This document shows positions 1-64,000 of a DNA stretch of 64,000 nucleotides, piece by piece. This DNA is from Clostridia bacterium. GTDB taxonomy: Bacteria > Bacillota > Clostridia > RUG12999. Under the pieces are notes generated by a model. It ran no database searches and had not been told where the DNA came from. It saw nothing but the letters and a program-made list of their open reading frames with translations. The stretch is taken from NCBI GenBank assembly GCA_017467445.1, contig JAFTSG010000005.1, forward strand, positions 12,112-76,111, given 5' to 3'. Each line of letters opens with the position of its first letter. Positions within the stretch are counted from its first letter, which is position 1. The position numbers and the translations under genes were made by a program.

Positions 1-393
1 TCCGATTGCGTGTGTGAGGAGTTTAACCATTTGGTTGTATGTAACATTACCATTCGGGTTAAATTTTCCGTCGCCGTTACCTACCATAATGTTTGCACCG
101 TTAGCAAGCTGAATATATCCTGAATATTCGTTGCTGGAGTCAACATCTGTAAAAGGTGTATCTGCAGGAGGAACGTTTGCACCCTGTCCAAGACACATCA
201 TAACAATTTTTGCCATTTCGGCTCTTGTGATTGTTGCTTCCGGATCTGCATCCGCTTCCATAATACCAAGTCTTGCAAGGAAATCAATTTCCTCTGCGCC
301 AACGGCAGTGGTAGCTACTTCTTCTGCCATAGTAACCATACCACAGGAAAATAACATTGCAAGTGCCAATAATACGCTGATTATTTTTCTCAT
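1..393 (-). CDS. S-layer homology (SLH) domain secreted protein, 5' part only (runs off window)
   Basis: Not in ORF track. Hand translation from ATG at 393 (GGAGAG RBS at 401-406): MRKIISVLLALAMLFSCGMVTMAEE...ITRAEMAKIV...PFTDV...YSGYIQLA...IMVGNGDGKFNPNGNVTYNQMVKLL, i.e. signal peptide plus SLH motifs. Confidence 0.85.
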   Translation of the reverse strand, partial: MRKIISVLLALAMLFSCGMVTMAEEVATTAVGAEEIDFLARLGIMEADADPEATITRAEMAKIVMMCLGQGANVPPADTPFTDVDSSNEYSGYIQLANGANIMVGNGDGKFNPNGNVTYNQMVKLLTHAIG

Positions 394-406
394 TTAAAAC
401 CTCTCC

Positions 407-3199
407 TTATTGAATTTTTTTTGAAGCCCACTGTGATGTTACAGGTGAAAGATTACTAGCATCCCACAAATGAGCTTTTATTGTGCATCCTGACAAATCG
501 GTCGAAGGATCGATTGTTATTGATACTGTTTCTCCGTAATTCGAATCATCCGGTACTGCTAAGTCACTATAGCTTCCATTGATAAGGTTGTTATTTGCAT
601 CATAGATTGCAATTGCAATTCTTACAGATGCTTCACTATCTCCGGATATGTTTCTGATTACAACCTTAGCCTGGAGTGTGTCACCATTCTCAGTATCAAT
701 ATCAGAAAGAAACTCAATTTCTTCTTCTGCGCTGTTTTCAATTGTGAAGCTTACAACATCTAATTTTGAAACTTCGTAAGTTTTTTTAAGTACACTCGCG
801 TTGCCGAATTTATCAAGTGCTTCAACTTTAATGTTCAGTACTTCGCCGGGAACAAGTGCACGTCCGAGAGATTCTTCATTTAATACTAATGATGTTGTAT
901 TAAGATCCTTGATTTCTTTATCGTTAACAGACACTTTATATCCCTTGAATCCAGCTGTAGCCATTTCAAATGAACCAACAATTTCTGCCTCGTCTGTTGC
1001 TGACGGCCATGTGAGCGTAATGTCGTTGTTTTCAGAGTTGTAAGATGCTTCAAGTTCTCCTGGTTCAAATACCGGAGCTTTAACATCATCATAAATTCCG
1101 GTGTTGAGTTTACCGTCTAATATTTCTTCTGAACTATTAAATTGATATGTAAGTTCGTTTGTTTTAACAGCTGAACTGTTTGTAATGTAAAGTAAAGAAA
1201 ACTCATCGTCATCGCTAAGGGATTTAATTTTAATGGTGTTCCAGCCTGCTTTAAGGTCAAATGTTTTGTCAGCTTTTACCCAATCAAACATTGCACCCGT
1301 ACTATTTGTTACAGCCTTAGAACCTAACGGGTCGGTTACCTCTTTGCCGTTAATAGAAAGATAGAATCCGTAACCGTTTTGTTCTACATGCATAAATGCT
1401 GTGTATTTACCCGGTTCATCAACATAAATTCTTGCTGTCGATACGGCATCGGCCACCTCTGATAATACTACGTTACCTCTGGCATAAGAAACTGCTGCAC
1501 CTTGGGTGAGTCTATAACAGTTTAATTCGTCTATCATTGTGGTGGTAATAATACCACCATATGGTCTCCATTGCGCGGGGTTGGTCAACATATCAGCAAA
1601 GTGTTCCTTTCTGATAAGGAAGTGTTCTGTTCCCATACCAGAAGTAACTGTTGTACGAAGTTCGGATGAATAAAGTCCTACACGGTCTTTTGCAACAACC
1701 AATACTTCTTTGGATTCATGAGGAAGAAGCGGTATTGTACAAGATGTATTTGGCGTTTCTACAAAAGCAATAAGATTTGACGGATCCATAGAATCTTCAT
1801 AGACTTCATAACCAAGAACTTCTGTGTTATCAGTTGCTTCATCCCATGTGATTGTTGATGAGAGTGCTGCATTTTCAACTGAAATTCCGCCACTCAATGT
1901 CGGGGGAGTTTCATCTTCAGGACCTGTTGTTCTGAAGATTGCTGTATCTGTTGCCACATTTCCAAAATGGTCTATTGCTTCAACCTTAAAGTTGTAGTCT
2001 GAACCTGTAAAACGAGCATTATATGTGTATGTTGTTGTTCCGTCTGTTATTGTAGCAATAAGTTTGTTACTTTCATAAATGTTTACTTCATAAATTCCTG
2101 AAGCATCAGCATAGAAGGTTGAAACCTCGCCGCTTACTGAATCATAACCGGTACCCCATGCGTTATCTATGTGGTCGTCCATGTTTTTACCTACATATTC
2201 TCTTTTGGGGTCAGCCTGTGTCCAGCTGAATTCAATTGTGTTGTCTGTACATTTTGCGCCAGCTTCATCAATTTCAACTGTAGGAGCATCAAGGTCGGAA
2301 TATTCACGAAGGTTGATAAATCCATCTGTTACCCAGTCTTCATGGTACTGACCGTCAGCAAAGTATTTGATATTCTGTCCGTCGTAGCTGGCATTTGTAC
2401 CTGTTGTTGACAAAACGCCGTATGTACCTATATATGCAAAGGTGCTTGAATCTCTTTCGTTATCGTTTGTCACAAACATTGCAGACATTCTTGAACTTGT
2501 GCCTGTTGATGTAATTGCAATTGTATTTTTGCCTGCATTAAAATCTGCCGTTACTTTATCCCAGTAGTACTGGTTTTTGTATTCTACATAAGGATCAGGG
2601 AAACGGCCTGCTATACAGTAACGTGAAACTGTCTGCACATTACCAACGGTATCGTTTTTATCGTCATATACATATGTTTCCTCACCAATAGCCTGCTCTG
2701 TACCGCGGTTTACAGCAATTTTCCAACCCGAATTAAGTTTGGGGAAGGAGGCGTCTGACGGATCTAGAGCAATGTTGGATTGGCTTGGTGCGTCCGTATA
2801 CGGAACAAGCGCCCAAATTGTGTATGTACCTGCTGTTTTTACATAAACATCAATTGTGTTTGATGCATTCTGACCTGCTGTTGCAGCACCAAAATAGTAG
2901 GTACCGCTGTTATTGTCGTAGTTTACATCGCCGTCCCACTCTGTTGAACCAACAGCAAGAACGCCTGAATCCGCATAGAATCTTGCGTTAACCGGATAAA
3001 GACGTCCCGTGTTATCCGGGCGCGGATAAGGATAGGCATTCATTTTTTCCAGCTTAACATTAGTTCCGTCAATAAGGTTTGCATAGCTAAAGTAGTAATA
3101 TTCGTAATCTCCAACTACTGATACAGCGTTAACTGTAAAGCAAGCAAGGAGGCTTACCATCATTACTATAGCTAAACATAAAGAGAGTAATTTTTTCAT
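407..3199 (-). CDS. Large secreted protein with CBM-like beta-sandwich modules, fibronectin type III-like repeats and a C-terminal Ig-like domain
   Basis: Signal peptide MKKLLSLCLAIVMM; FN3-like DETPPT..ITWDEATDN..VLGYEVY; CBM-like segments (AGTYTIWA..AGKNTIAI; PGKYTAFM..LKAGWNTIKI); start overlaps upstream stop. Confidence 0.7.
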   Translation of the reverse strand: MKKLLSLCLAIVMMVSLLACFTVNAVSVVGDYEYYYFSYANLIDGTNVKLEKMNAYPYPRPDNTGRLYPVNARFYADSGVLAVGSTEWDGDVNYDNNSGTYYFGAATAGQNASNTIDVYVKTAGTYTIWALVPYTDAPSQSNIALDPSDASFPKLNSGWKIAVNRGTEQAIGEETYVYDDKNDTVGNVQTVSRYCIAGRFPDPYVEYKNQYYWDKVTADFNAGKNTIAITSTGTSSRMSAMFVTNDNERDSSTFAYIGTYGVLSTTGTNASYDGQNIKYFADGQYHEDWVTDGFINLREYSDLDAPTVEIDEAGAKCTDNTIEFSWTQADPKREYVGKNMDDHIDNAWGTGYDSVSGEVSTFYADASGIYEVNIYESNKLIATITDGTTTYTYNARFTGSDYNFKVEAIDHFGNVATDTAIFRTTGPEDETPPTLSGGISVENAALSSTITWDEATDNTEVLGYEVYEDSMDPSNLIAFVETPNTSCTIPLLPHESKEVLVVAKDRVGLYSSELRTTVTSGMGTEHFLIRKEHFADMLTNPAQWRPYGGIITTTMIDELNCYRLTQGAAVSYARGNVVLSEVADAVSTARIYVDEPGKYTAFMHVEQNGYGFYLSINGKEVTDPLGSKAVTNSTGAMFDWVKADKTFDLKAGWNTIKIKSLSDDDEFSLLYITNSSAVKTNELTYQFNSSEEILDGKLNTGIYDDVKAPVFEPGELEASYNSENNDITLTWPSATDEAEIVGSFEMATAGFKGYKVSVNDKEIKDLNTTSLVLNEESLGRALVPGEVLNIKVEALDKFGNASVLKKTYEVSKLDVVSFTIENSAEEEIEFLSDIDTENGDTLQAKVVIRNISGDSEASVRIAIAIYDANNNLINGSYSDLAVPDDSNYGETVSITIDPSTDLSGCTIKAHLWDASNLSPVTSQWASKKIQ

Positions 3200-4932
3200 T
3201 ATTTAGCTCCTCCTTCCAGAACGCCGTAGATAACTTTGGCGCCCATAGCTCTGGTTGTTGTGCCCTGCGGGTCAAATCTGTTTGAACCAACGCCGTTTAC
3301 AACACCTGCTCTGTAGAGGTAATCAACTGCTTCTTTTGCCCAGTCCGAAATTTCAGCACCATCTGCAAATGCAGCTGCATTGTTTACCATTTTAAGCTCT
3401 ATTCCAAGAGCTTTGATTGCTCTGTATACCATTGTGCAAAGCTGTTCTCTTGTAAGAGAATCGCCAACACCGAATGTTGTTTCGCTCGTACCGTTTACGA
3501 TACCGCTGTTATATGCAATTGCAACAAAGTTTGCGTACCATTCGCTTGCAACAACATCTGTGAACGGTGTGTTGCCGCTTGCTTTGATGTCGAGTGCGCC
3601 AACAAGAATTTTAACGAACTGTTCACGTGTTAAAACGTCGTTAGGAGCAAATTTGCCTGCTGCAACACCATTAACAATACCATCTTTTGCAAGAGCGTTA
3701 ATTGCTTCTTTTGCCCATTCTACACTGCCAAGGTCATTAAAGAGGTCTTTTTCAGGTACAACAGGAACTGTAGGTCCAACTGTGATTGATGTTGAAGGAC
3801 CGCCATTTGTATCCGGGGTAGCGTTGTTAACAGCATTTCTGTATGCAAGTTCTGCCGCATCAAGAGCTGCATCAAACGCAGTTTCAACAGCTGCAAGGGT
3901 TGCATATGTTCCGTTTACATATGTTTTATTTACCATAGCGTCACGAACCATATCTCTGTACACGTCTGTCGGAAGAGCATTGTATCTATCAAGACTCATT
4001 ACAGCAGGGTTTGTGTAACCTTTTCCGTTTGTGTATGTAATGTAATCAATAAAGTTTGCTTTTGTTGCCTGATTTAAGTTATTGTAAAGAGCAAGAGCTG
4101 TTGCTTTGTCGAATGTTTCAACAACCTTATCTCCTTCATAAAGTTCAAAGCCTTGTCTAATGAGAGCTGCTTCAATTGCCGGGTACTGAGCCGGCGCAAG
4201 GCTTTCATACCAGCTTGTATCAAAACCGAATACGTTTTTGTATTTTGCAACAACATCAGTAGCCAAGCCGTTATTAAGAAGATCAATTGTTACAGCCTGG
4301 TTGAACTTTGCAAGGAATTTATAGTAACCTGACTGGTCAACTGCATAGTCCTCATTACACAACAAAGCCATAATTGCAGTTTTGTTGGGTGCTGCCACAT
4401 AATCAGAACCCGCTGCACAGTTTACATCAAACTGTGTAGCATTATTGCCGTCACCGTCAAAGTTGTCTGTGTTTCCTTCAAGGTATGCCTTAAGTGCTGT
4501 GCTATCAAGCGGATTTACAGCGTTAATGAAATCCACAGCGCTTGCTGTGTTAACAAATGTAAATGTGTCACCTTTTTCTTCGTCATCGGAGGGGTTAATG
4601 TCAAGGCCTGTGCCGCCCATTTCCACACCGTATGTACCTGTGAGGTCTGTTGCCGGGTTCATTTCGAATTCGAAGGTAACTGTTCCGTCATCACCTACTT
4701 CTGCATCGTTCCAGTAAATGTCGGTAGTGCCATCGGTAACAACAATGTTAACTGTTTTACCCGCAGCCGCCGCACCGTCCGGATGCTTTGCAGTGATTGT
4801 AACAGTCTTATTGTCAGAAGCATCGAGTGTTACTTCTACATCTGTTACAGATGCTGCTGATATAGTTATGACCATCATAAGAGCCATTACTACAAACAGA
4901 GCCACTGCTTTTGTGAATGTTTTCATTCTCAT
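3199..4932 (-). CDS. Secreted protein with three C-terminal SLH domains
   Basis: Signal peptide; FNDLGSVEWAKEAI..GIVNG..FAPND.LTREQ, FTDV..WYA..GIVNG..LTREQ, FADG.EISDWAKEAV..GVVNG..FDPQG.TTRA; GGAGG RBS. Confidence 0.9.
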   Translation of the reverse strand: MRMKTFTKAVALFVVMALMMVITISAASVTDVEVTLDASDNKTVTITAKHPDGAAAAGKTVNIVVTDGTTDIYWNDAEVGDDGTVTFEFEMNPATDLTGTYGVEMGGTGLDINPSDDEEKGDTFTFVNTASAVDFINAVNPLDSTALKAYLEGNTDNFDGDGNNATQFDVNCAAGSDYVAAPNKTAIMALLCNEDYAVDQSGYYKFLAKFNQAVTIDLLNNGLATDVVAKYKNVFGFDTSWYESLAPAQYPAIEAALIRQGFELYEGDKVVETFDKATALALYNNLNQATKANFIDYITYTNGKGYTNPAVMSLDRYNALPTDVYRDMVRDAMVNKTYVNGTYATLAAVETAFDAALDAAELAYRNAVNNATPDTNGGPSTSITVGPTVPVVPEKDLFNDLGSVEWAKEAINALAKDGIVNGVAAGKFAPNDVLTREQFVKILVGALDIKASGNTPFTDVVASEWYANFVAIAYNSGIVNGTSETTFGVGDSLTREQLCTMVYRAIKALGIELKMVNNAAAFADGAEISDWAKEAVDYLYRAGVVNGVGSNRFDPQGTTTRAMGAKVIYGVLEGGAK

Positions 4933-5039
4933 ATTATCTTTCCTCCCTTAGTGCAAAAGCACAAATTATTTAATTGAGAATACACGTTTTATGCCATTTT
5001 TGGCATACACGTATAAGGGGAGATAGTTCTCCTTAAATA

Positions 5040-5068
5040 ATTATAGCATTTTTACTAATGTTTGTCAT
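5040..5068 (-). promoter_or_regulatory. Sigma-A promoter of the SLH operon
   Basis: ATGACA-17 bp-TATAAT with an extended -10 TG on the minus strand. Confidence 0.6.
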
Positions 5069-5356
5069 TGACATTTAAGACATTAAATTGTAGGATTTGG
5101 ACATAATATTCGAAAATTTTTCTGTTTTGTTGTACAAAATTCTAATACATTTTTTATTCAAAAATAAAAATTTCTGCCGGAATTGTGCACAACTTTTGAA
5201 AAAAAATTTATATCTTTTGGCAAAATGCACATTTTTCACTCTTCCTGTTTGTGAAAATTACTTTTTATACTATATATATTTAAATAGGTAGGAACCTGTG
5301 TTTTTTTACAAAAATTGTATTTACTGGACACCTCAAATATTGCCAAATAGTCAATT

Positions 5357-5401
5357 GCACTAAATAAACGGGTCTTCTTGAGAAGACCCGTTTATTTAGT
5401 G
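5357..5401 (-). terminator. Long inverted repeat at the end of the AraC gene (probable terminator)
   Basis: CACTAAATAAACGGGTCTTC-TTGA-GAAGACCCGTTTATTTAGTG perfect inverted repeat overlapping the stop codon. Confidence 0.65.
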
Positions 5402-6265
5402 ATTTTCGGCGTGCTGTTTACGCCATTGTTTCGGTGTAAGCCCGTAATGCCGTTTGAACTGACGGCAGAAATGCCCGCTGTCCTCAAACCCACTGCGGTG
5501 CGCAATCTCTTCAATACTGAGAGAGGTTTTTATTATCATATTATTTGCTTTATACATCCTTATAGTGTTGAGATATGTCATTGGTGAGGTACGGAAATGC
5601 TCCTGGAACAGACGTGTAAAATGCCTGCATGAATAATGCGTAAGAGATGCCAAGTCTTCAAGCTTGATTGAATCTGCATAGTTGTTTTCCATATATGTAG
5701 CAACGTTTGCTATTATTTCAACACTCGAACCGCTTGATATTTTATTTTTGCTTGAACAGTAACGAGAAATGACCGATACCAATGACAAAAATATATATTT
5801 TGATGTTTCTTCATATTCCGGTTTTTTGTTTATGAACTCTTCTTCAAGCAGGATTGCAAGCTGTTCTGCATTTTTTATCATATCACGACCAAGTGAATTG
5901 TTAAGACATTGCTGTCCGTTTGCCATCCGATGGGGATTATGTATGAATAAAAGCTGGAATTCTTTTAAATTTTTAAGTGCACCCACTTCAAAAAGCAGGT
6001 TTTCATAATTAAAACGGATGACACAAATCCTGAAATTCTCCATATTTATATATTCACAGTCAGTTCTCGGAAAAAGTACACGAACATCTCCCGCTGTAAC
6101 ACGTGCAAGGCAGTCCCCCACTTTTTCCACAGCGTTACCGCCAAGTGTTATTATCAAACAAGCTTCATCACTTACTTTGAATCCGTCACCATTTTTTGTA
6201 ATAATTTCAACAGAAGTCAAAAGCGAATCCGTTTTTATTTCAACCGCTTCTTCGGTTTCAGCCAT
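5396..6265 (-). CDS. AraC-family transcriptional regulator
   Basis: C-terminal double HTH (IKLEDLASLTHYSCRHFTRLFQ..SIEEIAHRSGFEDSGHFCRQFKRHYGLTP); start set at ATG 6265 after GGAGG. Confidence 0.9.
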   Translation of the reverse strand: MAETEEAVEIKTDSLLTSVEIITKNGDGFKVSDEACLIITLGGNAVEKVGDCLARVTAGDVRVLFPRTDCEYINMENFRICVIRFNYENLLFEVGALKNLKEFQLLFIHNPHRMANGQQCLNNSLGRDMIKNAEQLAILLEEEFINKKPEYEETSKYIFLSLVSVISRYCSSKNKISSGSSVEIIANVATYMENNYADSIKLEDLASLTHYSCRHFTRLFQEHFRTSPMTYLNTIRMYKANNMIIKTSLSIEEIAHRSGFEDSGHFCRQFKRHYGLTPKQWRKQHAENH

Positions 6266-6296
6266 TTGGTGCACCTCCAAAAATAGATATGTCCAA

Positions 6297-6325
6297 ATTA
6301 TACAATACTTTTTGCGAAATGTCAA
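6297..6325 (-). promoter_or_regulatory. Sigma-A promoter of the AraC gene
   Basis: Perfect TTGACA-17-TATAAT. Confidence 0.75.
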
Positions 6326-6372
6326 TATTTAATTAAAAATATTTTCCCGTTTTTTTGTATCGCATAAAACTG

Positions 6373-6401
6373 TTGATTTTTTATAGCATATATGATATAA
6401 T
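6373..6401 (+). promoter_or_regulatory. Sigma-A promoter of the def operon
   Basis: TTGATT-17-TATAAT with TGn extension. Confidence 0.65.
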
Positions 6402-6448
6402 AAAACAGATTATAAAATGGAGTTTTATGTTTAATTGGAGGGATATTA

Positions 6449-6919
6449 ATGGCACTTCGTCAAATACTTACAATCGGTGACGAAACTTTATATAAAAAAT
6501 GCAGAAAAGTTGAGCTTTTTGATACAAGACTTCACACTCTTCTTGATGATATGAAAGAAACTATGTATGCCGCAGCAGGTGTTGGCCTTGCCGCAATTCA
6601 GATTGGTATTTTAAAACGTGTTGTTACAATTGATACCGGAGAAGGGCTGCTTGAGCTTGTTAATCCTGAAATTATCGAAACGCGTGGCAGCGAGGAGGCG
6701 GCTGAAGGATGCCTTTCCGTGCCGGGAAAACAAGGAAACGTGGTTCGCCCGACATATGTTAAAGTGCGTGCACAGGACAGAAACGGCGAGTTTTACGAAG
6801 TCGATGGTGAAGGTCTGCTTGCAAGGGCATTTTGCCACGAAATTGAACACCTTGACGGACATTTGTATATAGAAAAAGCAACTGACATTGTTGACAGAAA
6901 TTTTGAGGACGAAGAATAA
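6449..6919 (+). CDS. def: Peptide deformylase
   Basis: GVGLAAIQIG, EGCLS and HEIEH motifs. Confidence 0.97.
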   Translation: MALRQILTIGDETLYKKCRKVELFDTRLHTLLDDMKETMYAAAGVGLAAIQIGILKRVVTIDTGEGLLELVNPEIIETRGSEEAAEGCLSVPGKQGNVVRPTYVKVRAQDRNGEFYEVDGEGLLARAFCHEIEHLDGHLYIEKATDIVDRNFEDEE

Positions 6920-7836
6920 TGAATATTATGTTTATGGGTACTCCCGATTTTGCTCTGATAAGTCTTAAAAAGCTGGTGGAATGCGGATATAATGTGACAA
7001 GTGTTGTCTGCCGCGAGGATAAACCCAAGGGCAGAGGCGGACAGATGGCTATGCCGCCGACAAAAGAATTTGCAATAGAAAAAGGCATTAATGTATATCA
7101 GCCGAACACCTTCAAAGACGGGGCTTTTGCCGAGGTTCTTGAAAAGGAAAATCCCGATATTATCATTGTTGTGGCATACGGACGGATTCTGCCGGAGTAT
7201 GTTCTTAACTACCCTAAATACGGATGTATAAATCTGCACGGGTCTGCCTTACCGAAATACAGAGGCAGTGCACCAATTCAGTGGACCGTTATCAATGGCG
7301 ATGACTTTGCCGGCGTTTCCACTATGTTTATGGATGTGGGGCTTGACACGGGCGATATTATAGATGTTTACACCACTCCCCTCGGCGAAAACGAAACTGC
7401 GGGCGAGCTTTTTGACAGACTTGCTTTAAGCGGTGCAGAGCTTTTATGTAATACAGTTGAAAAAATCAAATCGGGCAATGCTACTCGCACACCTCAGAAT
7501 GAAGATGAAGCAACATATGCGCCTATACTCAATAAGGAAATGGGTAAACTGCGATTTGATATGCCTGCCGAAAAAATCCGCAATCTCGTGCGTGGGCTCA
7601 ACCCGTGGCCGTCGGCATATGTAAATACAAACAAGGGAATAATGAAAGTACACTCGGCAGAGGTTACCCGCAAAAATGCAGGTGTTCCCGCAGGAACAAG
7701 AATCCCGTCAAAAGACGCTATTGTTATTCAAACATCCAACGGTCAGATTTCTCTTACAGAAGTTCAGCTTCAGGGCAAAAAACGTATGTCTGCGGCAGAA
7801 CTTCTCCGCGGACACGATATAGTTATTGAGGAATAA
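6919..7836 (+). CDS. fmt: Methionyl-tRNA formyltransferase
   Basis: FMGTPDFA, INLHGSALPKYRG, RGLNPWP; follows def. Confidence 0.97.
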   Translation: MNIMFMGTPDFALISLKKLVECGYNVTSVVCREDKPKGRGGQMAMPPTKEFAIEKGINVYQPNTFKDGAFAEVLEKENPDIIIVVAYGRILPEYVLNYPKYGCINLHGSALPKYRGSAPIQWTVINGDDFAGVSTMFMDVGLDTGDIIDVYTTPLGENETAGELFDRLALSGAELLCNTVEKIKSGNATRTPQNEDEATYAPILNKEMGKLRFDMPAEKIRNLVRGLNPWPSAYVNTNKGIMKVHSAEVTRKNAGVPAGTRIPSKDAIVIQTSNGQISLTEVQLQGKKRMSAAELLRGHDIVIEE

Positions 7837-7838
7837 AT

Positions 7839-9119
7839 ATGAACGAACGACACTTAGCACTTTCCATTCTTATGAAAACCGAATCGGAGGGCGCATATTC
7901 AAATATTGAAATTAATAAAACCTTTGCCGCTGCCGATATTGATTCGCGCGGCAAGGCGTTTGTTACAAATATTGTATACGGCGTATTGCAAAACAAAATC
8001 CGTCTTGATTATATCATAAGTCAGTTTTCGAAATTGCCGATGAAAAAAATTACAGACGATGTGAAAAACATTCTCCGTATGGGGCTTTATCAGCTTATTT
8101 TTATGGATAAGGTTCCCGAATATGCCGTTGTTAACGAAAGTATCAAACTTGTGCGGAAATGCAAAAAAGCATCCTCCGCAGGATTTGTAAATGCTATCCT
8201 GCGCGGATATATCCGCAATGGTATAGCTTATCCCAAAGATGCCCTTTCGTATGAGTGCACATACTATTCATATCCCGAATGGCTTGGGAGGCTTCTTTAT
8301 GAAGCGGTTGGCACAGATGCAACAAAGATTATGGCATCCGGCAATATGACTCCCCCGTTTTCCGCAAGGGTGAACACACTTAAAATAAGCCGCGACGAGT
8401 TTATTGAAAAAACAGGCGCAAAAGCCTGCACCATTTGCGATGATGGCGTGATTTTCGAAAGCGGTATTTCCGTTTCCGATGACGAAATGTTTAGAAACGG
8501 ATATTATTATCCGCAGGATGAGGCATCAATGATGCCTGCAAAAGCACTTTCCCCAAAAGAAGGTGAAACCGTTATTGACGTTTGCGCTGCGCCGGGCGGA
8601 AAAACCACGCATATTGCACAGCTTATGGGTAATAAAGGCAAAATTTTTGCTTTTGACATATATAAACATAAGCTGAAGCTTATTGAGGATAACGCAAAAC
8701 GTCTTGGGATTGATATAATCTCCCCCGTTTTGCAGGATGCATCTGAAATAAATGATGAGTACATCAGCATTGCGGATAAGGTGCTTGTTGATGCGCCGTG
8801 TTCCGGACTTGGGATTTTGCGCAGAAAACCTGAAATCAAATACAACCGCACTCCTGAAGATTTGGTTTCACTTTCTACTTTGCAGCAAAAAATTTTGGGT
8901 TCATCCGCAAAATATGTCAAACCGGGCGGCGAACTTGTGTATTCCACATGCACAATAAACCCCGGAGAAAACGAAAAAGTGATTGAAGAATTCCTTGCAA
9001 ATAACAAGAATTTTGAGCTTATAGATTTGGATTTTGAAAACAGTCCTTATATAAAACTGTTTCCTCATATTCATAATACCGACGGCTTTTTTATAGCTAA
9101 GGTAAGGAGGGTGTTATAA
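7839..9119 (+). CDS. rsmB: 16S rRNA m5C967 methyltransferase RsmB/Sun
   Basis: NusB-like N-terminus; DVCAAPGGKT, DAPCSGLG, YSTCT. Confidence 0.95.
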   Translation: MNERHLALSILMKTESEGAYSNIEINKTFAAADIDSRGKAFVTNIVYGVLQNKIRLDYIISQFSKLPMKKITDDVKNILRMGLYQLIFMDKVPEYAVVNESIKLVRKCKKASSAGFVNAILRGYIRNGIAYPKDALSYECTYYSYPEWLGRLLYEAVGTDATKIMASGNMTPPFSARVNTLKISRDEFIEKTGAKACTICDDGVIFESGISVSDDEMFRNGYYYPQDEASMMPAKALSPKEGETVIDVCAAPGGKTTHIAQLMGNKGKIFAFDIYKHKLKLIEDNAKRLGIDIISPVLQDASEINDEYISIADKVLVDAPCSGLGILRRKPEIKYNRTPEDLVSLSTLQQKILGSSAKYVKPGGELVYSTCTINPGENEKVIEEFLANNKNFELIDLDFENSPYIKLFPHIHNTDGFFIAKVRRVL

Positions 9120-9123
9120 CATC

Positions 9124-10146
9124 TTGATAAACGTAAAGGATTTTACATACGATGAGCTCTCGGCTCTTCTTATGGAAAACGGCGAAAAATCTTTCCGTGC
9201 AGGACAAGTGTTCAAATGGCTGCACAGCGGCGTTACATGCTTTGATGAAATGACAAACGTGCCGAAGTCTCTCTGGAAAAAATTGCCGGATTTGTATATA
9301 AGCGTGCCTAAAATTGAACAAAAACTTGTTTCTTCAGACGGAACAGTTAAATATTTGTGGCGTCTTTCTGACGGTGAATGCATTGAAAGCGTTGTTATGA
9401 ACTACGAACACGGATATTCCATTTGTATTTCCACACAAGCAGGCTGTTCAATGGGGTGCAAATTCTGCGCATCCACAATAGGCGGTAAAATCCGCGACCT
9501 TACCCCCGGCGAGATAGAAGACCAGATTATTTTTGCCGGAAAGGATATGGGGGTTCGTATTTCCAACGTTGTTCTTATGGGAATAGGCGAGCCGCTTGAC
9601 AACTACGATAATGTTATCAAGTTCATTAAAAATGCAGGACACGAAAAAGGTCTTAATATAGGAATGAGGCATATTACTCTTTCCACCTGCGGACTTGTTG
9701 ATAAGATGTATGCCCTTGCAGATGAGGGACTTCCCATAACACTTTCCGTATCGCTTCACGCGCCGGAAGATGAAATAAGGCGCAGTATAATGCCTGTTGC
9801 AAATAAATATACTATAGAAGAAATTATAAAAGCATGTAAGTATTACGTTCGGCAGACAGGCAGACGTGTAAGTTTTGAATATACACTTATTAAAGATGTT
9901 AACGATTCAAAAGAAAATGCAAAAACCCTTGCCTCTCTTGTTAAAGGAATGCAAAGTCATATAAACCTTATTCCCGTTAACGAGGCAAGAAAAAATATAT
10001 CCCGAAGCACCGGCGTAACAATAGGCGTTTTTAAAGATATTCTTCTTCAAAACGGCGTTAATGTTACAATCCGCCGCACACTTGGTGGCGATATAAACGC
10101 ATCGTGCGGGCAGCTTCGGAATAAATCAGACAGGAGTGGTTCTTAA
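9124..10146 (+). CDS. rlmN: 23S rRNA m2A2503 radical SAM methyltransferase
   Basis: CISTQAGCSMGCKFC, MGIGEP, SLHA, ASCGQL. Confidence 0.96.
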   Translation: MINVKDFTYDELSALLMENGEKSFRAGQVFKWLHSGVTCFDEMTNVPKSLWKKLPDLYISVPKIEQKLVSSDGTVKYLWRLSDGECIESVVMNYEHGYSICISTQAGCSMGCKFCASTIGGKIRDLTPGEIEDQIIFAGKDMGVRISNVVLMGIGEPLDNYDNVIKFIKNAGHEKGLNIGMRHITLSTCGLVDKMYALADEGLPITLSVSLHAPEDEIRRSIMPVANKYTIEEIIKACKYYVRQTGRRVSFEYTLIKDVNDSKENAKTLASLVKGMQSHINLIPVNEARKNISRSTGVTIGVFKDILLQNGVNVTIRRTLGGDINASCGQLRNKSDRSGS

Positions 10147-10839
10147 ATGGAGGCTTTTGGCTACAGTATGACGGGAACAAAGCATTCCGTCAACCAGGAC
10201 AGTTTTTATATTGATGAAAGCCGCGGCATATTTATTGTTGCGGACGGTATGGGCGGGCACGCCGCAGGAGATGTTGCCAGTAGCAGCGCAATAAACTCAA
10301 TTTCCGAAAATGTTGGTGAAATAAGTGTTTCGTCCATAAAAAACGCACTTGACATTGCAAATAAAGAGGTTTTTGAAAAATCCAAAACTTCTCCCGACCT
10401 TGAAGGAATGGGCACTACCATTGCAATGTGTTGTCTTAACGGCAGCTATGCAACTATTGCAAACATCGGCGACAGCCGTGTTCATATAATTAAGAATAAC
10501 GAAATTTCATTTGTCACGCGCGACCATTCTTTTGTTCAACAAATGATTGACGACGGACAGCTTAAAGAAAGCGAAGCAAAAACCCACGCAATGAAAAATA
10601 TCATCACAAGAGCACTTGGAGTTGCCGAAACGGTTATCCCCGATTTTGACGGTGTTACCGTAAATGACGGTGATGCCATTATGCTTTGCTCGGATGGGGT
10701 TTCCAATATGCTTGACGATGAAGTAATCGTACATACGGTTCTTCGTAGTAACGCAGAAAATGCAGCAAAAACGCTTTGCAAACTGGCTCTTGAAGCAGGC
10801 GGAAAAGATGACCTTACTGCAATTGTCATCAAACTTTAA
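10147..10839 (+). CDS. stp: PP2C-family Ser/Thr phosphatase (Stp1/PrpC)
   Basis: NQD, VADGMGGH, NIGDSR, LCSDG; upstream of the kinase. Confidence 0.93.
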   Translation: MEAFGYSMTGTKHSVNQDSFYIDESRGIFIVADGMGGHAAGDVASSSAINSISENVGEISVSSIKNALDIANKEVFEKSKTSPDLEGMGTTIAMCCLNGSYATIANIGDSRVHIIKNNEISFVTRDHSFVQQMIDDGQLKESEAKTHAMKNIITRALGVAETVIPDFDGVTVNDGDAIMLCSDGVSNMLDDEVIVHTVLRSNAENAAKTLCKLALEAGGKDDLTAIVIKL

Positions 10840-10853
10840 TGGGGGTGCACGTT

Positions 10854-12557
10854 ATGATAGGTGAAATATTAGATAACAGATATGAAATATTAGAGATTGT
10901 CGGAAGCGGCGGTATGGCTGTTGTTTATAAGGCAAAATGCCGTCTTCTAAACCGTTTTGTTGCAATAAAAATGCTCCGTAGCGAGCTGAAAGACGATACG
11001 GAATTTGTTGAAAGATTCCGTGTGGAAGCACAGTCTGCCGCAAGTCTTAATCATTCCAATATTGTATCGGTTTACGATGTTGGTCAGCACGACGGACGAG
11101 ATTATTTTGTTATGGAATTTGTTGACGGAATAACTCTTAAAGAGCTTATCAAAAACCGCCAGATTTCATGGCAGGAAGCGTGTAAATATGCCATTCAGAT
11201 ATGTGACGCCATTGACCACGCCCACAAAAAGAATATTGTTCACAGGGATATCAAACCGCACAACATTATAATAACAAACGATAATGTTGCAAAGGTAACC
11301 GATTTTGGTATTGCACGTGCGGTTACATCATCAACCATTGTCCGTGCCGGTAATATAATCGGTTCTGTTCACTATTTCTCGCCCGAACAGGCATGTGGCG
11401 GTGTTGTTGATTTTAAATCCGATATTTATTCAATTGGCGTTGTTCTTTATGAAATGCTTGCCGGAAGAATTCCGTTTGATGCAGAAAGTCCCGTTGCAAT
11501 TGCAAAAATGCACGTTGACAATATGCCGGAGCGTCCGTCGGATTTTAATGCCGATGTACCGTCATCCGTAAGTGATATTGTTCTTAAAGCAATGTCCAAA
11601 CAGCCGGTTATGAGATATCAGTCGGCAAGCGATTTTGCAAAGGATTTGCACGCTGTTCTTGAAAGTCCCGAAGCTGTTTCAATTCAGGATGACGACGCAA
11701 CGCAGTTTGTTCCCATCGTAACGCCGAAAGACCCGCATATGTATGACAATACACAGCCTACTCCGGTAGTTACACCCGAACCCACCCCAACGCCACGCAA
11801 AAAATCAAACGGTGCTCTCATCGCGTGGATTGTTGCCGGATTTGTTATAATTGCGGCAATAGTTGCGGTTGTAACATCTCTTATGCCGACATCGGCTACT
11901 ATTGATGTACCAAACCTTGTTGGCCAGAAATATGCCGATGTTGTAAATCAATATAAAGATGCTTCGTTTACTATTGTTATTTCACAAACAAAAACAAGTA
12001 ACGAAGGCGAAGATATTATTCTTGAACAAAATCCGTCTTCCGGACAAATCAGAGAAGGACAGCAAATTTCTGTAGTAGTAAGCAGCGGAAGTGATATGGT
12101 AACACTTTCTGATTATACCGGTAAAGACATTAACGAAGTAATGAAAATGCTTGATGCACTTGGTATTGCATACGAAACAGAATATAAACCTGTTAATAAC
12201 TATGCAAAAAATGAGGTGTTCCAGCACTCTCCCGGAAACGGAAGTAAAATTTCCCGTAATAAAAGCGTTACTCTTTATGTAAGCTCAGGCATACCCGTCC
12301 CGGATTTGTCGGGTCTCTCAAAAGACAGAGCAATTACGCTACTACGTGATGCAGGGCTTACCGAAGGAGAAATAAATGAAACTGTTTCATCTGCCGAGGA
12401 AGGAACTGTTTTTTGGCAGTCAACTCCAAAAGAAACCCCTGTTGATAAAGGAACTGCTATTTCCTTTACTATAAGCAAAGTAACATCACCCTCCACACCT
12501 ACTCCGCCTGCGTCATCAAGACCTGCTCTTACTCCGGCGCCGCCTTCAAATCAGTAA
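10854..12557 (+). CDS. prkC: PASTA-domain Ser/Thr kinase (PrkC/PknB/Stk1)
   Basis: GSGGMA, HRDIKPHN, DFGIA, a TM helix and three PASTA repeats. Confidence 0.95.
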   Translation: MIGEILDNRYEILEIVGSGGMAVVYKAKCRLLNRFVAIKMLRSELKDDTEFVERFRVEAQSAASLNHSNIVSVYDVGQHDGRDYFVMEFVDGITLKELIKNRQISWQEACKYAIQICDAIDHAHKKNIVHRDIKPHNIIITNDNVAKVTDFGIARAVTSSTIVRAGNIIGSVHYFSPEQACGGVVDFKSDIYSIGVVLYEMLAGRIPFDAESPVAIAKMHVDNMPERPSDFNADVPSSVSDIVLKAMSKQPVMRYQSASDFAKDLHAVLESPEAVSIQDDDATQFVPIVTPKDPHMYDNTQPTPVVTPEPTPTPRKKSNGALIAWIVAGFVIIAAIVAVVTSLMPTSATIDVPNLVGQKYADVVNQYKDASFTIVISQTKTSNEGEDIILEQNPSSGQIREGQQISVVVSSGSDMVTLSDYTGKDINEVMKMLDALGIAYETEYKPVNNYAKNEVFQHSPGNGSKISRNKSVTLYVSSGIPVPDLSGLSKDRAITLLRDAGLTEGEINETVSSAEEGTVFWQSTPKETPVDKGTAISFTISKVTSPSTPTPPASSRPALTPAPPSNQ

Positions 12558-12558
12558 T

Positions 12559-13431
12559 ATGGAAGGGATAATTATAAAAGGAATCGGCGGGTTTTATTAC
12601 ATTGAAACCGCCGACGGAATATATGAATGTAAAGCAAGGGGTATTTTCCGCAAGGAAAAAATCACCCCCCTAGCAGGAGACAGATGCCGTATTCAAACAA
12701 TGTCGGATTTTAAAGGCAATATTGAAGAAATTCTGCCAAGGAAAAATTCGTTTGTTCGCCCGCCTGTTGCAAATATTGATACAATGATTATTGTGTTTGC
12801 TGCAGCAAGCCCCGCACCTGTACCGGAGCTTGTTGACAAGCTTTCGGTTATTGCAATGTCTGCCGGAGCTTCTCCTGCAATTGTTATAAATAAAACTGAC
12901 CTTGACAAAGCACTTGCAGATGATCTTTTAAAATCATATGAGCCGACAGGCTTTGAGATTTTTACCGTTTCGGCAAAAACCGGCGAAGGAATTGACGCAT
13001 TGCGGGAATATCTGAAAGGTAAAATTTCTGTATTTGCAGGTTGTTCCGGGGTTGGAAAATCGAGTGTCCTGAACTGTGTTCTGCCTAATGCAGATCTTAA
13101 AACCGGACGTGTAAGTGAAAAAATCGGGCGTGGCCGTCATACCACAAGGGATGTTACGCTTATACCCACGGGGGTTGGCGGATATATTGCGGATACGCCT
13201 GGTTTTTCAAGTCTTGAAATCGAAAACATTGCTGCCGATGAGCTTGCCGGTTATTTCCCCGAGTTCGAGCCGTATAAATATGACTGCCGATTCCGCGGTT
13301 GCAGCCATATAAATGAGCCGGACTGCTGTGTCAAAAACGCGGTTGCGGCAGGGAAAATCGGCTTATCAAGGTATGAAAGCTATAAACAATTATATTTAGT
13401 ATTAAAGGAGATAAAACAATGGAAAAAGTAG
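12559..13431 (+). CDS. rsgA: Ribosome small subunit-dependent GTPase A
   Basis: NKTDL, GCSGVGKSS, GRHTT, DTPG, CRFRGCSHINEPDC zinc site. Confidence 0.96.
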   Translation: MEGIIIKGIGGFYYIETADGIYECKARGIFRKEKITPLAGDRCRIQTMSDFKGNIEEILPRKNSFVRPPVANIDTMIIVFAAASPAPVPELVDKLSVIAMSAGASPAIVINKTDLDKALADDLLKSYEPTGFEIFTVSAKTGEGIDALREYLKGKISVFAGCSGVGKSSVLNCVLPNADLKTGRVSEKIGRGRHTTRDVTLIPTGVGGYIADTPGFSSLEIENIAADELAGYFPEFEPYKYDCRFRGCSHINEPDCCVKNAVAAGKIGLSRYESYKQLYLVLKEIKQWKK

Positions 13432-14063
13432 TAAAAATTTCACCGTCGCTTCTTGCGGCAGACCCTAACTGCCTTGGCAGTGAACTTAAAAAAGTTGAAG
13501 ATGCAGGCGCACAGATGATTCATCTTGATATTATGGACGGACATTTTGTTCCGAACCTTTCTTTCGGTCCGGATCTTATAAAAGGCCTTCGCAAAAATTC
13601 AGGTCTTATATTTGACGTACATCTTATGCTCTCCGACCCGATTGATTATATAGATGCTTTTGCAAACGCAGGTGCGGATATTATAACCTTCCACGTTGAA
13701 GCAAACAGCGATATAAAAGAATGTATTGACAAAATTCATTCTCACGGTATAAAAGCCGGTCTTGTTATAAAACCCGATACAGAAGCAACCGAATATCTAA
13801 AATACATAAATGATATTGAAATGATTCTTATTATGAGCGTTTATCCGGGATTCGGCGGACAGAAATTTATCCCCCGCGTGCTTCCAAAAGCTAGCGAAAT
13901 CCGCGCTGCCGCAGGTCCTGATTTCGATATTGAAATCGATGGCGGTATAACCCTTGAAAACTACAAACTTGCACTTGATGCAGGTGTTAACGTACTTGTT
14001 GCAGGCAGCAGCATTTATAATGCCGAAGACCCTGCAGCAGTAATAAAAGAAATGATGGCTTAA
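13419..14063 (+). CDS. rpe: Ribulose-phosphate 3-epimerase
   Basis: SPSLL, HLDIMDGHFVPNLSFG, PGFGGQKF, IDGG. Confidence 0.96.
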   Translation: MEKVVKISPSLLAADPNCLGSELKKVEDAGAQMIHLDIMDGHFVPNLSFGPDLIKGLRKNSGLIFDVHLMLSDPIDYIDAFANAGADIITFHVEANSDIKECIDKIHSHGIKAGLVIKPDTEATEYLKYINDIEMILIMSVYPGFGGQKFIPRVLPKASEIRAAAGPDFDIEIDGGITLENYKLALDAGVNVLVAGSSIYNAEDPAAVIKEMMA

Positions 14064-14138
14064 GCCGAGTGGAGTCTAACACCACAAGGTTTAAAACCAT
14101 AAATTTTGCGTAATACTGCAGAAATTTCTGCAAATATA
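14061..14138 (+). repeat. Truncated copy (left part) of a MITE-like element also found in hydE
   Basis: 14079-14138 matches 21467-21526 at 59/60 nt; both copies begin TAAGCCGAG at the same offset. Confidence 0.85.
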
Positions 14139-14151
14139 TAAGGAGATAATT

Positions 14152-14787
14152 ATGCGGGCAATTATTATTGGCGGCGGAAGCGTGAGCAAAAACTTAAAAG
14201 AATATATATTGCCCGGCGATTTTATTGTATGTGCAGACAGCGGGTACGACCGGGCAAAGCGGCTCGGTATCGTGCCCGACCTTGTTATCGGGGATATGGA
14301 TTCCATTGTATCAAGCGTGGAATCCGGTCCCGAAATCATAACGGCACCCGTACAAAAAGACGAAACAGACTCTATGCTTTGCGTTGATACGCTTGCAGAG
14401 CGCGGCTACGATGAAATTCTTCTTTTCGGTGCACTTGGTGGCAGACCTGACCATAGCTTTGCCAATATAACACTTCTTCTTTATGCCGCAAAAAAGGGAA
14501 TTCATCTTGAAATAGTGCACGAAATGTCACATATGTTTATTATTGACTCCCGTACCGAAATTTCCGGCAAAAAGGGTGATACTTTTTCTCTTTTTGCACT
14601 TGGAGGAGATGCATGCGGCATTACTACAAAAGGGCTTTTGTATCCTCTTTCGGACGAAACTCTTTATGCAGATAATCCACGTGGAGTTAGTAATGAACTT
14701 CTTGAAAATAATATAGCAGTTTCCGTAAAAAACGGATATCTTCTGGCAATACACATTAAAGGCGGTGAAAAAAATGAACAGCACTAA
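14152..14787 (+). CDS. thiN: Thiamine pyrophosphokinase
   Basis: CADSG, GDMDS, KDETD, GGRPDH, GVSNE. Confidence 0.93.
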   Translation: MRAIIIGGGSVSKNLKEYILPGDFIVCADSGYDRAKRLGIVPDLVIGDMDSIVSSVESGPEIITAPVQKDETDSMLCVDTLAERGYDEILLFGALGGRPDHSFANITLLLYAAKKGIHLEIVHEMSHMFIIDSRTEISGKKGDTFSLFALGGDACGITTKGLLYPLSDETLYADNPRGVSNELLENNIAVSVKNGYLLAIHIKGGEKNEQH

Positions 14788-15922
14788 ACCTAAAAATGCT
14801 GTAGCTCTCCATTCTAAAAAGAAGAACAAACCAAAAAACAAATCTCTTGTTACGGTTATTTGCTGTATTGTTCTTCTTGTAACCGCATTTGTTATTTTCT
14901 GGGACACAATTTCAATTATATTCCCCGATTTTGACAACAGTGTGTATAAATTCACCTATCCCTCATCGCAGTCAAGAAAATTTGTTCCGTTTAAAAACAA
15001 TATGATATTTTGTTGCAGTGACGGAATATACTGTATAGATAAAAAAGGTAACGAAAAATGGATGGTGCCAATTGTTTTTGACCAGCCAATTGTTGCCGCT
15101 TCTGATTACGGCATTGTTGCCGCTTCCAAAAACAGTACCACAATTTATACAATTGACGAATCCGGAAAAACCAAAGAATTTTCTTCCGATTTTCCGGTTT
15201 TAAACCTTAAAATAGCAGAAAAAGGCAATATACTTGCCATTATTGATAAACCTAATTATTCCGGTGCCGTTGAAGCATATGACAATAAGGGTATGCCTCT
15301 TTTCGTATGGTCTGCAGGGTCTGTAAACTTTGTTGATGCCGCACTTTCTGCAGACGGACGCAAACTTGCCGTTTCGGGAATAAATACCTCCGGCACGGAA
15401 ATTGATTGCAAAATCCAGCTTTTTGATATATACAAAAGCGAAACCCCTTATGCAGAAACCACGCTTGGAAACAATCTCGTTTCACAGGTTAAATGGGTTG
15501 ATAACAGCCGCATCCTTTGTGTTGGCGATAAATCTTTTGTTTCACTGGATGCAAAAGCAAAACAGAAATGGGCTTATGATTATAATGATCTTACACTCAA
15601 TTTTGTCAGCATTGGCGATAAAAACAATATTGTCCTTGCGCTCGGCAGTGACGCTCTTGACCTTAACATGAGCATCCGCAGTATCAATCTTGCAGGAAAA
15701 CTCAATTCCAAAATTGATTATGACGGAGCAATTTACAGTATTTCTGCAAATAGCAAACGACTTCTTGTTTGCTCATCAAACGGTGTAAGTGCCTATGATA
15801 AAAAAGGACGCCTTCGCGAGCAGGCGAAAACAAACAAAGAAATATATAAAGGATATCTTTTGCCCGGAAACACAGCCTTTCTTGACGAGGGAGGATATGC
15901 AGAGCTTTCCGGCATAAGATAA
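14774..15922 (+). CDS. Membrane-anchored beta-propeller protein (DUF5711-like)
   Basis: Basic N-terminus plus one TM, followed by repeated beta-strand blades; typical upstream neighbour of cvpA in Clostridia. Confidence 0.6.
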   Translation: MNSTKPKNAVALHSKKKNKPKNKSLVTVICCIVLLVTAFVIFWDTISIIFPDFDNSVYKFTYPSSQSRKFVPFKNNMIFCCSDGIYCIDKKGNEKWMVPIVFDQPIVAASDYGIVAASKNSTTIYTIDESGKTKEFSSDFPVLNLKIAEKGNILAIIDKPNYSGAVEAYDNKGMPLFVWSAGSVNFVDAALSADGRKLAVSGINTSGTEIDCKIQLFDIYKSETPYAETTLGNNLVSQVKWVDNSRILCVGDKSFVSLDAKAKQKWAYDYNDLTLNFVSIGDKNNIVLALGSDALDLNMSIRSINLAGKLNSKIDYDGAIYSISANSKRLLVCSSNGVSAYDKKGRLREQAKTNKEIYKGYLLPGNTAFLDEGGYAELSGIR

Positions 15923-15937
15923 GCATCAGGTGATTTT

Positions 15938-16567
15938 ATGGTTCTTGATTTAATTTTTGTGCTTATTCTTGCAATTTGTGTAATAATCGGAATCAAGCAG
16001 GGGTTCGTTCGCTCTCTGCTCGGTATTGCATCTCTTTTTGTAAGTATAATTGTCGCTGTATATCTGTACAAACCTTTTATTGATTTGCTTTACGGAATTC
16101 CTGCGGTTTCAGGAGTTATTGATTCCATTGTTGCAAGTATTAAAAACGCTATTCTTGCAACGCTCGGTTCCGGCGGACCAGAAAATTTGCCGCCTTTTCT
16201 CGGCATGTTTATAGGCGATACAGTTGCCGCAGGCAACGAAATGATTGCAGAGACTCTTGCAGAAGCAGCGTTTTCGTGTATACTGGTTATTATTTTTATA
16301 ATTCTGGTGCGCATTGCAATTGCTGTTCTTATAAAAGCCCTTAATTTGTTTACCAAGCTTCCGGTTATAAAACAGTTCAACGGACTTCTTGGCGGAATTA
16401 TGGGGCTTATAACGGGTATTATAATATGCTATATTGCCGCTACCGTACTTTTTGTATGGTCAAACGCTGAAAACGGTGCCTGGATTAATGAGGCACTTGC
16501 AAGTTCAGGTATAGCAAAACACTTTTTTGAAACAAACACACTGATTTCATCAGTTTTCAAACACTAA
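15938..16567 (+). CDS. cvpA: CvpA-family (colicin V production) membrane protein
   Basis: DLI..IIGIKQGFVRSL..KLPVIKQFNGLLGG pattern. Confidence 0.8.
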   Translation: MVLDLIFVLILAICVIIGIKQGFVRSLLGIASLFVSIIVAVYLYKPFIDLLYGIPAVSGVIDSIVASIKNAILATLGSGGPENLPPFLGMFIGDTVAAGNEMIAETLAEAAFSCILVIIFIILVRIAIAVLIKALNLFTKLPVIKQFNGLLGGIMGLITGIIICYIAATVLFVWSNAENGAWINEALASSGIAKHFFETNTLISSVFKH

Positions 16568-16582
16568 GGAGGAAAAATTATT

Positions 16583-17515
16583 ATGGCAAGCTTTTTGGAA
16601 CGCCAAACCGGTGGCGGCGTTGGCAAAAACGACCCTGAACTTAAAGGTCTTGATAAATTTTTTGAACTTTTAAAACGCAAATTTGGTTCTTATATCAAAC
16701 TGAATTTGCTTTATTTACTACTCTCAATACCGACAATTATTTATTATACATTCATTCTGCTGTATCTTTTCCATGATGCACTTAATGACACAAATGCCAT
16801 TGCGCTTTTATTCATGGCAATCGCGGGTGCAATAGGTCTTGTAACTCTGTTTTCAGGCACACCGTGCAGTTCGGGATACCACTACGTTCTTCGTAACTAC
16901 GTTCGCGAAGAGCATGCCTGGGTGGCAAGCGACCTTTTTGAACATACAAGACGAAACTTATTCAGTTCACTCGGTTCATACCTAATTAACATTATTTTTG
17001 TAACTGTTGCTCTTGTAAATACTGCTATTTTTCCCGATTTTCTTAATGCAATGGGAATAAACCTGTTTACTGTTATTTTGCTTGCAGTGTTTGCATTTTT
17101 CGTTGTTTTTTATGCTATGATGCAACCATACATATGGACTCTTACAGTAACCTTTGACCTTAACTTCATAAATGTTTACCGCAATTCATTTATACTTTCG
17201 TTATTAAAGCTTCCCCGAAATTTAGGAAGCCTTATTCTTCGTGTAGGAATTTTTGTGCTTGCATATTTCCTGCACCCGCTTCTTGGTATTGTCCTTTCAT
17301 TAATTGCACTTACCTCAATTATCGGACTTGTTTCACAGCTTATGGCATATCCTGTTGTTGAGAAATTTATGATGCATAAATCCGAAGAAGAAGAGGAAGA
17401 ATGTGAGGATGAGGACGAAGACGAATACGACCTCGGATACGAACCTAACGGCCCTAACGATATTGCAGGATTATTCAAAAATAAAAATAAGGACGATGAC
17501 AATGAACCCGTATAA
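16583..17515 (+). CDS. DUF624/YesL-like membrane protein with an acidic tail
   Basis: KLNLLYLLLSIP, YHYVLRNYVREEHAW; about 5-6 TM helices. Confidence 0.6.
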   Translation: MASFLERQTGGGVGKNDPELKGLDKFFELLKRKFGSYIKLNLLYLLLSIPTIIYYTFILLYLFHDALNDTNAIALLFMAIAGAIGLVTLFSGTPCSSGYHYVLRNYVREEHAWVASDLFEHTRRNLFSSLGSYLINIIFVTVALVNTAIFPDFLNAMGINLFTVILLAVFAFFVVFYAMMQPYIWTLTVTFDLNFINVYRNSFILSLLKLPRNLGSLILRVGIFVLAYFLHPLLGIVLSLIALTSIIGLVSQLMAYPVVEKFMMHKSEEEEEECEDEDEDEYDLGYEPNGPNDIAGLFKNKNKDDDNEPV

Positions 17516-18728
17516 ACTTAAAAATAACATTAATTTATATCACATTAAATCAGATAACTTCAAAACCGTTACGGTAAGCTTAAACATCTACCGCCCGATT
17601 GACGATAATGCATCTGCCCTCTCCCTTCTTGGCGGAGTGCTTGAAAGCGGATCGAGTAAATATCCGTCAAAAGCGCATCTTGCAAAACAACTTGAATGGC
17701 TTTACGGCGCAAGCCTGCAGACCGCCATTATGAAAAAGGAAGAAACACAGATTCTTTCGGTTATCGCAAGCGCACCGGCAGAAAAATTTACAGGCGAGGA
17801 TACCCTTAAAAAGCTTTCCGAGCTTATTTATGAGATAGTTTACAATCCGCTTCTTGAAAACGGTGCCTTTAAACCCTCTATTGTAAATCTTGAAAAAGAA
17901 AATATTAAAAATCTTATAAATTCCGTTGTTAACGAAAAAAGAGATTATGCCGATAAACGTGCACTTGAAGAAATGTGCGGGGGACAGCCGTTTGCAATTT
18001 ATAAATACGGCACTACCGACGGCATTGATGCGCTTGACGCGGCATCACTTACAGAGTATTACAACAAAATACTGAAAGAAAGCAAAATTGACATATTTGT
18101 TTCCGCAGGGGAAGATATTTCTTCCGTTAAAGATGTTTTTGACAAGTGCATATCAAACGGCGAAATTAAAAAAGCCGAAAAATCTCCCGCAAAATCTGAA
18201 ATGAAAGTAGTACACGAAAATATGAACGTTGCACAGGGCAAGCTTGTAATCGGATTTACAATAGAATCCGACGATTATTTCGGTAATATACTGTTTAACT
18301 CCGTTTACGGAAGCGGAACACATTCCAAGCTTTTTAATAACGTTCGTGAAAAATTAAGCCTTGCATACTATGCATATTCCCGTCTTACAATGCAAAAAGG
18401 TGTTATTTTTGCATCCGCAGGAATTGAGTTTGATAAATATGATATGGCAAAAGACGAAATTTTTGCTCAGCTTGAAGCAGTGAAAAACGGCGAGGTTACG
18501 GACAGCGAACTTGACAATGCTAAAAAAAGTATCATCAATATCATCAAATCTTTAAACGATAACCCTGTTTCTCTTATGGACTATTATACAGGTCTTATCG
18601 TAGCTGGACGTGAGGTTGATGAAACTAAGATAATTGACGGAATAAATGCCGTAACAAAGGAGGCTGTAATTGCCGCGGCAAAAACCGTCAAACCCGACAC
18701 ACTTTATTTCTTGAAAGGACTGGAATAA
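17502..18728 (+). CDS. M16 peptidase, non-catalytic subunit (YmfF-like)
   Basis: FKT, SKLFNNVREKLSLAYY; no HxxEH motif; paired with the following gene. Confidence 0.88.
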   Translation: MNPYKLKNNINLYHIKSDNFKTVTVSLNIYRPIDDNASALSLLGGVLESGSSKYPSKAHLAKQLEWLYGASLQTAIMKKEETQILSVIASAPAEKFTGEDTLKKLSELIYEIVYNPLLENGAFKPSIVNLEKENIKNLINSVVNEKRDYADKRALEEMCGGQPFAIYKYGTTDGIDALDAASLTEYYNKILKESKIDIFVSAGEDISSVKDVFDKCISNGEIKKAEKSPAKSEMKVVHENMNVAQGKLVIGFTIESDDYFGNILFNSVYGSGTHSKLFNNVREKLSLAYYAYSRLTMQKGVIFASAGIEFDKYDMAKDEIFAQLEAVKNGEVTDSELDNAKKSIINIIKSLNDNPVSLMDYYTGLIVAGREVDETKIIDGINAVTKEAVIAAAKTVKPDTLYFLKGLE

Positions 18729-19993
18729 TGGATAAAAGGTTTATAAAATCCGCCGATGAAACACTTTATACTTATACACATTCAAGCGGCGCAAAAATAT
18801 ATATGGTGCAAAAGAAAGGCTCCAGCAAATCCGCAGCATATTTCACAACGCATTTCGGGTCAATTGACAACTGTTTTATTCCTTTCGGGGAAACGGAATA
18901 TATATACGTACCCGACGGTGTTGCACATTTTCTTGAACACAAAATGTTTGAAATGCCCGATGAGTCCAATATTTTTGATTTGTTCAGCAAATACGGTGCA
19001 TCCGCAAATGCATATACATCATTCAATATGACATCGTATTATTTCTGGTGTACGGACTATTTTAAAGAAAACTTAAAAACTCTTGTAACTTTTGTACAGA
19101 CACCACATTTTACGGAAGAAAACGTTGCCAAGGAACAGGGTATTATCGGTCAGGAAATCCGTATGTACGATGATGCTCCCACATGGAGATGCTATTTCAA
19201 TATGCTTTCGTGTATGTACGAAAAAAATCCCGTTTCAAGAGATATTGCAGGAACGGTAGAGTCCATATCCGAAATAGATAAAGATGTGCTTTACAAATGC
19301 TATAACACGTTCTATCATCCGTCCAATATGACGCTTTGTCTTGTTGGTGATTTTGACCCCGAGGATATGAAAAATTATCTTGACGAAATTTTAAAACCGC
19401 TTCCGAACGAGGATGACATAAAGCGCAAATCCGAAACCGACGGTGCGGCAGTAATCTGCCGCGAAAAATGCGCCGAAATGAGCGTTTCAAGACCGATTTA
19501 TGCAATCGGGTTTAAAGATAATTTCTGCAGCGGTAATATCTTAAAACGCCGCGTTGCCGTACAGATTGCGCTTAATCTTCTTATCGGCAAAAGCTCATGT
19601 CTTTATAATGAGCTTTACGAAAGCGGACATATTTCTCCCGAATTCGGGTTTGATTATACAGGCGAAGAGTCTTATGCATTTACGGAAATTGCCGACGAAT
19701 GTGATAACCCATCTTACGTTGCCGATAAAATCAAAGCGGCAATACAGAGTTTTAAAGTTTCGGATGAGGATTTTGAACGCATAAGAAGAAAGCTTTTCGG
19801 TAAAAAGCTTTACGCCTTCAATGACCCCGACAACTATGCAGGTGCGCTTGCACGAAACACAGTTCTCGGACTTGATATGTACGAAACTCTAGACCTCTTT
19901 AAAACCGTTACGCGAGCAGACGTTGAAGATGTGTTTAAAACTCATCTTTCAGAAGAAAATATGGTTATCTCTATTGTTAATCCCTTACATTGA
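18728..19993 (+). CDS. M16 peptidase, catalytic subunit (YmfH-like)
   Basis: PDGVAHFLEHKMF, NAYTS, EQGIIGQEI. Confidence 0.9.
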   Translation: MDKRFIKSADETLYTYTHSSGAKIYMVQKKGSSKSAAYFTTHFGSIDNCFIPFGETEYIYVPDGVAHFLEHKMFEMPDESNIFDLFSKYGASANAYTSFNMTSYYFWCTDYFKENLKTLVTFVQTPHFTEENVAKEQGIIGQEIRMYDDAPTWRCYFNMLSCMYEKNPVSRDIAGTVESISEIDKDVLYKCYNTFYHPSNMTLCLVGDFDPEDMKNYLDEILKPLPNEDDIKRKSETDGAAVICREKCAEMSVSRPIYAIGFKDNFCSGNILKRRVAVQIALNLLIGKSSCLYNELYESGHISPEFGFDYTGEESYAFTEIADECDNPSYVADKIKAAIQSFKVSDEDFERIRRKLFGKKLYAFNDPDNYAGALARNTVLGLDMYETLDLFKTVTRADVEDVFKTHLSEENMVISIVNPLH

Positions 19994-20018
19994 CATAAAA
20001 CATAAAATGTGATATACT
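19990..20018 (+). promoter_or_regulatory. Sigma-A promoter of the TM1266-hydEGF operon
   Basis: TTGACA-17-TATACT with TGn extension. Confidence 0.7.
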
Positions 20019-20045
20019 TTCATTAATAAAAGTAAGGAGCATTTT

Positions 20046-20291
20046 ATGGACACCAGAGTAGCTGTAATCAGCATTATTGTGGAAAACCCCGATGCCACAA
20101 CACCGCTTAACGCACTTCTTCACGAATACAGTAAGTGGGTTATAGGCAGAATGGGAATTCCCTACCGCGAAAAGAATATCAGCATTATCTGCATAGCTGT
20201 TGATGCACCGCAGGATGTAATCAACACCCTGACAGGCGGCATCGGCAAACTTGACGGCGTTTCTGCAAAGGCTGCATATTCAAAAAAATAA
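20046..20291 (+). CDS. TM1266-family putative iron-only hydrogenase system regulator (ACT-like)
   Basis: TRVAVISIIV..LNALLHEY..IGRMGIPY..INTLTGGIGKL; directly upstream of hydE. Confidence 0.88.
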   Translation: MDTRVAVISIIVENPDATTPLNALLHEYSKWVIGRMGIPYREKNISIICIAVDAPQDVINTLTGGIGKLDGVSAKAAYSKK

Positions 20292-20390
20292 ATTTAATAT
20301 CCACGTTTCCCTGACGCTGAAAGGTAACCTTAACAATCAACACTAAAGGCTGTCTTAAAGCGAAAGATGAAATAGTATTACGGCATTTTT

Positions 20391-20425
20391 GCGCATCTTT
20401 TCTTCGGGGAAAGGTGCGCTTTTTT
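20391..20425 (+). terminator. Terminator-like hairpin that also covers the hydE ribosome-binding site
   Basis: GCGCATCTTTTC-TTCG-GGGAAAGGTGCGC followed by TTTTTT, ending just before the hydE ATG at 20428. Confidence 0.65.
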
Positions 20426-20427
20426 GT

Positions 20428-21501
20428 ATGCTTATGAATGATTTAAAAAAACTTATAGACGCCCTTTATAACGGGCAAAAATTAACCGAAAGTGAATTTC
20501 GGAGTTTAATAGACAATACTGACTTTGCTCCCTATGCGGCAGAAAAAGCAGTAGAAATAAGACAAAGGTACTACGGTAATTCCGTATATATCCGTGGGCT
20601 TATTGAAATAAGTAATTTCTGTAAAAACGACTGTCTTTACTGCGGAATAAGAAAAAGCAACCGCACCTGCGAGAGATACCGACTTTCCAAGGAAGAAATC
20701 CTCTCCTGCTGCGATGAGGGGTACCCCCTTGGTTTTCGTACATTTGTAATGCAGGGCGGCGAGGATATGTATTATACGGACGATATGCTTTGCGACATTA
20801 TCCGCAGTATAAAAGAAAAATATCCCGACTGTGCGGTAACTCTGTCGCTTGGCGAACGTTCCCACGAAAGCTATAAACGCCTTAAAGATGCAGGTGCAGA
20901 CAGGTATTTACTGCGCCACGAAACCGCAGATAAAGGGCATTACGAAAAGCTTCATCCGAAAAACTTATCATTTGAAAACCGAATGGAATGCCTTAAAACC
21001 TTAAGAAACCTCGGGTTTCAGGTGGGATGCGGATTTATGGTAGGCTCGCCTTATCAGACATCGGCAGAAATTGCAAAGGATTTAGTATTCTTACAGGAAT
21101 TTCATCCTGAAATGTGCGGTATAGGTCCGTTTATTCCGCACAGCGCAACGCCGTTTAAAGATTATGCGGCAGGCTCACTTGACCTGACGTGCTACCTGTT
21201 ATCACTTGTGCGGCTTATTCTCCCCACCGTTCTTTTGCCGTCAACAACGGCGCTCGGCTCTATCCATCCGAAAGGACGCGAAATGGGAATTCTTTCAGGG
21301 GCAAACGTTGTTATGCCCAACCTCTCCCCTTTTGATAATCGGGAAAAGTATATGCTTTATAATAATAAACTGTCGTCGGGCAGCGAATCGGCTGGGAATT
21401 TAATTGAGCTTAAAGAAAAAATGAACTCCATCGGCTACGAAATAGTAATAAGCCGAGGAGATTGGGACACCACAAGGTTTAAAACCATAAATTTTGCGTA
21501 A
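20428..21501 (+). CDS. hydE: [FeFe]-hydrogenase maturase HydE (radical SAM)
   Basis: RGLIEISNFCKNDCLYC, RYLLRHET, GPFIPH, GANVVMPN, YMLYNNK; in operon with hydG and hydF. Confidence 0.92.
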   Translation: MLMNDLKKLIDALYNGQKLTESEFRSLIDNTDFAPYAAEKAVEIRQRYYGNSVYIRGLIEISNFCKNDCLYCGIRKSNRTCERYRLSKEEILSCCDEGYPLGFRTFVMQGGEDMYYTDDMLCDIIRSIKEKYPDCAVTLSLGERSHESYKRLKDAGADRYLLRHETADKGHYEKLHPKNLSFENRMECLKTLRNLGFQVGCGFMVGSPYQTSAEIAKDLVFLQEFHPEMCGIGPFIPHSATPFKDYAAGSLDLTCYLLSLVRLILPTVLLPSTTALGSIHPKGREMGILSGANVVMPNLSPFDNREKYMLYNNKLSSGSESAGNLIELKEKMNSIGYEIVISRGDWDTTRFKTINFA

Positions 21502-21737
21502 TACTGCAGAAAATTCTGCAAATATACGCCGGTATACTTTTTGAATTTTCTTTGTATTCCATCAAAATTTAAAGGTTTTAAACTCTTCGACCTTAAACGC
21601 AGGAAAATTTTATATAATTGGAATGCGGAGGACGAAGCAAGGCTGACGCCTTGTGAGGACGACAAATTGCAAGAATAAAAATTTAACAAGTTTAAGGCTT
21701 ATGGGGTTCCACTCTCCTCGGCTTCAGCCGAGGAGAT
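21451..21737 (+). mobile_element. MITE-like 275-bp insertion in the hydE 3' end
   Basis: 12-bp direct repeat AGCCGAGGAGAT (21451-21462 and 21726-21737); inverted TCTCCTCGGCTT at 21713-21724; long internal hairpin; partial copy at 14061. Confidence 0.7.
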
Positions 21738-21762
21738 GCTATATAACGAAAGGACGATACTT

Positions 21763-23211
21763 ATGGCAATTTATAACCCAAAATCATCAGTGGCTGAAGA
21801 GTTTATCAATAACGAAGAAATTCTTGAAACTCTGGCTTACGCCGAAGAAAACAAAAATAACATAGAGCTTATTGATGCTCTTCTTGAAAAAGCAAGACCT
21901 AAAAAGGTAGGCAACGAAGTTCGCTGCAGCGGTCTTACCCACAGAGAAGCGTCTGTTCTTCTCGCTTGTGAAATCCCTGAAAAAATAGAGGAGATTTACA
22001 AAATTGCGGAAGAAATCAAGCTTGCATTCTACGGCAACCGTATAGTAATGTTTGCGCCGCTTTATCTTTCCAACTACTGCGTAAATGGATGCGTATACTG
22101 TCCGTATCATTACTGCAATAAACATATTGCACGTAAAAAGCTTTCGCAGGAGGAAATTGAAAAAGAGGTTATTGCACTTCAGGATATGGGCCATAAACGT
22201 CTTGCAATTGAAGCAGGCGAAGACCCGCAGAATAACCCTATTGAATATATCCTTGATTCTATTAAAACCATTTACGGAATTCACCATAAAAACGGTGCAA
22301 TCCGTCGTGTTAACGTTAATATTGCGGCAACCACGGTTGAAAACTACCGCAAACTGAAAGAAGCGGAAATAGGCACATATATTCTTTTCCAGGAAACATA
22401 CCATAAGGAAAGCTATCTTGCTCTTCACCCGACAGGACCGAAACACAACTACGAATATCATACCGAAGCAATGGACCGCGCTATGGAGGGCGGCATTGAT
22501 GATGTTGGTCTCGGCGTTCTTTTCGGGCTTGAGCTTTACAAATATGAATTTGCGGGACTTCTTATGCACGCCGAACACCTTGAATCAAAATTCGGTGTCG
22601 GTCCGCATACAATCAGTGTGCCACGACTTAAACGTGCCGATGATATTGACCCCGACCAGTTTGACAATGGTATTGATGACGAAACATTCCTTAAAATTAT
22701 TGCTTGTATCCGTCTTGCAGTGCCGTATACGGGAATGATTATTTCCACCCGTGAAACGCAGGAAGTTCGTGAAAAAGCGCTTAAAGTCGGCATTTCACAG
22801 ATAAGCGGCGCATCACGCACATCCGTTGGCGGATATACGGAAGAAGAGCGTCCGCACGATTCCGAGCAGTTTGACGTATCCGACCAGCGCACACTTGACG
22901 AAGTGGTAAAATGGCTTATGGAAATGGACCATCTTCCGTCATTCTGTACGGCATGCTACTGCGAAGGCAGAACAGGCGACAGATTTATGAGCCTTTGCAA
23001 ATCAGGACAGATTCTTAACTGTTGTCACCCGAACGCACTTATGACACTGACCGAGTTTCTTATGGACTATGCTACAGAGGAAACCAAAAAAGTCGGGTTT
23101 GAAATGATTGAGCGTGAAATAGAAAAGGTGCCTAACGAAAAGGCACGCGAAATTGCAAAGAAAAATATTGAGGATATAAAAACCTCAAACCGCCGCAATT
23201 TCAGATTTTAG
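21763..23211 (+). CDS. hydG: [FeFe]-hydrogenase maturase HydG
   Basis: FAPLYLSNYCVNGCVYC, LFQETY, C-terminal CTACY..CHPNA. Confidence 0.95.
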   Translation: MAIYNPKSSVAEEFINNEEILETLAYAEENKNNIELIDALLEKARPKKVGNEVRCSGLTHREASVLLACEIPEKIEEIYKIAEEIKLAFYGNRIVMFAPLYLSNYCVNGCVYCPYHYCNKHIARKKLSQEEIEKEVIALQDMGHKRLAIEAGEDPQNNPIEYILDSIKTIYGIHHKNGAIRRVNVNIAATTVENYRKLKEAEIGTYILFQETYHKESYLALHPTGPKHNYEYHTEAMDRAMEGGIDDVGLGVLFGLELYKYEFAGLLMHAEHLESKFGVGPHTISVPRLKRADDIDPDQFDNGIDDETFLKIIACIRLAVPYTGMIISTRETQEVREKALKVGISQISGASRTSVGGYTEEERPHDSEQFDVSDQRTLDEVVKWLMEMDHLPSFCTACYCEGRTGDRFMSLCKSGQILNCCHPNALMTLTEFLMDYATEETKKVGFEMIEREIEKVPNEKAREIAKKNIEDIKTSNRRNFRF

Positions 23212-23219
23212 GAGGAACT

Positions 23220-24389
23220 ATGGGACTTAACGATACACCGTCGGCAAACAGACTTCATATAGGGTTTTTCGGGTGCAGAAACGCCGGAAAATCCAGTTTA
23301 GTCAATGCCGTTACCGGTCAGGAACTGGCAGTTGTTTCCGATGTTCTCGGCACAACCACCGACCCCGTTACAAAATCAATGGAGCTACTTCCCCTGGGAC
23401 CCGTGCTTATTATCGATACACCCGGTATTGATGACGAGGGAAACTTAGGTGAAAAGCGAATAGAAAAGACAAGGCAGATACTTTCTAAAACCGATATTGC
23501 CGTTCTTGTGGTTGATAGCAAAAAGGGACTCTCCCCTGCCGATATGGAGCTTATAGATATTTTCAAAGAAAAAAATATTCCGCACATTATAGCATATAAC
23601 AAATGCGATATGGCAGAACCGACTTTCGAAGACGGCATTTTTGTAAGTGCAAAAACGGGCGAAAACGTGGATACTCTTAAAGAAAAAATTGCCGCTCTTC
23701 GTCCGCTGGGTAATGAAAAGCGCATAATCGGCGACCTTATAAGTGCAGGCGATATCGTTGTTCTTGTTACACCTATCGATGAGTCCGCCCCCAAAGGCAG
23801 ACTTATCCTGCCACAGCAACAGACCATACGTGATATTTTAGACAGCGGTGCTATTGCGATTGTTACCAAGGAAACCGAACTTGAAGCGACTCTGTCCTCA
23901 CTTAAAAATCCACCGAAAATGGTTGTTACGGACTCTCAGGTGTTTGGCATTGTAAAAGAAATCCTTCCCCCTGATATGCCGCTTGTGTCTTTTTCAATCC
24001 TTATGGCAAGATATAAAGGTTTTCTTGAAACCGCGGTAGACGGAATAAAGGCAATTGATACCCTTAAAGACGGCGACACCATTTTAATAGCCGAAGGATG
24101 TACTCACCACCGTCAATGTAACGATATCGGCACTGTCAAAATCCCGAACTGGCTTTTAAAACATACAGGAAAAAACCTTAATTTCAAAACTGTAAGCGGA
24201 AATGATTTCCCCCACGATTTAAGTGGAATTTCCCTTATAATTCATTGTGGCGGATGTATGCTTAACGAACGCGAAATTGAAACAAGGCGCCAAAGCGCCG
24301 AAGAAAATGGTGTGCCGTTTACGAATTACGGCACTGTAATTGCCCACATAAACGGCATCCTTGACAGATCCTTAAATGCCATTACTTGA
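23220..24389 (+). CDS. hydF: [FeFe]-hydrogenase maturation GTPase HydF
   Basis: NAGKSS, GTTTDPV, PKGRLILPQ, EGCTHH, HCGGC. Confidence 0.96.
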   Translation: MGLNDTPSANRLHIGFFGCRNAGKSSLVNAVTGQELAVVSDVLGTTTDPVTKSMELLPLGPVLIIDTPGIDDEGNLGEKRIEKTRQILSKTDIAVLVVDSKKGLSPADMELIDIFKEKNIPHIIAYNKCDMAEPTFEDGIFVSAKTGENVDTLKEKIAALRPLGNEKRIIGDLISAGDIVVLVTPIDESAPKGRLILPQQQTIRDILDSGAIAIVTKETELEATLSSLKNPPKMVVTDSQVFGIVKEILPPDMPLVSFSILMARYKGFLETAVDGIKAIDTLKDGDTILIAEGCTHHRQCNDIGTVKIPNWLLKHTGKNLNFKTVSGNDFPHDLSGISLIIHCGGCMLNEREIETRRQSAEENGVPFTNYGTVIAHINGILDRSLNAIT

Positions 24390-24414
24390 CAAAATGTATA
24401 ATTTCGTATACAAT
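24386..24414 (+). promoter_or_regulatory. Sigma-A promoter
   Basis: TTGACA-17-TACAAT upstream of the CNNM/CBS gene. Confidence 0.65.
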
Positions 24415-24447
24415 ATATATACTTTATTATAGGAGTGTGGTTATATT

Positions 24448-25704
24448 TTGGACAGTAGTGATGTCTTAAGTATTATAGTTATTCTTATTCTTATCGGACT
24501 TTCCGCTTTCTTCTCGGCAAGCGAAACTGCAGCATCCTCCGCAAGCAGAGTAAGAATGAAATCCTATGCCGACGACGGCGATAAACGCGCAAAGCGTTCT
24601 TTATCACTTATTGAAAACTTTGATAAAACGCTGTCTTCTATTCTGGTTGGTAACAATATAGTTAATATTGCATCAACCTCTCTTGCAACCGCTTTATTTT
24701 TAAAGCTTAATCAGGAATACGGCGCACTTCTTTCAACTGTTGTTATGACGGTGCTTGTAATTACCTTCGGCGAAATTCTGCCGAAAAGCACAGCGAAAGA
24801 TAATGCTGATGATGCCATTATGGCGTTTTCCGGACCGCTTTCTTTTGTTTGCAAAATTTTAACCCCGATTTCATGGGTTTTCCGTGGGCTTAAACTTGCA
24901 ATTACAAAACCTGAAGACCCCGAAGATAAAAAGCCGAGCATCACGGAAGAAGAGCTTAAATACATCATTGAAGAAATTCAGGATGAAGGTGTTCTTGAAG
25001 AACAGGAAAGCGAGCTTGCACAAAGTGCTCTTGAATTTGACGAAATCCGCGTACACGAAGTATATATGCCAAGGGTTGACGTTGTAGCTGTTGATGTTAC
25101 TATGTCCCGTCAGGAAATTCAAAAGGTGTTTTTGGAAGAAAAATACACCCGTCTTCCTGTATACGAGGGAAATATTGATAACATCATCGGAATATTAAAC
25201 GAAAAAGATTTTCTTATTTCGGTAGTAAACGATGAATTTACAAATGTAAGAAATCTTATTAAACCTGCACTTTTTGTGCCGTATAATCTCAAAATTTCAA
25301 AGGCACTTGCAAAAATGCAGGCAGACAAAATACAGATGGCAGTTGTTACAGACCAGTACGGCGGCACAGCCGGAATTGTAACAATGGAAGACATTCTGGA
25401 AGAGCTTGTAGGCGAAATATACGACGAACACGACGACGTGCTTCAGCTTATTGAACCTATTGGCGAATTTACTTACCGTGTTAACGGAACAATGGATATT
25501 GAAGATATGCTTGAAGAAATCGGGTTTGAGGATGAAATTGAAAGCATCTACAATTCTGTAGGCGGCTGGGCATCCGAAATACTCGGTAAAATCCCCGAAA
25601 AAGGTGAAACCTTTGAATATGACGGTCTTAAAGTTACCATTGACGAGGTTGAGGATAACAGGGTTTCTTCGCTTATCGTTGAATATAATAATACAGTAGA
25701 ATAA
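24448..25704 (+). CDS. HlyC/CorC (CNNM-CBS-CorC) family membrane protein
   Basis: SAFFSASET, GEILPK, CBS pair (YTRLPVY, DQYGGTAGIVTMEDILEELVGEI). Confidence 0.92.
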   Translation: MDSSDVLSIIVILILIGLSAFFSASETAASSASRVRMKSYADDGDKRAKRSLSLIENFDKTLSSILVGNNIVNIASTSLATALFLKLNQEYGALLSTVVMTVLVITFGEILPKSTAKDNADDAIMAFSGPLSFVCKILTPISWVFRGLKLAITKPEDPEDKKPSITEEELKYIIEEIQDEGVLEEQESELAQSALEFDEIRVHEVYMPRVDVVAVDVTMSRQEIQKVFLEEKYTRLPVYEGNIDNIIGILNEKDFLISVVNDEFTNVRNLIKPALFVPYNLKISKALAKMQADKIQMAVVTDQYGGTAGIVTMEDILEELVGEIYDEHDDVLQLIEPIGEFTYRVNGTMDIEDMLEEIGFEDEIESIYNSVGGWASEILGKIPEKGETFEYDGLKVTIDEVEDNRVSSLIVEYNNTVE

Positions 25705-25709
25705 ATAAT

Positions 25710-26044
25710 ATGAGCATTTCGGGCAGTCGCGTGCCTTTTGGCACGAGGAAAGTCCGGGCTCCGCAGGGCAGGGTGCCGGATAACGTCCGGTGAAGGCGAC
25801 TTCAAGGAAAGTGCAACAGAAATATACCGCCATATTTATTATGGTAAGGATGGAAAGGCGAGGTAAGAGCTCACCGACCCTTTAGGTAACTATTGGGTCC
25901 TGTAAACCCCACCCGGAGCAACATCGTTAAGGGGAGTTAAGTTGGCCCGACAGTCCCCGGGTAGATGGCTTGAGCCATACAGTAATGTATGGCCTAGATA
26001 GATGATTGCCTGCAAAACAGAACCCGGCTTACAGATTTGCTCAT
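25710..26044 (+). ncRNA. rnpB: RNase P RNA, bacterial type A
   Basis: GAGGAAAGTCC, AGTGCAACAGAA, AACAGAACCCGGCTTA conserved regions; terminal pairing ATGAGCA/TGCTCAT. Confidence 0.97.
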
Positions 26045-26055
26045 TTAATTTAAAC

Positions 26056-26091
26056 AAAAATGCACTGACGTTTTAGTCAGTGCATTTTTTT
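26056..26091. terminator. Bidirectional intrinsic terminator
   Basis: AAAAATGCACTGAC..GTCAGTGCATTTTTTT between convergent rnpB and the desulfurase gene. Confidence 0.8.
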
Positions 26092-27194
26092 ATTGCATAT
26101 AAAAATTTGTCTATGTCCTTTTTGGTGTTAAAATATCCGGGCGATACGCGCACAGTGCCACATTCAAACGTTCCGAAAGATTTATGTGCCATCGGTGCAC
26201 AGTGAAGTCCGCATCTAACAGCAATACCGTACTGCTCGTCAAGTAAGGCACCCAAAGTTGCAGTATCCCTATTGTCTACATAAAAACTTAGTGCTGATGT
26301 AGTAGCGTTATTTTCGGGATAAAGCACGTTTACTCCCTGTATGTTCATAAGCCCATCCGACAAAATGCTTCGAAGATACCTCTCTTTTTCGTGGATATTT
26401 GAAGGTCCCTCGTTTAAAATAAACTTGGCTCCCTCATAAAGCCCTGCTATTGCCGGCATATTAAGAGTACCGCTTTCATATTTATCGGGCAAATCCTCCG
26501 GCTGGGTCATATTTTCGGAGGCTGACCCCGTACCGCCCGTCATAAGCGGCAAAGGATTTATATTTCCCGGAATAAAAAGTCCGCCTGTGCCTTGCGGTCC
26601 CATTGGTCCTTTATGACCTGCAAAGGCAAGCATAACCTGCCATTTGTCCGCACAAAGAGGTAACACCCCCGCGCTTTGCGATGCATCAATCAAGCACGGC
26701 ACTCCGCCCCTTTTGCACCACTCGGCGACATATGCTACATCATTTATAATTCCGCTTACATTTGACGCATGGTTTATAATTACCATATCGTAATCCGTCG
26801 GATTTAAAGTTTCAAGCATATGAACATCCACGCAGCCGTCTGCCCGTAAGGGTAAAAAGGTTATTTTGGCACCCTGCTGCGTAAGCGGACGCATAACGGA
26901 ATTATGTTCGGTGCCGGAACAGATAACGCGGCCTCCTGATTTAAGAACGCCTTTTATTGCCAGATTAAGTGCTTCCGTAGCATTTTTTGTAAACACAAGT
27001 TGCTGCGGATTATCCGAACCAATAAGGTTTGCCACAGCTTCGCGCGCCTGCCAAAGAAGTTCCGCACTGCCGAGAGCGGATTTGTATCCTCCCCGCCCGC
27101 AATTTGCGCCGCTTTTTGTCATATACTGCACTGCTGCGCGGATAACGGACGGCGGTTTTGGAAAAGTGGTTGCCGCATTATCAAGATATATCAT
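26073..27194 (-). CDS. Cysteine desulfurase-family aminotransferase class V
   Basis: IYLDNAATT, EHNSV, DASQ, GHK PLP lysine, RCGLHCAP. Confidence 0.9.
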   Translation of the reverse strand: MIYLDNAATTFPKPPSVIRAAVQYMTKSGANCGRGGYKSALGSAELLWQAREAVANLIGSDNPQQLVFTKNATEALNLAIKGVLKSGGRVICSGTEHNSVMRPLTQQGAKITFLPLRADGCVDVHMLETLNPTDYDMVIINHASNVSGIINDVAYVAEWCKRGGVPCLIDASQSAGVLPLCADKWQVMLAFAGHKGPMGPQGTGGLFIPGNINPLPLMTGGTGSASENMTQPEDLPDKYESGTLNMPAIAGLYEGAKFILNEGPSNIHEKERYLRSILSDGLMNIQGVNVLYPENNATTSALSFYVDNRDTATLGALLDEQYGIAVRCGLHCAPMAHKSFGTFECGTVRVSPGYFNTKKDIDKFLYAIKKCTD

Positions 27195-27421
27195 TCCTGC
27201 CTCCAATTATATATTCCCTTTATTTTAACATTAAGACTATCTGCAATTTCAAGTGCTTTTTCCCTGCACTCTTCCGATGTTACTATACAGTAGCTGCAAC
27301 CGCCCTCTGAATATTCCTTGGGAGTTTGCATGGTTTTTGCCTTGCATCCCCCGTTTATAAGAAGTTTTTTGACTCTTACAGCAGTTGTGGCGGATGCAAA
27401 TACTACCAGAATTTCGTTCAT
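27191..27421 (-). CDS. DUF3343-like small protein
   Basis: VFASATTA..TPKEYSEGGCSYC; GGGAG RBS; ATGA overlap with the desulfurase gene. Confidence 0.75.
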   Translation of the reverse strand: MNEILVVFASATTAVRVKKLLINGGCKAKTMQTPKEYSEGGCSYCIVTSEECREKALEIADSLNVKIKGIYNWRQE

Positions 27422-27560
27422 ATATACATCTCCCAATAAGCTACTTGCCCGCCATATAAACAGGCACACTATATAATATTGCAAATTACGCGTTTTTGTG
27501 ACATTTCCTGCTTGTATAACACATTTGTTTATGATATACTTTTTTATAGAGGGTGATTTT

Positions 27561-28691
27561 ATGACAGACATAAAATACTGGATATGGTTTGCACTTTGCA
27601 GTCGCGAAAAGCTTCGACTTGCACGAAAGCTTTTTAGCGCAGTCGGAAGTGTTGAAACCATATATAACTATACCGAATCCGATTATATAAACATAGGTAT
27701 TACTGATATTGAATATCTTTCAAAGCTTTGCAATAAATCTATGGACGCTTCTTTCCGCGAGATGTTTTTTGCCCAGCAGTACGGCGTAGAGTTTATTACA
27801 ATAGAATCCGAAAAATATCCCGAAATGCTCCGGCATATCGGGGACCCGCCACTACTTCTTTATAAACGTGGCGAGCATTATCCCGTGCAGAATAAGCTTT
27901 GTATTGGTGTTATAGGTACACGTCATTCCAAAAAGGGTAACGATGTTGCGTTTAACATTGCGCGTGACCTTTCACTTGCAGGCGTAAGTGTTGTTTCGGG
28001 AATGGCGCAGGGTATTGATACAATGGCGCATAACGGTGTTTTTGCCGGTGGCGGACACAGCATTGCCGTACTCGGCTCGGGTGTAAACAGACCTTACCCT
28101 GCCGAAAATAAAAAGCTTATGGTTTCTATAATGAACCACGGCTGCATTTTGTCTGAATATCCTTTTGATACCGCCCCTCTCGGTTATCATTTTCCCGAAC
28201 GCAACCGTATTTTAAGCGGACTTTGTCACGGTGTTATTGTTGTCGAAGCGCCCGCAAGAAGTGGTGCTCTCAGCAGTGCATCACACGCTGCCGACCAGGG
28301 TAGGGATGTGTTTGCATTCCCCGGTGATGAAAACGACCCTGCATTTGCAGGATGTCGCGCCCTTATTGCCGACGGCGCAAAAAAAGTAGGCTGTGTTAAA
28401 GATATTTTAGAAGAATATAAATCTGCATATCCGCAGTTTTTCAAGACTAAAACTTTTAAACAAAGTAATGCTTATTTTGAAATTCCCGATTCTCCTACAT
28501 ATGAATCACCGTTTTCGGATATTATTTTAGGCGCTCTTAAAGATGGTCCGAAAACAGCAGGCGAAATTGCCGAAATAACGCACTTGCCGCTTCCCAAGCT
28601 TAACGGACATATTACTCTTCTTGAGCTTGAAGGCACTATTATCCGCGTTCCGGGAACTCAAGCTTTTATGTCAGGAGATGATATTTTATGA
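27561..28691 (+). CDS. dprA: DNA-protecting protein DprA
   Basis: DPPLLLY, IGTR, VSGMAQGID, FPERNRILSG, SGAL; C-terminal wHTH. Confidence 0.94.
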   Translation: MTDIKYWIWFALCSREKLRLARKLFSAVGSVETIYNYTESDYINIGITDIEYLSKLCNKSMDASFREMFFAQQYGVEFITIESEKYPEMLRHIGDPPLLLYKRGEHYPVQNKLCIGVIGTRHSKKGNDVAFNIARDLSLAGVSVVSGMAQGIDTMAHNGVFAGGGHSIAVLGSGVNRPYPAENKKLMVSIMNHGCILSEYPFDTAPLGYHFPERNRILSGLCHGVIVVEAPARSGALSSASHAADQGRDVFAFPGDENDPAFAGCRALIADGAKKVGCVKDILEEYKSAYPQFFKTKTFKQSNAYFEIPDSPTYESPFSDIILGALKDGPKTAGEIAEITHLPLPKLNGHITLLELEGTIIRVPGTQAFMSGDDIL

Positions 28692-29347
28692 ATTTAACCA
28701 TTAGACTCAAAACCGTAGCCGACCTTGCAGGGAAATGCACATCCCTTGCCGATATAGGTACCGACCACGCATATATACCGATTTATCTTATGCAAAAAGG
28801 ACTTATTTCAAAAGCAATTGCGGCAGATATAAATGAAGGTCCGCTTGAAAGGGCAGATAAAAACATAAGAAAAGCAGGGCTTTCTGATAAAATTACTCTT
28901 CGTCTTTCCAACGGACTTGACAATATAAATGATAATGAAGCCGAAACCGTCGTCATTGCCGGAATGGGTGGCGAAATTATTTCGCGTATGCTTGAAAAAC
29001 CAAAGCCTGCTGGCATTAAAAGAATAGTTCTTCAGCCTATGACGGATATTCCGCTCGTAAGAAGAAAAATCCACGAAAACGGTATGATAATAACCGCTGA
29101 ACGTCTTGCCGCTGAAAAAGATAAAATATACACCGTTATCGCCTGCGAATACGGCACCTGTCAGCAGTTTTCGGATGAAGACTATATTGTATCCCCGTTT
29201 ATAAAAGATGACCCGATTTTTGACGAATATATCAAAAAACAGCTTGGCATATGCAAAAACAACCTTGAAAAAACAAAAAATGCGGAAAATAAAGAATTTT
29301 CCGCACAGTTTGAATATTTAATTTCTATATACCAAAAGTTTATTTGA
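28688..29347 (+). CDS. trmK: tRNA (adenine22-N1)-methyltransferase
   Basis: DIGTDHAYIP, DINEGP, IAGMGG, LQPM. Confidence 0.92.
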   Translation: MNLTIRLKTVADLAGKCTSLADIGTDHAYIPIYLMQKGLISKAIAADINEGPLERADKNIRKAGLSDKITLRLSNGLDNINDNEAETVVIAGMGGEIISRMLEKPKPAGIKRIVLQPMTDIPLVRRKIHENGMIITAERLAAEKDKIYTVIACEYGTCQQFSDEDYIVSPFIKDDPIFDEYIKKQLGICKNNLEKTKNAENKEFSAQFEYLISIYQKFI

Positions 29348-30005
29348 GTCCGTGTGGACAGTTTTTTACACAAATTCCGCACACTACTCCTCTGCCTATG
29401 TCCTTGAAATGCTCTTTCATATAAGTGGAACAGGCGTGTCTGTCCAGCGTATCGTCGGGATTGTCAAGTGAAAAGGACTTACCCGAAATTGCCATTGCCG
29501 GGCAAAGAGAGCGGCAGATATTGCAGTCGCCGCATAAATCCTCTTCAAACGGTGTCCCGCATTCAAGAGGCATATTTGTAAGTATCGACCCGAGTCTTAC
29601 TCTCGGGCCGTATTTTTTTGAAATAAAAAGCCCGCTTTTGCCGATGCCACCAAGACCCGCAAGCCGTGCTACGGTTTTATGCTGAAAAAGCCCCGTATAT
29701 CCGCCTATACTTTGCGATGCGGCAACAGGAATATAATCATACCCCTGCCGCTGAATTTCCATTCCCGCCATTAAAATAAGACGGTCAATAAACGCATTTA
29801 CGGTTCTGTAATGCTGAAAATATGTATGAGTGGGTTTATCCGTAATTCCGTCAACGGCGCCACCCGAAAGCCGCACAACAACGGAAATAGCATATTTATA
29901 TTTTTCCGCGCCTTCATAATGTTTAAGAAGCTCGCTCTGATGGCCGTCAATCAAGGCATAGCCCACTTCCGAAGCGCCGTTTTTAAGTAAAAATTCTTTT
30001 ATCAT
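29340..30005 (-). CDS. Epoxyqueuosine reductase (QueG)-like 4Fe-4S protein
   Basis: HKTVARLAGLG.IGKS, YGPRVRL, CGDCNICRSLCP, CGICVKNCP. Confidence 0.75.
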   Translation of the reverse strand: MIKEFLLKNGASEVGYALIDGHQSELLKHYEGAEKYKYAISVVVRLSGGAVDGITDKPTHTYFQHYRTVNAFIDRLILMAGMEIQRQGYDYIPVAASQSIGGYTGLFQHKTVARLAGLGGIGKSGLFISKKYGPRVRLGSILTNMPLECGTPFEEDLCGDCNICRSLCPAMAISGKSFSLDNPDDTLDRHACSTYMKEHFKDIGRGVVCGICVKNCPHGLK

Positions 30006-30013
30006 ATACCCAC

Positions 30014-30721
30014 CTATATTTCATAATCCAGATGAATTTTTATAAATTCTTTAATTAGCATATAAACATTTGCAAAATCTTCTTCTTCCGCTTTAAACGA
30101 AAACATCTTTTTTATGTCACAGTTTAAAATATATTCCATTACCTGCGCTGTTTGCGGCATTATCGGAATGGCATCAGGACACTCCAATGCACATTCCGTA
30201 CAGATAGTTCCGCCAAACGACGGCGAAAACCTGCCCGAATCCGTGCATCCGCACTCCATACACATTCCTACAATGGGTGAAAGCCCGAGACACTCACACG
30301 TTTTTGTATAAAACACCGCTTTTACCATCGCAAGAGATTTATTGTAATGCACAAGCGCATACAGCGTGTTGAGCGTTACACGCAGGAGGTCGCCGAGGTC
30401 TTCGCTCTCGTCACACGTAAAATTGATAAACTGCAGTATTTCCGATGCAAGGTTCAGTTTGTCCAAATCTTTTGTAAGGTCATAAAAGCTTTCTATAACC
30501 TCTGCCGAAGACAGTATGTACATACCGCCTTTGTCGTACAAAATATAGTCCCCGTATGAAAACAAAAGAGTTTGCGAGCTTTTTCCGTGGTTAATGCTTT
30601 TTCCGCCTTTAACCATAACGGAAATTTTGCCCGACTCCTGCGTAAGCACCGTCAGAATTTTATCGTATTCACCGTATGAAATGCTCTTCAGTACCAGTCC
30701 CCTGGTTTTTATCAGATTCAT
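30014..30721 (-). CDS. recO: DNA repair protein RecO
   Basis: GLVLKS..YGEYDKILTVLT..GKI; CxxC..CxxC zinc finger. Confidence 0.92.
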   Translation of the reverse strand: MNLIKTRGLVLKSISYGEYDKILTVLTQESGKISVMVKGGKSINHGKSSQTLLFSYGDYILYDKGGMYILSSAEVIESFYDLTKDLDKLNLASEILQFINFTCDESEDLGDLLRVTLNTLYALVHYNKSLAMVKAVFYTKTCECLGLSPIVGMCMECGCTDSGRFSPSFGGTICTECALECPDAIPIMPQTAQVMEYILNCDIKKMFSFKAEEEDFANVYMLIKEFIKIHLDYEI

Positions 30722-30821
30722 TTATTTCCTCCACACTTCCGGAAAGACCCTTATAAAACAAATAATCGTTTATGTTTCCGGTTTTGCAAAATATATCCCA
30801 GACTAAATCCTTAGTATCCAT
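30669..30821 (-). CDS. YqzL-like small protein (50 aa)
   Basis: Not in ORF track. MDTKDLVWDIFCKTGNINDYLFYK... fits the YqzL W..F..TG....YL.YK pattern; AAGGAG RBS; overlaps the recO start. Confidence 0.8.
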   Translation of the reverse strand: MDTKDLVWDIFCKTGNINDYLFYKGLSGSVEEINESDKNQGTGTEEHFIR

Positions 30822-30908
30822 AATCATTCTCCTTAAATTATTCTACCTTTATTATTTTCGCCTGTGCAATTAATATAAGTTAAAATGAATGGATATTAAC
30901 CCAAAATT

Positions 30909-32129
30909 TTACTGTTTATTCAGCAAAAGTACCTTTGATATATTATCCGGATTAAACAGATAAAGACAGTTTTCCACATCTTCCATAGAAAGATTTTCAA
31001 TTATTTTTATAACCTCGTCATCACTTACAATTTTGTTTCTTAAAATAAGCTGTTTGCCCGCTGTGGACATTCTGTTTCCCGCACTTTCGGAAGCAAGAAT
31101 TATCCCTGCTTTAAGGTGCTGTTTCATATCCTCAAATTCACGTTTTGTAATACCGCTTTTATGTATTTTATAAAGCTCATCTTCAATCATAGCTGATACT
31201 GCGACAATATTTTCGGCATTGCATCCTGCATAAATGGATGTGTATCCCCCGTTTTTAAATACGTTCGGGAAACTGTATACCGAATATGCAAGACCTTTTT
31301 CCTCCCTTATATGCTGGAAAAGACGCGAGCTCATACTGCCACCAAGAACGTTACATATAAGCGTATGTGCATACATTTTTTCGTCGTTATAGCAAAGTCC
31401 GGGCAGCCCAATTGCAATATGCGCCTGTTCAATATCCTTATACCGGATTATGCTGCCTTTGTTATATTCCGGTGTTGCCGTTACAAGATTTACGCTTTTT
31501 TCTTTTCTTATGCCGCCAAAATATTTTTCGCATTTTTCGGCGAGTTTATTTTCATCAAATGCTCCCGCAACCGAAATAACAATTTCGTCGGCACAGTAGC
31601 GAAGGTCCATATATTCTTTGATAATCTTTTTATCAAACGAATTTACACTCTCGTGTGAGCCGAGGATGTTCCAGCCGAGGCTGTGCCCTTCAAAACAAAT
31701 CCCCGCTAGAATATCGTGAGAGAGCTCTTCTGGATTATCCTCGTACATATCTATTTCTTCTTCAACTATTGTTTTTTCTGTCCCAATATCTTTCTTATCA
31801 AATTTTGAATTAATAATCATATCGGCAATAAGTTCAAGCGCAAAATCAAGGTCTTCGGCAAGGGTTTTTGAATATACGCAGGTACAGTCGTGCGCTGTAA
31901 ATGCATTAAGCTGACCGCCTGTTTTATCCATAGAAACCGCAATATCCTTTGCCGTTCGGGATGCCGTTCCTTTAAAGAGCATATGTTCAATAAAATGGGA
32001 TATACCCCAAAACTTTTCTGTTTCATTTATGGTGCCGCTGCCAATCCATACGCCAACGGACACGCTTTTTGAATGCGGCATTTTATCATGCACAAGCCTT
32101 ATTCCGCAATCAAGTTCTACTATTTTCAT
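30909..32129 (-). CDS. M16 family zinc peptidase (MlpA/YmxG-like)
   Basis: GISHFIEHMLFKGT, NAFT, GGSMSSRLFQHIREEKGLAYSVYS. Confidence 0.92.
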   Translation of the reverse strand: MKIVELDCGIRLVHDKMPHSKSVSVGVWIGSGTINETEKFWGISHFIEHMLFKGTASRTAKDIAVSMDKTGGQLNAFTAHDCTCVYSKTLAEDLDFALELIADMIINSKFDKKDIGTEKTIVEEEIDMYEDNPEELSHDILAGICFEGHSLGWNILGSHESVNSFDKKIIKEYMDLRYCADEIVISVAGAFDENKLAEKCEKYFGGIRKEKSVNLVTATPEYNKGSIIRYKDIEQAHIAIGLPGLCYNDEKMYAHTLICNVLGGSMSSRLFQHIREEKGLAYSVYSFPNVFKNGGYTSIYAGCNAENIVAVSAMIEDELYKIHKSGITKREFEDMKQHLKAGIILASESAGNRMSTAGKQLILRNKIVSDDEVIKIIENLSMEDVENCLYLFNPDNISKVLLLNKQ

Positions 32130-32145
32130 TTTTCTTTTTCCGCCT

Positions 32146-33618
32146 CTACATAAATGGTGTCAGGAGCCGCCACGCGGCCTCCTTCATCTTTTTAATTCGC
32201 CCTCGAGCGTTAAATTCCTCTACATTTATTTCATTCGAATGCGTTAAATCTTCAAAATATGCATTTTTACACCGAAGAGCAAATGTTGTATCATAAACAA
32301 GTGCCGTCATTTCAAAGTTTATCAAAAACGAGCGCATATCAAAATTTGCACTTCCTATTGCAGACACAAAATCATCTGCTACTATCATTTTTGAATGAAT
32401 AAAGCCTTCGTGAACATATACTTTTATACCGTAATTAAGAAGCTCGTCAATGTGCGACATTGTACCATAATAGACAAATCTTTTATCCGGCACACCGGGA
32501 ATAATTATCCGTACATCCACTCCTGACCGCGCCGCCATACGAAACGCCGAAAGAAGTGTTTCGTCCGGTGCAAGATACGGAGTTTCAATATATACATAAT
32601 CCTTTGCAGAAGACAGTATTTTAAGATACGCATCACGTATGGGCGCATTATTGGAGTCAGGTCCGGAGGATAAAATCTGCATACCCATATTGCCTGTAGT
32701 TTCGGGCACCTTGAAATATTTTTTTATATGCGGGAGATTATCAACTTTGGAGGAATATGCCCGCCTTTTTCCTGCCTGCTTGTCAAGATATTCCCAGTCA
32801 GATAAAAACCGTAGCTGAATAGATTGTACCGCCGAGCCGGTTATACGTATGGCACTATCCCGCCACGGATGCACTCTCGGGTCAAGCCCGAGATAATCAT
32901 CGCCAATGTTTATTCCGCCCGTATATGCTACAATCCCGTCAATAATAACCATTTTCCTGTGCATACGGTAATTTGCCTGAATAAGACTGCTGAATACATA
33001 AGGCAAAAAAGCATATACCATTCCACCGGCGTCTGTCAGTTCTTTAAAATCCTTTCGTCTGTTTTTCATTATGCCCAGTCTGTCATATATGAGGCGCACT
33101 TCCACACCCTCGCGCGCTTTTTTGGCAAGAAGTGAAATGAATTTTTTGCCTATATCATCTTTTGTTTTTATTATAAAATAAAGTACATTAATGCTTTCCT
33201 TTGCATTTTCTATTTCAGAAAACATCCGTTCATACTTTTCTTTTGCGCTTGTAAAAAGTGTTACATCATTGTCAGCCGAATATACCCCGCCGCCATTTTT
33301 GGCATTAAACTTTATCATATCCGCAAAATCGGGACTAACCTGCGTATTGCCTATTTCTATGCTTTCAATATTCTTTCGGAGTACCTGATTGAATCCTTCT
33401 TCCAGCTTTTTCAGACTGTACTTTTTTGAAAGAATTTTAAACTTGGTTGTACTTCCTACAAGGAAATAAAATATATATCCCACAAACGGCAAAAGCATAA
33501 ATATAAAAATCCATCCCATTGTGGATTTAACGTCTTTCTCCTTGAAAAAAACCATCCCTGCCACAACAACAATGTTTATAAGATATACAGTTGTTACAAT
33601 AAGTGCGTAAATATTCAT
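32146..33618 (-). CDS. cls: Cardiolipin synthase
   Basis: Two N-terminal TMs; HRKMVIID and HSKMIVAD HKD motifs. Confidence 0.93.
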   Translation of the reverse strand: MNIYALIVTTVYLINIVVVAGMVFFKEKDVKSTMGWIFIFMLLPFVGYIFYFLVGSTTKFKILSKKYSLKKLEEGFNQVLRKNIESIEIGNTQVSPDFADMIKFNAKNGGGVYSADNDVTLFTSAKEKYERMFSEIENAKESINVLYFIIKTKDDIGKKFISLLAKKAREGVEVRLIYDRLGIMKNRRKDFKELTDAGGMVYAFLPYVFSSLIQANYRMHRKMVIIDGIVAYTGGINIGDDYLGLDPRVHPWRDSAIRITGSAVQSIQLRFLSDWEYLDKQAGKRRAYSSKVDNLPHIKKYFKVPETTGNMGMQILSSGPDSNNAPIRDAYLKILSSAKDYVYIETPYLAPDETLLSAFRMAARSGVDVRIIIPGVPDKRFVYYGTMSHIDELLNYGIKVYVHEGFIHSKMIVADDFVSAIGSANFDMRSFLINFEMTALVYDTTFALRCKNAYFEDLTHSNEINVEEFNARGRIKKMKEAAWRLLTPFM

Positions 33619-33635
33619 AGTCTCTTCCTAAACAA

Positions 33636-33666
33636 TTTGGCGACTGAACATTTTCAGCCGCCAAAC
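33636..33666 (-). terminator. Hairpin downstream of the EF-G paralogue
   Basis: TTTGGCGACTGAA..TTCAGCCGCCAAA imperfect inverted repeat. Confidence 0.55.
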
Positions 33667-33672
33667 TTATCT

Positions 33673-35709
33673 TTAACCTTTGTTTTCTTCTATTATCTTC
33701 TGTACAACTGCCGGAGGTGCCTGTTCATAACGTTCAAATTCAAACGTATAGCTACCTCTGCCCTGTGTCATTGATCTGAGGTCAATGGCATATCTGTACA
33801 TTTCGCTCATCGGGATTTCGGCAATTACTCTGCCCGGTTCAATACCAAGCACTCTGCCGCGTTTTTTATTTATATTACCCATGATGTCGCCCGTAAATTC
33901 ATCCGGAATTTCAACTTCAAGATGTCCTATCGGTTCAAGAATAATCGGGCCGGCATTTACAAGCTCCTTAAATGCAAGGTGTGCCGCCATTTTAAACGCC
34001 ATTTCAGAAGAGTCAACGTCGTGGTATGAACCGTCATAAAGTGTTGCTTTTACGCCAACAACCTTATATCCTGCCTGAATACCTTCCGACATCATTTCCT
34101 GAAGTCCTTTTTCTACTGCAGGATGGAAGTTTTTAGGTACGCTACCGCCGAAGATATTTTCTGCAAATACAAGACCTTCGCTATCGCAGGGTTCAAACTC
34201 AATTTTAACGTGACCATACTGACCGTGTCCGCCGGACTGTTTCTTGTGTTTACCCTCGGCCTGGATTTTCTTTGTTATTGTTTCTCTGTAAAGTACTTTC
34301 GGCTGAGAAAGTTCAACGTCTGTTCCCATAGCTTTAAGTCTGCTTACAACAATATCAATATGCTGGTCGCCAAGGCCTGATACAAGAAGCTGTTTGATTT
34401 CAGAATTATTTTCAAATTTAAGAGTTTTATCTTCTTCAAGAAGCTTCTGCATACCTGAGCTGATTTTTTCTTCATCACCTCTTGCTTTCGGCGAAATTGC
34501 CATTGTATAAACAGCAGGTGAGAATTCTATTTCATCAAACTTGTATGCTTTCCCCTGTGTTGTAAATGTATCGCCTGTTTCGGTATCTGTAAGTTTTGCA
34601 ACTGCAAAAATATCACCTGCGCATACTTTTTCAAGCTCAATTTTTTCTTTACCGCAAAGTGTCATTACCGAACCGATTTTTTCTGTCATTGCTTTATTTA
34701 CATTATAAAGACTTGCGTTTTTACCTACGCTGCCGGAATATACACGAACAAGTGAAAGTTTTCCAACAAACGGATCAATAATTGTTTTGAATACCTGTGC
34801 TGCAAGTGGCTTATCATCGCCAAATTCAATTTCGGCAATTTCTTCACCAAGCATTGCAGATTTTGCGGGCATATCTTCAGGTGACGGTGCAAAGAGCACA
34901 AGGTTATCCATAAGACCTACAACACCTTTGTTGCTTGTTGCACTACCGCACATAATCGGGTATATGCTTCTTTCAATTACTGCTTTGTAAATACCGCTTT
35001 TTAAATCTTCATATGTAAACGGCTGGTCGGAGAAGAATTTTTCAAGAAGTTCTTCGTCCGCTTCCGCAATAAGCTCACAAATTGCACCTTTTACATCCTG
35101 TGCCTGAGCGTAATATTCTTCCGGAATATCTGTAACACGTTTTTTGTCGCCTTCAAACATATAGGCTTTATTTTCAACAACGTCTACATATCCTTTGTAT
35201 TCAGCATCTTCAAAAACAGGTATCTGTATCGGCACAGCTTTTGGACCGAATACACCCTGCATAGCTTCAACAACTTTATCGAAATGAGAGTTTTCATGGT
35301 CAACCTTATTTACGTAGAACATTACAGGAAGACTCTGTTTTTCAGCCTTTTTAAAAGCAATTTCAGTTCCAACGCCAACACCGGATTTTCCACTTAAAAC
35401 AATAAGTCCCAAATCAGCTGCAGAAATTGCGCTGTCCATTTCACCTACAAAATCAAAATAACCGGGAGTATCTATAATATTAAGCTTATGACCCGACCAC
35501 TCAAGAGCAACAAGAGAGGAGCGAATCGAAAAGTTTCTTTTCACTTCTTCAGAATCATAGTCACATACAGTATTTCCATCTTCTACTTTACCAATTCTGG
35601 AAATTACACCCGCATTGTAAGCCATTGCTTCAGCAAGTGATGTTGTTCCTGCTTTACTGTGTGATAATAAAGCTATGTTTCTGATTTTTTTCCCTTCATA
35701 AATGTTCAT
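33673..35709 (-). CDS. Elongation factor G paralogue (EF-G2 type), outside the str operon
   Basis: IRNIA, DTPGY, NKVD, KQSGGHGQYG, DGSYHDVDSSEMAF, LRSMTQGRG. Confidence 0.93.
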   Translation of the reverse strand: MNIYEGKKIRNIALLSHSKAGTTSLAEAMAYNAGVISRIGKVEDGNTVCDYDSEEVKRNFSIRSSLVALEWSGHKLNIIDTPGYFDFVGEMDSAISAADLGLIVLSGKSGVGVGTEIAFKKAEKQSLPVMFYVNKVDHENSHFDKVVEAMQGVFGPKAVPIQIPVFEDAEYKGYVDVVENKAYMFEGDKKRVTDIPEEYYAQAQDVKGAICELIAEADEELLEKFFSDQPFTYEDLKSGIYKAVIERSIYPIMCGSATSNKGVVGLMDNLVLFAPSPEDMPAKSAMLGEEIAEIEFGDDKPLAAQVFKTIIDPFVGKLSLVRVYSGSVGKNASLYNVNKAMTEKIGSVMTLCGKEKIELEKVCAGDIFAVAKLTDTETGDTFTTQGKAYKFDEIEFSPAVYTMAISPKARGDEEKISSGMQKLLEEDKTLKFENNSEIKQLLVSGLGDQHIDIVVSRLKAMGTDVELSQPKVLYRETITKKIQAEGKHKKQSGGHGQYGHVKIEFEPCDSEGLVFAENIFGGSVPKNFHPAVEKGLQEMMSEGIQAGYKVVGVKATLYDGSYHDVDSSEMAFKMAAHLAFKELVNAGPIILEPIGHLEVEIPDEFTGDIMGNINKKRGRVLGIEPGRVIAEIPMSEMYRYAIDLRSMTQGRGSYTFEFERYEQAPPAVVQKIIEENKG

Positions 35710-35891
35710 TCCAAATCATCTCCGTTTCTAATTTCCAATGCTTTACATAAGCTATATATCTATTATAACATATTTAAACAATGTTGTATTTAGCATTTAT
35801 GTACAATGATTTGAAAATTAAATAAGCATTTTGACTAAATTTATCAAAAAATTGTGTACAATTTGTCGTTTTTTATGCAATATGTACAAAA

Positions 35892-36653
35892 TTATTCGTT
35901 CCAAACGGCACTTTGGACCCTGTTTCTGCGTTTATATTTAAGCTTTTTAACGAAATTTTCATCTTCCTTTGAAAGCTTTACTTTGCGCAGTAAATCAGGG
36001 CGTTTAAGCCACGTTCTGAAAAGAGATTGTTTGCGTTTCCATTTTTCAATATTTTTATGGTGCCCCGAAAGAAGAACATCGGGCACTTTTTTGCCAAGTA
36101 TAGTTTCGGGACGGGTATAGTTAGGATATTCAAGAAGTCCGTTATAATGCGATTCTTCGGAATATGCCTCCTCACCGGGAAGGACGCCCGGCACAAGACG
36201 GGACACCGCATCAATCATTGCCATTGCCGGAATTTCGCCGCCGGTAAGAACATAGTCGCCGATTGATACTTCCATATCAACAACCTCTTCAATTACTCTT
36301 TCATCAATACCCTCGTAATGACCGCAAATAATCACAAGCTCGTCATATGAGGATAGTTGCTGTACCAGCTGCTGATTAAGCGGTTTGCCCTGTGGTGACA
36401 TATACACAGTAAATTTCTTTTTTTCGCCGCAAACACTTTTCCACGCATCATAAATAGGCTGCACCGCCATTACAAGACCTGTGCCGCCGCCATAAGCATA
36501 GTCATCCACTCTGCCGTGTTTGTCGTTTGTGAAATCTCTTATATTGACATAATTGAACGAAAGTATTCCCTTTTTTTCTGCTCTGCCGATTATGCTTTCT
36601 TCAAGCACACCCTTGAACATATCGGGAAAAAGAGTAAGTATGTTGAATTTCAT
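35892..36653 (-). CDS. trmD: tRNA (guanine37-N1)-methyltransferase
   Basis: ILTLFP, DDYAYGGG, SPQG, CGHYEGIDER, SIGDYVLTGGE. Confidence 0.97.
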   Translation of the reverse strand: MKFNILTLFPDMFKGVLEESIIGRAEKKGILSFNYVNIRDFTNDKHGRVDDYAYGGGTGLVMAVQPIYDAWKSVCGEKKKFTVYMSPQGKPLNQQLVQQLSSYDELVIICGHYEGIDERVIEEVVDMEVSIGDYVLTGGEIPAMAMIDAVSRLVPGVLPGEEAYSEESHYNGLLEYPNYTRPETILGKKVPDVLLSGHHKNIEKWKRKQSLFRTWLKRPDLLRKVKLSKEDENFVKKLKYKRRNRVQSAVWNE

Positions 36654-36713
36654 TTTTTGTCTTTCCTTTAAATATAAATTCTGCAGTTGCCGCAATGGGC
36701 AACTGCAGTTTTC

Positions 36714-37289
36714 TTATGCTTTTCTTGCTTTTAAAACTCTAACAATTATCGGACTAAGGACAGCATTTACTACCATTTCAAGTATAAAGTTTATTCCGAT
36801 AAACACAAATATAACAAATTGTGCAGCATTTCCCGCAAAACTCATTTCTGCTATCTTTGCTTCTATAAACGGCACAAAAAACGCCATACAACCAAGGAAA
36901 AATATTCCCGTATTGACTATAGGACATACAATTGCTGACGCTATTACAGCAACATAAATGTTCTTTTTCTTAAGAAGATTGAATACCCATGCCGCCGCAA
37001 TGCCGCAAAGTATTCCTTTTGCAAGAACAACAACTACTGTTGCTATCGGATTAACCGCAAGAAATGCCGCCGAATCCATTCCTAGCACAACGCATCCGGA
37101 GACAAATCCAAGCCATGCACCAACACCAACTCCGCAAAGGGCTGCACCAATTACAATAGGCACAAGAGAAAGATTAATTGTAAAAAAACCAAATCTTCCG
37201 CATATTGACGCCACAAGCTGTAGCACAATTACAAGTGCCGTAAGTATTGCACCCAATACCATTTTTTCTGTTGACATTTTTCTTTCCAT
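36714..37289 (-). CDS. ECF transporter S component, probably pantothenate-specific (PanT-like)
   Basis: LSLVPIVIGA..G..LG; PIVNTGIF; about 6 TMs; directly downstream of coaX. Confidence 0.75.
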   Translation of the reverse strand: MERKMSTEKMVLGAILTALVIVLQLVASICGRFGFFTINLSLVPIVIGAALCGVGVGAWLGFVSGCVVLGMDSAAFLAVNPIATVVVVLAKGILCGIAAAWVFNLLKKKNIYVAVIASAIVCPIVNTGIFFLGCMAFFVPFIEAKIAEMSFAGNAAQFVIFVFIGINFILEMVVNAVLSPIIVRVLKARKA

Positions 37290-37306
37290 TTCAAAAATTC
37301 CTCCTT

Positions 37307-37334
37307 GCTGTCGCTCCCTTATGGGATGCAACGC
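37307..37334 (-). promoter_or_regulatory. pan RNA motif-like hairpin with two bulged adenosines
   Basis: GC-GUUGC-[A]-UCCC-AUAA-GGGA-GCGAC-[A]-GC immediately 5' of the AAGGAGG RBS. Confidence 0.6.
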
Positions 37335-37362
37335 ATAAATTTTTATATAAAGCCTTAAGGCG

Positions 37363-38130
37363 TTATATCGAATTTTTATTATAAAGTATATTAAGTCCTT
37401 TCAGGACAAGGTCTTCATCAAGGGTTATATCATGATTGCAGTATTTTACTATTGCGCCCGAAATTCCGCCTGTTGCAATTACAGGTAATTCTTCGCCCAT
37501 TTCGGCATTAAATCTGTCTATCATACCATCTATCATAGCCGCGTTTCCGAATACAACGCCCGAACGCATACAATCGGCGGTATTCTTTCCCGCTACTGAT
37601 TTTGGCGCTTCAAGGCTGATTTGTGGAAGCTGTGCAGTTCCGCGTGCAAGTGCCGCAAGTCCGATATTTACACCCGGAGCAATTGCCGCGCCGCAAAATG
37701 CGCCCGATTTATCCACAACCATAATTTTTGTTGCCGTTCCCATATCAATAACAAGTGACGGACTTCCGTAGATAAAATGCGCCGCAACGCAGGCACAGAT
37801 AAGGTCCGCACCAACGGTTGCCGGATCGTCACATTTGATGTTTATGCCTGTTTTTATTCCGGGACTCACCATAATCGGGTCAACGCCGTAAACCATTTTT
37901 ATTGCTTTTTTGATAATACTGTTAAGCGGCGGCACAACCGACGCTACAATAGCACCTTTTATTTCTGCCGGATTTATTTCATAAAGAGCAAGAATACTTC
38001 TTATCTTGGTTGCATACTCATCCTCGGTTTTGCCGGGATTTGTTGCAATTCTTGCCACAAACTTAAGGTCGTCCCCCTCAAATCCACCAAGTACAATATT
38101 TGTATTTCCTATATCAACCGCAAGTATCAT
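37363..38130 (-). CDS. coaX: Type III pantothenate kinase
   Basis: AVDIGNTN, SVVP, VGAD, DMGTAT, ATGG, L.GL. Confidence 0.95.
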   Translation of the reverse strand: MILAVDIGNTNIVLGGFEGDDLKFVARIATNPGKTEDEYATKIRSILALYEINPAEIKGAIVASVVPPLNSIIKKAIKMVYGVDPIMVSPGIKTGINIKCDDPATVGADLICACVAAHFIYGSPSLVIDMGTATKIMVVDKSGAFCGAAIAPGVNIGLAALARGTAQLPQISLEAPKSVAGKNTADCMRSGVVFGNAAMIDGMIDRFNAEMGEELPVIATGGISGAIVKYCNHDITLDEDLVLKGLNILYNKNSI

Positions 38131-38142
38131 AGCTATTCCTCT

Positions 38143-39330
38143 TTACTTTATTATTCCATACTTTAATTTAAGTTCAAGTATTTTTCTTACACTTTCATTT
38201 ATACGCTGCTCACTGATTTCGCCGTTTAATACAGCCTCTTCAATTCCCGCTGCCGCCAAGCGAAGTCGCATTGGCATAAGCAGAATATCCACCCCTGCTT
38301 TTACGGCTTTTACCGCAAGGTCGCCGGGCTCATACATATTCGCTACCGCTCCCATATTAAGTGCATCTGTAATTACAAGCCCATTAAACCCGAGTTCATT
38401 TTTAAGATAATCTGTAACAAACGCTTTCGAAACTGTTGCAGGAACATTTCCATCAATGTCGCTAACTGTCAGGTGACCCACCATTACTATATCGGCACCG
38501 GCTTCTATTCCCGCTTTGAACGGAAGAATTTCCGTTTTATCAATTTCTTCCTTTGTTTTTGTTATATAAGCAGGAGTGTCGTGAGAATCCTGATATGTGC
38601 TTCCGTGTCCGGGAAAATGCTTAAGCGTGCATATTATACCACCATCGTGAAAGCCTTTTACCGCACTTGACACAAGGACCCCTGCCTGCTCAAAATCATC
38701 ACTGTATGCTCTTTTTCCTATTACGGTGTTTTCCTTATTTGACCACACATCCGCAACGGGAGCAAAATCAAGGTTAAACCCAAGCGTCGCCATATTTTCG
38801 GCTATTGTTTTAGCATTTTCATATGCCGTATCCGTTCCCATATCTTTATATTCATACATATTTTCAAATAATGGAAACCCTGCATTTTCTTTCAGCCTTG
38901 CAACCTTGCCGCCTTCCTGGTCTACCGCAACAAACATTGGTATTTCCGATATTTTTGCCGTTTCCGCAATCAATGTTTTAATCTGGTTTGTGGAAGAAAT
39001 ATTTTCGCTGAAATATACAAGTCCGCCAACAGGAAAAGTTTCCAGACGTTCTTTAAGTGCAGGAGTAAGACTTTGTACATTGTCTTCGCCCGCCAGCATA
39101 TCCGGTGCAACAATAAACATCTGATACAGCTTTTCGCGAAGTGTCATACTCCCAAGAATTTCATCTACGCGGGATAAAACCGGTTTTTCATCCGGCACTT
39201 GCGTTACCTGAGGTGACGGAGAAATTACAGGTTCGGGTTGCGGCGCTTCCGGTTTAATAAGAAGCGCCACAGCAACAATAACCGCAATAATTATAACAAA
39301 AAACAGTATTTTTTTAAAATCAATTTTCAT
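38143..39330 (-). CDS. Membrane-anchored GH3 beta-N-acetylhexosaminidase (NagZ-like)
   Basis: DQEGGKVAR, FAPVAD, KHFPGHG..DSH, ITDALNM; N-terminal TM plus Pro-rich linker. Confidence 0.88.
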   Translation of the reverse strand: MKIDFKKILFFVIIIAVIVAVALLIKPEAPQPEPVISPSPQVTQVPDEKPVLSRVDEILGSMTLREKLYQMFIVAPDMLAGEDNVQSLTPALKERLETFPVGGLVYFSENISSTNQIKTLIAETAKISEIPMFVAVDQEGGKVARLKENAGFPLFENMYEYKDMGTDTAYENAKTIAENMATLGFNLDFAPVADVWSNKENTVIGKRAYSDDFEQAGVLVSSAVKGFHDGGIICTLKHFPGHGSTYQDSHDTPAYITKTKEEIDKTEILPFKAGIEAGADIVMVGHLTVSDIDGNVPATVSKAFVTDYLKNELGFNGLVITDALNMGAVANMYEPGDLAVKAVKAGVDILLMPMRLRLAAAGIEEAVLNGEISEQRINESVRKILELKLKYGIIK

Positions 39331-41287
39331 ACTCAATTACATATCCCATTTTGCCTTCATAGGTGGTTCTGAAAGGACTGTTGATAAGGTCGTTTCTCTG
39401 GTCGTTCCATGACCATCTGCCGCTTATTTTCCACAGCATAAGGTAGAATTCTTCTGCATTGTCGCTGTCAAATCTTGACGGTTCGCCCTCATTATACCAG
39501 TTCTGGTAAACAAACGGTTCGCCCATTACCCAGTGACCAACAGCTTTATTATTAGCATCATTTGTTGTGTATCCGCCAATCCAGAGACGTTCAACGCCGG
39601 AGCTTTCCGCAACTGCTATAATTTTTTCTTCCTCTTCCCTGCTTGCAATTGTAGCAAGGTGTCCACCTTTGTCAATACAAATTCTGTTTGCTTCTTCCCA
39701 TGTGATATCAGCTTTTATTACTTCATATCTCGAAGCGTGCTGCTGCTGTGAAACAGGAGTTACAGGTGTATATGTTCTGTCGCAGCTGCCTTTATATCCG
39801 CCACCACTTACCACAGCAATAATTCTTCTTTCGCTGTCCTGTGGGATTGATGCATCACTTATATATTTCACCTGATACAGGTTTTTCTGATCACGATATA
39901 TTTCATCATAAATTCTGCTCATTGAGGAAATGTCATCAATATGATGATATGTTCCGCCTGTTTCGTTTGCAATTCGGCGAAGGCTACTTTCTTTAAGTTG
40001 TCTGCCTACACCTATGGTATATACGGGAACACTTTTTTCTTTTGCAAGTCTTATAACGCTGTCTACAGTATTGTGACTTGCGGTATCATCACCGTCTGTA
40101 AATACAATAACACATCTTGCGCCGTTCTGCACGCTTGCATTCTGAATTGATCTGATAATAGCATCGTAGCAGGCAGTAAGACCGTATGGATGCATACTGT
40201 TAACACCGTTCATAAGATTATCTTTATTATTTGTAAACAGACACATCTGCATTACGTTTGTATCAAAAGAAACAATTTCAGCTTTATCGCCCGACGCAAA
40301 CTGAAGTTTTGACAAAAATGTATTGGTTGCATTTTTTATTTTTGTCATATCGGTTTCGGTGAGACTGCTGCTTCTGTCAAGCGCAAGACTTACGTTAAGA
40401 GCCGCATTCCCTTCTGCTTTTGCGGCATAAATAACATCACGTTCAAGATAATCGTTTATGTTAAGATATTCCCTTACTGCAAAAGATTTTGCAGTTAAGT
40501 TTTCAATAGGATTACCATATTCATCTGTTGCTCTTAGGAAAAGTGATATTTCGGGATATGCCTCTACGTTTGATGTTACAAAAGTAAGATTTGCAGAGGT
40601 TATTTCTTTTGCATCAAATTCAAAAGGAATTCCGAAATCAAGGTTTTTGTATTTTTTGAATACCATTTTGTTTTCAACATCATCTTCGTATCCGTCATAT
40701 GTTGCCGAATATGTAAGCTTATAGGTTTTGCCGTTCTTTTCAAGTGCCGATATCATAGCTGTGTCGGAATATTCGTCCACCACCGCAAAATCACTTTTTT
40801 TGTATTCTACATTACCATCTACTTCAAATTCAACCGTTACATTAGGATAATCATCTGAATTTGTTTTTATAATACTCGGTTTTGCCGCTACAATTTCTTT
40901 GATTTCTGCAAATATTTCTGTATACTGTGAGCCTTCTTCAAGCTTCATTTTGTTTATTTTCTTTGCTGCCGCGGCATAATCTACCGGCTCATCTTCAAGA
41001 ATTTCAACAACGTCTTCAATTATACCCTTTGCTTTTCCGTCAGAAACGGTTTTGGGACCGCTCAATACAAAGAATAAAACTACCGCCAGAATTACTGCAC
41101 CAATTGTACCAAGTGCCGCAATAAGCGATATGTTAGGTTTTTTCTTTATAACAGGTGTTTCCGGTGCAGGAACTACCGGCGCTGATTCTACAACCGGTTC
41201 TGCCACAGGCGCTTCAATTTTAGCTCCACAATTTTCACAAAATCTTCCGTCTTCCGGAAGGTCATGTCCACAGTTTGTACATTTCAT
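39320..41287 (-). CDS. Zinc-ribbon / TM / VWA / C-type lectin domain protein
   Basis: CTNCG..FCENCG; TM; MIDAS DRSSS, T, FTDG; C-type lectin TWEEA..C..GGHLATI..WIGG..EPS..WND. Confidence 0.85.
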   Translation of the reverse strand: MKCTNCGHDLPEDGRFCENCGAKIEAPVAEPVVESAPVVPAPETPVIKKKPNISLIAALGTIGAVILAVVLFFVLSGPKTVSDGKAKGIIEDVVEILEDEPVDYAAAAKKINKMKLEEGSQYTEIFAEIKEIVAAKPSIIKTNSDDYPNVTVEFEVDGNVEYKKSDFAVVDEYSDTAMISALEKNGKTYKLTYSATYDGYEDDVENKMVFKKYKNLDFGIPFEFDAKEITSANLTFVTSNVEAYPEISLFLRATDEYGNPIENLTAKSFAVREYLNINDYLERDVIYAAKAEGNAALNVSLALDRSSSLTETDMTKIKNATNTFLSKLQFASGDKAEIVSFDTNVMQMCLFTNNKDNLMNGVNSMHPYGLTACYDAIIRSIQNASVQNGARCVIVFTDGDDTASHNTVDSVIRLAKEKSVPVYTIGVGRQLKESSLRRIANETGGTYHHIDDISSMSRIYDEIYRDQKNLYQVKYISDASIPQDSERRIIAVVSGGGYKGSCDRTYTPVTPVSQQQHASRYEVIKADITWEEANRICIDKGGHLATIASREEEEKIIAVAESSGVERLWIGGYTTNDANNKAVGHWVMGEPFVYQNWYNEGEPSRFDSDNAEEFYLMLWKISGRWSWNDQRNDLINSPFRTTYEGKMGYVIEYEN

Positions 41288-41432
41288 ATTAAAAATCCCC
41301 CTTAACTTATTTGAAATCAAACAATTTAATGCAAATATTATATCACAAACCCACATTGAAATCAAGTTTTATGTTTATATGCTTGAATTTGTGCTTCGGG
41401 TGTGATACAATATTATTTATGGAGGTGGCATT

Positions 41433-41972
41433 ATGCGAGCTGCTTTAAATAAAGACTTCAACATAAAAATTGCTTTATTATATATAATTGACAAATTCGG
41501 CGGCAAAGCTTCCGATGTGCAAATTACGGAGGTTTTCTCGAACGTTTGCGGCACAAACTATTTTTCAATGAAACAATGCGAATATGAGCTTGAAAAAGAA
41601 GCTTTTATCCATAGCTATTACTATGAAAATGAGCTTTATTATCTTATCACCGAACGAGGAAGCGAAGCTCTTTCGTTTATGTCCGAAAGGCTCATACATT
41701 CACTGCGCACAGAAATTACAGAATTTGTCAAGAATTATTCGTGCAAAGGCAAAACCAAAGAATTCATAAGCGAAGCCGTACCTGTTTCCGACCTTGACTA
41801 TAACGTTCATATCAAATATGACGAGTTCAATATGCCGTCACTTGAGCTTTCGTTCCGTGCAGGCGGCAGAAAAGAAGCAACGGCACTTGCAAAGCTTCTT
41901 GAAAAGCACAAGGAAAAGATTTATAAAGACCTTTACAATTATATCATTAATCTTACAAACGAAGAGGAGTAA
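41433..41972 (+). CDS. DUF4364-like wHTH protein
   Basis: KIALLYII..QIT..NYF..Y.ITERG.EAL pattern; GGAGG RBS. Confidence 0.7.
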   Translation: MRAALNKDFNIKIALLYIIDKFGGKASDVQITEVFSNVCGTNYFSMKQCEYELEKEAFIHSYYYENELYYLITERGSEALSFMSERLIHSLRTEITEFVKNYSCKGKTKEFISEAVPVSDLDYNVHIKYDEFNMPSLELSFRAGGRKEATALAKLLEKHKEKIYKDLYNYIINLTNEEE

Positions 41973-41978
41973 TGAATT

Positions 41979-42479
41979 TTGTACATATTTGCACAGATTA
42001 TAGGAATTGCGGCACTTTGCTGTGCCGTATGCTCGTTTCAGCAGAATAATCACAAGAAAATACTGTTTTTCCAGATTTTATCGGGATTACTTTTTACAAT
42101 TCACTTCACTTTAATTAGTGCTACGCTCGGCGGTGTGCTGAACTTTTTCGGTATGCTCCGCAGTATTGTTTTTTACAATAAAGATAAAAAATGGGCCGAG
42201 GGTTCAAAATGGCTGTATATTTTCAGCGGCATATTTATTATAACGGGCATCTTATTCTGGGAAGGTCCTATCAGCCTGTTTCCCATGGTATCTATGGTTA
42301 TTTCAACCATATGCTTCTGGGTTACAAACCCAAAAAAAGTGCGTCTTCTTATGCTTCCGGCATCGCCGCTGTGGATGGTGTATAACCTGATAAATAAATC
42401 CATAGGCGGTTTCCTTACAGAAACATTTGTGCTTTGCTCGGTTATCATAGGTATGATAAGATTTGATAGAAAAGCTTGA
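41979..42479 (+). CDS. YgjV-family inner membrane protein
   Basis: QIIG..SFQ..K.IL.FQ..HF..; W.VYN. Confidence 0.75.
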   Translation: MYIFAQIIGIAALCCAVCSFQQNNHKKILFFQILSGLLFTIHFTLISATLGGVLNFFGMLRSIVFYNKDKKWAEGSKWLYIFSGIFIITGILFWEGPISLFPMVSMVISTICFWVTNPKKVRLLMLPASPLWMVYNLINKSIGGFLTETFVLCSVIIGMIRFDRKA

Positions 42480-42504
42480 CAAAGCTCAATATGTGTTGTA
42501 TAAT
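42476..42504 (+). promoter_or_regulatory. Sigma-A promoter
   Basis: Perfect TTGACA-17-TATAAT upstream of the glycine riboswitch. Confidence 0.75.
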
Positions 42505-42529
42505 GTTAAAGGTTAAAATTTAATAGATA

Positions 42530-42705
42530 GCTATGTGAAGTTTGCAGGGGAAGCAAATTTGCTGCCGAAGGAGTAAAACTCTCAGGCGCCTCATACTCGG
42601 GGCAGGGACTGCATACGGATAGCTCTCCGGAGAACCCTGAATAAGTCAGGTGCCGAAGGTGCAAGGCAAATTAAGCCAAATCTCTCAGGCAAAAGGACGG
42701 AAGTA
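42530..42705 (+). ncRNA. Tandem glycine riboswitch
   Basis: Two aptamers, each with GCCGAAGG and CTCTCAGG, the second ending AAAAGGAC; upstream of an Ala/Gly symporter. Confidence 0.93.
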
Positions 42706-42741
42706 AAAACCCTGTAATCGGGTTTTGTTTGTTTGTCTTTT

Positions 42742-42770
42742 AGAGTTGGTATGCACCAACTCTTTTTTAT
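42742..42770 (+). terminator. Riboswitch expression-platform terminator
   Basis: AGAGTTGGT-ATGC-ACCAACTCT-TTTTT. Confidence 0.75.
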
Positions 42771-42801
42771 TTATATATAATTTTGTAAAGGGGATAGAAT
42801 T

Positions 42802-44340
42802 ATGACATTCTTACAGTCACTTGAGCACTACAACGGTATTGTCAATACCTTTGTATGGACAACTCTCGGTCTTGTGCTCTTACTCGCAACGGGTGTACTT
42901 ACAACCATTCTCACAAAATTTTTCCAGATTTCACATATTGGTATGTGGTGGAAAAACACTATCGGTAGTTTATTTAAAAAAGATGTAATCGGTCATTCAA
43001 AAGACAAAAAATCCATTTCACCGTTCCAGGCGCTTTGTACCGCACTTGCGGCAACAATCGGTGTTGGTAACATTGCCGGGGTTGCATCTGCAATTGCAAT
43101 CGGCGGACCGGGTGCTGTTTTCTGGATGTGGGTTGCAGCATTTTTCGGCATGATGACAAACTATTCTGAAAACGTTCTCGGTATTTATTATAGAAGAAGA
43201 AATGCAGACGGCGAATGGTCAGGCGGTGCAATGTACTACCTCCGCGACGGTCTTGGAAAATTAAAAGGCTGTAAATGGGTTGGAAAAACACTTGCTGTTC
43301 TTTTCTCAATTTTCACACTCCTTGCATCCTTCGGTATCGGTGCAATGGGTCAGGTAAACAAAATTGTTTTAAACCTCGAATCTGCATTCCGTATTGACGC
43401 ACTTGCAAACATTCAGGTTTTCGACGGCGTATCTCTTTATGCGGTTATTCTTGGTATAATCCTTGTTATTATTGCAGGCCTTATTGTTCTTGGCGGTCTT
43501 AAAAGAATTGCCAACTTTGCAGAAAAGGTTGTACCGTTTATGGTTGTACTCTTTATCATCGGCAGTGTAACAATTGTTGCTGTAAATTATGCCAACATTC
43601 TCCCTGCGTTCAAAGCAATATTTGCAACAGCATTCAAACCTGTTGCGGTTGCCGGCGGTGTAACAGGTGCACTTATTAAAACCGTTATGGTACAGGGTTT
43701 CAAACGTGGTGTATTCTCCAACGAAGCAGGTCTTGGTTCTTCCGTAATGGTACACTCCAACTCCAATGTTAAAGAACCTGTAAAACAGGGTATGTGGGGT
43801 ATTTTTGAAGTGTTTGCGGATACAATGGTTGTATGTACACTTACAGCTCTTGTAGTTCTTACATCAGGTGTATATCCAAACCTTTATGCTCCGGTAGGTT
43901 CAGTAACCGACAGCCCGACAATGGTTGCAGATGCATTCAACACCGTATTCGGTTTCTGGAACATAGGTGGAAAATTCATTGCTATTGCAATATTCCTGTT
44001 TGCTTTTACAACAGTTCTCGGCTGGGACCACTACGGCTCAAAGGCATGGGAATATCTGTTTGGTACGAAAACAGTAAAACTGTATAAGGTTCTTCACCTT
44101 GTAACCATTATGCTCGGTGCGCTCCTTACATCATCACTTGCATGGGACATTTCCGATACATTCAACGGTCTTATGATGATACCCAACTTAATTGGTGTTA
44201 TCGTTCTTTCTCCGCTTGTAATGAAAATCACAAGCAACTACATAAAGAGAAAGAAAAAAGGTGCTGATGTAAAACCAATGCTTTCAGTATTTGAAGATAT
44301 TCAGTCGGCTCACGAAAAAGAGCTTTCTGAAGAAGAATAA
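42802..44340 (+). CDS. Sodium:alanine/glycine symporter (AGCS family)
   Basis: ATIGVGNIAGVA..GGPGAVFWMW, RGVFSNEAGLGS, MMIPNL. Confidence 0.95.
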   Translation: MTFLQSLEHYNGIVNTFVWTTLGLVLLLATGVLTTILTKFFQISHIGMWWKNTIGSLFKKDVIGHSKDKKSISPFQALCTALAATIGVGNIAGVASAIAIGGPGAVFWMWVAAFFGMMTNYSENVLGIYYRRRNADGEWSGGAMYYLRDGLGKLKGCKWVGKTLAVLFSIFTLLASFGIGAMGQVNKIVLNLESAFRIDALANIQVFDGVSLYAVILGIILVIIAGLIVLGGLKRIANFAEKVVPFMVVLFIIGSVTIVAVNYANILPAFKAIFATAFKPVAVAGGVTGALIKTVMVQGFKRGVFSNEAGLGSSVMVHSNSNVKEPVKQGMWGIFEVFADTMVVCTLTALVVLTSGVYPNLYAPVGSVTDSPTMVADAFNTVFGFWNIGGKFIAIAIFLFAFTTVLGWDHYGSKAWEYLFGTKTVKLYKVLHLVTIMLGALLTSSLAWDISDTFNGLMMIPNLIGVIVLSPLVMKITSNYIKRKKKGADVKPMLSVFEDIQSAHEKELSEEE

Positions 44341-44345
44341 AAACC

Positions 44346-44375
44346 AAAAAACCCCGCCATCGGCGGGGTTTTTTG
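44346..44375 (+). terminator. Intrinsic terminator
   Basis: AAAAAACCCCGCC-ATC-GGCGGGGTTTTTT. Confidence 0.85.
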
Positions 44376-44376
44376 T

Positions 44377-44405
44377 TTGACAAACTTCTACTTATGTGAT
44401 ACAAT
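44377..44405 (+). promoter_or_regulatory. Sigma-A promoter of azlCD
   Basis: TTGACA-17-TACAAT with TGn extension. Confidence 0.7.
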
Positions 44406-44441
44406 TTTTGCTTAGGAATACGACACTTTTTTGGAGGAAAA

Positions 44442-45152
44442 ATGAAAGAAAATACATATCTTCGCGGACTTAAGAACGGTCTTGCAATAGGGCTTGGTTA
44501 CCTTTCCGTTTCGTTCGGATTCGGTATTACCGCCGTGGGCAAAGGTCTTTCGGGTCTTGAGGCAATTCTTATATCAATGACAAATTTAACATCGGCAGGT
44601 CAGCTTGCCGGAATTACGGTAATTGCCGCGTGCGGCAGCGTGCTTGAGCTTATGCTGACCCAGCTTATTATCAACCTGCGTTACTGTCTTATGGGGCTTG
44701 CGCTTACGCAAAAGCTTGATAATAGCTTCTCCACACTTCACCGTCTTTTTATTTCGTTTGGTATAACGGACGAAATTTTTGCCGTTGCATCTGCTGAAAA
44801 AGGAAGTTTAAACCGGCGGTTTATGTACGGACTTATAACACTTCCTTACATAGGCTGGGCGCTTGGCACGACGCTTGGCGCATTTGCAGGGCAAATCCTG
44901 CCGGAAAGCGTTTGCAGCGCACTCGGTATTGCAATCTACAGTATGTTTATTGCAATTATCATCCCCGATACAAAAACCGAAAAAGGCGTCCTTCTGGCAG
45001 TGATTTTATCCTCCGCTTTAAGCTGTATTTTCTATTTTGTGCCATGGTTTTCATGGTTGCCGCAAGGATTTGCAATTATAATATGCGCGGTTCTGGTATC
45101 TGCCGTTCTGGCATACTTTTTCCCAAAAAACTTTGAGGAGGAAGAAGCATGA
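44442..45152 (+). CDS. azlC: AzlC-family branched-chain amino acid exporter
   Basis: SAGQLA, INLRY, TDEIFA. Confidence 0.9.
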   Translation: MKENTYLRGLKNGLAIGLGYLSVSFGFGITAVGKGLSGLEAILISMTNLTSAGQLAGITVIAACGSVLELMLTQLIINLRYCLMGLALTQKLDNSFSTLHRLFISFGITDEIFAVASAEKGSLNRRFMYGLITLPYIGWALGTTLGAFAGQILPESVCSALGIAIYSMFIAIIIPDTKTEKGVLLAVILSSALSCIFYFVPWFSWLPQGFAIIICAVLVSAVLAYFFPKNFEEEEA

Positions 45153-45451
45153 CAAACTTTTTTATATATTTACTCGCCATGGCAGGCGTAACATACCTTA
45201 TCCGTATGCTTCCGTTTACCTTTATGCGAAAGAAAATAAAATCAGTGTTTATACGAAGCTTTTTGTATTATGTCCCCTATGCCGTTCTCGGTGCAATGAC
45301 GTTTCCGTATATTTTCTATTCAACAGGAAATGTAATCACCGCATCGGCAGGCGCGGCCTGCGCACTTGTTCTTGCATATTTTAACCGTTCACTTATTACC
45401 GTTGCAGTATGCTCGTCAGTAATTGCATTTATAACAGGATTATTAATATAA
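45149..45451 (+). CDS. azlD: AzlD-domain protein
   Basis: VTYLIRMLPF, FLYYVPYAVL; overlaps the azlC stop. Confidence 0.88.
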   Translation: MTNFFIYLLAMAGVTYLIRMLPFTFMRKKIKSVFIRSFLYYVPYAVLGAMTFPYIFYSTGNVITASAGAACALVLAYFNRSLITVAVCSSVIAFITGLLI

Positions 45452-45482
45452 AAAAGAGTTGCTAAAAAGCAACTCTTTTTTG
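45450..45482. terminator. Bidirectional terminator
   Basis: AAAAAAGAGTTGCT-AAAA-AGCAACTCTTTTTT. Confidence 0.85.
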
Positions 45483-45504
45483 TTAGTTTGACAAATCATT
45501 AGTT

Positions 45505-46794
45505 TTATTTGTTTTTTGCGGCATCAAGTTTATGCTGACGTCTGTGTTTAACTTCGTGCGGAATCGGTTTAATATCGCCTGCTGCCTGAAGTGCCTGACG
45601 TGTAAGAAGCGGACCTACAAGTTCATATATAAGCACCGCAAAAAGTGTTATATTTCTTATAAGACTTCCCTGCTCACCAAGTTGCATTGCTGTGGCGCAC
45701 ATTCCAAGCGCAACCCCTGCCTGCGGCAAAAGTGTAATACCAAGGTATTTACAGATGCTGGGCGAACATTTTGTAAGCTTTGCACTTCCCATTGCACCGA
45801 AATATTTACCGAGCGAACGGAAAATGATATATACAGCACCGATAATTACGATTGCCATATCCATAAACACGCCAAGTTCAAGTTCCGCACCGCTTATTAC
45901 GAAAAACAGCGCCAAAAGCGGCGTTGACCATTTATCCGCTCTTTCCATAAGGTCATGTGAAAGCGGACAAATATTGCAGAATACTGTACCAAGCATCATA
46001 CAAACAAGAAGTGATGAAAAGCTTATATGTACGGGTCCTATATGGAAATCAATCATAGAAAGTGCAACCGTCGCAAATACAAACGCAATTGTCATATTAA
46101 GACGATTTGTGTTTGAGTTGAACATTTTTTCAAGCTGGGTAAGTACCCATCCCATTATTGTCCCAAGTCCGAGAGAAGCTATAATTTCCACAAGCGGATT
46201 TACAATGATTGAGATAAAATCAATTTGGTTTGTAACAAGTGTTTTTGCGATACCGAAAGATACTGCAAATACAACAAGACCAACCGCATCATCAAGAGCA
46301 ACTATAGGCAGAAGCAGTCTTGTAAGCGGACCGTCTGCTTTGTACTGACGGACAACCATAAGTGTTGCTGCGGGAGCTGTTGCTGTTGCAATTGCACCAA
46401 GCACAATTACCTGCGGAAGTGTAAGTTTATCCGGCATTGCAAGATGCACAAGATAAAGCGCAATATCAACAAGAAGTGTAGCCACAAGTGCCTGAGGTAT
46501 ACCGATTACCGTTGCCGCTTTACCCGTTTTTTTAAGCTCTTCAAGATGAAATTCGCTTCCGATTGAAAATGCAATAAAGCCAAGCGCTACTTCGGAAACA
46601 AGTTTAAGTGCTTCCACAGCTTCACCCGATGCAAATCCAAAACCTTCTATTCCCAGTCTGCCGATGCAGTACGGACCGATAAGTACGCCGGCAATAAGAT
46701 ATGCCGTTACTGACGGCAATTTAAGCGGTTTAAACGCTCTTGTCATAAGAAGTCCGGCAAGCAGTGCCACCGAAACTGATAACAATGTGCTCAT
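45505..46794 (-). CDS. Cation:proton antiporter (CPA2 family)
   Basis: LPSVTAYLIAGVLIGP, ATAPAAT, ALDD, PQAGVA. Confidence 0.9.
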   Translation of the reverse strand: MSTLLSVSVALLAGLLMTRAFKPLKLPSVTAYLIAGVLIGPYCIGRLGIEGFGFASGEAVEALKLVSEVALGFIAFSIGSEFHLEELKKTGKAATVIGIPQALVATLLVDIALYLVHLAMPDKLTLPQVIVLGAIATATAPAATLMVVRQYKADGPLTRLLLPIVALDDAVGLVVFAVSFGIAKTLVTNQIDFISIIVNPLVEIIASLGLGTIMGWVLTQLEKMFNSNTNRLNMTIAFVFATVALSMIDFHIGPVHISFSSLLVCMMLGTVFCNICPLSHDLMERADKWSTPLLALFFVISGAELELGVFMDMAIVIIGAVYIIFRSLGKYFGAMGSAKLTKCSPSICKYLGITLLPQAGVALGMCATAMQLGEQGSLIRNITLFAVLIYELVGPLLTRQALQAAGDIKPIPHEVKHRRQHKLDAAKNK

Positions 46795-46924
46795 AATTTT
46801 CTCTTCTTTCTCTTAATTTTCAAATACCACTATATTTTACAACAATCCTATGTAAAATGTCAACAATTTAATACATAAAAAAGCAGTTTTGCATTAGCGT
46901 TTCTTTAGCAAAACTGCCGATTAA

Positions 46925-47803
46925 TTATTCACCAAGTCCAAATTCACGTTCAATAAGATTAACCGTTATCCCGATATTAAGCTCCATTGCATCAATCGGA
47001 TAAACCTCCTCGATATATCCGTGATAAAACTTATCCTTGAACATCTGGGCTACCTCTTCTTTAGAACACCCGTTTTTAAGCATTTCCACCATTTTTTCTG
47101 TTGTTTCAATAAGCGTCGGTTTTGCTTTTCCAAGATAAATTTTGGTTTCGTTTTCGTTAAGCACGCCGTAGTGCGGCGCGAGCACCTTGAGAGTATCAAG
47201 TGCCAGTACTTTATCTATGGATTCAAGCGCCATATTATATCCCACAAGCACCGACGGCACAACATCGTCTTTTCCGTTGAAAACTCCAATGGTTTCACAG
47301 CTTAAAAGAAGTTTTTCCGCTTTGCAATAATATCCGACTGAGCATTTTGTATGCCCCGGCAAATTGATTACCGTAAATTCCATATCCCCTGCTTTAACCA
47401 CATCGCCTTCAGCAACCGGAATGTCTACACGAAGATTGTCAATTTGATCTTCATAGCTATCCACCCCGCAGGTTTTTGCAAACTTACTGTCAAGGTCCTG
47501 CATTACGGCTTTTGCTGTAGGTTTGGCAAAAATTTTTGCCGCATATTCCCCTGCAACAACCTTTGCGTCCGGCCAGTATTCCAGCGCATATGCTGCACCG
47601 TATGCGTGGTCGTAATGAGAATGTGTAAGGAAAATATAATCGAGGCTTCTCTCCCCAAGTATGCTTTTTATTTTATCAGCTACGGCATATCCCGTAAACC
47701 CGAATCCCGAATCGTACATTATTGCAGTTTTGCCGTCATCAAGTAAAAACGCACTGTCGCCGGGATTAACTCTTATATCTGTTATTTTAATCATTGTTTT
47801 CAC
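46925..47803 (-). CDS. Metallo-beta-lactamase-fold hydrolase
   Basis: THSHYDH, PGHT, PH motifs. Confidence 0.85.
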   Translation of the reverse strand: MKTMIKITDIRVNPGDSAFLLDDGKTAIMYDSGFGFTGYAVADKIKSILGERSLDYIFLTHSHYDHAYGAAYALEYWPDAKVVAGEYAAKIFAKPTAKAVMQDLDSKFAKTCGVDSYEDQIDNLRVDIPVAEGDVVKAGDMEFTVINLPGHTKCSVGYYCKAEKLLLSCETIGVFNGKDDVVPSVLVGYNMALESIDKVLALDTLKVLAPHYGVLNENETKIYLGKAKPTLIETTEKMVEMLKNGCSKEEVAQMFKDKFYHGYIEEVYPIDAMELNIGITVNLIEREFGLGE

Positions 47804-47857
47804 CTTCCATATTTAACCTGTATTATATATTTTATCACACATTTCGCCATATTGCAA

Positions 47858-47894
47858 GAAAAAAGGCGCTTTGCAAAATGCAAAGCACCTTTTT
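47858..47894 (-). terminator. Terminator after the DUF1874-like gene
   Basis: AAAAGGCGCTTTGCA-AAA-TGCAAAGCACCTTTT. Confidence 0.75.
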
Positions 47895-47904
47895 ATTTTT
47901 AGGG

Positions 47905-48288
47905 TTATTTAAGTCTCATCAAGTGCTGGCAGTAAACATATACATTCTGTATTTTTTTAGCCTCAACACCATCATCAGCCTGAATTACCGGCTGTGTTTC
48001 AGAAGGAGTTACATATAGCTTGAACACAATTGCATCCTGACCGGGACGCATATTACGAATATGCTTATATTCAAAGTCACGGCGCATAATGCCAAGATAA
48101 TCAAAAATAATTGTTTCAATTTCCGTATTGCTGAAACAACGAAGAATATCTTCTTCTTTATGAATATCAAGCAGATGTTTTGCTTCTTCAAAAGTAAGGT
48201 TCTGGCATTTGAATTCTCCCTCGTTCAAAACTGACATCATACTGCTGTTGTCAAGTAACAACAATGGCAAATCTTTAGAATTGTTCAT
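47905..48288 (-). CDS. Hypothetical protein resembling the DUF1874/STIV B116/YddF (AcrIII-1) family, catalytic motif altered
   Basis: AAGGAGG RBS; NSS..G.F....TFEEAK..LG..PGQDAIVFKL..L.RL pattern recalled by eye. Confidence 0.55.
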   Translation of the reverse strand: MNNSKDLPLLLLDNSSMMSVLNEGEFKCQNLTFEEAKHLLDIHKEEDILRCFSNTEIETIIFDYLGIMRRDFEYKHIRNMRPGQDAIVFKLYVTPSETQPVIQADDGVEAKKIQNVYVYCQHLMRLK

Positions 48289-48331
48289 ATATTATACCTC
48301 CTTTTTTGTTAAGTTAACATCAATATTTATG

Positions 48332-49654
48332 TTAATTTATTACATTATACACACTTTTTGCCGTTTTGTCAACAAAATTTTTCATTTTTATAAATATATG
48401 TCTAAATTGCTTGTACATATACTGAAAGCCATATGCCGAAATCATTATAATAAAGCACATTACCATATACATATATCTTGAAAAACAATAATATGGTAAA
48501 TGGATACAGTTGAACAAAAGCACCGTAACAAGAATCATCCCCGTTTCCGCATTTATTCGCTTTTGTATTATCATAAACAGTACACTTGCCACAAAAACTA
48601 CAAGCAGGGCGCGGTGATATACCGTTATAGGCAGATAAGTACCTAAATATATCGGATACCACATATACGGCAAACTGAAATTCCTTATGGTTTTTCCCAC
48701 AGTATACCAGCGCAGATACTCTACTGTATTATGTTTAATATTATATTTAAAAAGCCTGTTTGCAATTTCGTGTTCCGCCGCATCTGCCGAAATTTCGCTG
48801 TCACCGTAGTCAATATCATTTGTATTAACTACTGCAAGTAACTTTTCACGTTCTTCGGCCGAATAGTCTATTATTGTACCCTGCATTTTCGGATTGCCCG
48901 AAGATAAGGTCAGCGGAATAAACCTGTCAAACACCTCAAAATTTCTTATAACCCACGGCGACATAATTATCACAAACGGAATTGCTACACATACTGCAAA
49001 TTTCGCCATATCTTTAATGCCGATTTTTTTAAAGAGCCAATATATAAAAATAACAATTCCCAAAACTGTCATTGTAGCCCTGAACATTACAGCTATCGCC
49101 CACATTGTACCCGCTATAAAAAGGAGTCGTTTTTGTTTCGTTTCCGTGCCCCATATGAGAAAATATATCATAAGCAAAAATGCTGTATATGCAGGCACTT
49201 CCGTCAGCACTACAGTTGAAACATAAATATTCGGCAGATAAAAAAATGAAAGCACCATAGTAATAAGAGCAACTCTGGAATTAAAAATTTTTCTTGCAAT
49301 AAAAAATACCATATATAAATTAAACGTCTGCAAGATTGCAAAAACAATTCTTACCGGCATAACTGCGCCCGGGGCGCCGAACAAAGCCACAAAGGGGCTG
49401 AGAAAAAGCGTAATCCCCGGCATAATGAACACCGTAGGCTTGTCCGGATATCCGTATGTCAACTGCCCTGTTTTTATAAATGTTTGGGCACTACGCAGAT
49501 ATTTTACATCATCATCGTCATAAAGTTCAAAACTGCCGAGGAGTAGTTTATCATTATAATAAAGCGATGCAAAAATGCAAGCAAAAAGCATTGCCGCCAT
49601 TAGTATTATTACAGCCATTTTTACCGATTTTGATTCTGCCGCTATCGAAAACAT
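48332..49654 (-). CDS. GT-C (ArnT/PMT, family 39-like) membrane glycosyltransferase
   Basis: DDDDVKY, MPG, LTE, PWVIRN, RY; many TM helices. Confidence 0.8.
   Translation of the reverse strand: MFSIAAESKSVKMAVIILMAAMLFACIFASLYYNDKLLLGSFELYDDDDVKYLRSAQTFIKTGQLTYGYPDKPTVFIMPGITLFLSPFVALFGAPGAVMPVRIVFAILQTFNLYMVFFIARKIFNSRVALITMVLSFFYLPNIYVSTVVLTEVPAYTAFLLMIYFLIWGTETKQKRLLFIAGTMWAIAVMFRATMTVLGIVIFIYWLFKKIGIKDMAKFAVCVAIPFVIIMSPWVIRNFEVFDRFIPLTLSSGNPKMQGTIIDYSAEEREKLLAVVNTNDIDYGDSEISADAAEHEIANRLFKYNIKHNTVEYLRWYTVGKTIRNFSLPYMWYPIYLGTYLPITVYHRALLVVFVASVLFMIIQKRINAETGMILVTVLLFNCIHLPYYCFSRYMYMVMCFIIMISAYGFQYMYKQFRHIFIKMKNFVDKTAKSVYNVIN
48344..48372 (-). promoter_or_regulatory. Sigma-A promoter of the DUF1874-like gene, inside the glycosyltransferase 3' end
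   Basis: Perfect TTGACA-17-TATAAT. Confidence 0.75.
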
Positions 49655-49775
49655 TAACTTTGCCCTTTCTTTTAACTTGTGTTAATTTATTATACCCAGT
49701 TATTGGACAAAAGTTAACTAAAATGCCCCAATTTGTGAAAAAACACAAATTGGGGCTGTTCGTATGCCGAGGCAT

Positions 49776-51071
49776 TTATATATCATTTTTTATAATATCT
49801 TCATAAGTTTCGCGTTTTACCGCAAGGCTTGGTTTTCCGCCGCTTACCATTACAACCGGCGGCCGCGGGATTCTGTTATAATTACTTGCCATGGAATAGT
49901 TATATGCCCCTGTTGCAAGCACAGCAAGAATATCGCCAGCTTTCAGTTTCGGCATTTTTATATCCTTTATTAAAAGGTCGCCCGATTCGCAGCATTTACC
50001 CGCAATGGTAACTTCCTTTTCCGGCTGTGCCAGCGGATTGTTTGCCAGAAGCGCATGGTATTTTGAGCCGTACATAATAAATCTCGGGTTATCAGCCATA
50101 CCGCCGTCAACCGACACATATGTACGCACGTCCGGAATTTCCTTTACGCCACCTATTTTATATAAGGTAGCGCCTGCGGATGCAACAATTGACCTTCCGG
50201 GTTCCATAAGAATTTTCGGCATTTCAATTCCTTTTTCTGCCGCTACCTTTTTTACAACCTTTGAAACCGCTTCGATATATGCGTCATAATCAATCGGATT
50301 ATCTTCCGGAACATATTTGATTCCGTATCCGCCGCCAAGGTTCATTTGCTCAATTTTTATACCCTCAGCTTTAAGGTCGGCAATAAATCCCATCATAACA
50401 CTTGCCGCGTGTTCAAACGGCTGGATGTCAAAAATCTGCGAGCCGATATGGCAATGCACACCGACAATATTTAAGTTTTTCATCTGTTTTGCGGTTTTAT
50501 AGGCTTCCATAGCCTCGCCTGTTTCAAGCGCAACACCGAATTTGGAATCAATCTGTCCGGTCATAACAAACTCGTGTGTATGAGCATCAATACCGGGCTT
50601 GATTCTGAACATTATGTTTACGGTTTTACCTTTATTTTCGGCAATAGTGTTCAATTTTTCAAGTTCAAAAATATTATCAACAACAATGGTACCAACACCG
50701 CTCGTAACTGCAAGAGAAAGCTCGTCTTCGGTTTTGTTATTTCCGTGAAAATATACTTTTTCCATTGGAAAATCCGCTTTTATTGCGGTATAGAGTTCCC
50801 CGCCCGATACCACATCAAGACCGAGACCCTCTTCTTTTACGATTTTCACCATACGCTTGCAGGAAAAGGCTTTGCTTGCATAAAGCACAAGCCCGTTTCC
50901 TCCGTAGTGTTTATCCATTGCGTCTTTATATATTCTGCAGTTTTTGCGGATGAGGTCCTCGTCCATTACATAAACCGGTGTGCCAAACTCTTTTGCAATA
51001 TCAATGGCATTTGCACCGCCGATGCAAAGAACGCCTCTCTCATCAACGCTTAAACTTTCGGATACAAACAC
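49776..51071 (-). CDS. lysA: Diaminopimelate decarboxylase
   Basis: GTPVYV, YASKA, HCHIGSQ, EPGRS, CESGD, GAYNYSMASNYN. Confidence 0.96.
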   Translation of the reverse strand: MFVSESLSVDERGVLCIGGANAIDIAKEFGTPVYVMDEDLIRKNCRIYKDAMDKHYGGNGLVLYASKAFSCKRMVKIVKEEGLGLDVVSGGELYTAIKADFPMEKVYFHGNNKTEDELSLAVTSGVGTIVVDNIFELEKLNTIAENKGKTVNIMFRIKPGIDAHTHEFVMTGQIDSKFGVALETGEAMEAYKTAKQMKNLNIVGVHCHIGSQIFDIQPFEHAASVMMGFIADLKAEGIKIEQMNLGGGYGIKYVPEDNPIDYDAYIEAVSKVVKKVAAEKGIEMPKILMEPGRSIVASAGATLYKIGGVKEIPDVRTYVSVDGGMADNPRFIMYGSKYHALLANNPLAQPEKEVTIAGKCCESGDLLIKDIKMPKLKAGDILAVLATGAYNYSMASNYNRIPRPPVVMVSGGKPSLAVKRETYEDIIKNDI

Positions 51072-51083
51072 ATCAATCTCTCC

Positions 51084-54000
51084 TTATTTGAAGTATTTTA
51101 CGCCCGATTCAAATATAGGCTGATTTTTGTTTCCGGGAACGTTTTTGTAAAGGCTGTCGCCTGTTCTTTCGCTGTGTCCCATTTTACCAAACACACGTCC
51201 ATCTGCGCTGAAGATACCTTCAACCGCGTGAACTGAACCGTTCGGGTTATATTTTATATCATATGTTGGATTGCCCGCATCATCAACGTATCTTGTAGCA
51301 ATCTGTCCGTTTGCGGCAAGCTTTTTGTAAAGCTCTTCACTGCATACAAACTTACCTTCACCGTGAGAAATTGCAATTCTGTGAATATCACCAACCTCGC
51401 AGCAGCTCATCCATGGAGATTTTACGGATGCAACTTTTGTATTTACAAGACATGATGCGTGACGACCTATATTATTATAGGTAAGTGTCGGACATTCGTC
51501 AGTTAAATCTGTAATTTCGCCATACGGTACAAGACCAAGTTTTATAAGTGCCTGGAACCCGTTACAGATACCGAGCATAAGACCGTCACGATGTTTGAGA
51601 AGTTCGTTAACCGCATCTTTGATATACGGATTTCTGAACGCTGCAGCAATAAATTTACCTGAACCGTCGGGTTCGTCACCGCCGGAGAATCCACCCGGAA
51701 GCATTACTATCTGTGATTTTGAAATTTCCTCGGCAATATGTTTAAGTGAATAATCAATGTCTGCACCAGAAAGGTTTTTAACAACAAATATTTCAGCACT
51801 TGCGCCCGCTTTTTCAAACGCTTTGGCACTGTCATATTCGCAGTTTGTTCCCGGAAATACCGGAATGAATACTCTCGGTCTTGCAATGCCGTGCGGATTT
51901 ATTGATACTCTGATGTCGCAGATTGTATCATCGCATGCCGGTTTTTCAATAGCCGTGTCGGTCGGGAATACCTTTTCAAGCGGTGCTCTCCAGTGAGCGA
52001 TAAGTTCGTCGATATCGTATGCTTTTTCAAGTACGATTTCGTTTTCGCCGAATGTAGCACCAAGAACTTCAGCGTCAACATCGCCGTCTACTTCAAGGAT
52101 GAAGCTGCCGTATGCTGGAGCATACAAATCTTCAGTAAATGTGCCATCAAGCTTGAATCCAATTTTGTTACCAAACGCCATTTTTGCGATTGCCGGAGCA
52201 ATTCCGCCTGCGCCAACTGTCATAGCAGCAAGCACTTTATTGTTTTCGATAAGATTTGCAATAATATCGTAGTTTTTCTTGAGGTCGTCAAAATCTATTG
52301 TATAGTCGTCGTTAACTTTGGTTTTGATATATACAACCTTGCTGCCCTGTTTTTTGAATTCGTTGGATACAACTTTGCCGCTATTCACTGTTGTTACAGC
52401 AAATGCCGCAAGTGTCGGCGGTACATCAATATCTTTAAATGTACCGGACATGCTGTCCTTACCGCCGATTGCCGCAATACCGAGCTGCATCTGTGATTCG
52501 TATGCACCAAGGAGAGCCGCAAGCGGTTTACCCCAACGGGTCGGATTGTTTCCAAGACGTTCAAAATATTCTTGAAGTGTAAGGTATGTTTCCTGGTATT
52601 TACCGCCTGCCGCAACAATTTTACTTACCGCGTGTACAATTGAATACATACTTCCGTGGTATGGACTCCACGACGCAAGCTCGGGGTCAAGACCGTATGC
52701 CATAAGAGATGCTGTTGTGGTGTTACCGCCGAGAACAGGCAGTTTTGCCGCCATAACATCAGCAGGAGTAAGCTGATGCTTACCGCCGAACGGCATAAGC
52801 ACGGTGTTTGCACCGATTGTAGAGTCAAACATTTCAATAAGACCTTTTTTGGAGCACTGATTGAGGTCTTCAAGAGCGCCAAAGAGGTCGCTGTGTTTTT
52901 TACCATTATATTTTCCGTTTACACCGGAAACTTCAACTTTTGTGTTTTTCGGCGCACCATTGGATGATAAGAATTCTCTGGAAACATTAACAATGCTGTT
53001 ACCACGCCATACCATTACAAGACGTGGGTCTTCGGTAACTCTTGCAACTATTGTAGCTTCAAGGTTTTCTTTTGCTGCTTCGGCAATGAACGCACTTGCA
53101 TTTTTTTCTTCAACAACAACTGCCATTCTTTCCTGAGATTCGGAAATTGCAAGTTCTGTTCCGTCAAGACCTTCATACTTTTTGGGAACGCTGTCGAGAT
53201 TTATATAAAGACCGTCAGCAAGCTCGCCTATTGCAACGGACACACCGCCTGCACCAAAGTCGTTACATCTTTTAATCATAAGTGTAACGTCCTGGTTTCT
53301 GAACAGTCTCTGAATTTTCCTTTCGATAGGCGGATTACCTTTTTGAACTTCCGCACCGCAGGTTTCAAGAGATTCTTCGGTATGAGCCTTTGAAGAACCT
53401 GTTGCACCGCCGCAACCGTCACGACCTGTTTTACCGCCAAGGAGGATTACAAGGTCGCCATCAGCCGGAACTTCACGGCGAACTGCGCTTTTCGGGCATG
53501 CACCGATTACCGCACCGATTTCAAGACGTTTTGCAACATAGCCTTCGTTATAAACTTCGTCTACAAGACCTGTTGCAAGACCAATCTGATTACCGTATGA
53601 GCTGTAACCAGATGCCGCACCTGTTGTGATTTTTCTTTGTGAAAGTTTGCCGGGTATTGTATCCGCAAATGCTTTTCTTGGGTCAGCACTGCCTGTTACG
53701 CGCATTGCCTGATATACATAAGACCTGCCTGAAAGCGGGTCACGGATTGCACCGCCAAGACAGGTTGCCGCACCGCCGAATGGCTCAATTTCAGTCGGGT
53801 GGTTGTGTGTTTCGTTTTTAAACATAACAAGCCACGGCTCTTTTTTACCGTCAATATCGGCATCAACCACGATGCTGCAGGCATTGATTTCTTCACTTTC
53901 GTCAAGATTTTTTAGCAGCCCCTGTTTTTTAAGCTTTTTCATTGCAAGGGTTGCAACGTCCATAAGACAAATATCTTTATGTCTGTCGCCGTACACAAAT

Positions 54001-54776
54001 TTTCTTGAATCAAGGTAGTTGTTCCATGACTTTTCAATTTTATCGAATGCTGTGCCCGCACCAAATTCAACGCTGTCAAGTACTGTGCCGAAAGTTGTGT
54101 GACGGCAATGGTCGGACCAGTATGTATCAATCATACGGATTTCTGTAAGTGTGGGGTTCCTTTTTTCTTCTGTTTTGAAATACTCTCTGCAGAATTTAAT
54201 ATCGGCTTCATCCATTGCAAGAGAATATTCTTTAATTAAACCTACAAGCTCGTCTTCTGTGCAGGTAATGAAATTATCAATTGTTTTAACATCTTCCGGA
54301 TAGTCAATTTTATCGTCAAGAGTTTCGGGTTTTTCAAGAGCTGCCTGACGCGCTTCAACAGGGTTAATCATATACCCTTTGATTTTGTCAAACGCATCGT
54401 CCGAAATATTTCCTTCAAGCACGAAAACCTTTGCGCTTTTAACTTTCGGTCTGTCGCCGCAGGTAAGAATCTGGATACACTGCATTGCGGAATCGGCGCG
54501 CTGGTCATACTGTCCGGGTAAAAATTCGATGGCAAAAACCTTGCCGTCCACTTTCGGCATATTTTCGTGGTAGCAATCATCAACCGGCGGCTCGGAAAAT
54601 ACAATATTCGTTGCCTGTTTGTACTGCTCTTCGGAAAGCCCTGAAACGTCATATCTGCAGAATAGACGCACCCCGTCAAGCCCCTGTATACCAAGGTTGT
54701 TTGTAAGGTCGGCAAAAACCTTTTTTGCCTCTACATCATAACCCTTTTTCTTTTCAACAAAAATTCTCCTAATCAT
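51084..54776 (-). CDS. purL: Phosphoribosylformylglycinamidine synthase, fused large form
   Basis: WSDHCRH, ETHNHP, SESQERM, GGFSGGD, GICNGFQ, HGEG, GHSER. Confidence 0.96.
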   Translation of the reverse strand: MIRRIFVEKKKGYDVEAKKVFADLTNNLGIQGLDGVRLFCRYDVSGLSEEQYKQATNIVFSEPPVDDCYHENMPKVDGKVFAIEFLPGQYDQRADSAMQCIQILTCGDRPKVKSAKVFVLEGNISDDAFDKIKGYMINPVEARQAALEKPETLDDKIDYPEDVKTIDNFITCTEDELVGLIKEYSLAMDEADIKFCREYFKTEEKRNPTLTEIRMIDTYWSDHCRHTTFGTVLDSVEFGAGTAFDKIEKSWNNYLDSRKFVYGDRHKDICLMDVATLAMKKLKKQGLLKNLDESEEINACSIVVDADIDGKKEPWLVMFKNETHNHPTEIEPFGGAATCLGGAIRDPLSGRSYVYQAMRVTGSADPRKAFADTIPGKLSQRKITTGAASGYSSYGNQIGLATGLVDEVYNEGYVAKRLEIGAVIGACPKSAVRREVPADGDLVILLGGKTGRDGCGGATGSSKAHTEESLETCGAEVQKGNPPIERKIQRLFRNQDVTLMIKRCNDFGAGGVSVAIGELADGLYINLDSVPKKYEGLDGTELAISESQERMAVVVEEKNASAFIAEAAKENLEATIVARVTEDPRLVMVWRGNSIVNVSREFLSSNGAPKNTKVEVSGVNGKYNGKKHSDLFGALEDLNQCSKKGLIEMFDSTIGANTVLMPFGGKHQLTPADVMAAKLPVLGGNTTTASLMAYGLDPELASWSPYHGSMYSIVHAVSKIVAAGGKYQETYLTLQEYFERLGNNPTRWGKPLAALLGAYESQMQLGIAAIGGKDSMSGTFKDIDVPPTLAAFAVTTVNSGKVVSNEFKKQGSKVVYIKTKVNDDYTIDFDDLKKNYDIIANLIENNKVLAAMTVGAGGIAPAIAKMAFGNKIGFKLDGTFTEDLYAPAYGSFILEVDGDVDAEVLGATFGENEIVLEKAYDIDELIAHWRAPLEKVFPTDTAIEKPACDDTICDIRVSINPHGIARPRVFIPVFPGTNCEYDSAKAFEKAGASAEIFVVKNLSGADIDYSLKHIAEEISKSQIVMLPGGFSGGDEPDGSGKFIAAAFRNPYIKDAVNELLKHRDGLMLGICNGFQALIKLGLVPYGEITDLTDECPTLTYNNIGRHASCLVNTKVASVKSPWMSCCEVGDIHRIAISHGEGKFVCSEELYKKLAANGQIATRYVDDAGNPTYDIKYNPNGSVHAVEGIFSADGRVFGKMGHSERTGDSLYKNVPGNKNQPIFESGVKYFK

Positions 54777-54907
54777 GTCAAAACTCCTTTATCTAGTAAC
54801 GTATAAAAATACATATTATCCTATTTAATATTGTATCAGTATTTAGGTCAAATGTAAATAGATATTTTATATAAATTTTTATTATTCGTTATGTTTTTTG
54901 TTGTGAA

Positions 54908-55013
54908 AAGCCCTCCTTATGTAAAGGAGGGGGGACCGCGATAGCGGTGGAAGGATTGTTACAATCCCTCAGTCTCGCATACGCTCGACAAATTCTCATT
55001 ACAGGGGAGGCTT
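54908..55013. repeat. REP-like palindromic element; inverted relative of the element at 58684
   Basis: AAGCCCTCC..GGGGACCGCGATAGCGGTGGAAGGATTGTTACAATCCCTCAGTC..GGGGAGGCTT; resembles the reverse complement of about 58781-58862. Confidence 0.8.
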
Positions 55014-55014
55014 C

Positions 55015-55386
55015 CGGAACGGATGAATCCGTTCCCTACGATAAAAACTGTCATTCTGAGGAAGTGTCAGTGACTGAAGAATCTCTTATGTAAGATCCTT
55101 CGCTTTCGCTCAGGATGACAGAAAAAGGGAAACAGGATGACAGAGCGTTTGTTTGCGGAACGGATGAATCCGTTCCCTACGATAAAAACTGTCATTCTGA
55201 GGAAGTGTCAGCAACCGAAGAATCTCTTATGTAAGATCCTTCGCTTTCGCTCAGGATGACAGAAAAAGGGAAACAGGATGACAGAGTGTTTGTTTGCGGA
55301 ACGGATGAATCCGTTCCCTACGATAAAAACTGTCATTCTGAGGAAGCGTAAGCAACCGAAGAATCTCTTATGTAAGATCCTTCGCT
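55015..55386. repeat. Tandem array of about 2.6 units of 141 bp, each a GTAG-type REP plus a TGTCATTCTGAG/CTCAGGATGACA REP pair (BIME-like)
   Basis: Unit starts at 55015, 55156 and 55297; the minus strand reads GTAGGGAACGGATTCATCCGTTCCG. Confidence 0.9.
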
Positions 55387-55433
55387 AAAAACAAAACGGC
55401 GGTTGGAAATCCAACCGCCGTATTTTGTTTTTC
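55387..55433 (-). terminator. Intrinsic terminator after the small peptide gene
   Basis: ACGGCGGTTGGA-AA-TCCAACCGCCGT flanked by A/T tracts. Confidence 0.8.
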
Positions 55434-55589
55434 TTAGGAAGCCATGTTGTAGCTTGTTTTGTAAGATTCAATATCAGAATCTACGCCAAGCGCTGTACCT
55501 TCCTGACCAAGCCAGTCATCAAGGCTTGCAAGTCTCTCAATGAGAGTATATTCATTCATGTTTGCCATTGGTTTAATATATTTTTTCAT
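55434..55589 (-). CDS. 51-aa small protein MKKYIKPMANMNEYTLIERLASLDDWLGQEGTALGVDSDIESYKTSYNMAS
   Basis: Not in ORF track; strong AGGAGGG RBS, starts 19 nt after the upstream stop, followed directly by a terminator. Confidence 0.8.
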   Translation of the reverse strand: MKKYIKPMANMNEYTLIERLASLDDWLGQEGTALGVDSDIESYKTSYNMAS

Positions 55590-55608
55590 GTTCTTATACC
55601 CTCCTATA

Positions 55609-57579
55609 TTAATCTACTGTAAATGTTGTAGCTACGCCAAATGCGTAATCTTCGCCAACTTTTACGTATGTTTTTGCTGTGTATTCGCCTGCTTCAAGAC
55701 CGATAAATTCAATTGCGAACTGACCATTTGCTGTTCCTAATGCTGCATCTGCTGCAAAGTACGGACCATAAGCACCTGTTGCTGTTACTACTTCATCGCC
55801 GTCTTTTGTAAGGTAAATACCATATTCATCAACTGTGTTGTCAAGTACTTTACCAAATGTTACTGCAGAAGTTGCTGTAGGAGCAAATACTGCAGGAAGT
55901 GTTGCGATATCGTTAGATACGCCACTGATGTTGCTGTCAGCAAGAGCTGCTGTTGTTACAACGATTTCTGTATTAGCATTGATTGCTTCTGTTGTGTATG
56001 TGTCTTTTTCGTAAGCTTTAAAGCCTGCGAACGGTTCTCCACCAACTGTGATGGACTGAATGTAGTAACCGAATTTCGGTGCTACTGTGAATGTTGTTGT
56101 TTCACCAGCTGTTACTGTTGCATCTTCTACACTTACAACAGCGTTTTCACCGCTGATTGTTACATTATATGTTGCCGGAGCCGGAGGTTCCACTGAAGGA
56201 ACACCGATTGGTGTAAGTCTTTTAACAGAAATGTTATCAAAATATGTAGCTGCGTCTGCCTGGAAGTTGATATAGTCTTTTTTGCTTGCAATTATATCCA
56301 TATATACCTGATATGTTGTCCAAACTGCATATCCAGGGCGTGTAGCATAATATCTGCCGTTATGAGCAAATTCTGTATTAGTGTTTGCACCGTATACTTT
56401 AACATCCCCTACTGGACTTGGCATTTTAGCATCCCATGTTATAACATATTTTTCGCCTTCCATCCAATCCCATGTAGGTCCCATTAATTTTCCTGATGTA
56501 TAATAGAAAGAATATTCTCCGCCGTTTTTATCTGCTGTTGTTCTTTCAGCACCTGTAAAGCGAGCTTCTTCTTCAGCTTCTGCTTCAGCGTTTCCGTACG
56601 GATATACCTCTTCTACCTGGTACTGACCGTATGTTATTTCAAATTCTGCATCTTCTGTTAAATCAGCAGCAGCTAATGTATATGTATAACACTGATCTAC
56701 AATGAGTCTGCCGGTATCAGCAGTTTGTTCAGTTCCTAATGTAAATTCAACAGGTTCTCCGTTGAGTGTTGCGGAATGGAGGTAGTAACCTACTTCCGGA
56801 ATTACTTTAATTGTAGCTGTGTTTCCAACCATTACAGCGGAATCTGCAACTACTGTACCAAAGTCATTAACTTCTGTTACACTAATTCCGTAGCCTTCTC
56901 CCATTTCTTTGAAGGAAATATTATCAATATAAGCTATGTCAGGAGTAGCTATTTCTGTAGCTGATTTGTAACCGCCCTTCAGCTCAAAAAACAGTGCACT
57001 GTCTGCAGCACTTTGGTTTGCAGTTACATCTACTTCTACATGAAGCCATTTACCGCCAGGAAGACCGTCTATAGTTCTTAAGCGACTGCTATTAGTACCA
57101 TATGTTATGTCATCTATTCCTTCTGCTGTTACAACAGGTGCTCCCCATGTAACGTTTCCATCTACAGTACCGGCTAATTCAAGCTGAATAAATCCGCCCA
57201 AATCTGTATAAGGTTGAGCAGAACTGTTATGAGCACTTGTCATAGTAGAAATAATGTAAACATCGAACGCTACTTTGTATGTTTTTCCTGCTGTGTAGTT
57301 AATGTTGTTCGAATAAATTCTGGGGCGATGTTGTGTGTTGTATAACAGAAGAACTTGATTGTCGCCCTGTTCAACAATAGTACATTCCCCTCTGTCGTTA
57401 TACGCTGAAAAATCAGTTACACTTCTGCCTACTTGAAGTGCTTCTCCTACATCATAGGAGTCAAAACCGCCGTCAATAATCAAATCATTACCTTCAATCA
57501 TTGAAGCAGCCATTGTCGGCACTGCAAATAATGTAAGAACCATCATAAGCACAAGTGCCATTGATAAAAGTTTTTTCAT
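55609..57579 (-). CDS. Secreted protein with CBM4/9-like domains, InlB-B/Flg_new-like repeats and a beta-rich C-terminal domain
   Basis: Signal peptide MKKLLSMALVLMM..; DLIIDGGFD..YIDNISFKE; YFDNISVK; P..GYY..S.T..G repeats; AGGAGAGG RBS. Confidence 0.7.
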   Translation of the reverse strand: MKKLLSMALVLMMVLTLFAVPTMAASMIEGNDLIIDGGFDSYDVGEALQVGRSVTDFSAYNDRGECTIVEQGDNQVLLLYNTQHRPRIYSNNINYTAGKTYKVAFDVYIISTMTSAHNSSAQPYTDLGGFIQLELAGTVDGNVTWGAPVVTAEGIDDITYGTNSSRLRTIDGLPGGKWLHVEVDVTANQSAADSALFFELKGGYKSATEIATPDIAYIDNISFKEMGEGYGISVTEVNDFGTVVADSAVMVGNTATIKVIPEVGYYLHSATLNGEPVEFTLGTEQTADTGRLIVDQCYTYTLAAADLTEDAEFEITYGQYQVEEVYPYGNAEAEAEEEARFTGAERTTADKNGGEYSFYYTSGKLMGPTWDWMEGEKYVITWDAKMPSPVGDVKVYGANTNTEFAHNGRYYATRPGYAVWTTYQVYMDIIASKKDYINFQADAATYFDNISVKRLTPIGVPSVEPPAPATYNVTISGENAVVSVEDATVTAGETTTFTVAPKFGYYIQSITVGGEPFAGFKAYEKDTYTTEAINANTEIVVTTAALADSNISGVSNDIATLPAVFAPTATSAVTFGKVLDNTVDEYGIYLTKDGDEVVTATGAYGPYFAADAALGTANGQFAIEFIGLEAGEYTAKTYVKVGEDYAFGVATTFTVD

Positions 57580-57864
57580 TTCATTTCCTCTCCTTTTTTA
57601 AATTATTTTTTAATCGTAAAAACTTTTATGCGATTATGAAAATATTTTACCACATTTATTAAAATTTGTATATCTGCACATTGCACAAAAATTATTATAA
57701 TCATTTGTGCACCTTTTGCTTTTTGTGGATTTTTTTATTTTTACACATTGTATTCTCAAAAATTCTCCCGAATTCTACAAAAAAAGCAATATTTTATGCT
57801 TTACAAGGCAGGTGAATCGGTATATAATAAGTGTGATAAAAACGTTTTGGAGAGGGGCATTATT

Positions 57865-58680
57865 ATGGCTGATGTAAGGCTGGCACATCCTGCCGAAATG
57901 GAGGCTGTAAAACAGTTATGGAGCAAAAGTTTTGACGACAGCGACCCGTATTTGTCGTGGTATTTTGACAATGTATCTTCACCTGAAAATACGGTGGTAT
58001 GCACTACCTCCGGAAAGGTTGCCGCGTCACTTCAACTGATTGATTATGACGTGAATATAGGCGACAGAATTTATAAAACTTATTATATTGCCGGAGTTTG
58101 TACGGACAAGGAGTTTCGGCATAAAGGATACGGCACAAAAATTATGAAATTTGCCGAAGAAGAGGCAGCAAGGCGGGGTAAAGATTTTGTGTTTTTATAT
58201 CCTATGGTTGTCGGGTTTTATGAGCCTATCGGCTATAAATTCTGGTTTTCGTGTTATGAGAATACAATTTTACCCGATGATTCGGTACAAGTGCCTTGCA
58301 GAAAGGCTACTGAGGCTGACCTTGATTATATTATGCAAACGTATAATGCTTTTGCAAAAAAGCACAGCGGCTATGTACTTCGCTCGCGCAGGGATGTTCT
58401 TCGTGCGATGCAATATCACGAGCTGCTCGGCGGCGGAATATATCTTACAGAAAACGGATATTTTGCCTTTGAAAAAGATAAAAATTGCATGAGAGTAAAC
58501 GAACTGATCGGTCCGCTTGATGCGGCAAAAGGAAACTTTGAATGTGAAAAAATCATTGTACGAAGTAAAGATGATTTTGGCAGCGGGGAATCAAAACCCA
58601 AATTTTTGTACAGGGTTTGTTCCGATATGGACGAAAGTGTATTTAAGACAGACGGACAATATGTGAATATATTGTATTAA
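57865..58680 (+). CDS. GNAT-family acetyltransferase (Eis-like)
   Basis: YIAGVCT..FRHKGYG, LYP..FYE.IGY; start after GAGGGG. Confidence 0.85.
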   Translation: MADVRLAHPAEMEAVKQLWSKSFDDSDPYLSWYFDNVSSPENTVVCTTSGKVAASLQLIDYDVNIGDRIYKTYYIAGVCTDKEFRHKGYGTKIMKFAEEEAARRGKDFVFLYPMVVGFYEPIGYKFWFSCYENTILPDDSVQVPCRKATEADLDYIMQTYNAFAKKHSGYVLRSRRDVLRAMQYHELLGGGIYLTENGYFAFEKDKNCMRVNELIGPLDAAKGNFECEKIIVRSKDDFGSGESKPKFLYRVCSDMDESVFKTDGQYVNILY

Positions 58681-58683
58681 ATT

Positions 58684-58862
58684 AAGGCTCCCCTGTGTAA
58701 GGTAGCGAAGCGGGCAGCGCGGTAGTGAATGACAGTCCGGTGGACTGTCAGAGCCGCGATGTGACCGAGCCGCAGCGAGAAGCTGTCACTTTAGTGACTG
58801 AGGGGTTGTAACAATCCCTCCACCGCTGTCGCGGTCCCCCTCCCTTTACACAAGGGAGGCTT
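58684..58862. repeat. REP-like element carrying a nested approximately 77-bp palindromic insert
   Basis: AAGGCTCCCCTGTGTAAGG...AGCTGTCAC..GTGACTGAGGGGTTGTAACAATCCCTCCACCGC..GCGGTCCCCCTCCC..GGGAGGCTT; insert contains TGACAGTCC-GGT-GGACTGTCA. Confidence 0.8.
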
Positions 58863-58865
58863 ACT

Positions 58866-58897
58866 AAAAAAACGGATGCGATTGCATCCGTTTTTTA
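58866..58897. terminator. Bidirectional terminator
   Basis: AAAAAAACGGATGC-GATT-GCATCCGTTTTTT. Confidence 0.8.
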
Positions 58898-58899
58898 TA

Positions 58900-59535
58900 T
58901 CATTTTTCAATTCTGCTTATTTTGCACGAAAGCGTCATAAGACTGTCCGACATATGCACATTTTCAAGCGCAACCGAATCGGGAATGGAAAGCTCGCAAT
59001 GAGAGAAGTTCCATATTCCTTTTATTCCTGCGGCTACAAGTCTGTCTGCAACACCCTGTGCCTGAAGTTTCGGTATCGTTACCGCACATACATCTATTTT
59101 ATGTTCTTTTACATAATCTTCAAGCATCGCCGCATCCTGAACAAGAAACCCGTTAACTTTGGTGCCGATTACTTTCGGATTATTATCAAAAAGTGCCATC
59201 AGCGCAAATCCGCGTTTTTCGAATTTATCATATCCCGCAAGCGCTCTGCCGAGGTTGCCGACGCCAACAATTACAATCGTTCTGCCACCGTCAATCCCCA
59301 TTATTTTTGCAATTTCGTTATACAGATTTTCTACGCTGTAGCCAAAACCCTGCTGACCGAATCCGCCGAAACAGTTAAGGTCCTGTCTTATCTGCGATGC
59401 GGTTACTTTCATTCTTTCACTGAGTTCTTTGGAAGAAATTCTTGTTATCCCTTCCGCCATAAGCTCACCCAGATATCTGTAGTAACGCGGCAGTCTGCGT
59501 ATTACCGCCGGGGAAACCATTTTTTCATCGGGCAT
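58900..59535 (-). CDS. rex: Redox-sensing transcriptional repressor Rex
   Basis: RRLPRYYRYL, SQIRQDL..FG.FGQQG.GY, GVGNLG, IWNF. Confidence 0.96.
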   Translation of the reverse strand: MPDEKMVSPAVIRRLPRYYRYLGELMAEGITRISSKELSERMKVTASQIRQDLNCFGGFGQQGFGYSVENLYNEIAKIMGIDGGRTIVIVGVGNLGRALAGYDKFEKRGFALMALFDNNPKVIGTKVNGFLVQDAAMLEDYVKEHKIDVCAVTIPKLQAQGVADRLVAAGIKGIWNFSHCELSIPDSVALENVHMSDSLMTLSCKISRIEK

Positions 59536-59548
59536 ATATTTGCCCTCC

Positions 59549-60709
59549 TTACATTGATTTGATTGTTTCAAGTACGTAATCACCAAATTCGCGGCTTGTT
59601 GCACCGTCTGCACGGCCTGTGATTACAACCTTTTTATTTTCAAACATACAGTAGTCAAGCGCCTTTTCAAGCTTGCCTGCAAGTTCTATTTCGCCGATAT
59701 GTTCAAGAAGCATTACGCAAGCCCTGAGCATACTGCACGGGTCGGCATACTGTGCGCGGCCTTCTTTTACCATACGCGGAGCTGAGCCGTGGATTGCTTC
59801 AAACATTGCGTATCTTTTACCAAGGTTTGAGCTTCCCGCTGTACCTACACCGCCCTGAAATTCAGCAGCTTCGTCTGTAAGAATATCGCCATAGAGGTTC
59901 GGAAGTACAAGAACTTTAAAGTCTTTCCTTCTTTTTTCGTCTACAAGTTTTGCTGTCATAATATCAATATACCAGTCGTCAAATTCGATTTCCGGATAGT
60001 CTTTTGCAACTTCCTGACAAATGTTGAGGAATTTACCGTCTGTTGTTTTTACAACGTTAGCTTTTGTAACGGCTGTTACTTTGCCTTTACCCGTTTTTCT
60101 TGCATAATCAAAAGCGGCTTTTGCAATTCTGTAGCTGCCTTCTGTTGTTGTTACACAAAAATCAAACGCAACCTCGTCTGTAATGTGAATACCGTTTGAG
60201 CCGAGTGCGTAGCTTCCTTCGGAATTTTCACGGAAGAACGTCCAGTCAATTCCCTGTTCCGGCACTTTTACCGGACGGATATTTGCAAAAAGGTCAAGCT
60301 CTTTACGCATTGCAACGTTTGCACTTTCAATGTTCGGCCATTCATCTCCTGCACGCGGTGTTGTTGTAGGTCCTTTAAGGATTACGTGACATTCTTTAAG
60401 CTCTGCAAGCACATCATCCGGAATAGCTTTCATTACTTTTGCACGGTTTTCTATTGTAAGTCCGTCTATATTTCTGAATTCAATTTTACCTGCATTTACC
60501 TTATCCTCAAGAAGATATTTAAGAATTCTTGCAGATTCTTCTGTGATTGCCGGACCAATTCCGTCTCCGCCGACAATACCTATTATAATTGTATCAAGTT
60601 TTGAATAATCAATAAATTCTTTTTCTGCTTTTATTTTTTCGTTTCGTTCAAGCTGTTTTTCAAGAAGTAATCCGAATTTTTCTTTTGCTTCCTGTATTTT
60701 TGCGTTCAT
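59549..60709 (-). CDS. Isocitrate/isopropylmalate dehydrogenase family protein, probably isocitrate dehydrogenase
   Basis: GDGIGP, KGPTTTP, SANVAMR, KANV, NLYGDILTD, EAIHGSAP. Confidence 0.85.
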   Translation of the reverse strand: MNAKIQEAKEKFGLLLEKQLERNEKIKAEKEFIDYSKLDTIIIGIVGGDGIGPAITEESARILKYLLEDKVNAGKIEFRNIDGLTIENRAKVMKAIPDDVLAELKECHVILKGPTTTPRAGDEWPNIESANVAMRKELDLFANIRPVKVPEQGIDWTFFRENSEGSYALGSNGIHITDEVAFDFCVTTTEGSYRIAKAAFDYARKTGKGKVTAVTKANVVKTTDGKFLNICQEVAKDYPEIEFDDWYIDIMTAKLVDEKRRKDFKVLVLPNLYGDILTDEAAEFQGGVGTAGSSNLGKRYAMFEAIHGSAPRMVKEGRAQYADPCSMLRACVMLLEHIGEIELAGKLEKALDYCMFENKKVVITGRADGATSREFGDYVLETIKSM

Positions 60710-60891
60710 AATGCATCTCCCTTTCCGTTTAATATAATATTGTATACATTTTTTGTGAACTTGTCAATAGATTTTATGAACTTTTATATAAGGTGTATAA
60801 AGAAATATTCGGGAAATTTTTCATTTTCTACTTGTATTTAGGCGAAAAAAGTGGTACAATTATGATATATAATGGAGGTGTTTTTGGATTT

Positions 60892-61152
60892 ATGTCAAGT
60901 TTATTTGTAATCGCACTTGGTTTGTCGACAGTATTTGCAGGACTTATTCTTTTGATTTTCGTTTGTAAAATCATGAGTTTCTTCTGCCTCAAGCTTGGCG
61001 CAGGCAAAAAAGCCGCTCCGGCTAAAGCTTCTGCTGCTCCTGCAGTTATTCCGAATAAACCGGAACTTATTGCTGCAGTAGGCGTTGCAATAGCAGAAGA
61101 CCTTGGTAAAGATGTTTCGGCAATCCGCATTAAATCAATCAGACAAATTTAA
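60892..61152 (+). CDS. oadG: Na+-translocating decarboxylase gamma subunit (OadG-like)
   Basis: GLSTVF..L..L TM, Ala/Pro linker, ELIAAV..AI. Confidence 0.8.
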   Translation: MSSLFVIALGLSTVFAGLILLIFVCKIMSFFCLKLGAGKKAAPAKASAAPAVIPNKPELIAAVGVAIAEDLGKDVSAIRIKSIRQI

Positions 61153-61172
61153 GAAAAGGGGTATCTCGAATT

Positions 61173-61511
61173 ATGAAAAAGTATAATGTAAAAGTTAATG
61201 GAACAAGTTATGAAGTTGAAATTGAGCTTATAAGCGAAACAGAAGCAAAATCTGCTCCTGCAGCAGCTCCGGCTCCTGCGGCAGCTCCCGCAGGAAATGG
61301 CGAAACAGTATCTGCTCCTATGCCGGGTACAATCCTTGCGGTTAATGTTCAGAACGGTCAGGCTGTTAAAAAAGGCGACGTGCTTTTTGTTCTTGAAGCT
61401 ATGAAAATGGAAAACGAAATTATGGCTCCTTGCGACGGAACTGTTTCAAGTGTAAGCGTTTCCAAAGGTGCAAGTGTTGAAAACGGCACTGTTCTTTGCA
61501 CAATCGCTTAA
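61173..61511 (+). CDS. Biotin carboxyl carrier subunit
   Basis: VNG.SYEV, APMPG, EAMKM biotinylation site. Confidence 0.93.
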   Translation: MKKYNVKVNGTSYEVEIELISETEAKSAPAAAPAPAAAPAGNGETVSAPMPGTILAVNVQNGQAVKKGDVLFVLEAMKMENEIMAPCDGTVSSVSVSKGASVENGTVLCTIA

Positions 61512-61527
61512 GTAAGGAGAGTTCACT

Positions 61528-62769
61528 ATGGATGCTATTTTAAATTTTCTCGGGAGCACAGGCTTTGCTTTTATAGCAAACAACTGGACATCACTTATTA
61601 TGATTGTCATTGCCTGCGTGCTTTTATATCTTGCAATTGTCAAGAAGTTTGAACCACTTCTCCTTCTTCCGATTGCATTTGGTATGTTACTTACAAACCT
61701 TCCGGGTGCAGATATGTATCACGAACAGCTTTTTGCCGGCGGTCACGTTCACTGGGAAATGTTCGGTAGCGGTATTCCGCTTGCTGACGGCACTTTAGTT
61801 CAGCCCGGTCTTATTGACATACTTTATCTTGGTGTAAAACTTGGTATCTATCCGTGTCTTATATTCGTAGGCGTTGGCGCAATGACAGACTTCGGTCCCC
61901 TCATTGCAAACCCGAAAAGCTTACTCCTCGGTGCAGCTGCACAGCTTGGTATTTTCGCAACATTCCTTGGCGTACGCGAGCTTTTCCCTCTCATTCTTAA
62001 CAGCGCTTATCTTAACGAATTACTTGGACCTACAACCCTTGAAAAGCTTGCCGCTTCCGTTGGTATCATCGGCGGTGCAGACGGCCCGACTGCAATTTTT
62101 GTAACATCAAAGCTTGCACCTAATTTCCTCGGACCGATTGCCGTTGCGGCATATTCATACATGGCGCTTGTACCGGTTATCCAGCCGCCTATTATGAAAG
62201 CTCTTACAACCAAAAAAGAGCGTATGATAGAAATGAAAGCTCTCCGCGAAGTAACAAGAACAGAAAAAGTTCTGTTCCCGATAATTGTTACTATCGTTGT
62301 ATGGCTTATCGTTCCTTCCGCAGCTCCGCTTGTAGGATGTCTTATGCTTGGTAACCTTATTAAAGAATCCGGCGTTGCAGAAAGACTTTCAAAAACAGTT
62401 CAGAACGAGCTTATGAACATAGTTACAATTTTCCTTGGTGTATCGGTTGGTGCAACAGCAACTGCTTCTACATTCTTAAACCCGCTTACACTTATGATTA
62501 TTGTAATGGGCGTTGTTGCTTTCGGTATGGGTACAGCAGGCGGCGTACTTCTTGCTAAGTTTATGAACCTGTTTACAAAGAACAAAATCAATCCTCTTAT
62601 CGGTAGCGCAGGTGTTTCCGCAGTTCCAATGGCAGCACGTGTTTCTCAGGTTGTAGGTCAGAAAGAAAATCCGAAAAACTTCCTGCTTATGCACGCTATG
62701 GGACCAAACGTTGCCGGTGTTATCGGCTCCGCAATCGCAGCCGGCGCACTGTTGTCATTATTCGGCTAA
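61528..62769 (+). CDS. oadB: Na+-translocating decarboxylase beta subunit
   Basis: [45 protein letters not shown]. Confidence 0.95.
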
Positions 62770-62795
62770 GCCGAGTGGAATTGGAGGTATAAATT

Positions 62796-64000
62796 ATGGC
62801 TACAGCACTTAAAATTACAGATACAATTCTTCGTGACGCTCATCAGTCACAGGCGGCAACACGTATGCGTATTGAAGATATGCTTCCCGCCTGCGAAATT
62901 CTTGACAAGGTTGGGTACTGGTCGCTCGAATGTTGGGGCGGCGCAACCTTTGACGCTTGTATGCGTTTCTTAAACGAAGACCCATGGGAAAGACTCCGCG
63001 CACTCAAAAAAGCAATGCCGAACACAAAACTGCAGATGCTTTTCCGCGGTCAGAACATCCTTGGATATAAACACTATGCAGACGATGTGGTTGAACAGTT
63101 CTGCAAAAAATCTATCGAAAACGGCATTGACGTTGTAAGGGTATTTGACGCGCTCAATGACCCGCGCAACCTTGAATCCGCAATCAAATTTGTTAAACAC
63201 TACGGCGGTATGTGTGAAGCTGCAATCAGCTATACAACAAGCCCTGTTCATAACGAAGACTATTTCGTAAAGCTTGCTTCCGAGCTTGAAAAAATGGGCG
63301 CTGATACAATCTGTATCAAGGATATGGCAAACCTTCTTCTCCCCTATGATGCATACAGTCTTGTTAAAAAGCTCAAAGAAAACATATCTGTTCCGATTCA
63401 CCTGCACACACATAACACAGCAGGTACAGGCGATATGACAAACCTTATGGCTGCTCAGGCAGGTGTTGATATTGTTGACTGTGCGCTTTCACCAATGGCA
63501 AACGGCACAGCAAACCCGTCAACAGAAGCTATGGTTGCTACACTTAAAGGAACTGAACGTGATACAGGTCTTGATCTTGTAACATTAAGTAAAGCAGCGG
63601 CTCATTTCCGCAAGGTTGCAGATAAAATGAAAGCCGCAGGCACACTTGACCCGAAAGTGCTTAACGTTGACCCGAACGCACTTTTATATCAGGTACCGGG
63701 CGGAATGCTTTCAAACCTTATTTCACAGCTTAAACAGCAGAATGCTGAAGATAAATATTACGAAGTTCTTGCAGAAGTACCGAGAGTACGTGAAGATTTC
63801 GGTTACCCGCCGCTTGTAACTCCTACCAGCCAGATTGTAGGTACACAGGCAGTTCTTAACGTTCTTATGGGAAGATATAAAATGATTTCAAAAGAATCAA
63901 AGGGTCTTCTTCGCGGTGAATACGGCAGACTTCCGGGAACAGTTAACGAAGAAGTGAGAAAGCTTTCTATCGGCGACGATGAGGTTATTACCTGCAGACC
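62796..64000 (+). CDS. oadA: Oxaloacetate decarboxylase alpha / pyruvate carboxyltransferase subunit (3' truncated by window end)
   Basis: Hand translation MATALKITDTILRDAHQS..ATRM, ECWGGATFD, EDPWERLR, IKDMA, HLHTH, PGGM.SN, YPPLVTPTSQIVG. Confidence 0.93.
   Translation, partial: MATALKITDTILRDAHQSQAATRMRIEDMLPACEILDKVGYWSLECWGGATFDACMRFLNEDPWERLRALKKAMPNTKLQMLFRGQNILGYKHYADDVVEQFCKKSIENGIDVVRVFDALNDPRNLESAIKFVKHYGGMCEAAISYTTSPVHNEDYFVKLASELEKMGADTICIKDMANLLLPYDAYSLVKKLKENISVPIHLHTHNTAGTGDMTNLMAAQAGVDIVDCALSPMANGTANPSTEAMVATLKGTERDTGLDLVTLSKAAAHFRKVADKMKAAGTLDPKVLNVDPNALLYQVPGGMLSNLISQLKQQNAEDKYYEVLAEVPRVREDFGYPPLVTPTSQIVGTQAVLNVLMGRYKMISKESKGLLRGEYGRLPGTVNEEVRKLSIGDDEVITCR

Follow-up and report, generated by a model that had tools for sequence, protein, structure and literature searches.

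Locus and transcription unit

The window, by which we mean the whole 64,000-nucleotide stretch of Clostridia DNA that was analyzed, encodes on its reverse strand a 127-residue protein that is predicted to adopt the AcrIII-1/DUF1874 fold, and the gene is equipped with its own promoter, ribosome-binding site, and terminator (Table 1). A promoter scan of positions 46500-49500 returned 21 sites, among which the one serving this ORF is the sole perfect match to the consensus, and this promoter lies within the final codons of the upstream ORF. The terminator hairpin has a folding energy of -21.9 kcal/mol (z -6.9), equaled by 0 of 200 shuffled sequences, and is likely bidirectional. A hairpin in the 5' UTR is insignificant (z -0.8), and Rfam gave no match within 44000-52000. 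Comparison with the closest homolog, L001, reveals 29 synonymous and 5 non-synonymous codon differences, a ratio which indicates that the ORF is real and under purifying selection.

Table 1. Features of the locus, in window coordinates
Feature	Position	Strand	Remarks
127-residue ORF	47905..48288	(-)	127 codons; AcrIII-1/DUF1874 fold predicted
Sigma-A type promoter TTGACA-17-TATAAT	48344..48372	(-)	Consensus match 12/12
Ribosome-binding site AAGGAGG	48297..48303	(-)	ATG 8 nt downstream; read from sequence
Intrinsic terminator hairpin	47860..47894	(-)	A and T runs flank both sides
Decayed inverted-repeat copy	48356..48387	(-)	Over the -35 box, where the sister clade has a full one
Promoter-like site TTGCAA-17-TAAAAT	47829..47857	(-)	Belongs to the downstream metallo-beta-lactamase-fold gene
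PMT_2-family membrane glycosyltransferase ORF, upstream	48332..49654	(-)	3' tail overlaps the promoter of the 127-residue ORF

Pfam identifies one neighbor of the gene as a PMT_2-family glycosyltransferase and the other as a metallo-beta-lactamase-fold protein. CRISPR, phage, and ICE families are absent from the window at the cut-offs used in a Pfam scan of all 53 ORFs of at least 100 residues, which were searched as sets of 7 and 46 (4 of the 46 being without a match at 1e-10). A first, sequence-only reading of this DNA had described a self-sufficient gene in housekeeping surroundings free of CRISPR, phage, and ICE genes, and both parts of that description are borne out. The genome G173 from the same genus (94% complete) is syntenic here at 86% identity and lacks ≈550 bp between this promoter and the next, with the right edge of the missing stretch falling at the promoter-like site of the downstream gene. 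Because the gene of L001 lies behind the same upstream ORF, the simpler reading is that G173 lost the gene rather than never having possessed it.

A divergent protein with a predicted DUF1874 fold

An AlphaFold2 model of the protein (pLDDT 86) retrieves with Foldseek a list in which the top 10 rows are all Crn2 or AcrIII-1 entries. In a VIA comparison, the model matches four DUF1874 representatives with Z scores of 9.4-10.1 and an rmsd of 2.9-3.6 over 94-107 residues, and the next-best among 48,161 chains reaches a Z score of 3.1. Alignment by hhalign to a profile built from five canonical DUF1874 proteins of Clostridia (L090-L094) gives a probability of 96 (E 4.8e-9). The Pfam model PF08960 scores the protein at 17.6 bits, below the curated cut-off of 26, and matches 104 of 132 aligned homologs at E <=0.1, the best at 2.2e-4. 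Homology to DUF1874, proposed at the outset, is thus supported by three methods that draw on predicted structure and profile alignment, with Pfam remaining sub-threshold. A PDB sequence search with the protein and the family profile returned POT1 alone (E 0.5-1.5), which we judge to be a chance match. In the ESM Atlas, the nearest clusters are unnamed, one of them having PF08960 on 18% of its members, and the BFVD viral models include DUF1874-like entries at 6-14% identity and no close one.

The AcrIII-1 proteins compared here are SIRV1 gp29 (2X4I/6SCF), STIV B116 (2J85), AFV3-109 (2J6B/2J6C), and ICEBs1 YddF, together with PF08960. With these proteins the 127-residue family shares the fold, the size, G24, F33, G66, Q84, the FKL motif, the P95 and E97 columns, and, in most members, a basic residue at the probable Arg66 position; the AcrIII-1 structural matches show 9-17% identity. 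The lid, however, is shorter in AcrIII-1, whereas the corresponding region of the family (residues 89-121) is longer, is modeled as beta strands, and ranks among the best conserved parts of the aligned homologs. The best structural match is Crn2 from the Marinitoga Csx1-Crn2 protein (8Y7F/8Y7G; Z 10.1, 19% identity), which is likewise host-encoded. Unlike the fused Marinitoga domain, however, the 127-residue protein is unfused, lies outside any CRISPR locus in the window, and is missing the catalytic histidine. The accessible text of PMC12409355 treats Crn2 solely as a CRISPR-locus or phage protein. The five canonical clostridial proteins, several of which also stand alone among housekeeping genes, retain the GH, NRI, and RPxEG motifs, unlike the 127-residue family, and were found in different genomes from it among the 399 sampled.

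Remodeling of the cyclic tetra-adenylate site

As described in the accessible text of the AcrIII-1 study (10.1101/778746), cA4 is buried at the two-fold interface of the parent fold, where His47 acts as the general acid and Arg85 serves to lock the lid, while contacts to the ligand come from Arg66, Asn8, Gln81, Ser11, Thr50, Ser49, and Asn13; the H47A substitution lowers activity >2500-fold. The GH motif position reads S53-N54 in the 127-residue protein, as had been noted from the sequence, so that the His47 equivalent is N54. Across the 132 aligned homologs, position 54 is Asn in 112, Asp in 15, Ser in 3, and His in 2, the last being divergent members. The earlier suggestion that the arginines are replaced holds for Arg85, whose equivalent is T94 (Thr in 123 of 130 homologs, Arg in none), but probably not for Arg66. 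The latter maps to K75 (123/132) or to residue 76 (Arg, His, or Lys in 116/132; H76 here) according to a one-residue choice of register, and is basic in most members either way.

Of the remaining contacts, Asn8 corresponds to D13, which is invariant (127/127), and Ser11 to S16, both having been mapped via clostridial homologs rather than directly onto the gp29 N-terminus. Ser49, Thr50, and Gln81 correspond to E56, I57, and K90, and a lysine at this last place is canonical in bacterial DUF1874 members. AcrIII-1 differs in having His47, Arg85, and Thr50, which the family lacks, and Asn8, where the family has Asp. K90, P95, E97, and R125 agree with canonical DUF1874 columns, and the basic residues at 75/76, 78, and 90 are kept. 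On the aligned sequences, it is a family trait to have lost both the histidine needed for catalysis and the arginine of the lid, and the original proposal of a domesticated, probably non-catalytic relative stands. Two defining features of ring nucleases are thus absent while a constrained surface is retained. We do not file the family under AcrIII-1 or Crn2. The case also carries a warning that DUF1874-like matches should not be annotated as anti-CRISPRs.

A patchy chromosomal family without enrichment in defense systems

The family comprises 1,013 clusters at 90% identity and 92 at 50%. Its distribution is patchy, the gene being present in 8 of 398 other Clostridia, in 3 of 22 genomes of the source family, and in 12 of 81 genomes of the genus of G412. 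Neighbor genes at 80 homolog loci, grouped by clustering rather than by annotation, include no conserved partner, and the largest neighbor clusters occur in 13 and 9 loci. Four longer matches that might represent fusion proteins are singletons or near-singletons that resemble chimeras or frameshifts, none of them credible, and a further candidate, the 1727-aa repeat protein P0200, was matched by chance.

AcrIII-1 is viral or mobile, whereas this family is chromosomal and absent from the viral collections searched. We found no real match among 50,697 phage records and no member in IMG/VR, where a canonical DUF1874 query likewise drew a blank; one unannotated plasmid-labeled record has a family member. 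PADLOC gave no match. Cas10 (matches <1e-10) occurs in 3 of 60 carriers compared with 11 of 80 background genomes (Fisher p 0.15), and SMODS/CD-NTases occur in 3 of 60 carriers, many of the carrier genomes being incomplete MAGs, mostly small. The source genome itself, G000, has neither Cas10 nor an array-like repeat at 61% completeness. This phylogenetic profile against type III CRISPR and CBASS, which shows no enrichment, together with the lack of relatives in the phage collections searched, leaves the initial idea of a sponge for defense signals unsupported. The family is conserved, chromosomal, and not enriched with defense systems. Our literature search yielded no paper on a clostridial family without the histidine; it left most subscription papers outside, and preprint supplements may hold such members.

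An operator-like inverted repeat at homolog promoters

Promoters matching the consensus at 12/12 positions are found in 46 of 83 homolog upstream regions compared with 20 of 488 background regions, and TGCA brackets the -35 box in 26 of 65 homolog promoters compared with 0 of 111 in the background. The shared element is an inverted repeat, TGCARG-N14/15-CYTGCA, with A/T runs on its flanks. Sites that agree with it at >=11/12 positions are present in 30 of 86 carriers, as opposed to 2 of 470 background regions. Under a matrix built from 21 metabolic-gene sites, 33 of 86 carrier promoters reach a score of >=12, compared with 1 of 461 background regions; because those training sites had been chosen by a pattern originally noticed at this gene, the test is partly circular and not fully independent. 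(Promoter counts and the tree omit the truncated L049 and the duplicates L083-L085; the 12/12-promoter and TGCA counts also omit L081 and L097.) The spacer is 14 nt in 21 promoters and 15 nt in 12, with <=3 promoters at any other spacing between 4 and 26, and its sequence is free to vary; one clade has two tandem copies, again with free spacers. On the tree, which comes from a quick search and is poorly resolved so that few origins are possible, the repeat occurs on several branches and at differing positions, requiring 7 parsimony changes, at least 3 of them forced.

An operator-like repeat in about a third of the homolog promoters is a new observation. Our literature search found no paper on this operator; RegPrecise and most subscription papers lay outside the search and may record the motif. 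The accessible text of a Clostridium thermocellum DAP-seq study (PMC8457756) contains no motif resembling it, and the Fur site given there, TGCAAATcATTTGCA, was rejected as a counterpart on account of its different spacing.

The repeat is missing from 53 of the 86 homologs and from all of 9 further carriers, 2 of which (G497 and G515) have it before aspartate aminotransferase (AspAT) genes, and 5 of which have instead a CRP/FNR-like palindrome, TGTGA-N5/6-TCACA. In the window, the best repeat site lies at the position homologous to the full element of the sister clade, with a matrix score of -1.7 that falls at about the 90th percentile of the background and is insignificant alone. None of 9 regulon-gene orthologs in G000 has the repeat either. 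Control through the repeat thus looks to have been lost in the lineage of the window, and since the element has decayed both at this gene and at the other regulon genes of G000, the copy of the gene in the window is probably constitutive.

The repeat marks a probable carbon and nitrogen regulon

Exact matches to the repeat pattern are present in 38 of 80 genomes (5 control matches); among 80 further Clostridia, 19 have one, compared with none in the control. Within the genus of G412, it occurs in 47 of 80 genomes, with 4 control matches, including 42 of the 69 that do not carry the gene; for this genus-wide set, genes were assigned among the matches listed, which omit 42 others, and from 50 stretches examined. 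That genomes without the gene nevertheless have the repeat before metabolic genes implies that a protein other than the 127-residue family reads it. Among 55 exact sites in the first set of 80 genomes (the surroundings of G449 C39:99242 being left out), we count 22 upstream of metabolic genes: 9 type Ic aspartate aminotransferases, 4 PEP carboxykinases, 3 AspA/DUF4914, 2 GdhA, and 2 AsnA, with citrate synthase and aconitase making up the remainder. Another 7 precede a gene of the 127-residue family and 1 is upstream of an RpiR gene; the other 25 have different locations, many of them within ORFs. The repeat also precedes genes for glutamine synthetases (GS-I and GS-III), GltB, an ammonium transporter (Amt), a GlmS-like amidotransferase, a class IV aminotransferase, and further GDH and citrate synthase proteins.

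In 6 genomes (G440, G412, G455, G510, G086, and G236), the repeat stands directly before a conserved RpiR-family gene, although it is absent before rpiR in 3 of 5 genomes searched on purpose. The accessible text of PMC10458427 describes GssR of C. ljungdahlii (CLJU_c21350) as an RpiR protein orthologous to CAC1850, the deletion of which raises pyruvate carboxylase, isocitrate dehydrogenase, malic enzyme, and a glutamate cluster. These reported targets share a metabolic node with the genes behind the repeat. Peptides encoded by the primers in that text agree with motifs at both termini of the RpiR proteins that we found, and orthology is judged from these primer-encoded fragments. The regulator that reads the repeat is likely, on indirect evidence, a GssR/CAC1850 ortholog. 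No binding motif for GssR is given in the accessible text of PMC10458427, nor did our literature search yield one, and the repeat is accordingly offered as a candidate binding motif for this type of regulator. Even taken alone, the candidate operator is useful in outlining a carbon/nitrogen regulon across Clostridia, rumen Ruminococcus included.

Co-distribution with PII

PII proteins, which belong to nitrogen regulons, are small modulators that stand alone and bind nucleotides. Their likeness to the 127-residue protein is one of functional analogy only: the fold of PII (GlnB/GlnK, PF00543) differs, and neither Pfam nor structure search gave a PII match for the protein. In the genus of G412, PII is found in 2 of 12 carriers compared with 58 of 68 non-carriers, and in 1 of 10 compared with 23 of 31 when genomes are limited to <=1.9 Mb. 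It resides there mostly in frames of ≈590 residues, consistent with Amt-PII fusions. In the wider set the anti-correlation is weak, with 14 of 59 carriers and 10 of 21 non-carriers having PII (p 0.054). Related genomes in these counts are not independent, and carriers are mostly small incomplete MAGs. We regard the anti-correlation as a lead, which may simply mark ammonia-rich gut lineages.

Proposed role and alternatives

The regulatory context favors the option that the first reading named last, a protein with a new ligand, or else with a new role, here in glutamate/aspartate/oxaloacetate metabolism. We put at about even odds (a probability of roughly 0.5) the reading that the protein is an accessory of this metabolism which binds a ligand or a partner without catalysis, rather than a nuclease of defense signals. 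The conserved RpiR-family regulator, probably the GssR/CAC1850 ortholog, would recognize the repeat and act from it as a repressor, and the protein would accordingly be made along with GS, GOGAT, GDH, and AspAT. A homodimer, as presumed from the family, would use the two-fold pocket, formerly the cA4 site, to take up an adenine nucleotide or another phosphorylated metabolite, and the conserved extended lid would provide the surface that docks onto a metabolic enzyme, so that the protein would behave as a PII-like modulator. That the fold can act non-catalytically is indicated by the SIRV2 protein gp37, which in its catalytically dead form is reported in the accessible text of 10.1101/2023.01.10.523387 still to bind a host methyltransferase. 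In its most specific form, the proposal would have gut Clostridia recruiting a fold that destroys CRISPR messengers in order to sense metabolites and thereby modulate nitrogen assimilation; the resulting protein would replace PII where Amt-PII was lost and be governed by a GssR-like regulator through the TGCARG-N14/15-CYTGCA operator, a version that we consider unlikely.

If the broader reading is true, the AcrIII-1/Crn2 fold has left virus-host conflict for core metabolism, and an unannotated family of >1,000 sequence clusters would gain a testable place at the glutamate/aspartate/oxaloacetate node. The genome G173, which is from the same genus and is without the gene, speaks against this reading.

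An enzyme with new chemistry is an alternative that we hold to be unlikely. Its dimer pocket would process linear oligoadenylate, Ap4A, or c-di-AMP by means of D13, E97, and K90, possibly in salvage under nitrogen shortage. The invariance of D13, the canonical placement of K90, P95, E97, and R125, the persistence of histidine in the two divergent members, and a degree of conservation strong enough for an active site all fit such an enzyme; the general-acid position, however, varies among Asn, Asp, Ser, and His, Thr50 and Arg85 are gone, and a salvage pathway has no operon link to the gene.

Rather less probable still is a binder or sponge of cyclic nucleotides, for which c-di-AMP would be a likelier ligand than cA4 or the CBASS nucleotides. 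In Firmicutes, c-di-AMP controls pyruvate carboxylase and glutamate metabolism, and a diadenylate cyclase (DAC) is the only synthase of such signals found in G000. The enclosure of cA4 at the two-fold interface of the parent fold (10.1101/778746) suits a binder of this kind, but the low counts of Cas10 and SMODS among carriers and the alteration of several cA4 contacts do not, and DAC, checked in G000 only, is widespread and cannot account for a patchy distribution. The c-di-AMP version of this alternative overlaps with the reading of a non-catalytic accessory.

It is very improbable that the repeat is incidental, a product of insertion sites or of an old promoter, and that the protein has some other, unconnected function, such as inhibiting a host protein. 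The majority of homologs without the repeat, the clade with another palindrome, and a tree poorly enough resolved to allow few origins would all agree with this, yet the half-sites are retained while the spacers vary, at several positions and in different neighborhoods.

Hardly any weight attaches to a slow cA4 ring nuclease that acts in trans in the manner of Crn2. The shared fold and the probably basic Arg66 position would permit one, and the 3 carriers with Cas10 include G410, which holds the closest homolog; the cost of H47A to AcrIII-1, however, exceeds 2500-fold (10.1101/778746), 57 of the 60 carriers have no strong Cas10 match, and His-bearing canonical DUF1874 genes exist apart in Clostridia.

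Autoregulation, in which the family protein would bind the repeat and repress its own promoter, is rejected because genomes that lack the gene have the repeat before metabolic genes (the 42 of 69 in one genus), and the acidity of the family proteins (median pI 5.2) also tells against it. STIV B116 and AFV3-109 reportedly bind DNA, which would favor such a role, as would the arrangement in G418, G420, and G449, where the sole perfect 12/12 copy of the repeat (spacer 14) adjoins this gene.

Gene families adjoining the operator

At several loci (L142, L144, and L174), a DUF4914 gene lies downstream of the operator, the inverted repeat TGCARG-N14/15-CYTGCA, and is divergent from aspartate ammonia-lyase. 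This arrangement places DUF4914, an uncharacterized family, at the aspartate/oxaloacetate node. Elsewhere (L217, L241, L242, L244, L246, L251, and L260), the operator is located between a short ACT-like gene accompanied by DUF711 and a divergent PHP-family phosphatase. The arrangement recurs in many genomes of one genus, and the position of the operator ties DUF711 to the same regulon as the other operator genes. A circularly permuted ATP-grasp gene also carries the operator (L222 and L236).

Within the window, an isocitrate dehydrogenase-family gene is divergent from an oxaloacetate decarboxylase operon, and no operator copy with a matrix score of at least 8 was found between the two. Four near-identical copies of the repeat are present on contig C1 of a single sampled genome, G034, and contig C18 of genome G066 was grouped with these. 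L292, the locus examined for the near-identical copies, has no ORF start within 350 nt; the copies in G034 possibly mark a stretch that is itself repeated, with rRNA operon promoters as one example.

Features of the window
Feature	Positions
Region in which the glycosyltransferase ORF extends across the promoter of the DUF1874-like gene	48332–48390
Isocitrate dehydrogenase-family gene and divergent oxaloacetate decarboxylase operon	59552–63998

Promoter context of the DUF1874-like gene

The C-terminal residues of the upstream glycosyltransferase are the promoter of the DUF1874-like gene translated in frame, and they are not the same in G173, a same-genus genome that lacks the gene, and at L001, the locus of its closest homolog. 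Five carriers from the genus of genome G412 (L270–L274) have a TGTGA-N5/6-TCACA palindrome upstream of the gene in place of the −35 box. Because this palindrome is unlike the operator and resembles a CRP/FNR-family activator site, the regulator looks, from sequence, to have been exchanged in this clade.

DUF1874 relatives in other contexts

Canonical, His-bearing DUF1874 genes of Clostridia (L090–L093) stand alone amid housekeeping genes and are not restricted to mobile elements; judged by reading translations, the adjoining genes are lexA-like, mscL-like, and ABC genes. Several uncharacterized proteins of the Erwinia jumbo phages vB_EamM_Kwan and phiEaH2 (rows 2, 11, 12, and 15 of the BFVD comparison) have predicted DUF1874-like folds. 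A further homolog, with 52% identity, is encoded on a 26.5-kb unannotated record (L097; OY725849.1). The label of this record describes a non-mobilizable plasmid from Subdoligranulum variabile, but the record may be a piece of a chromosome.
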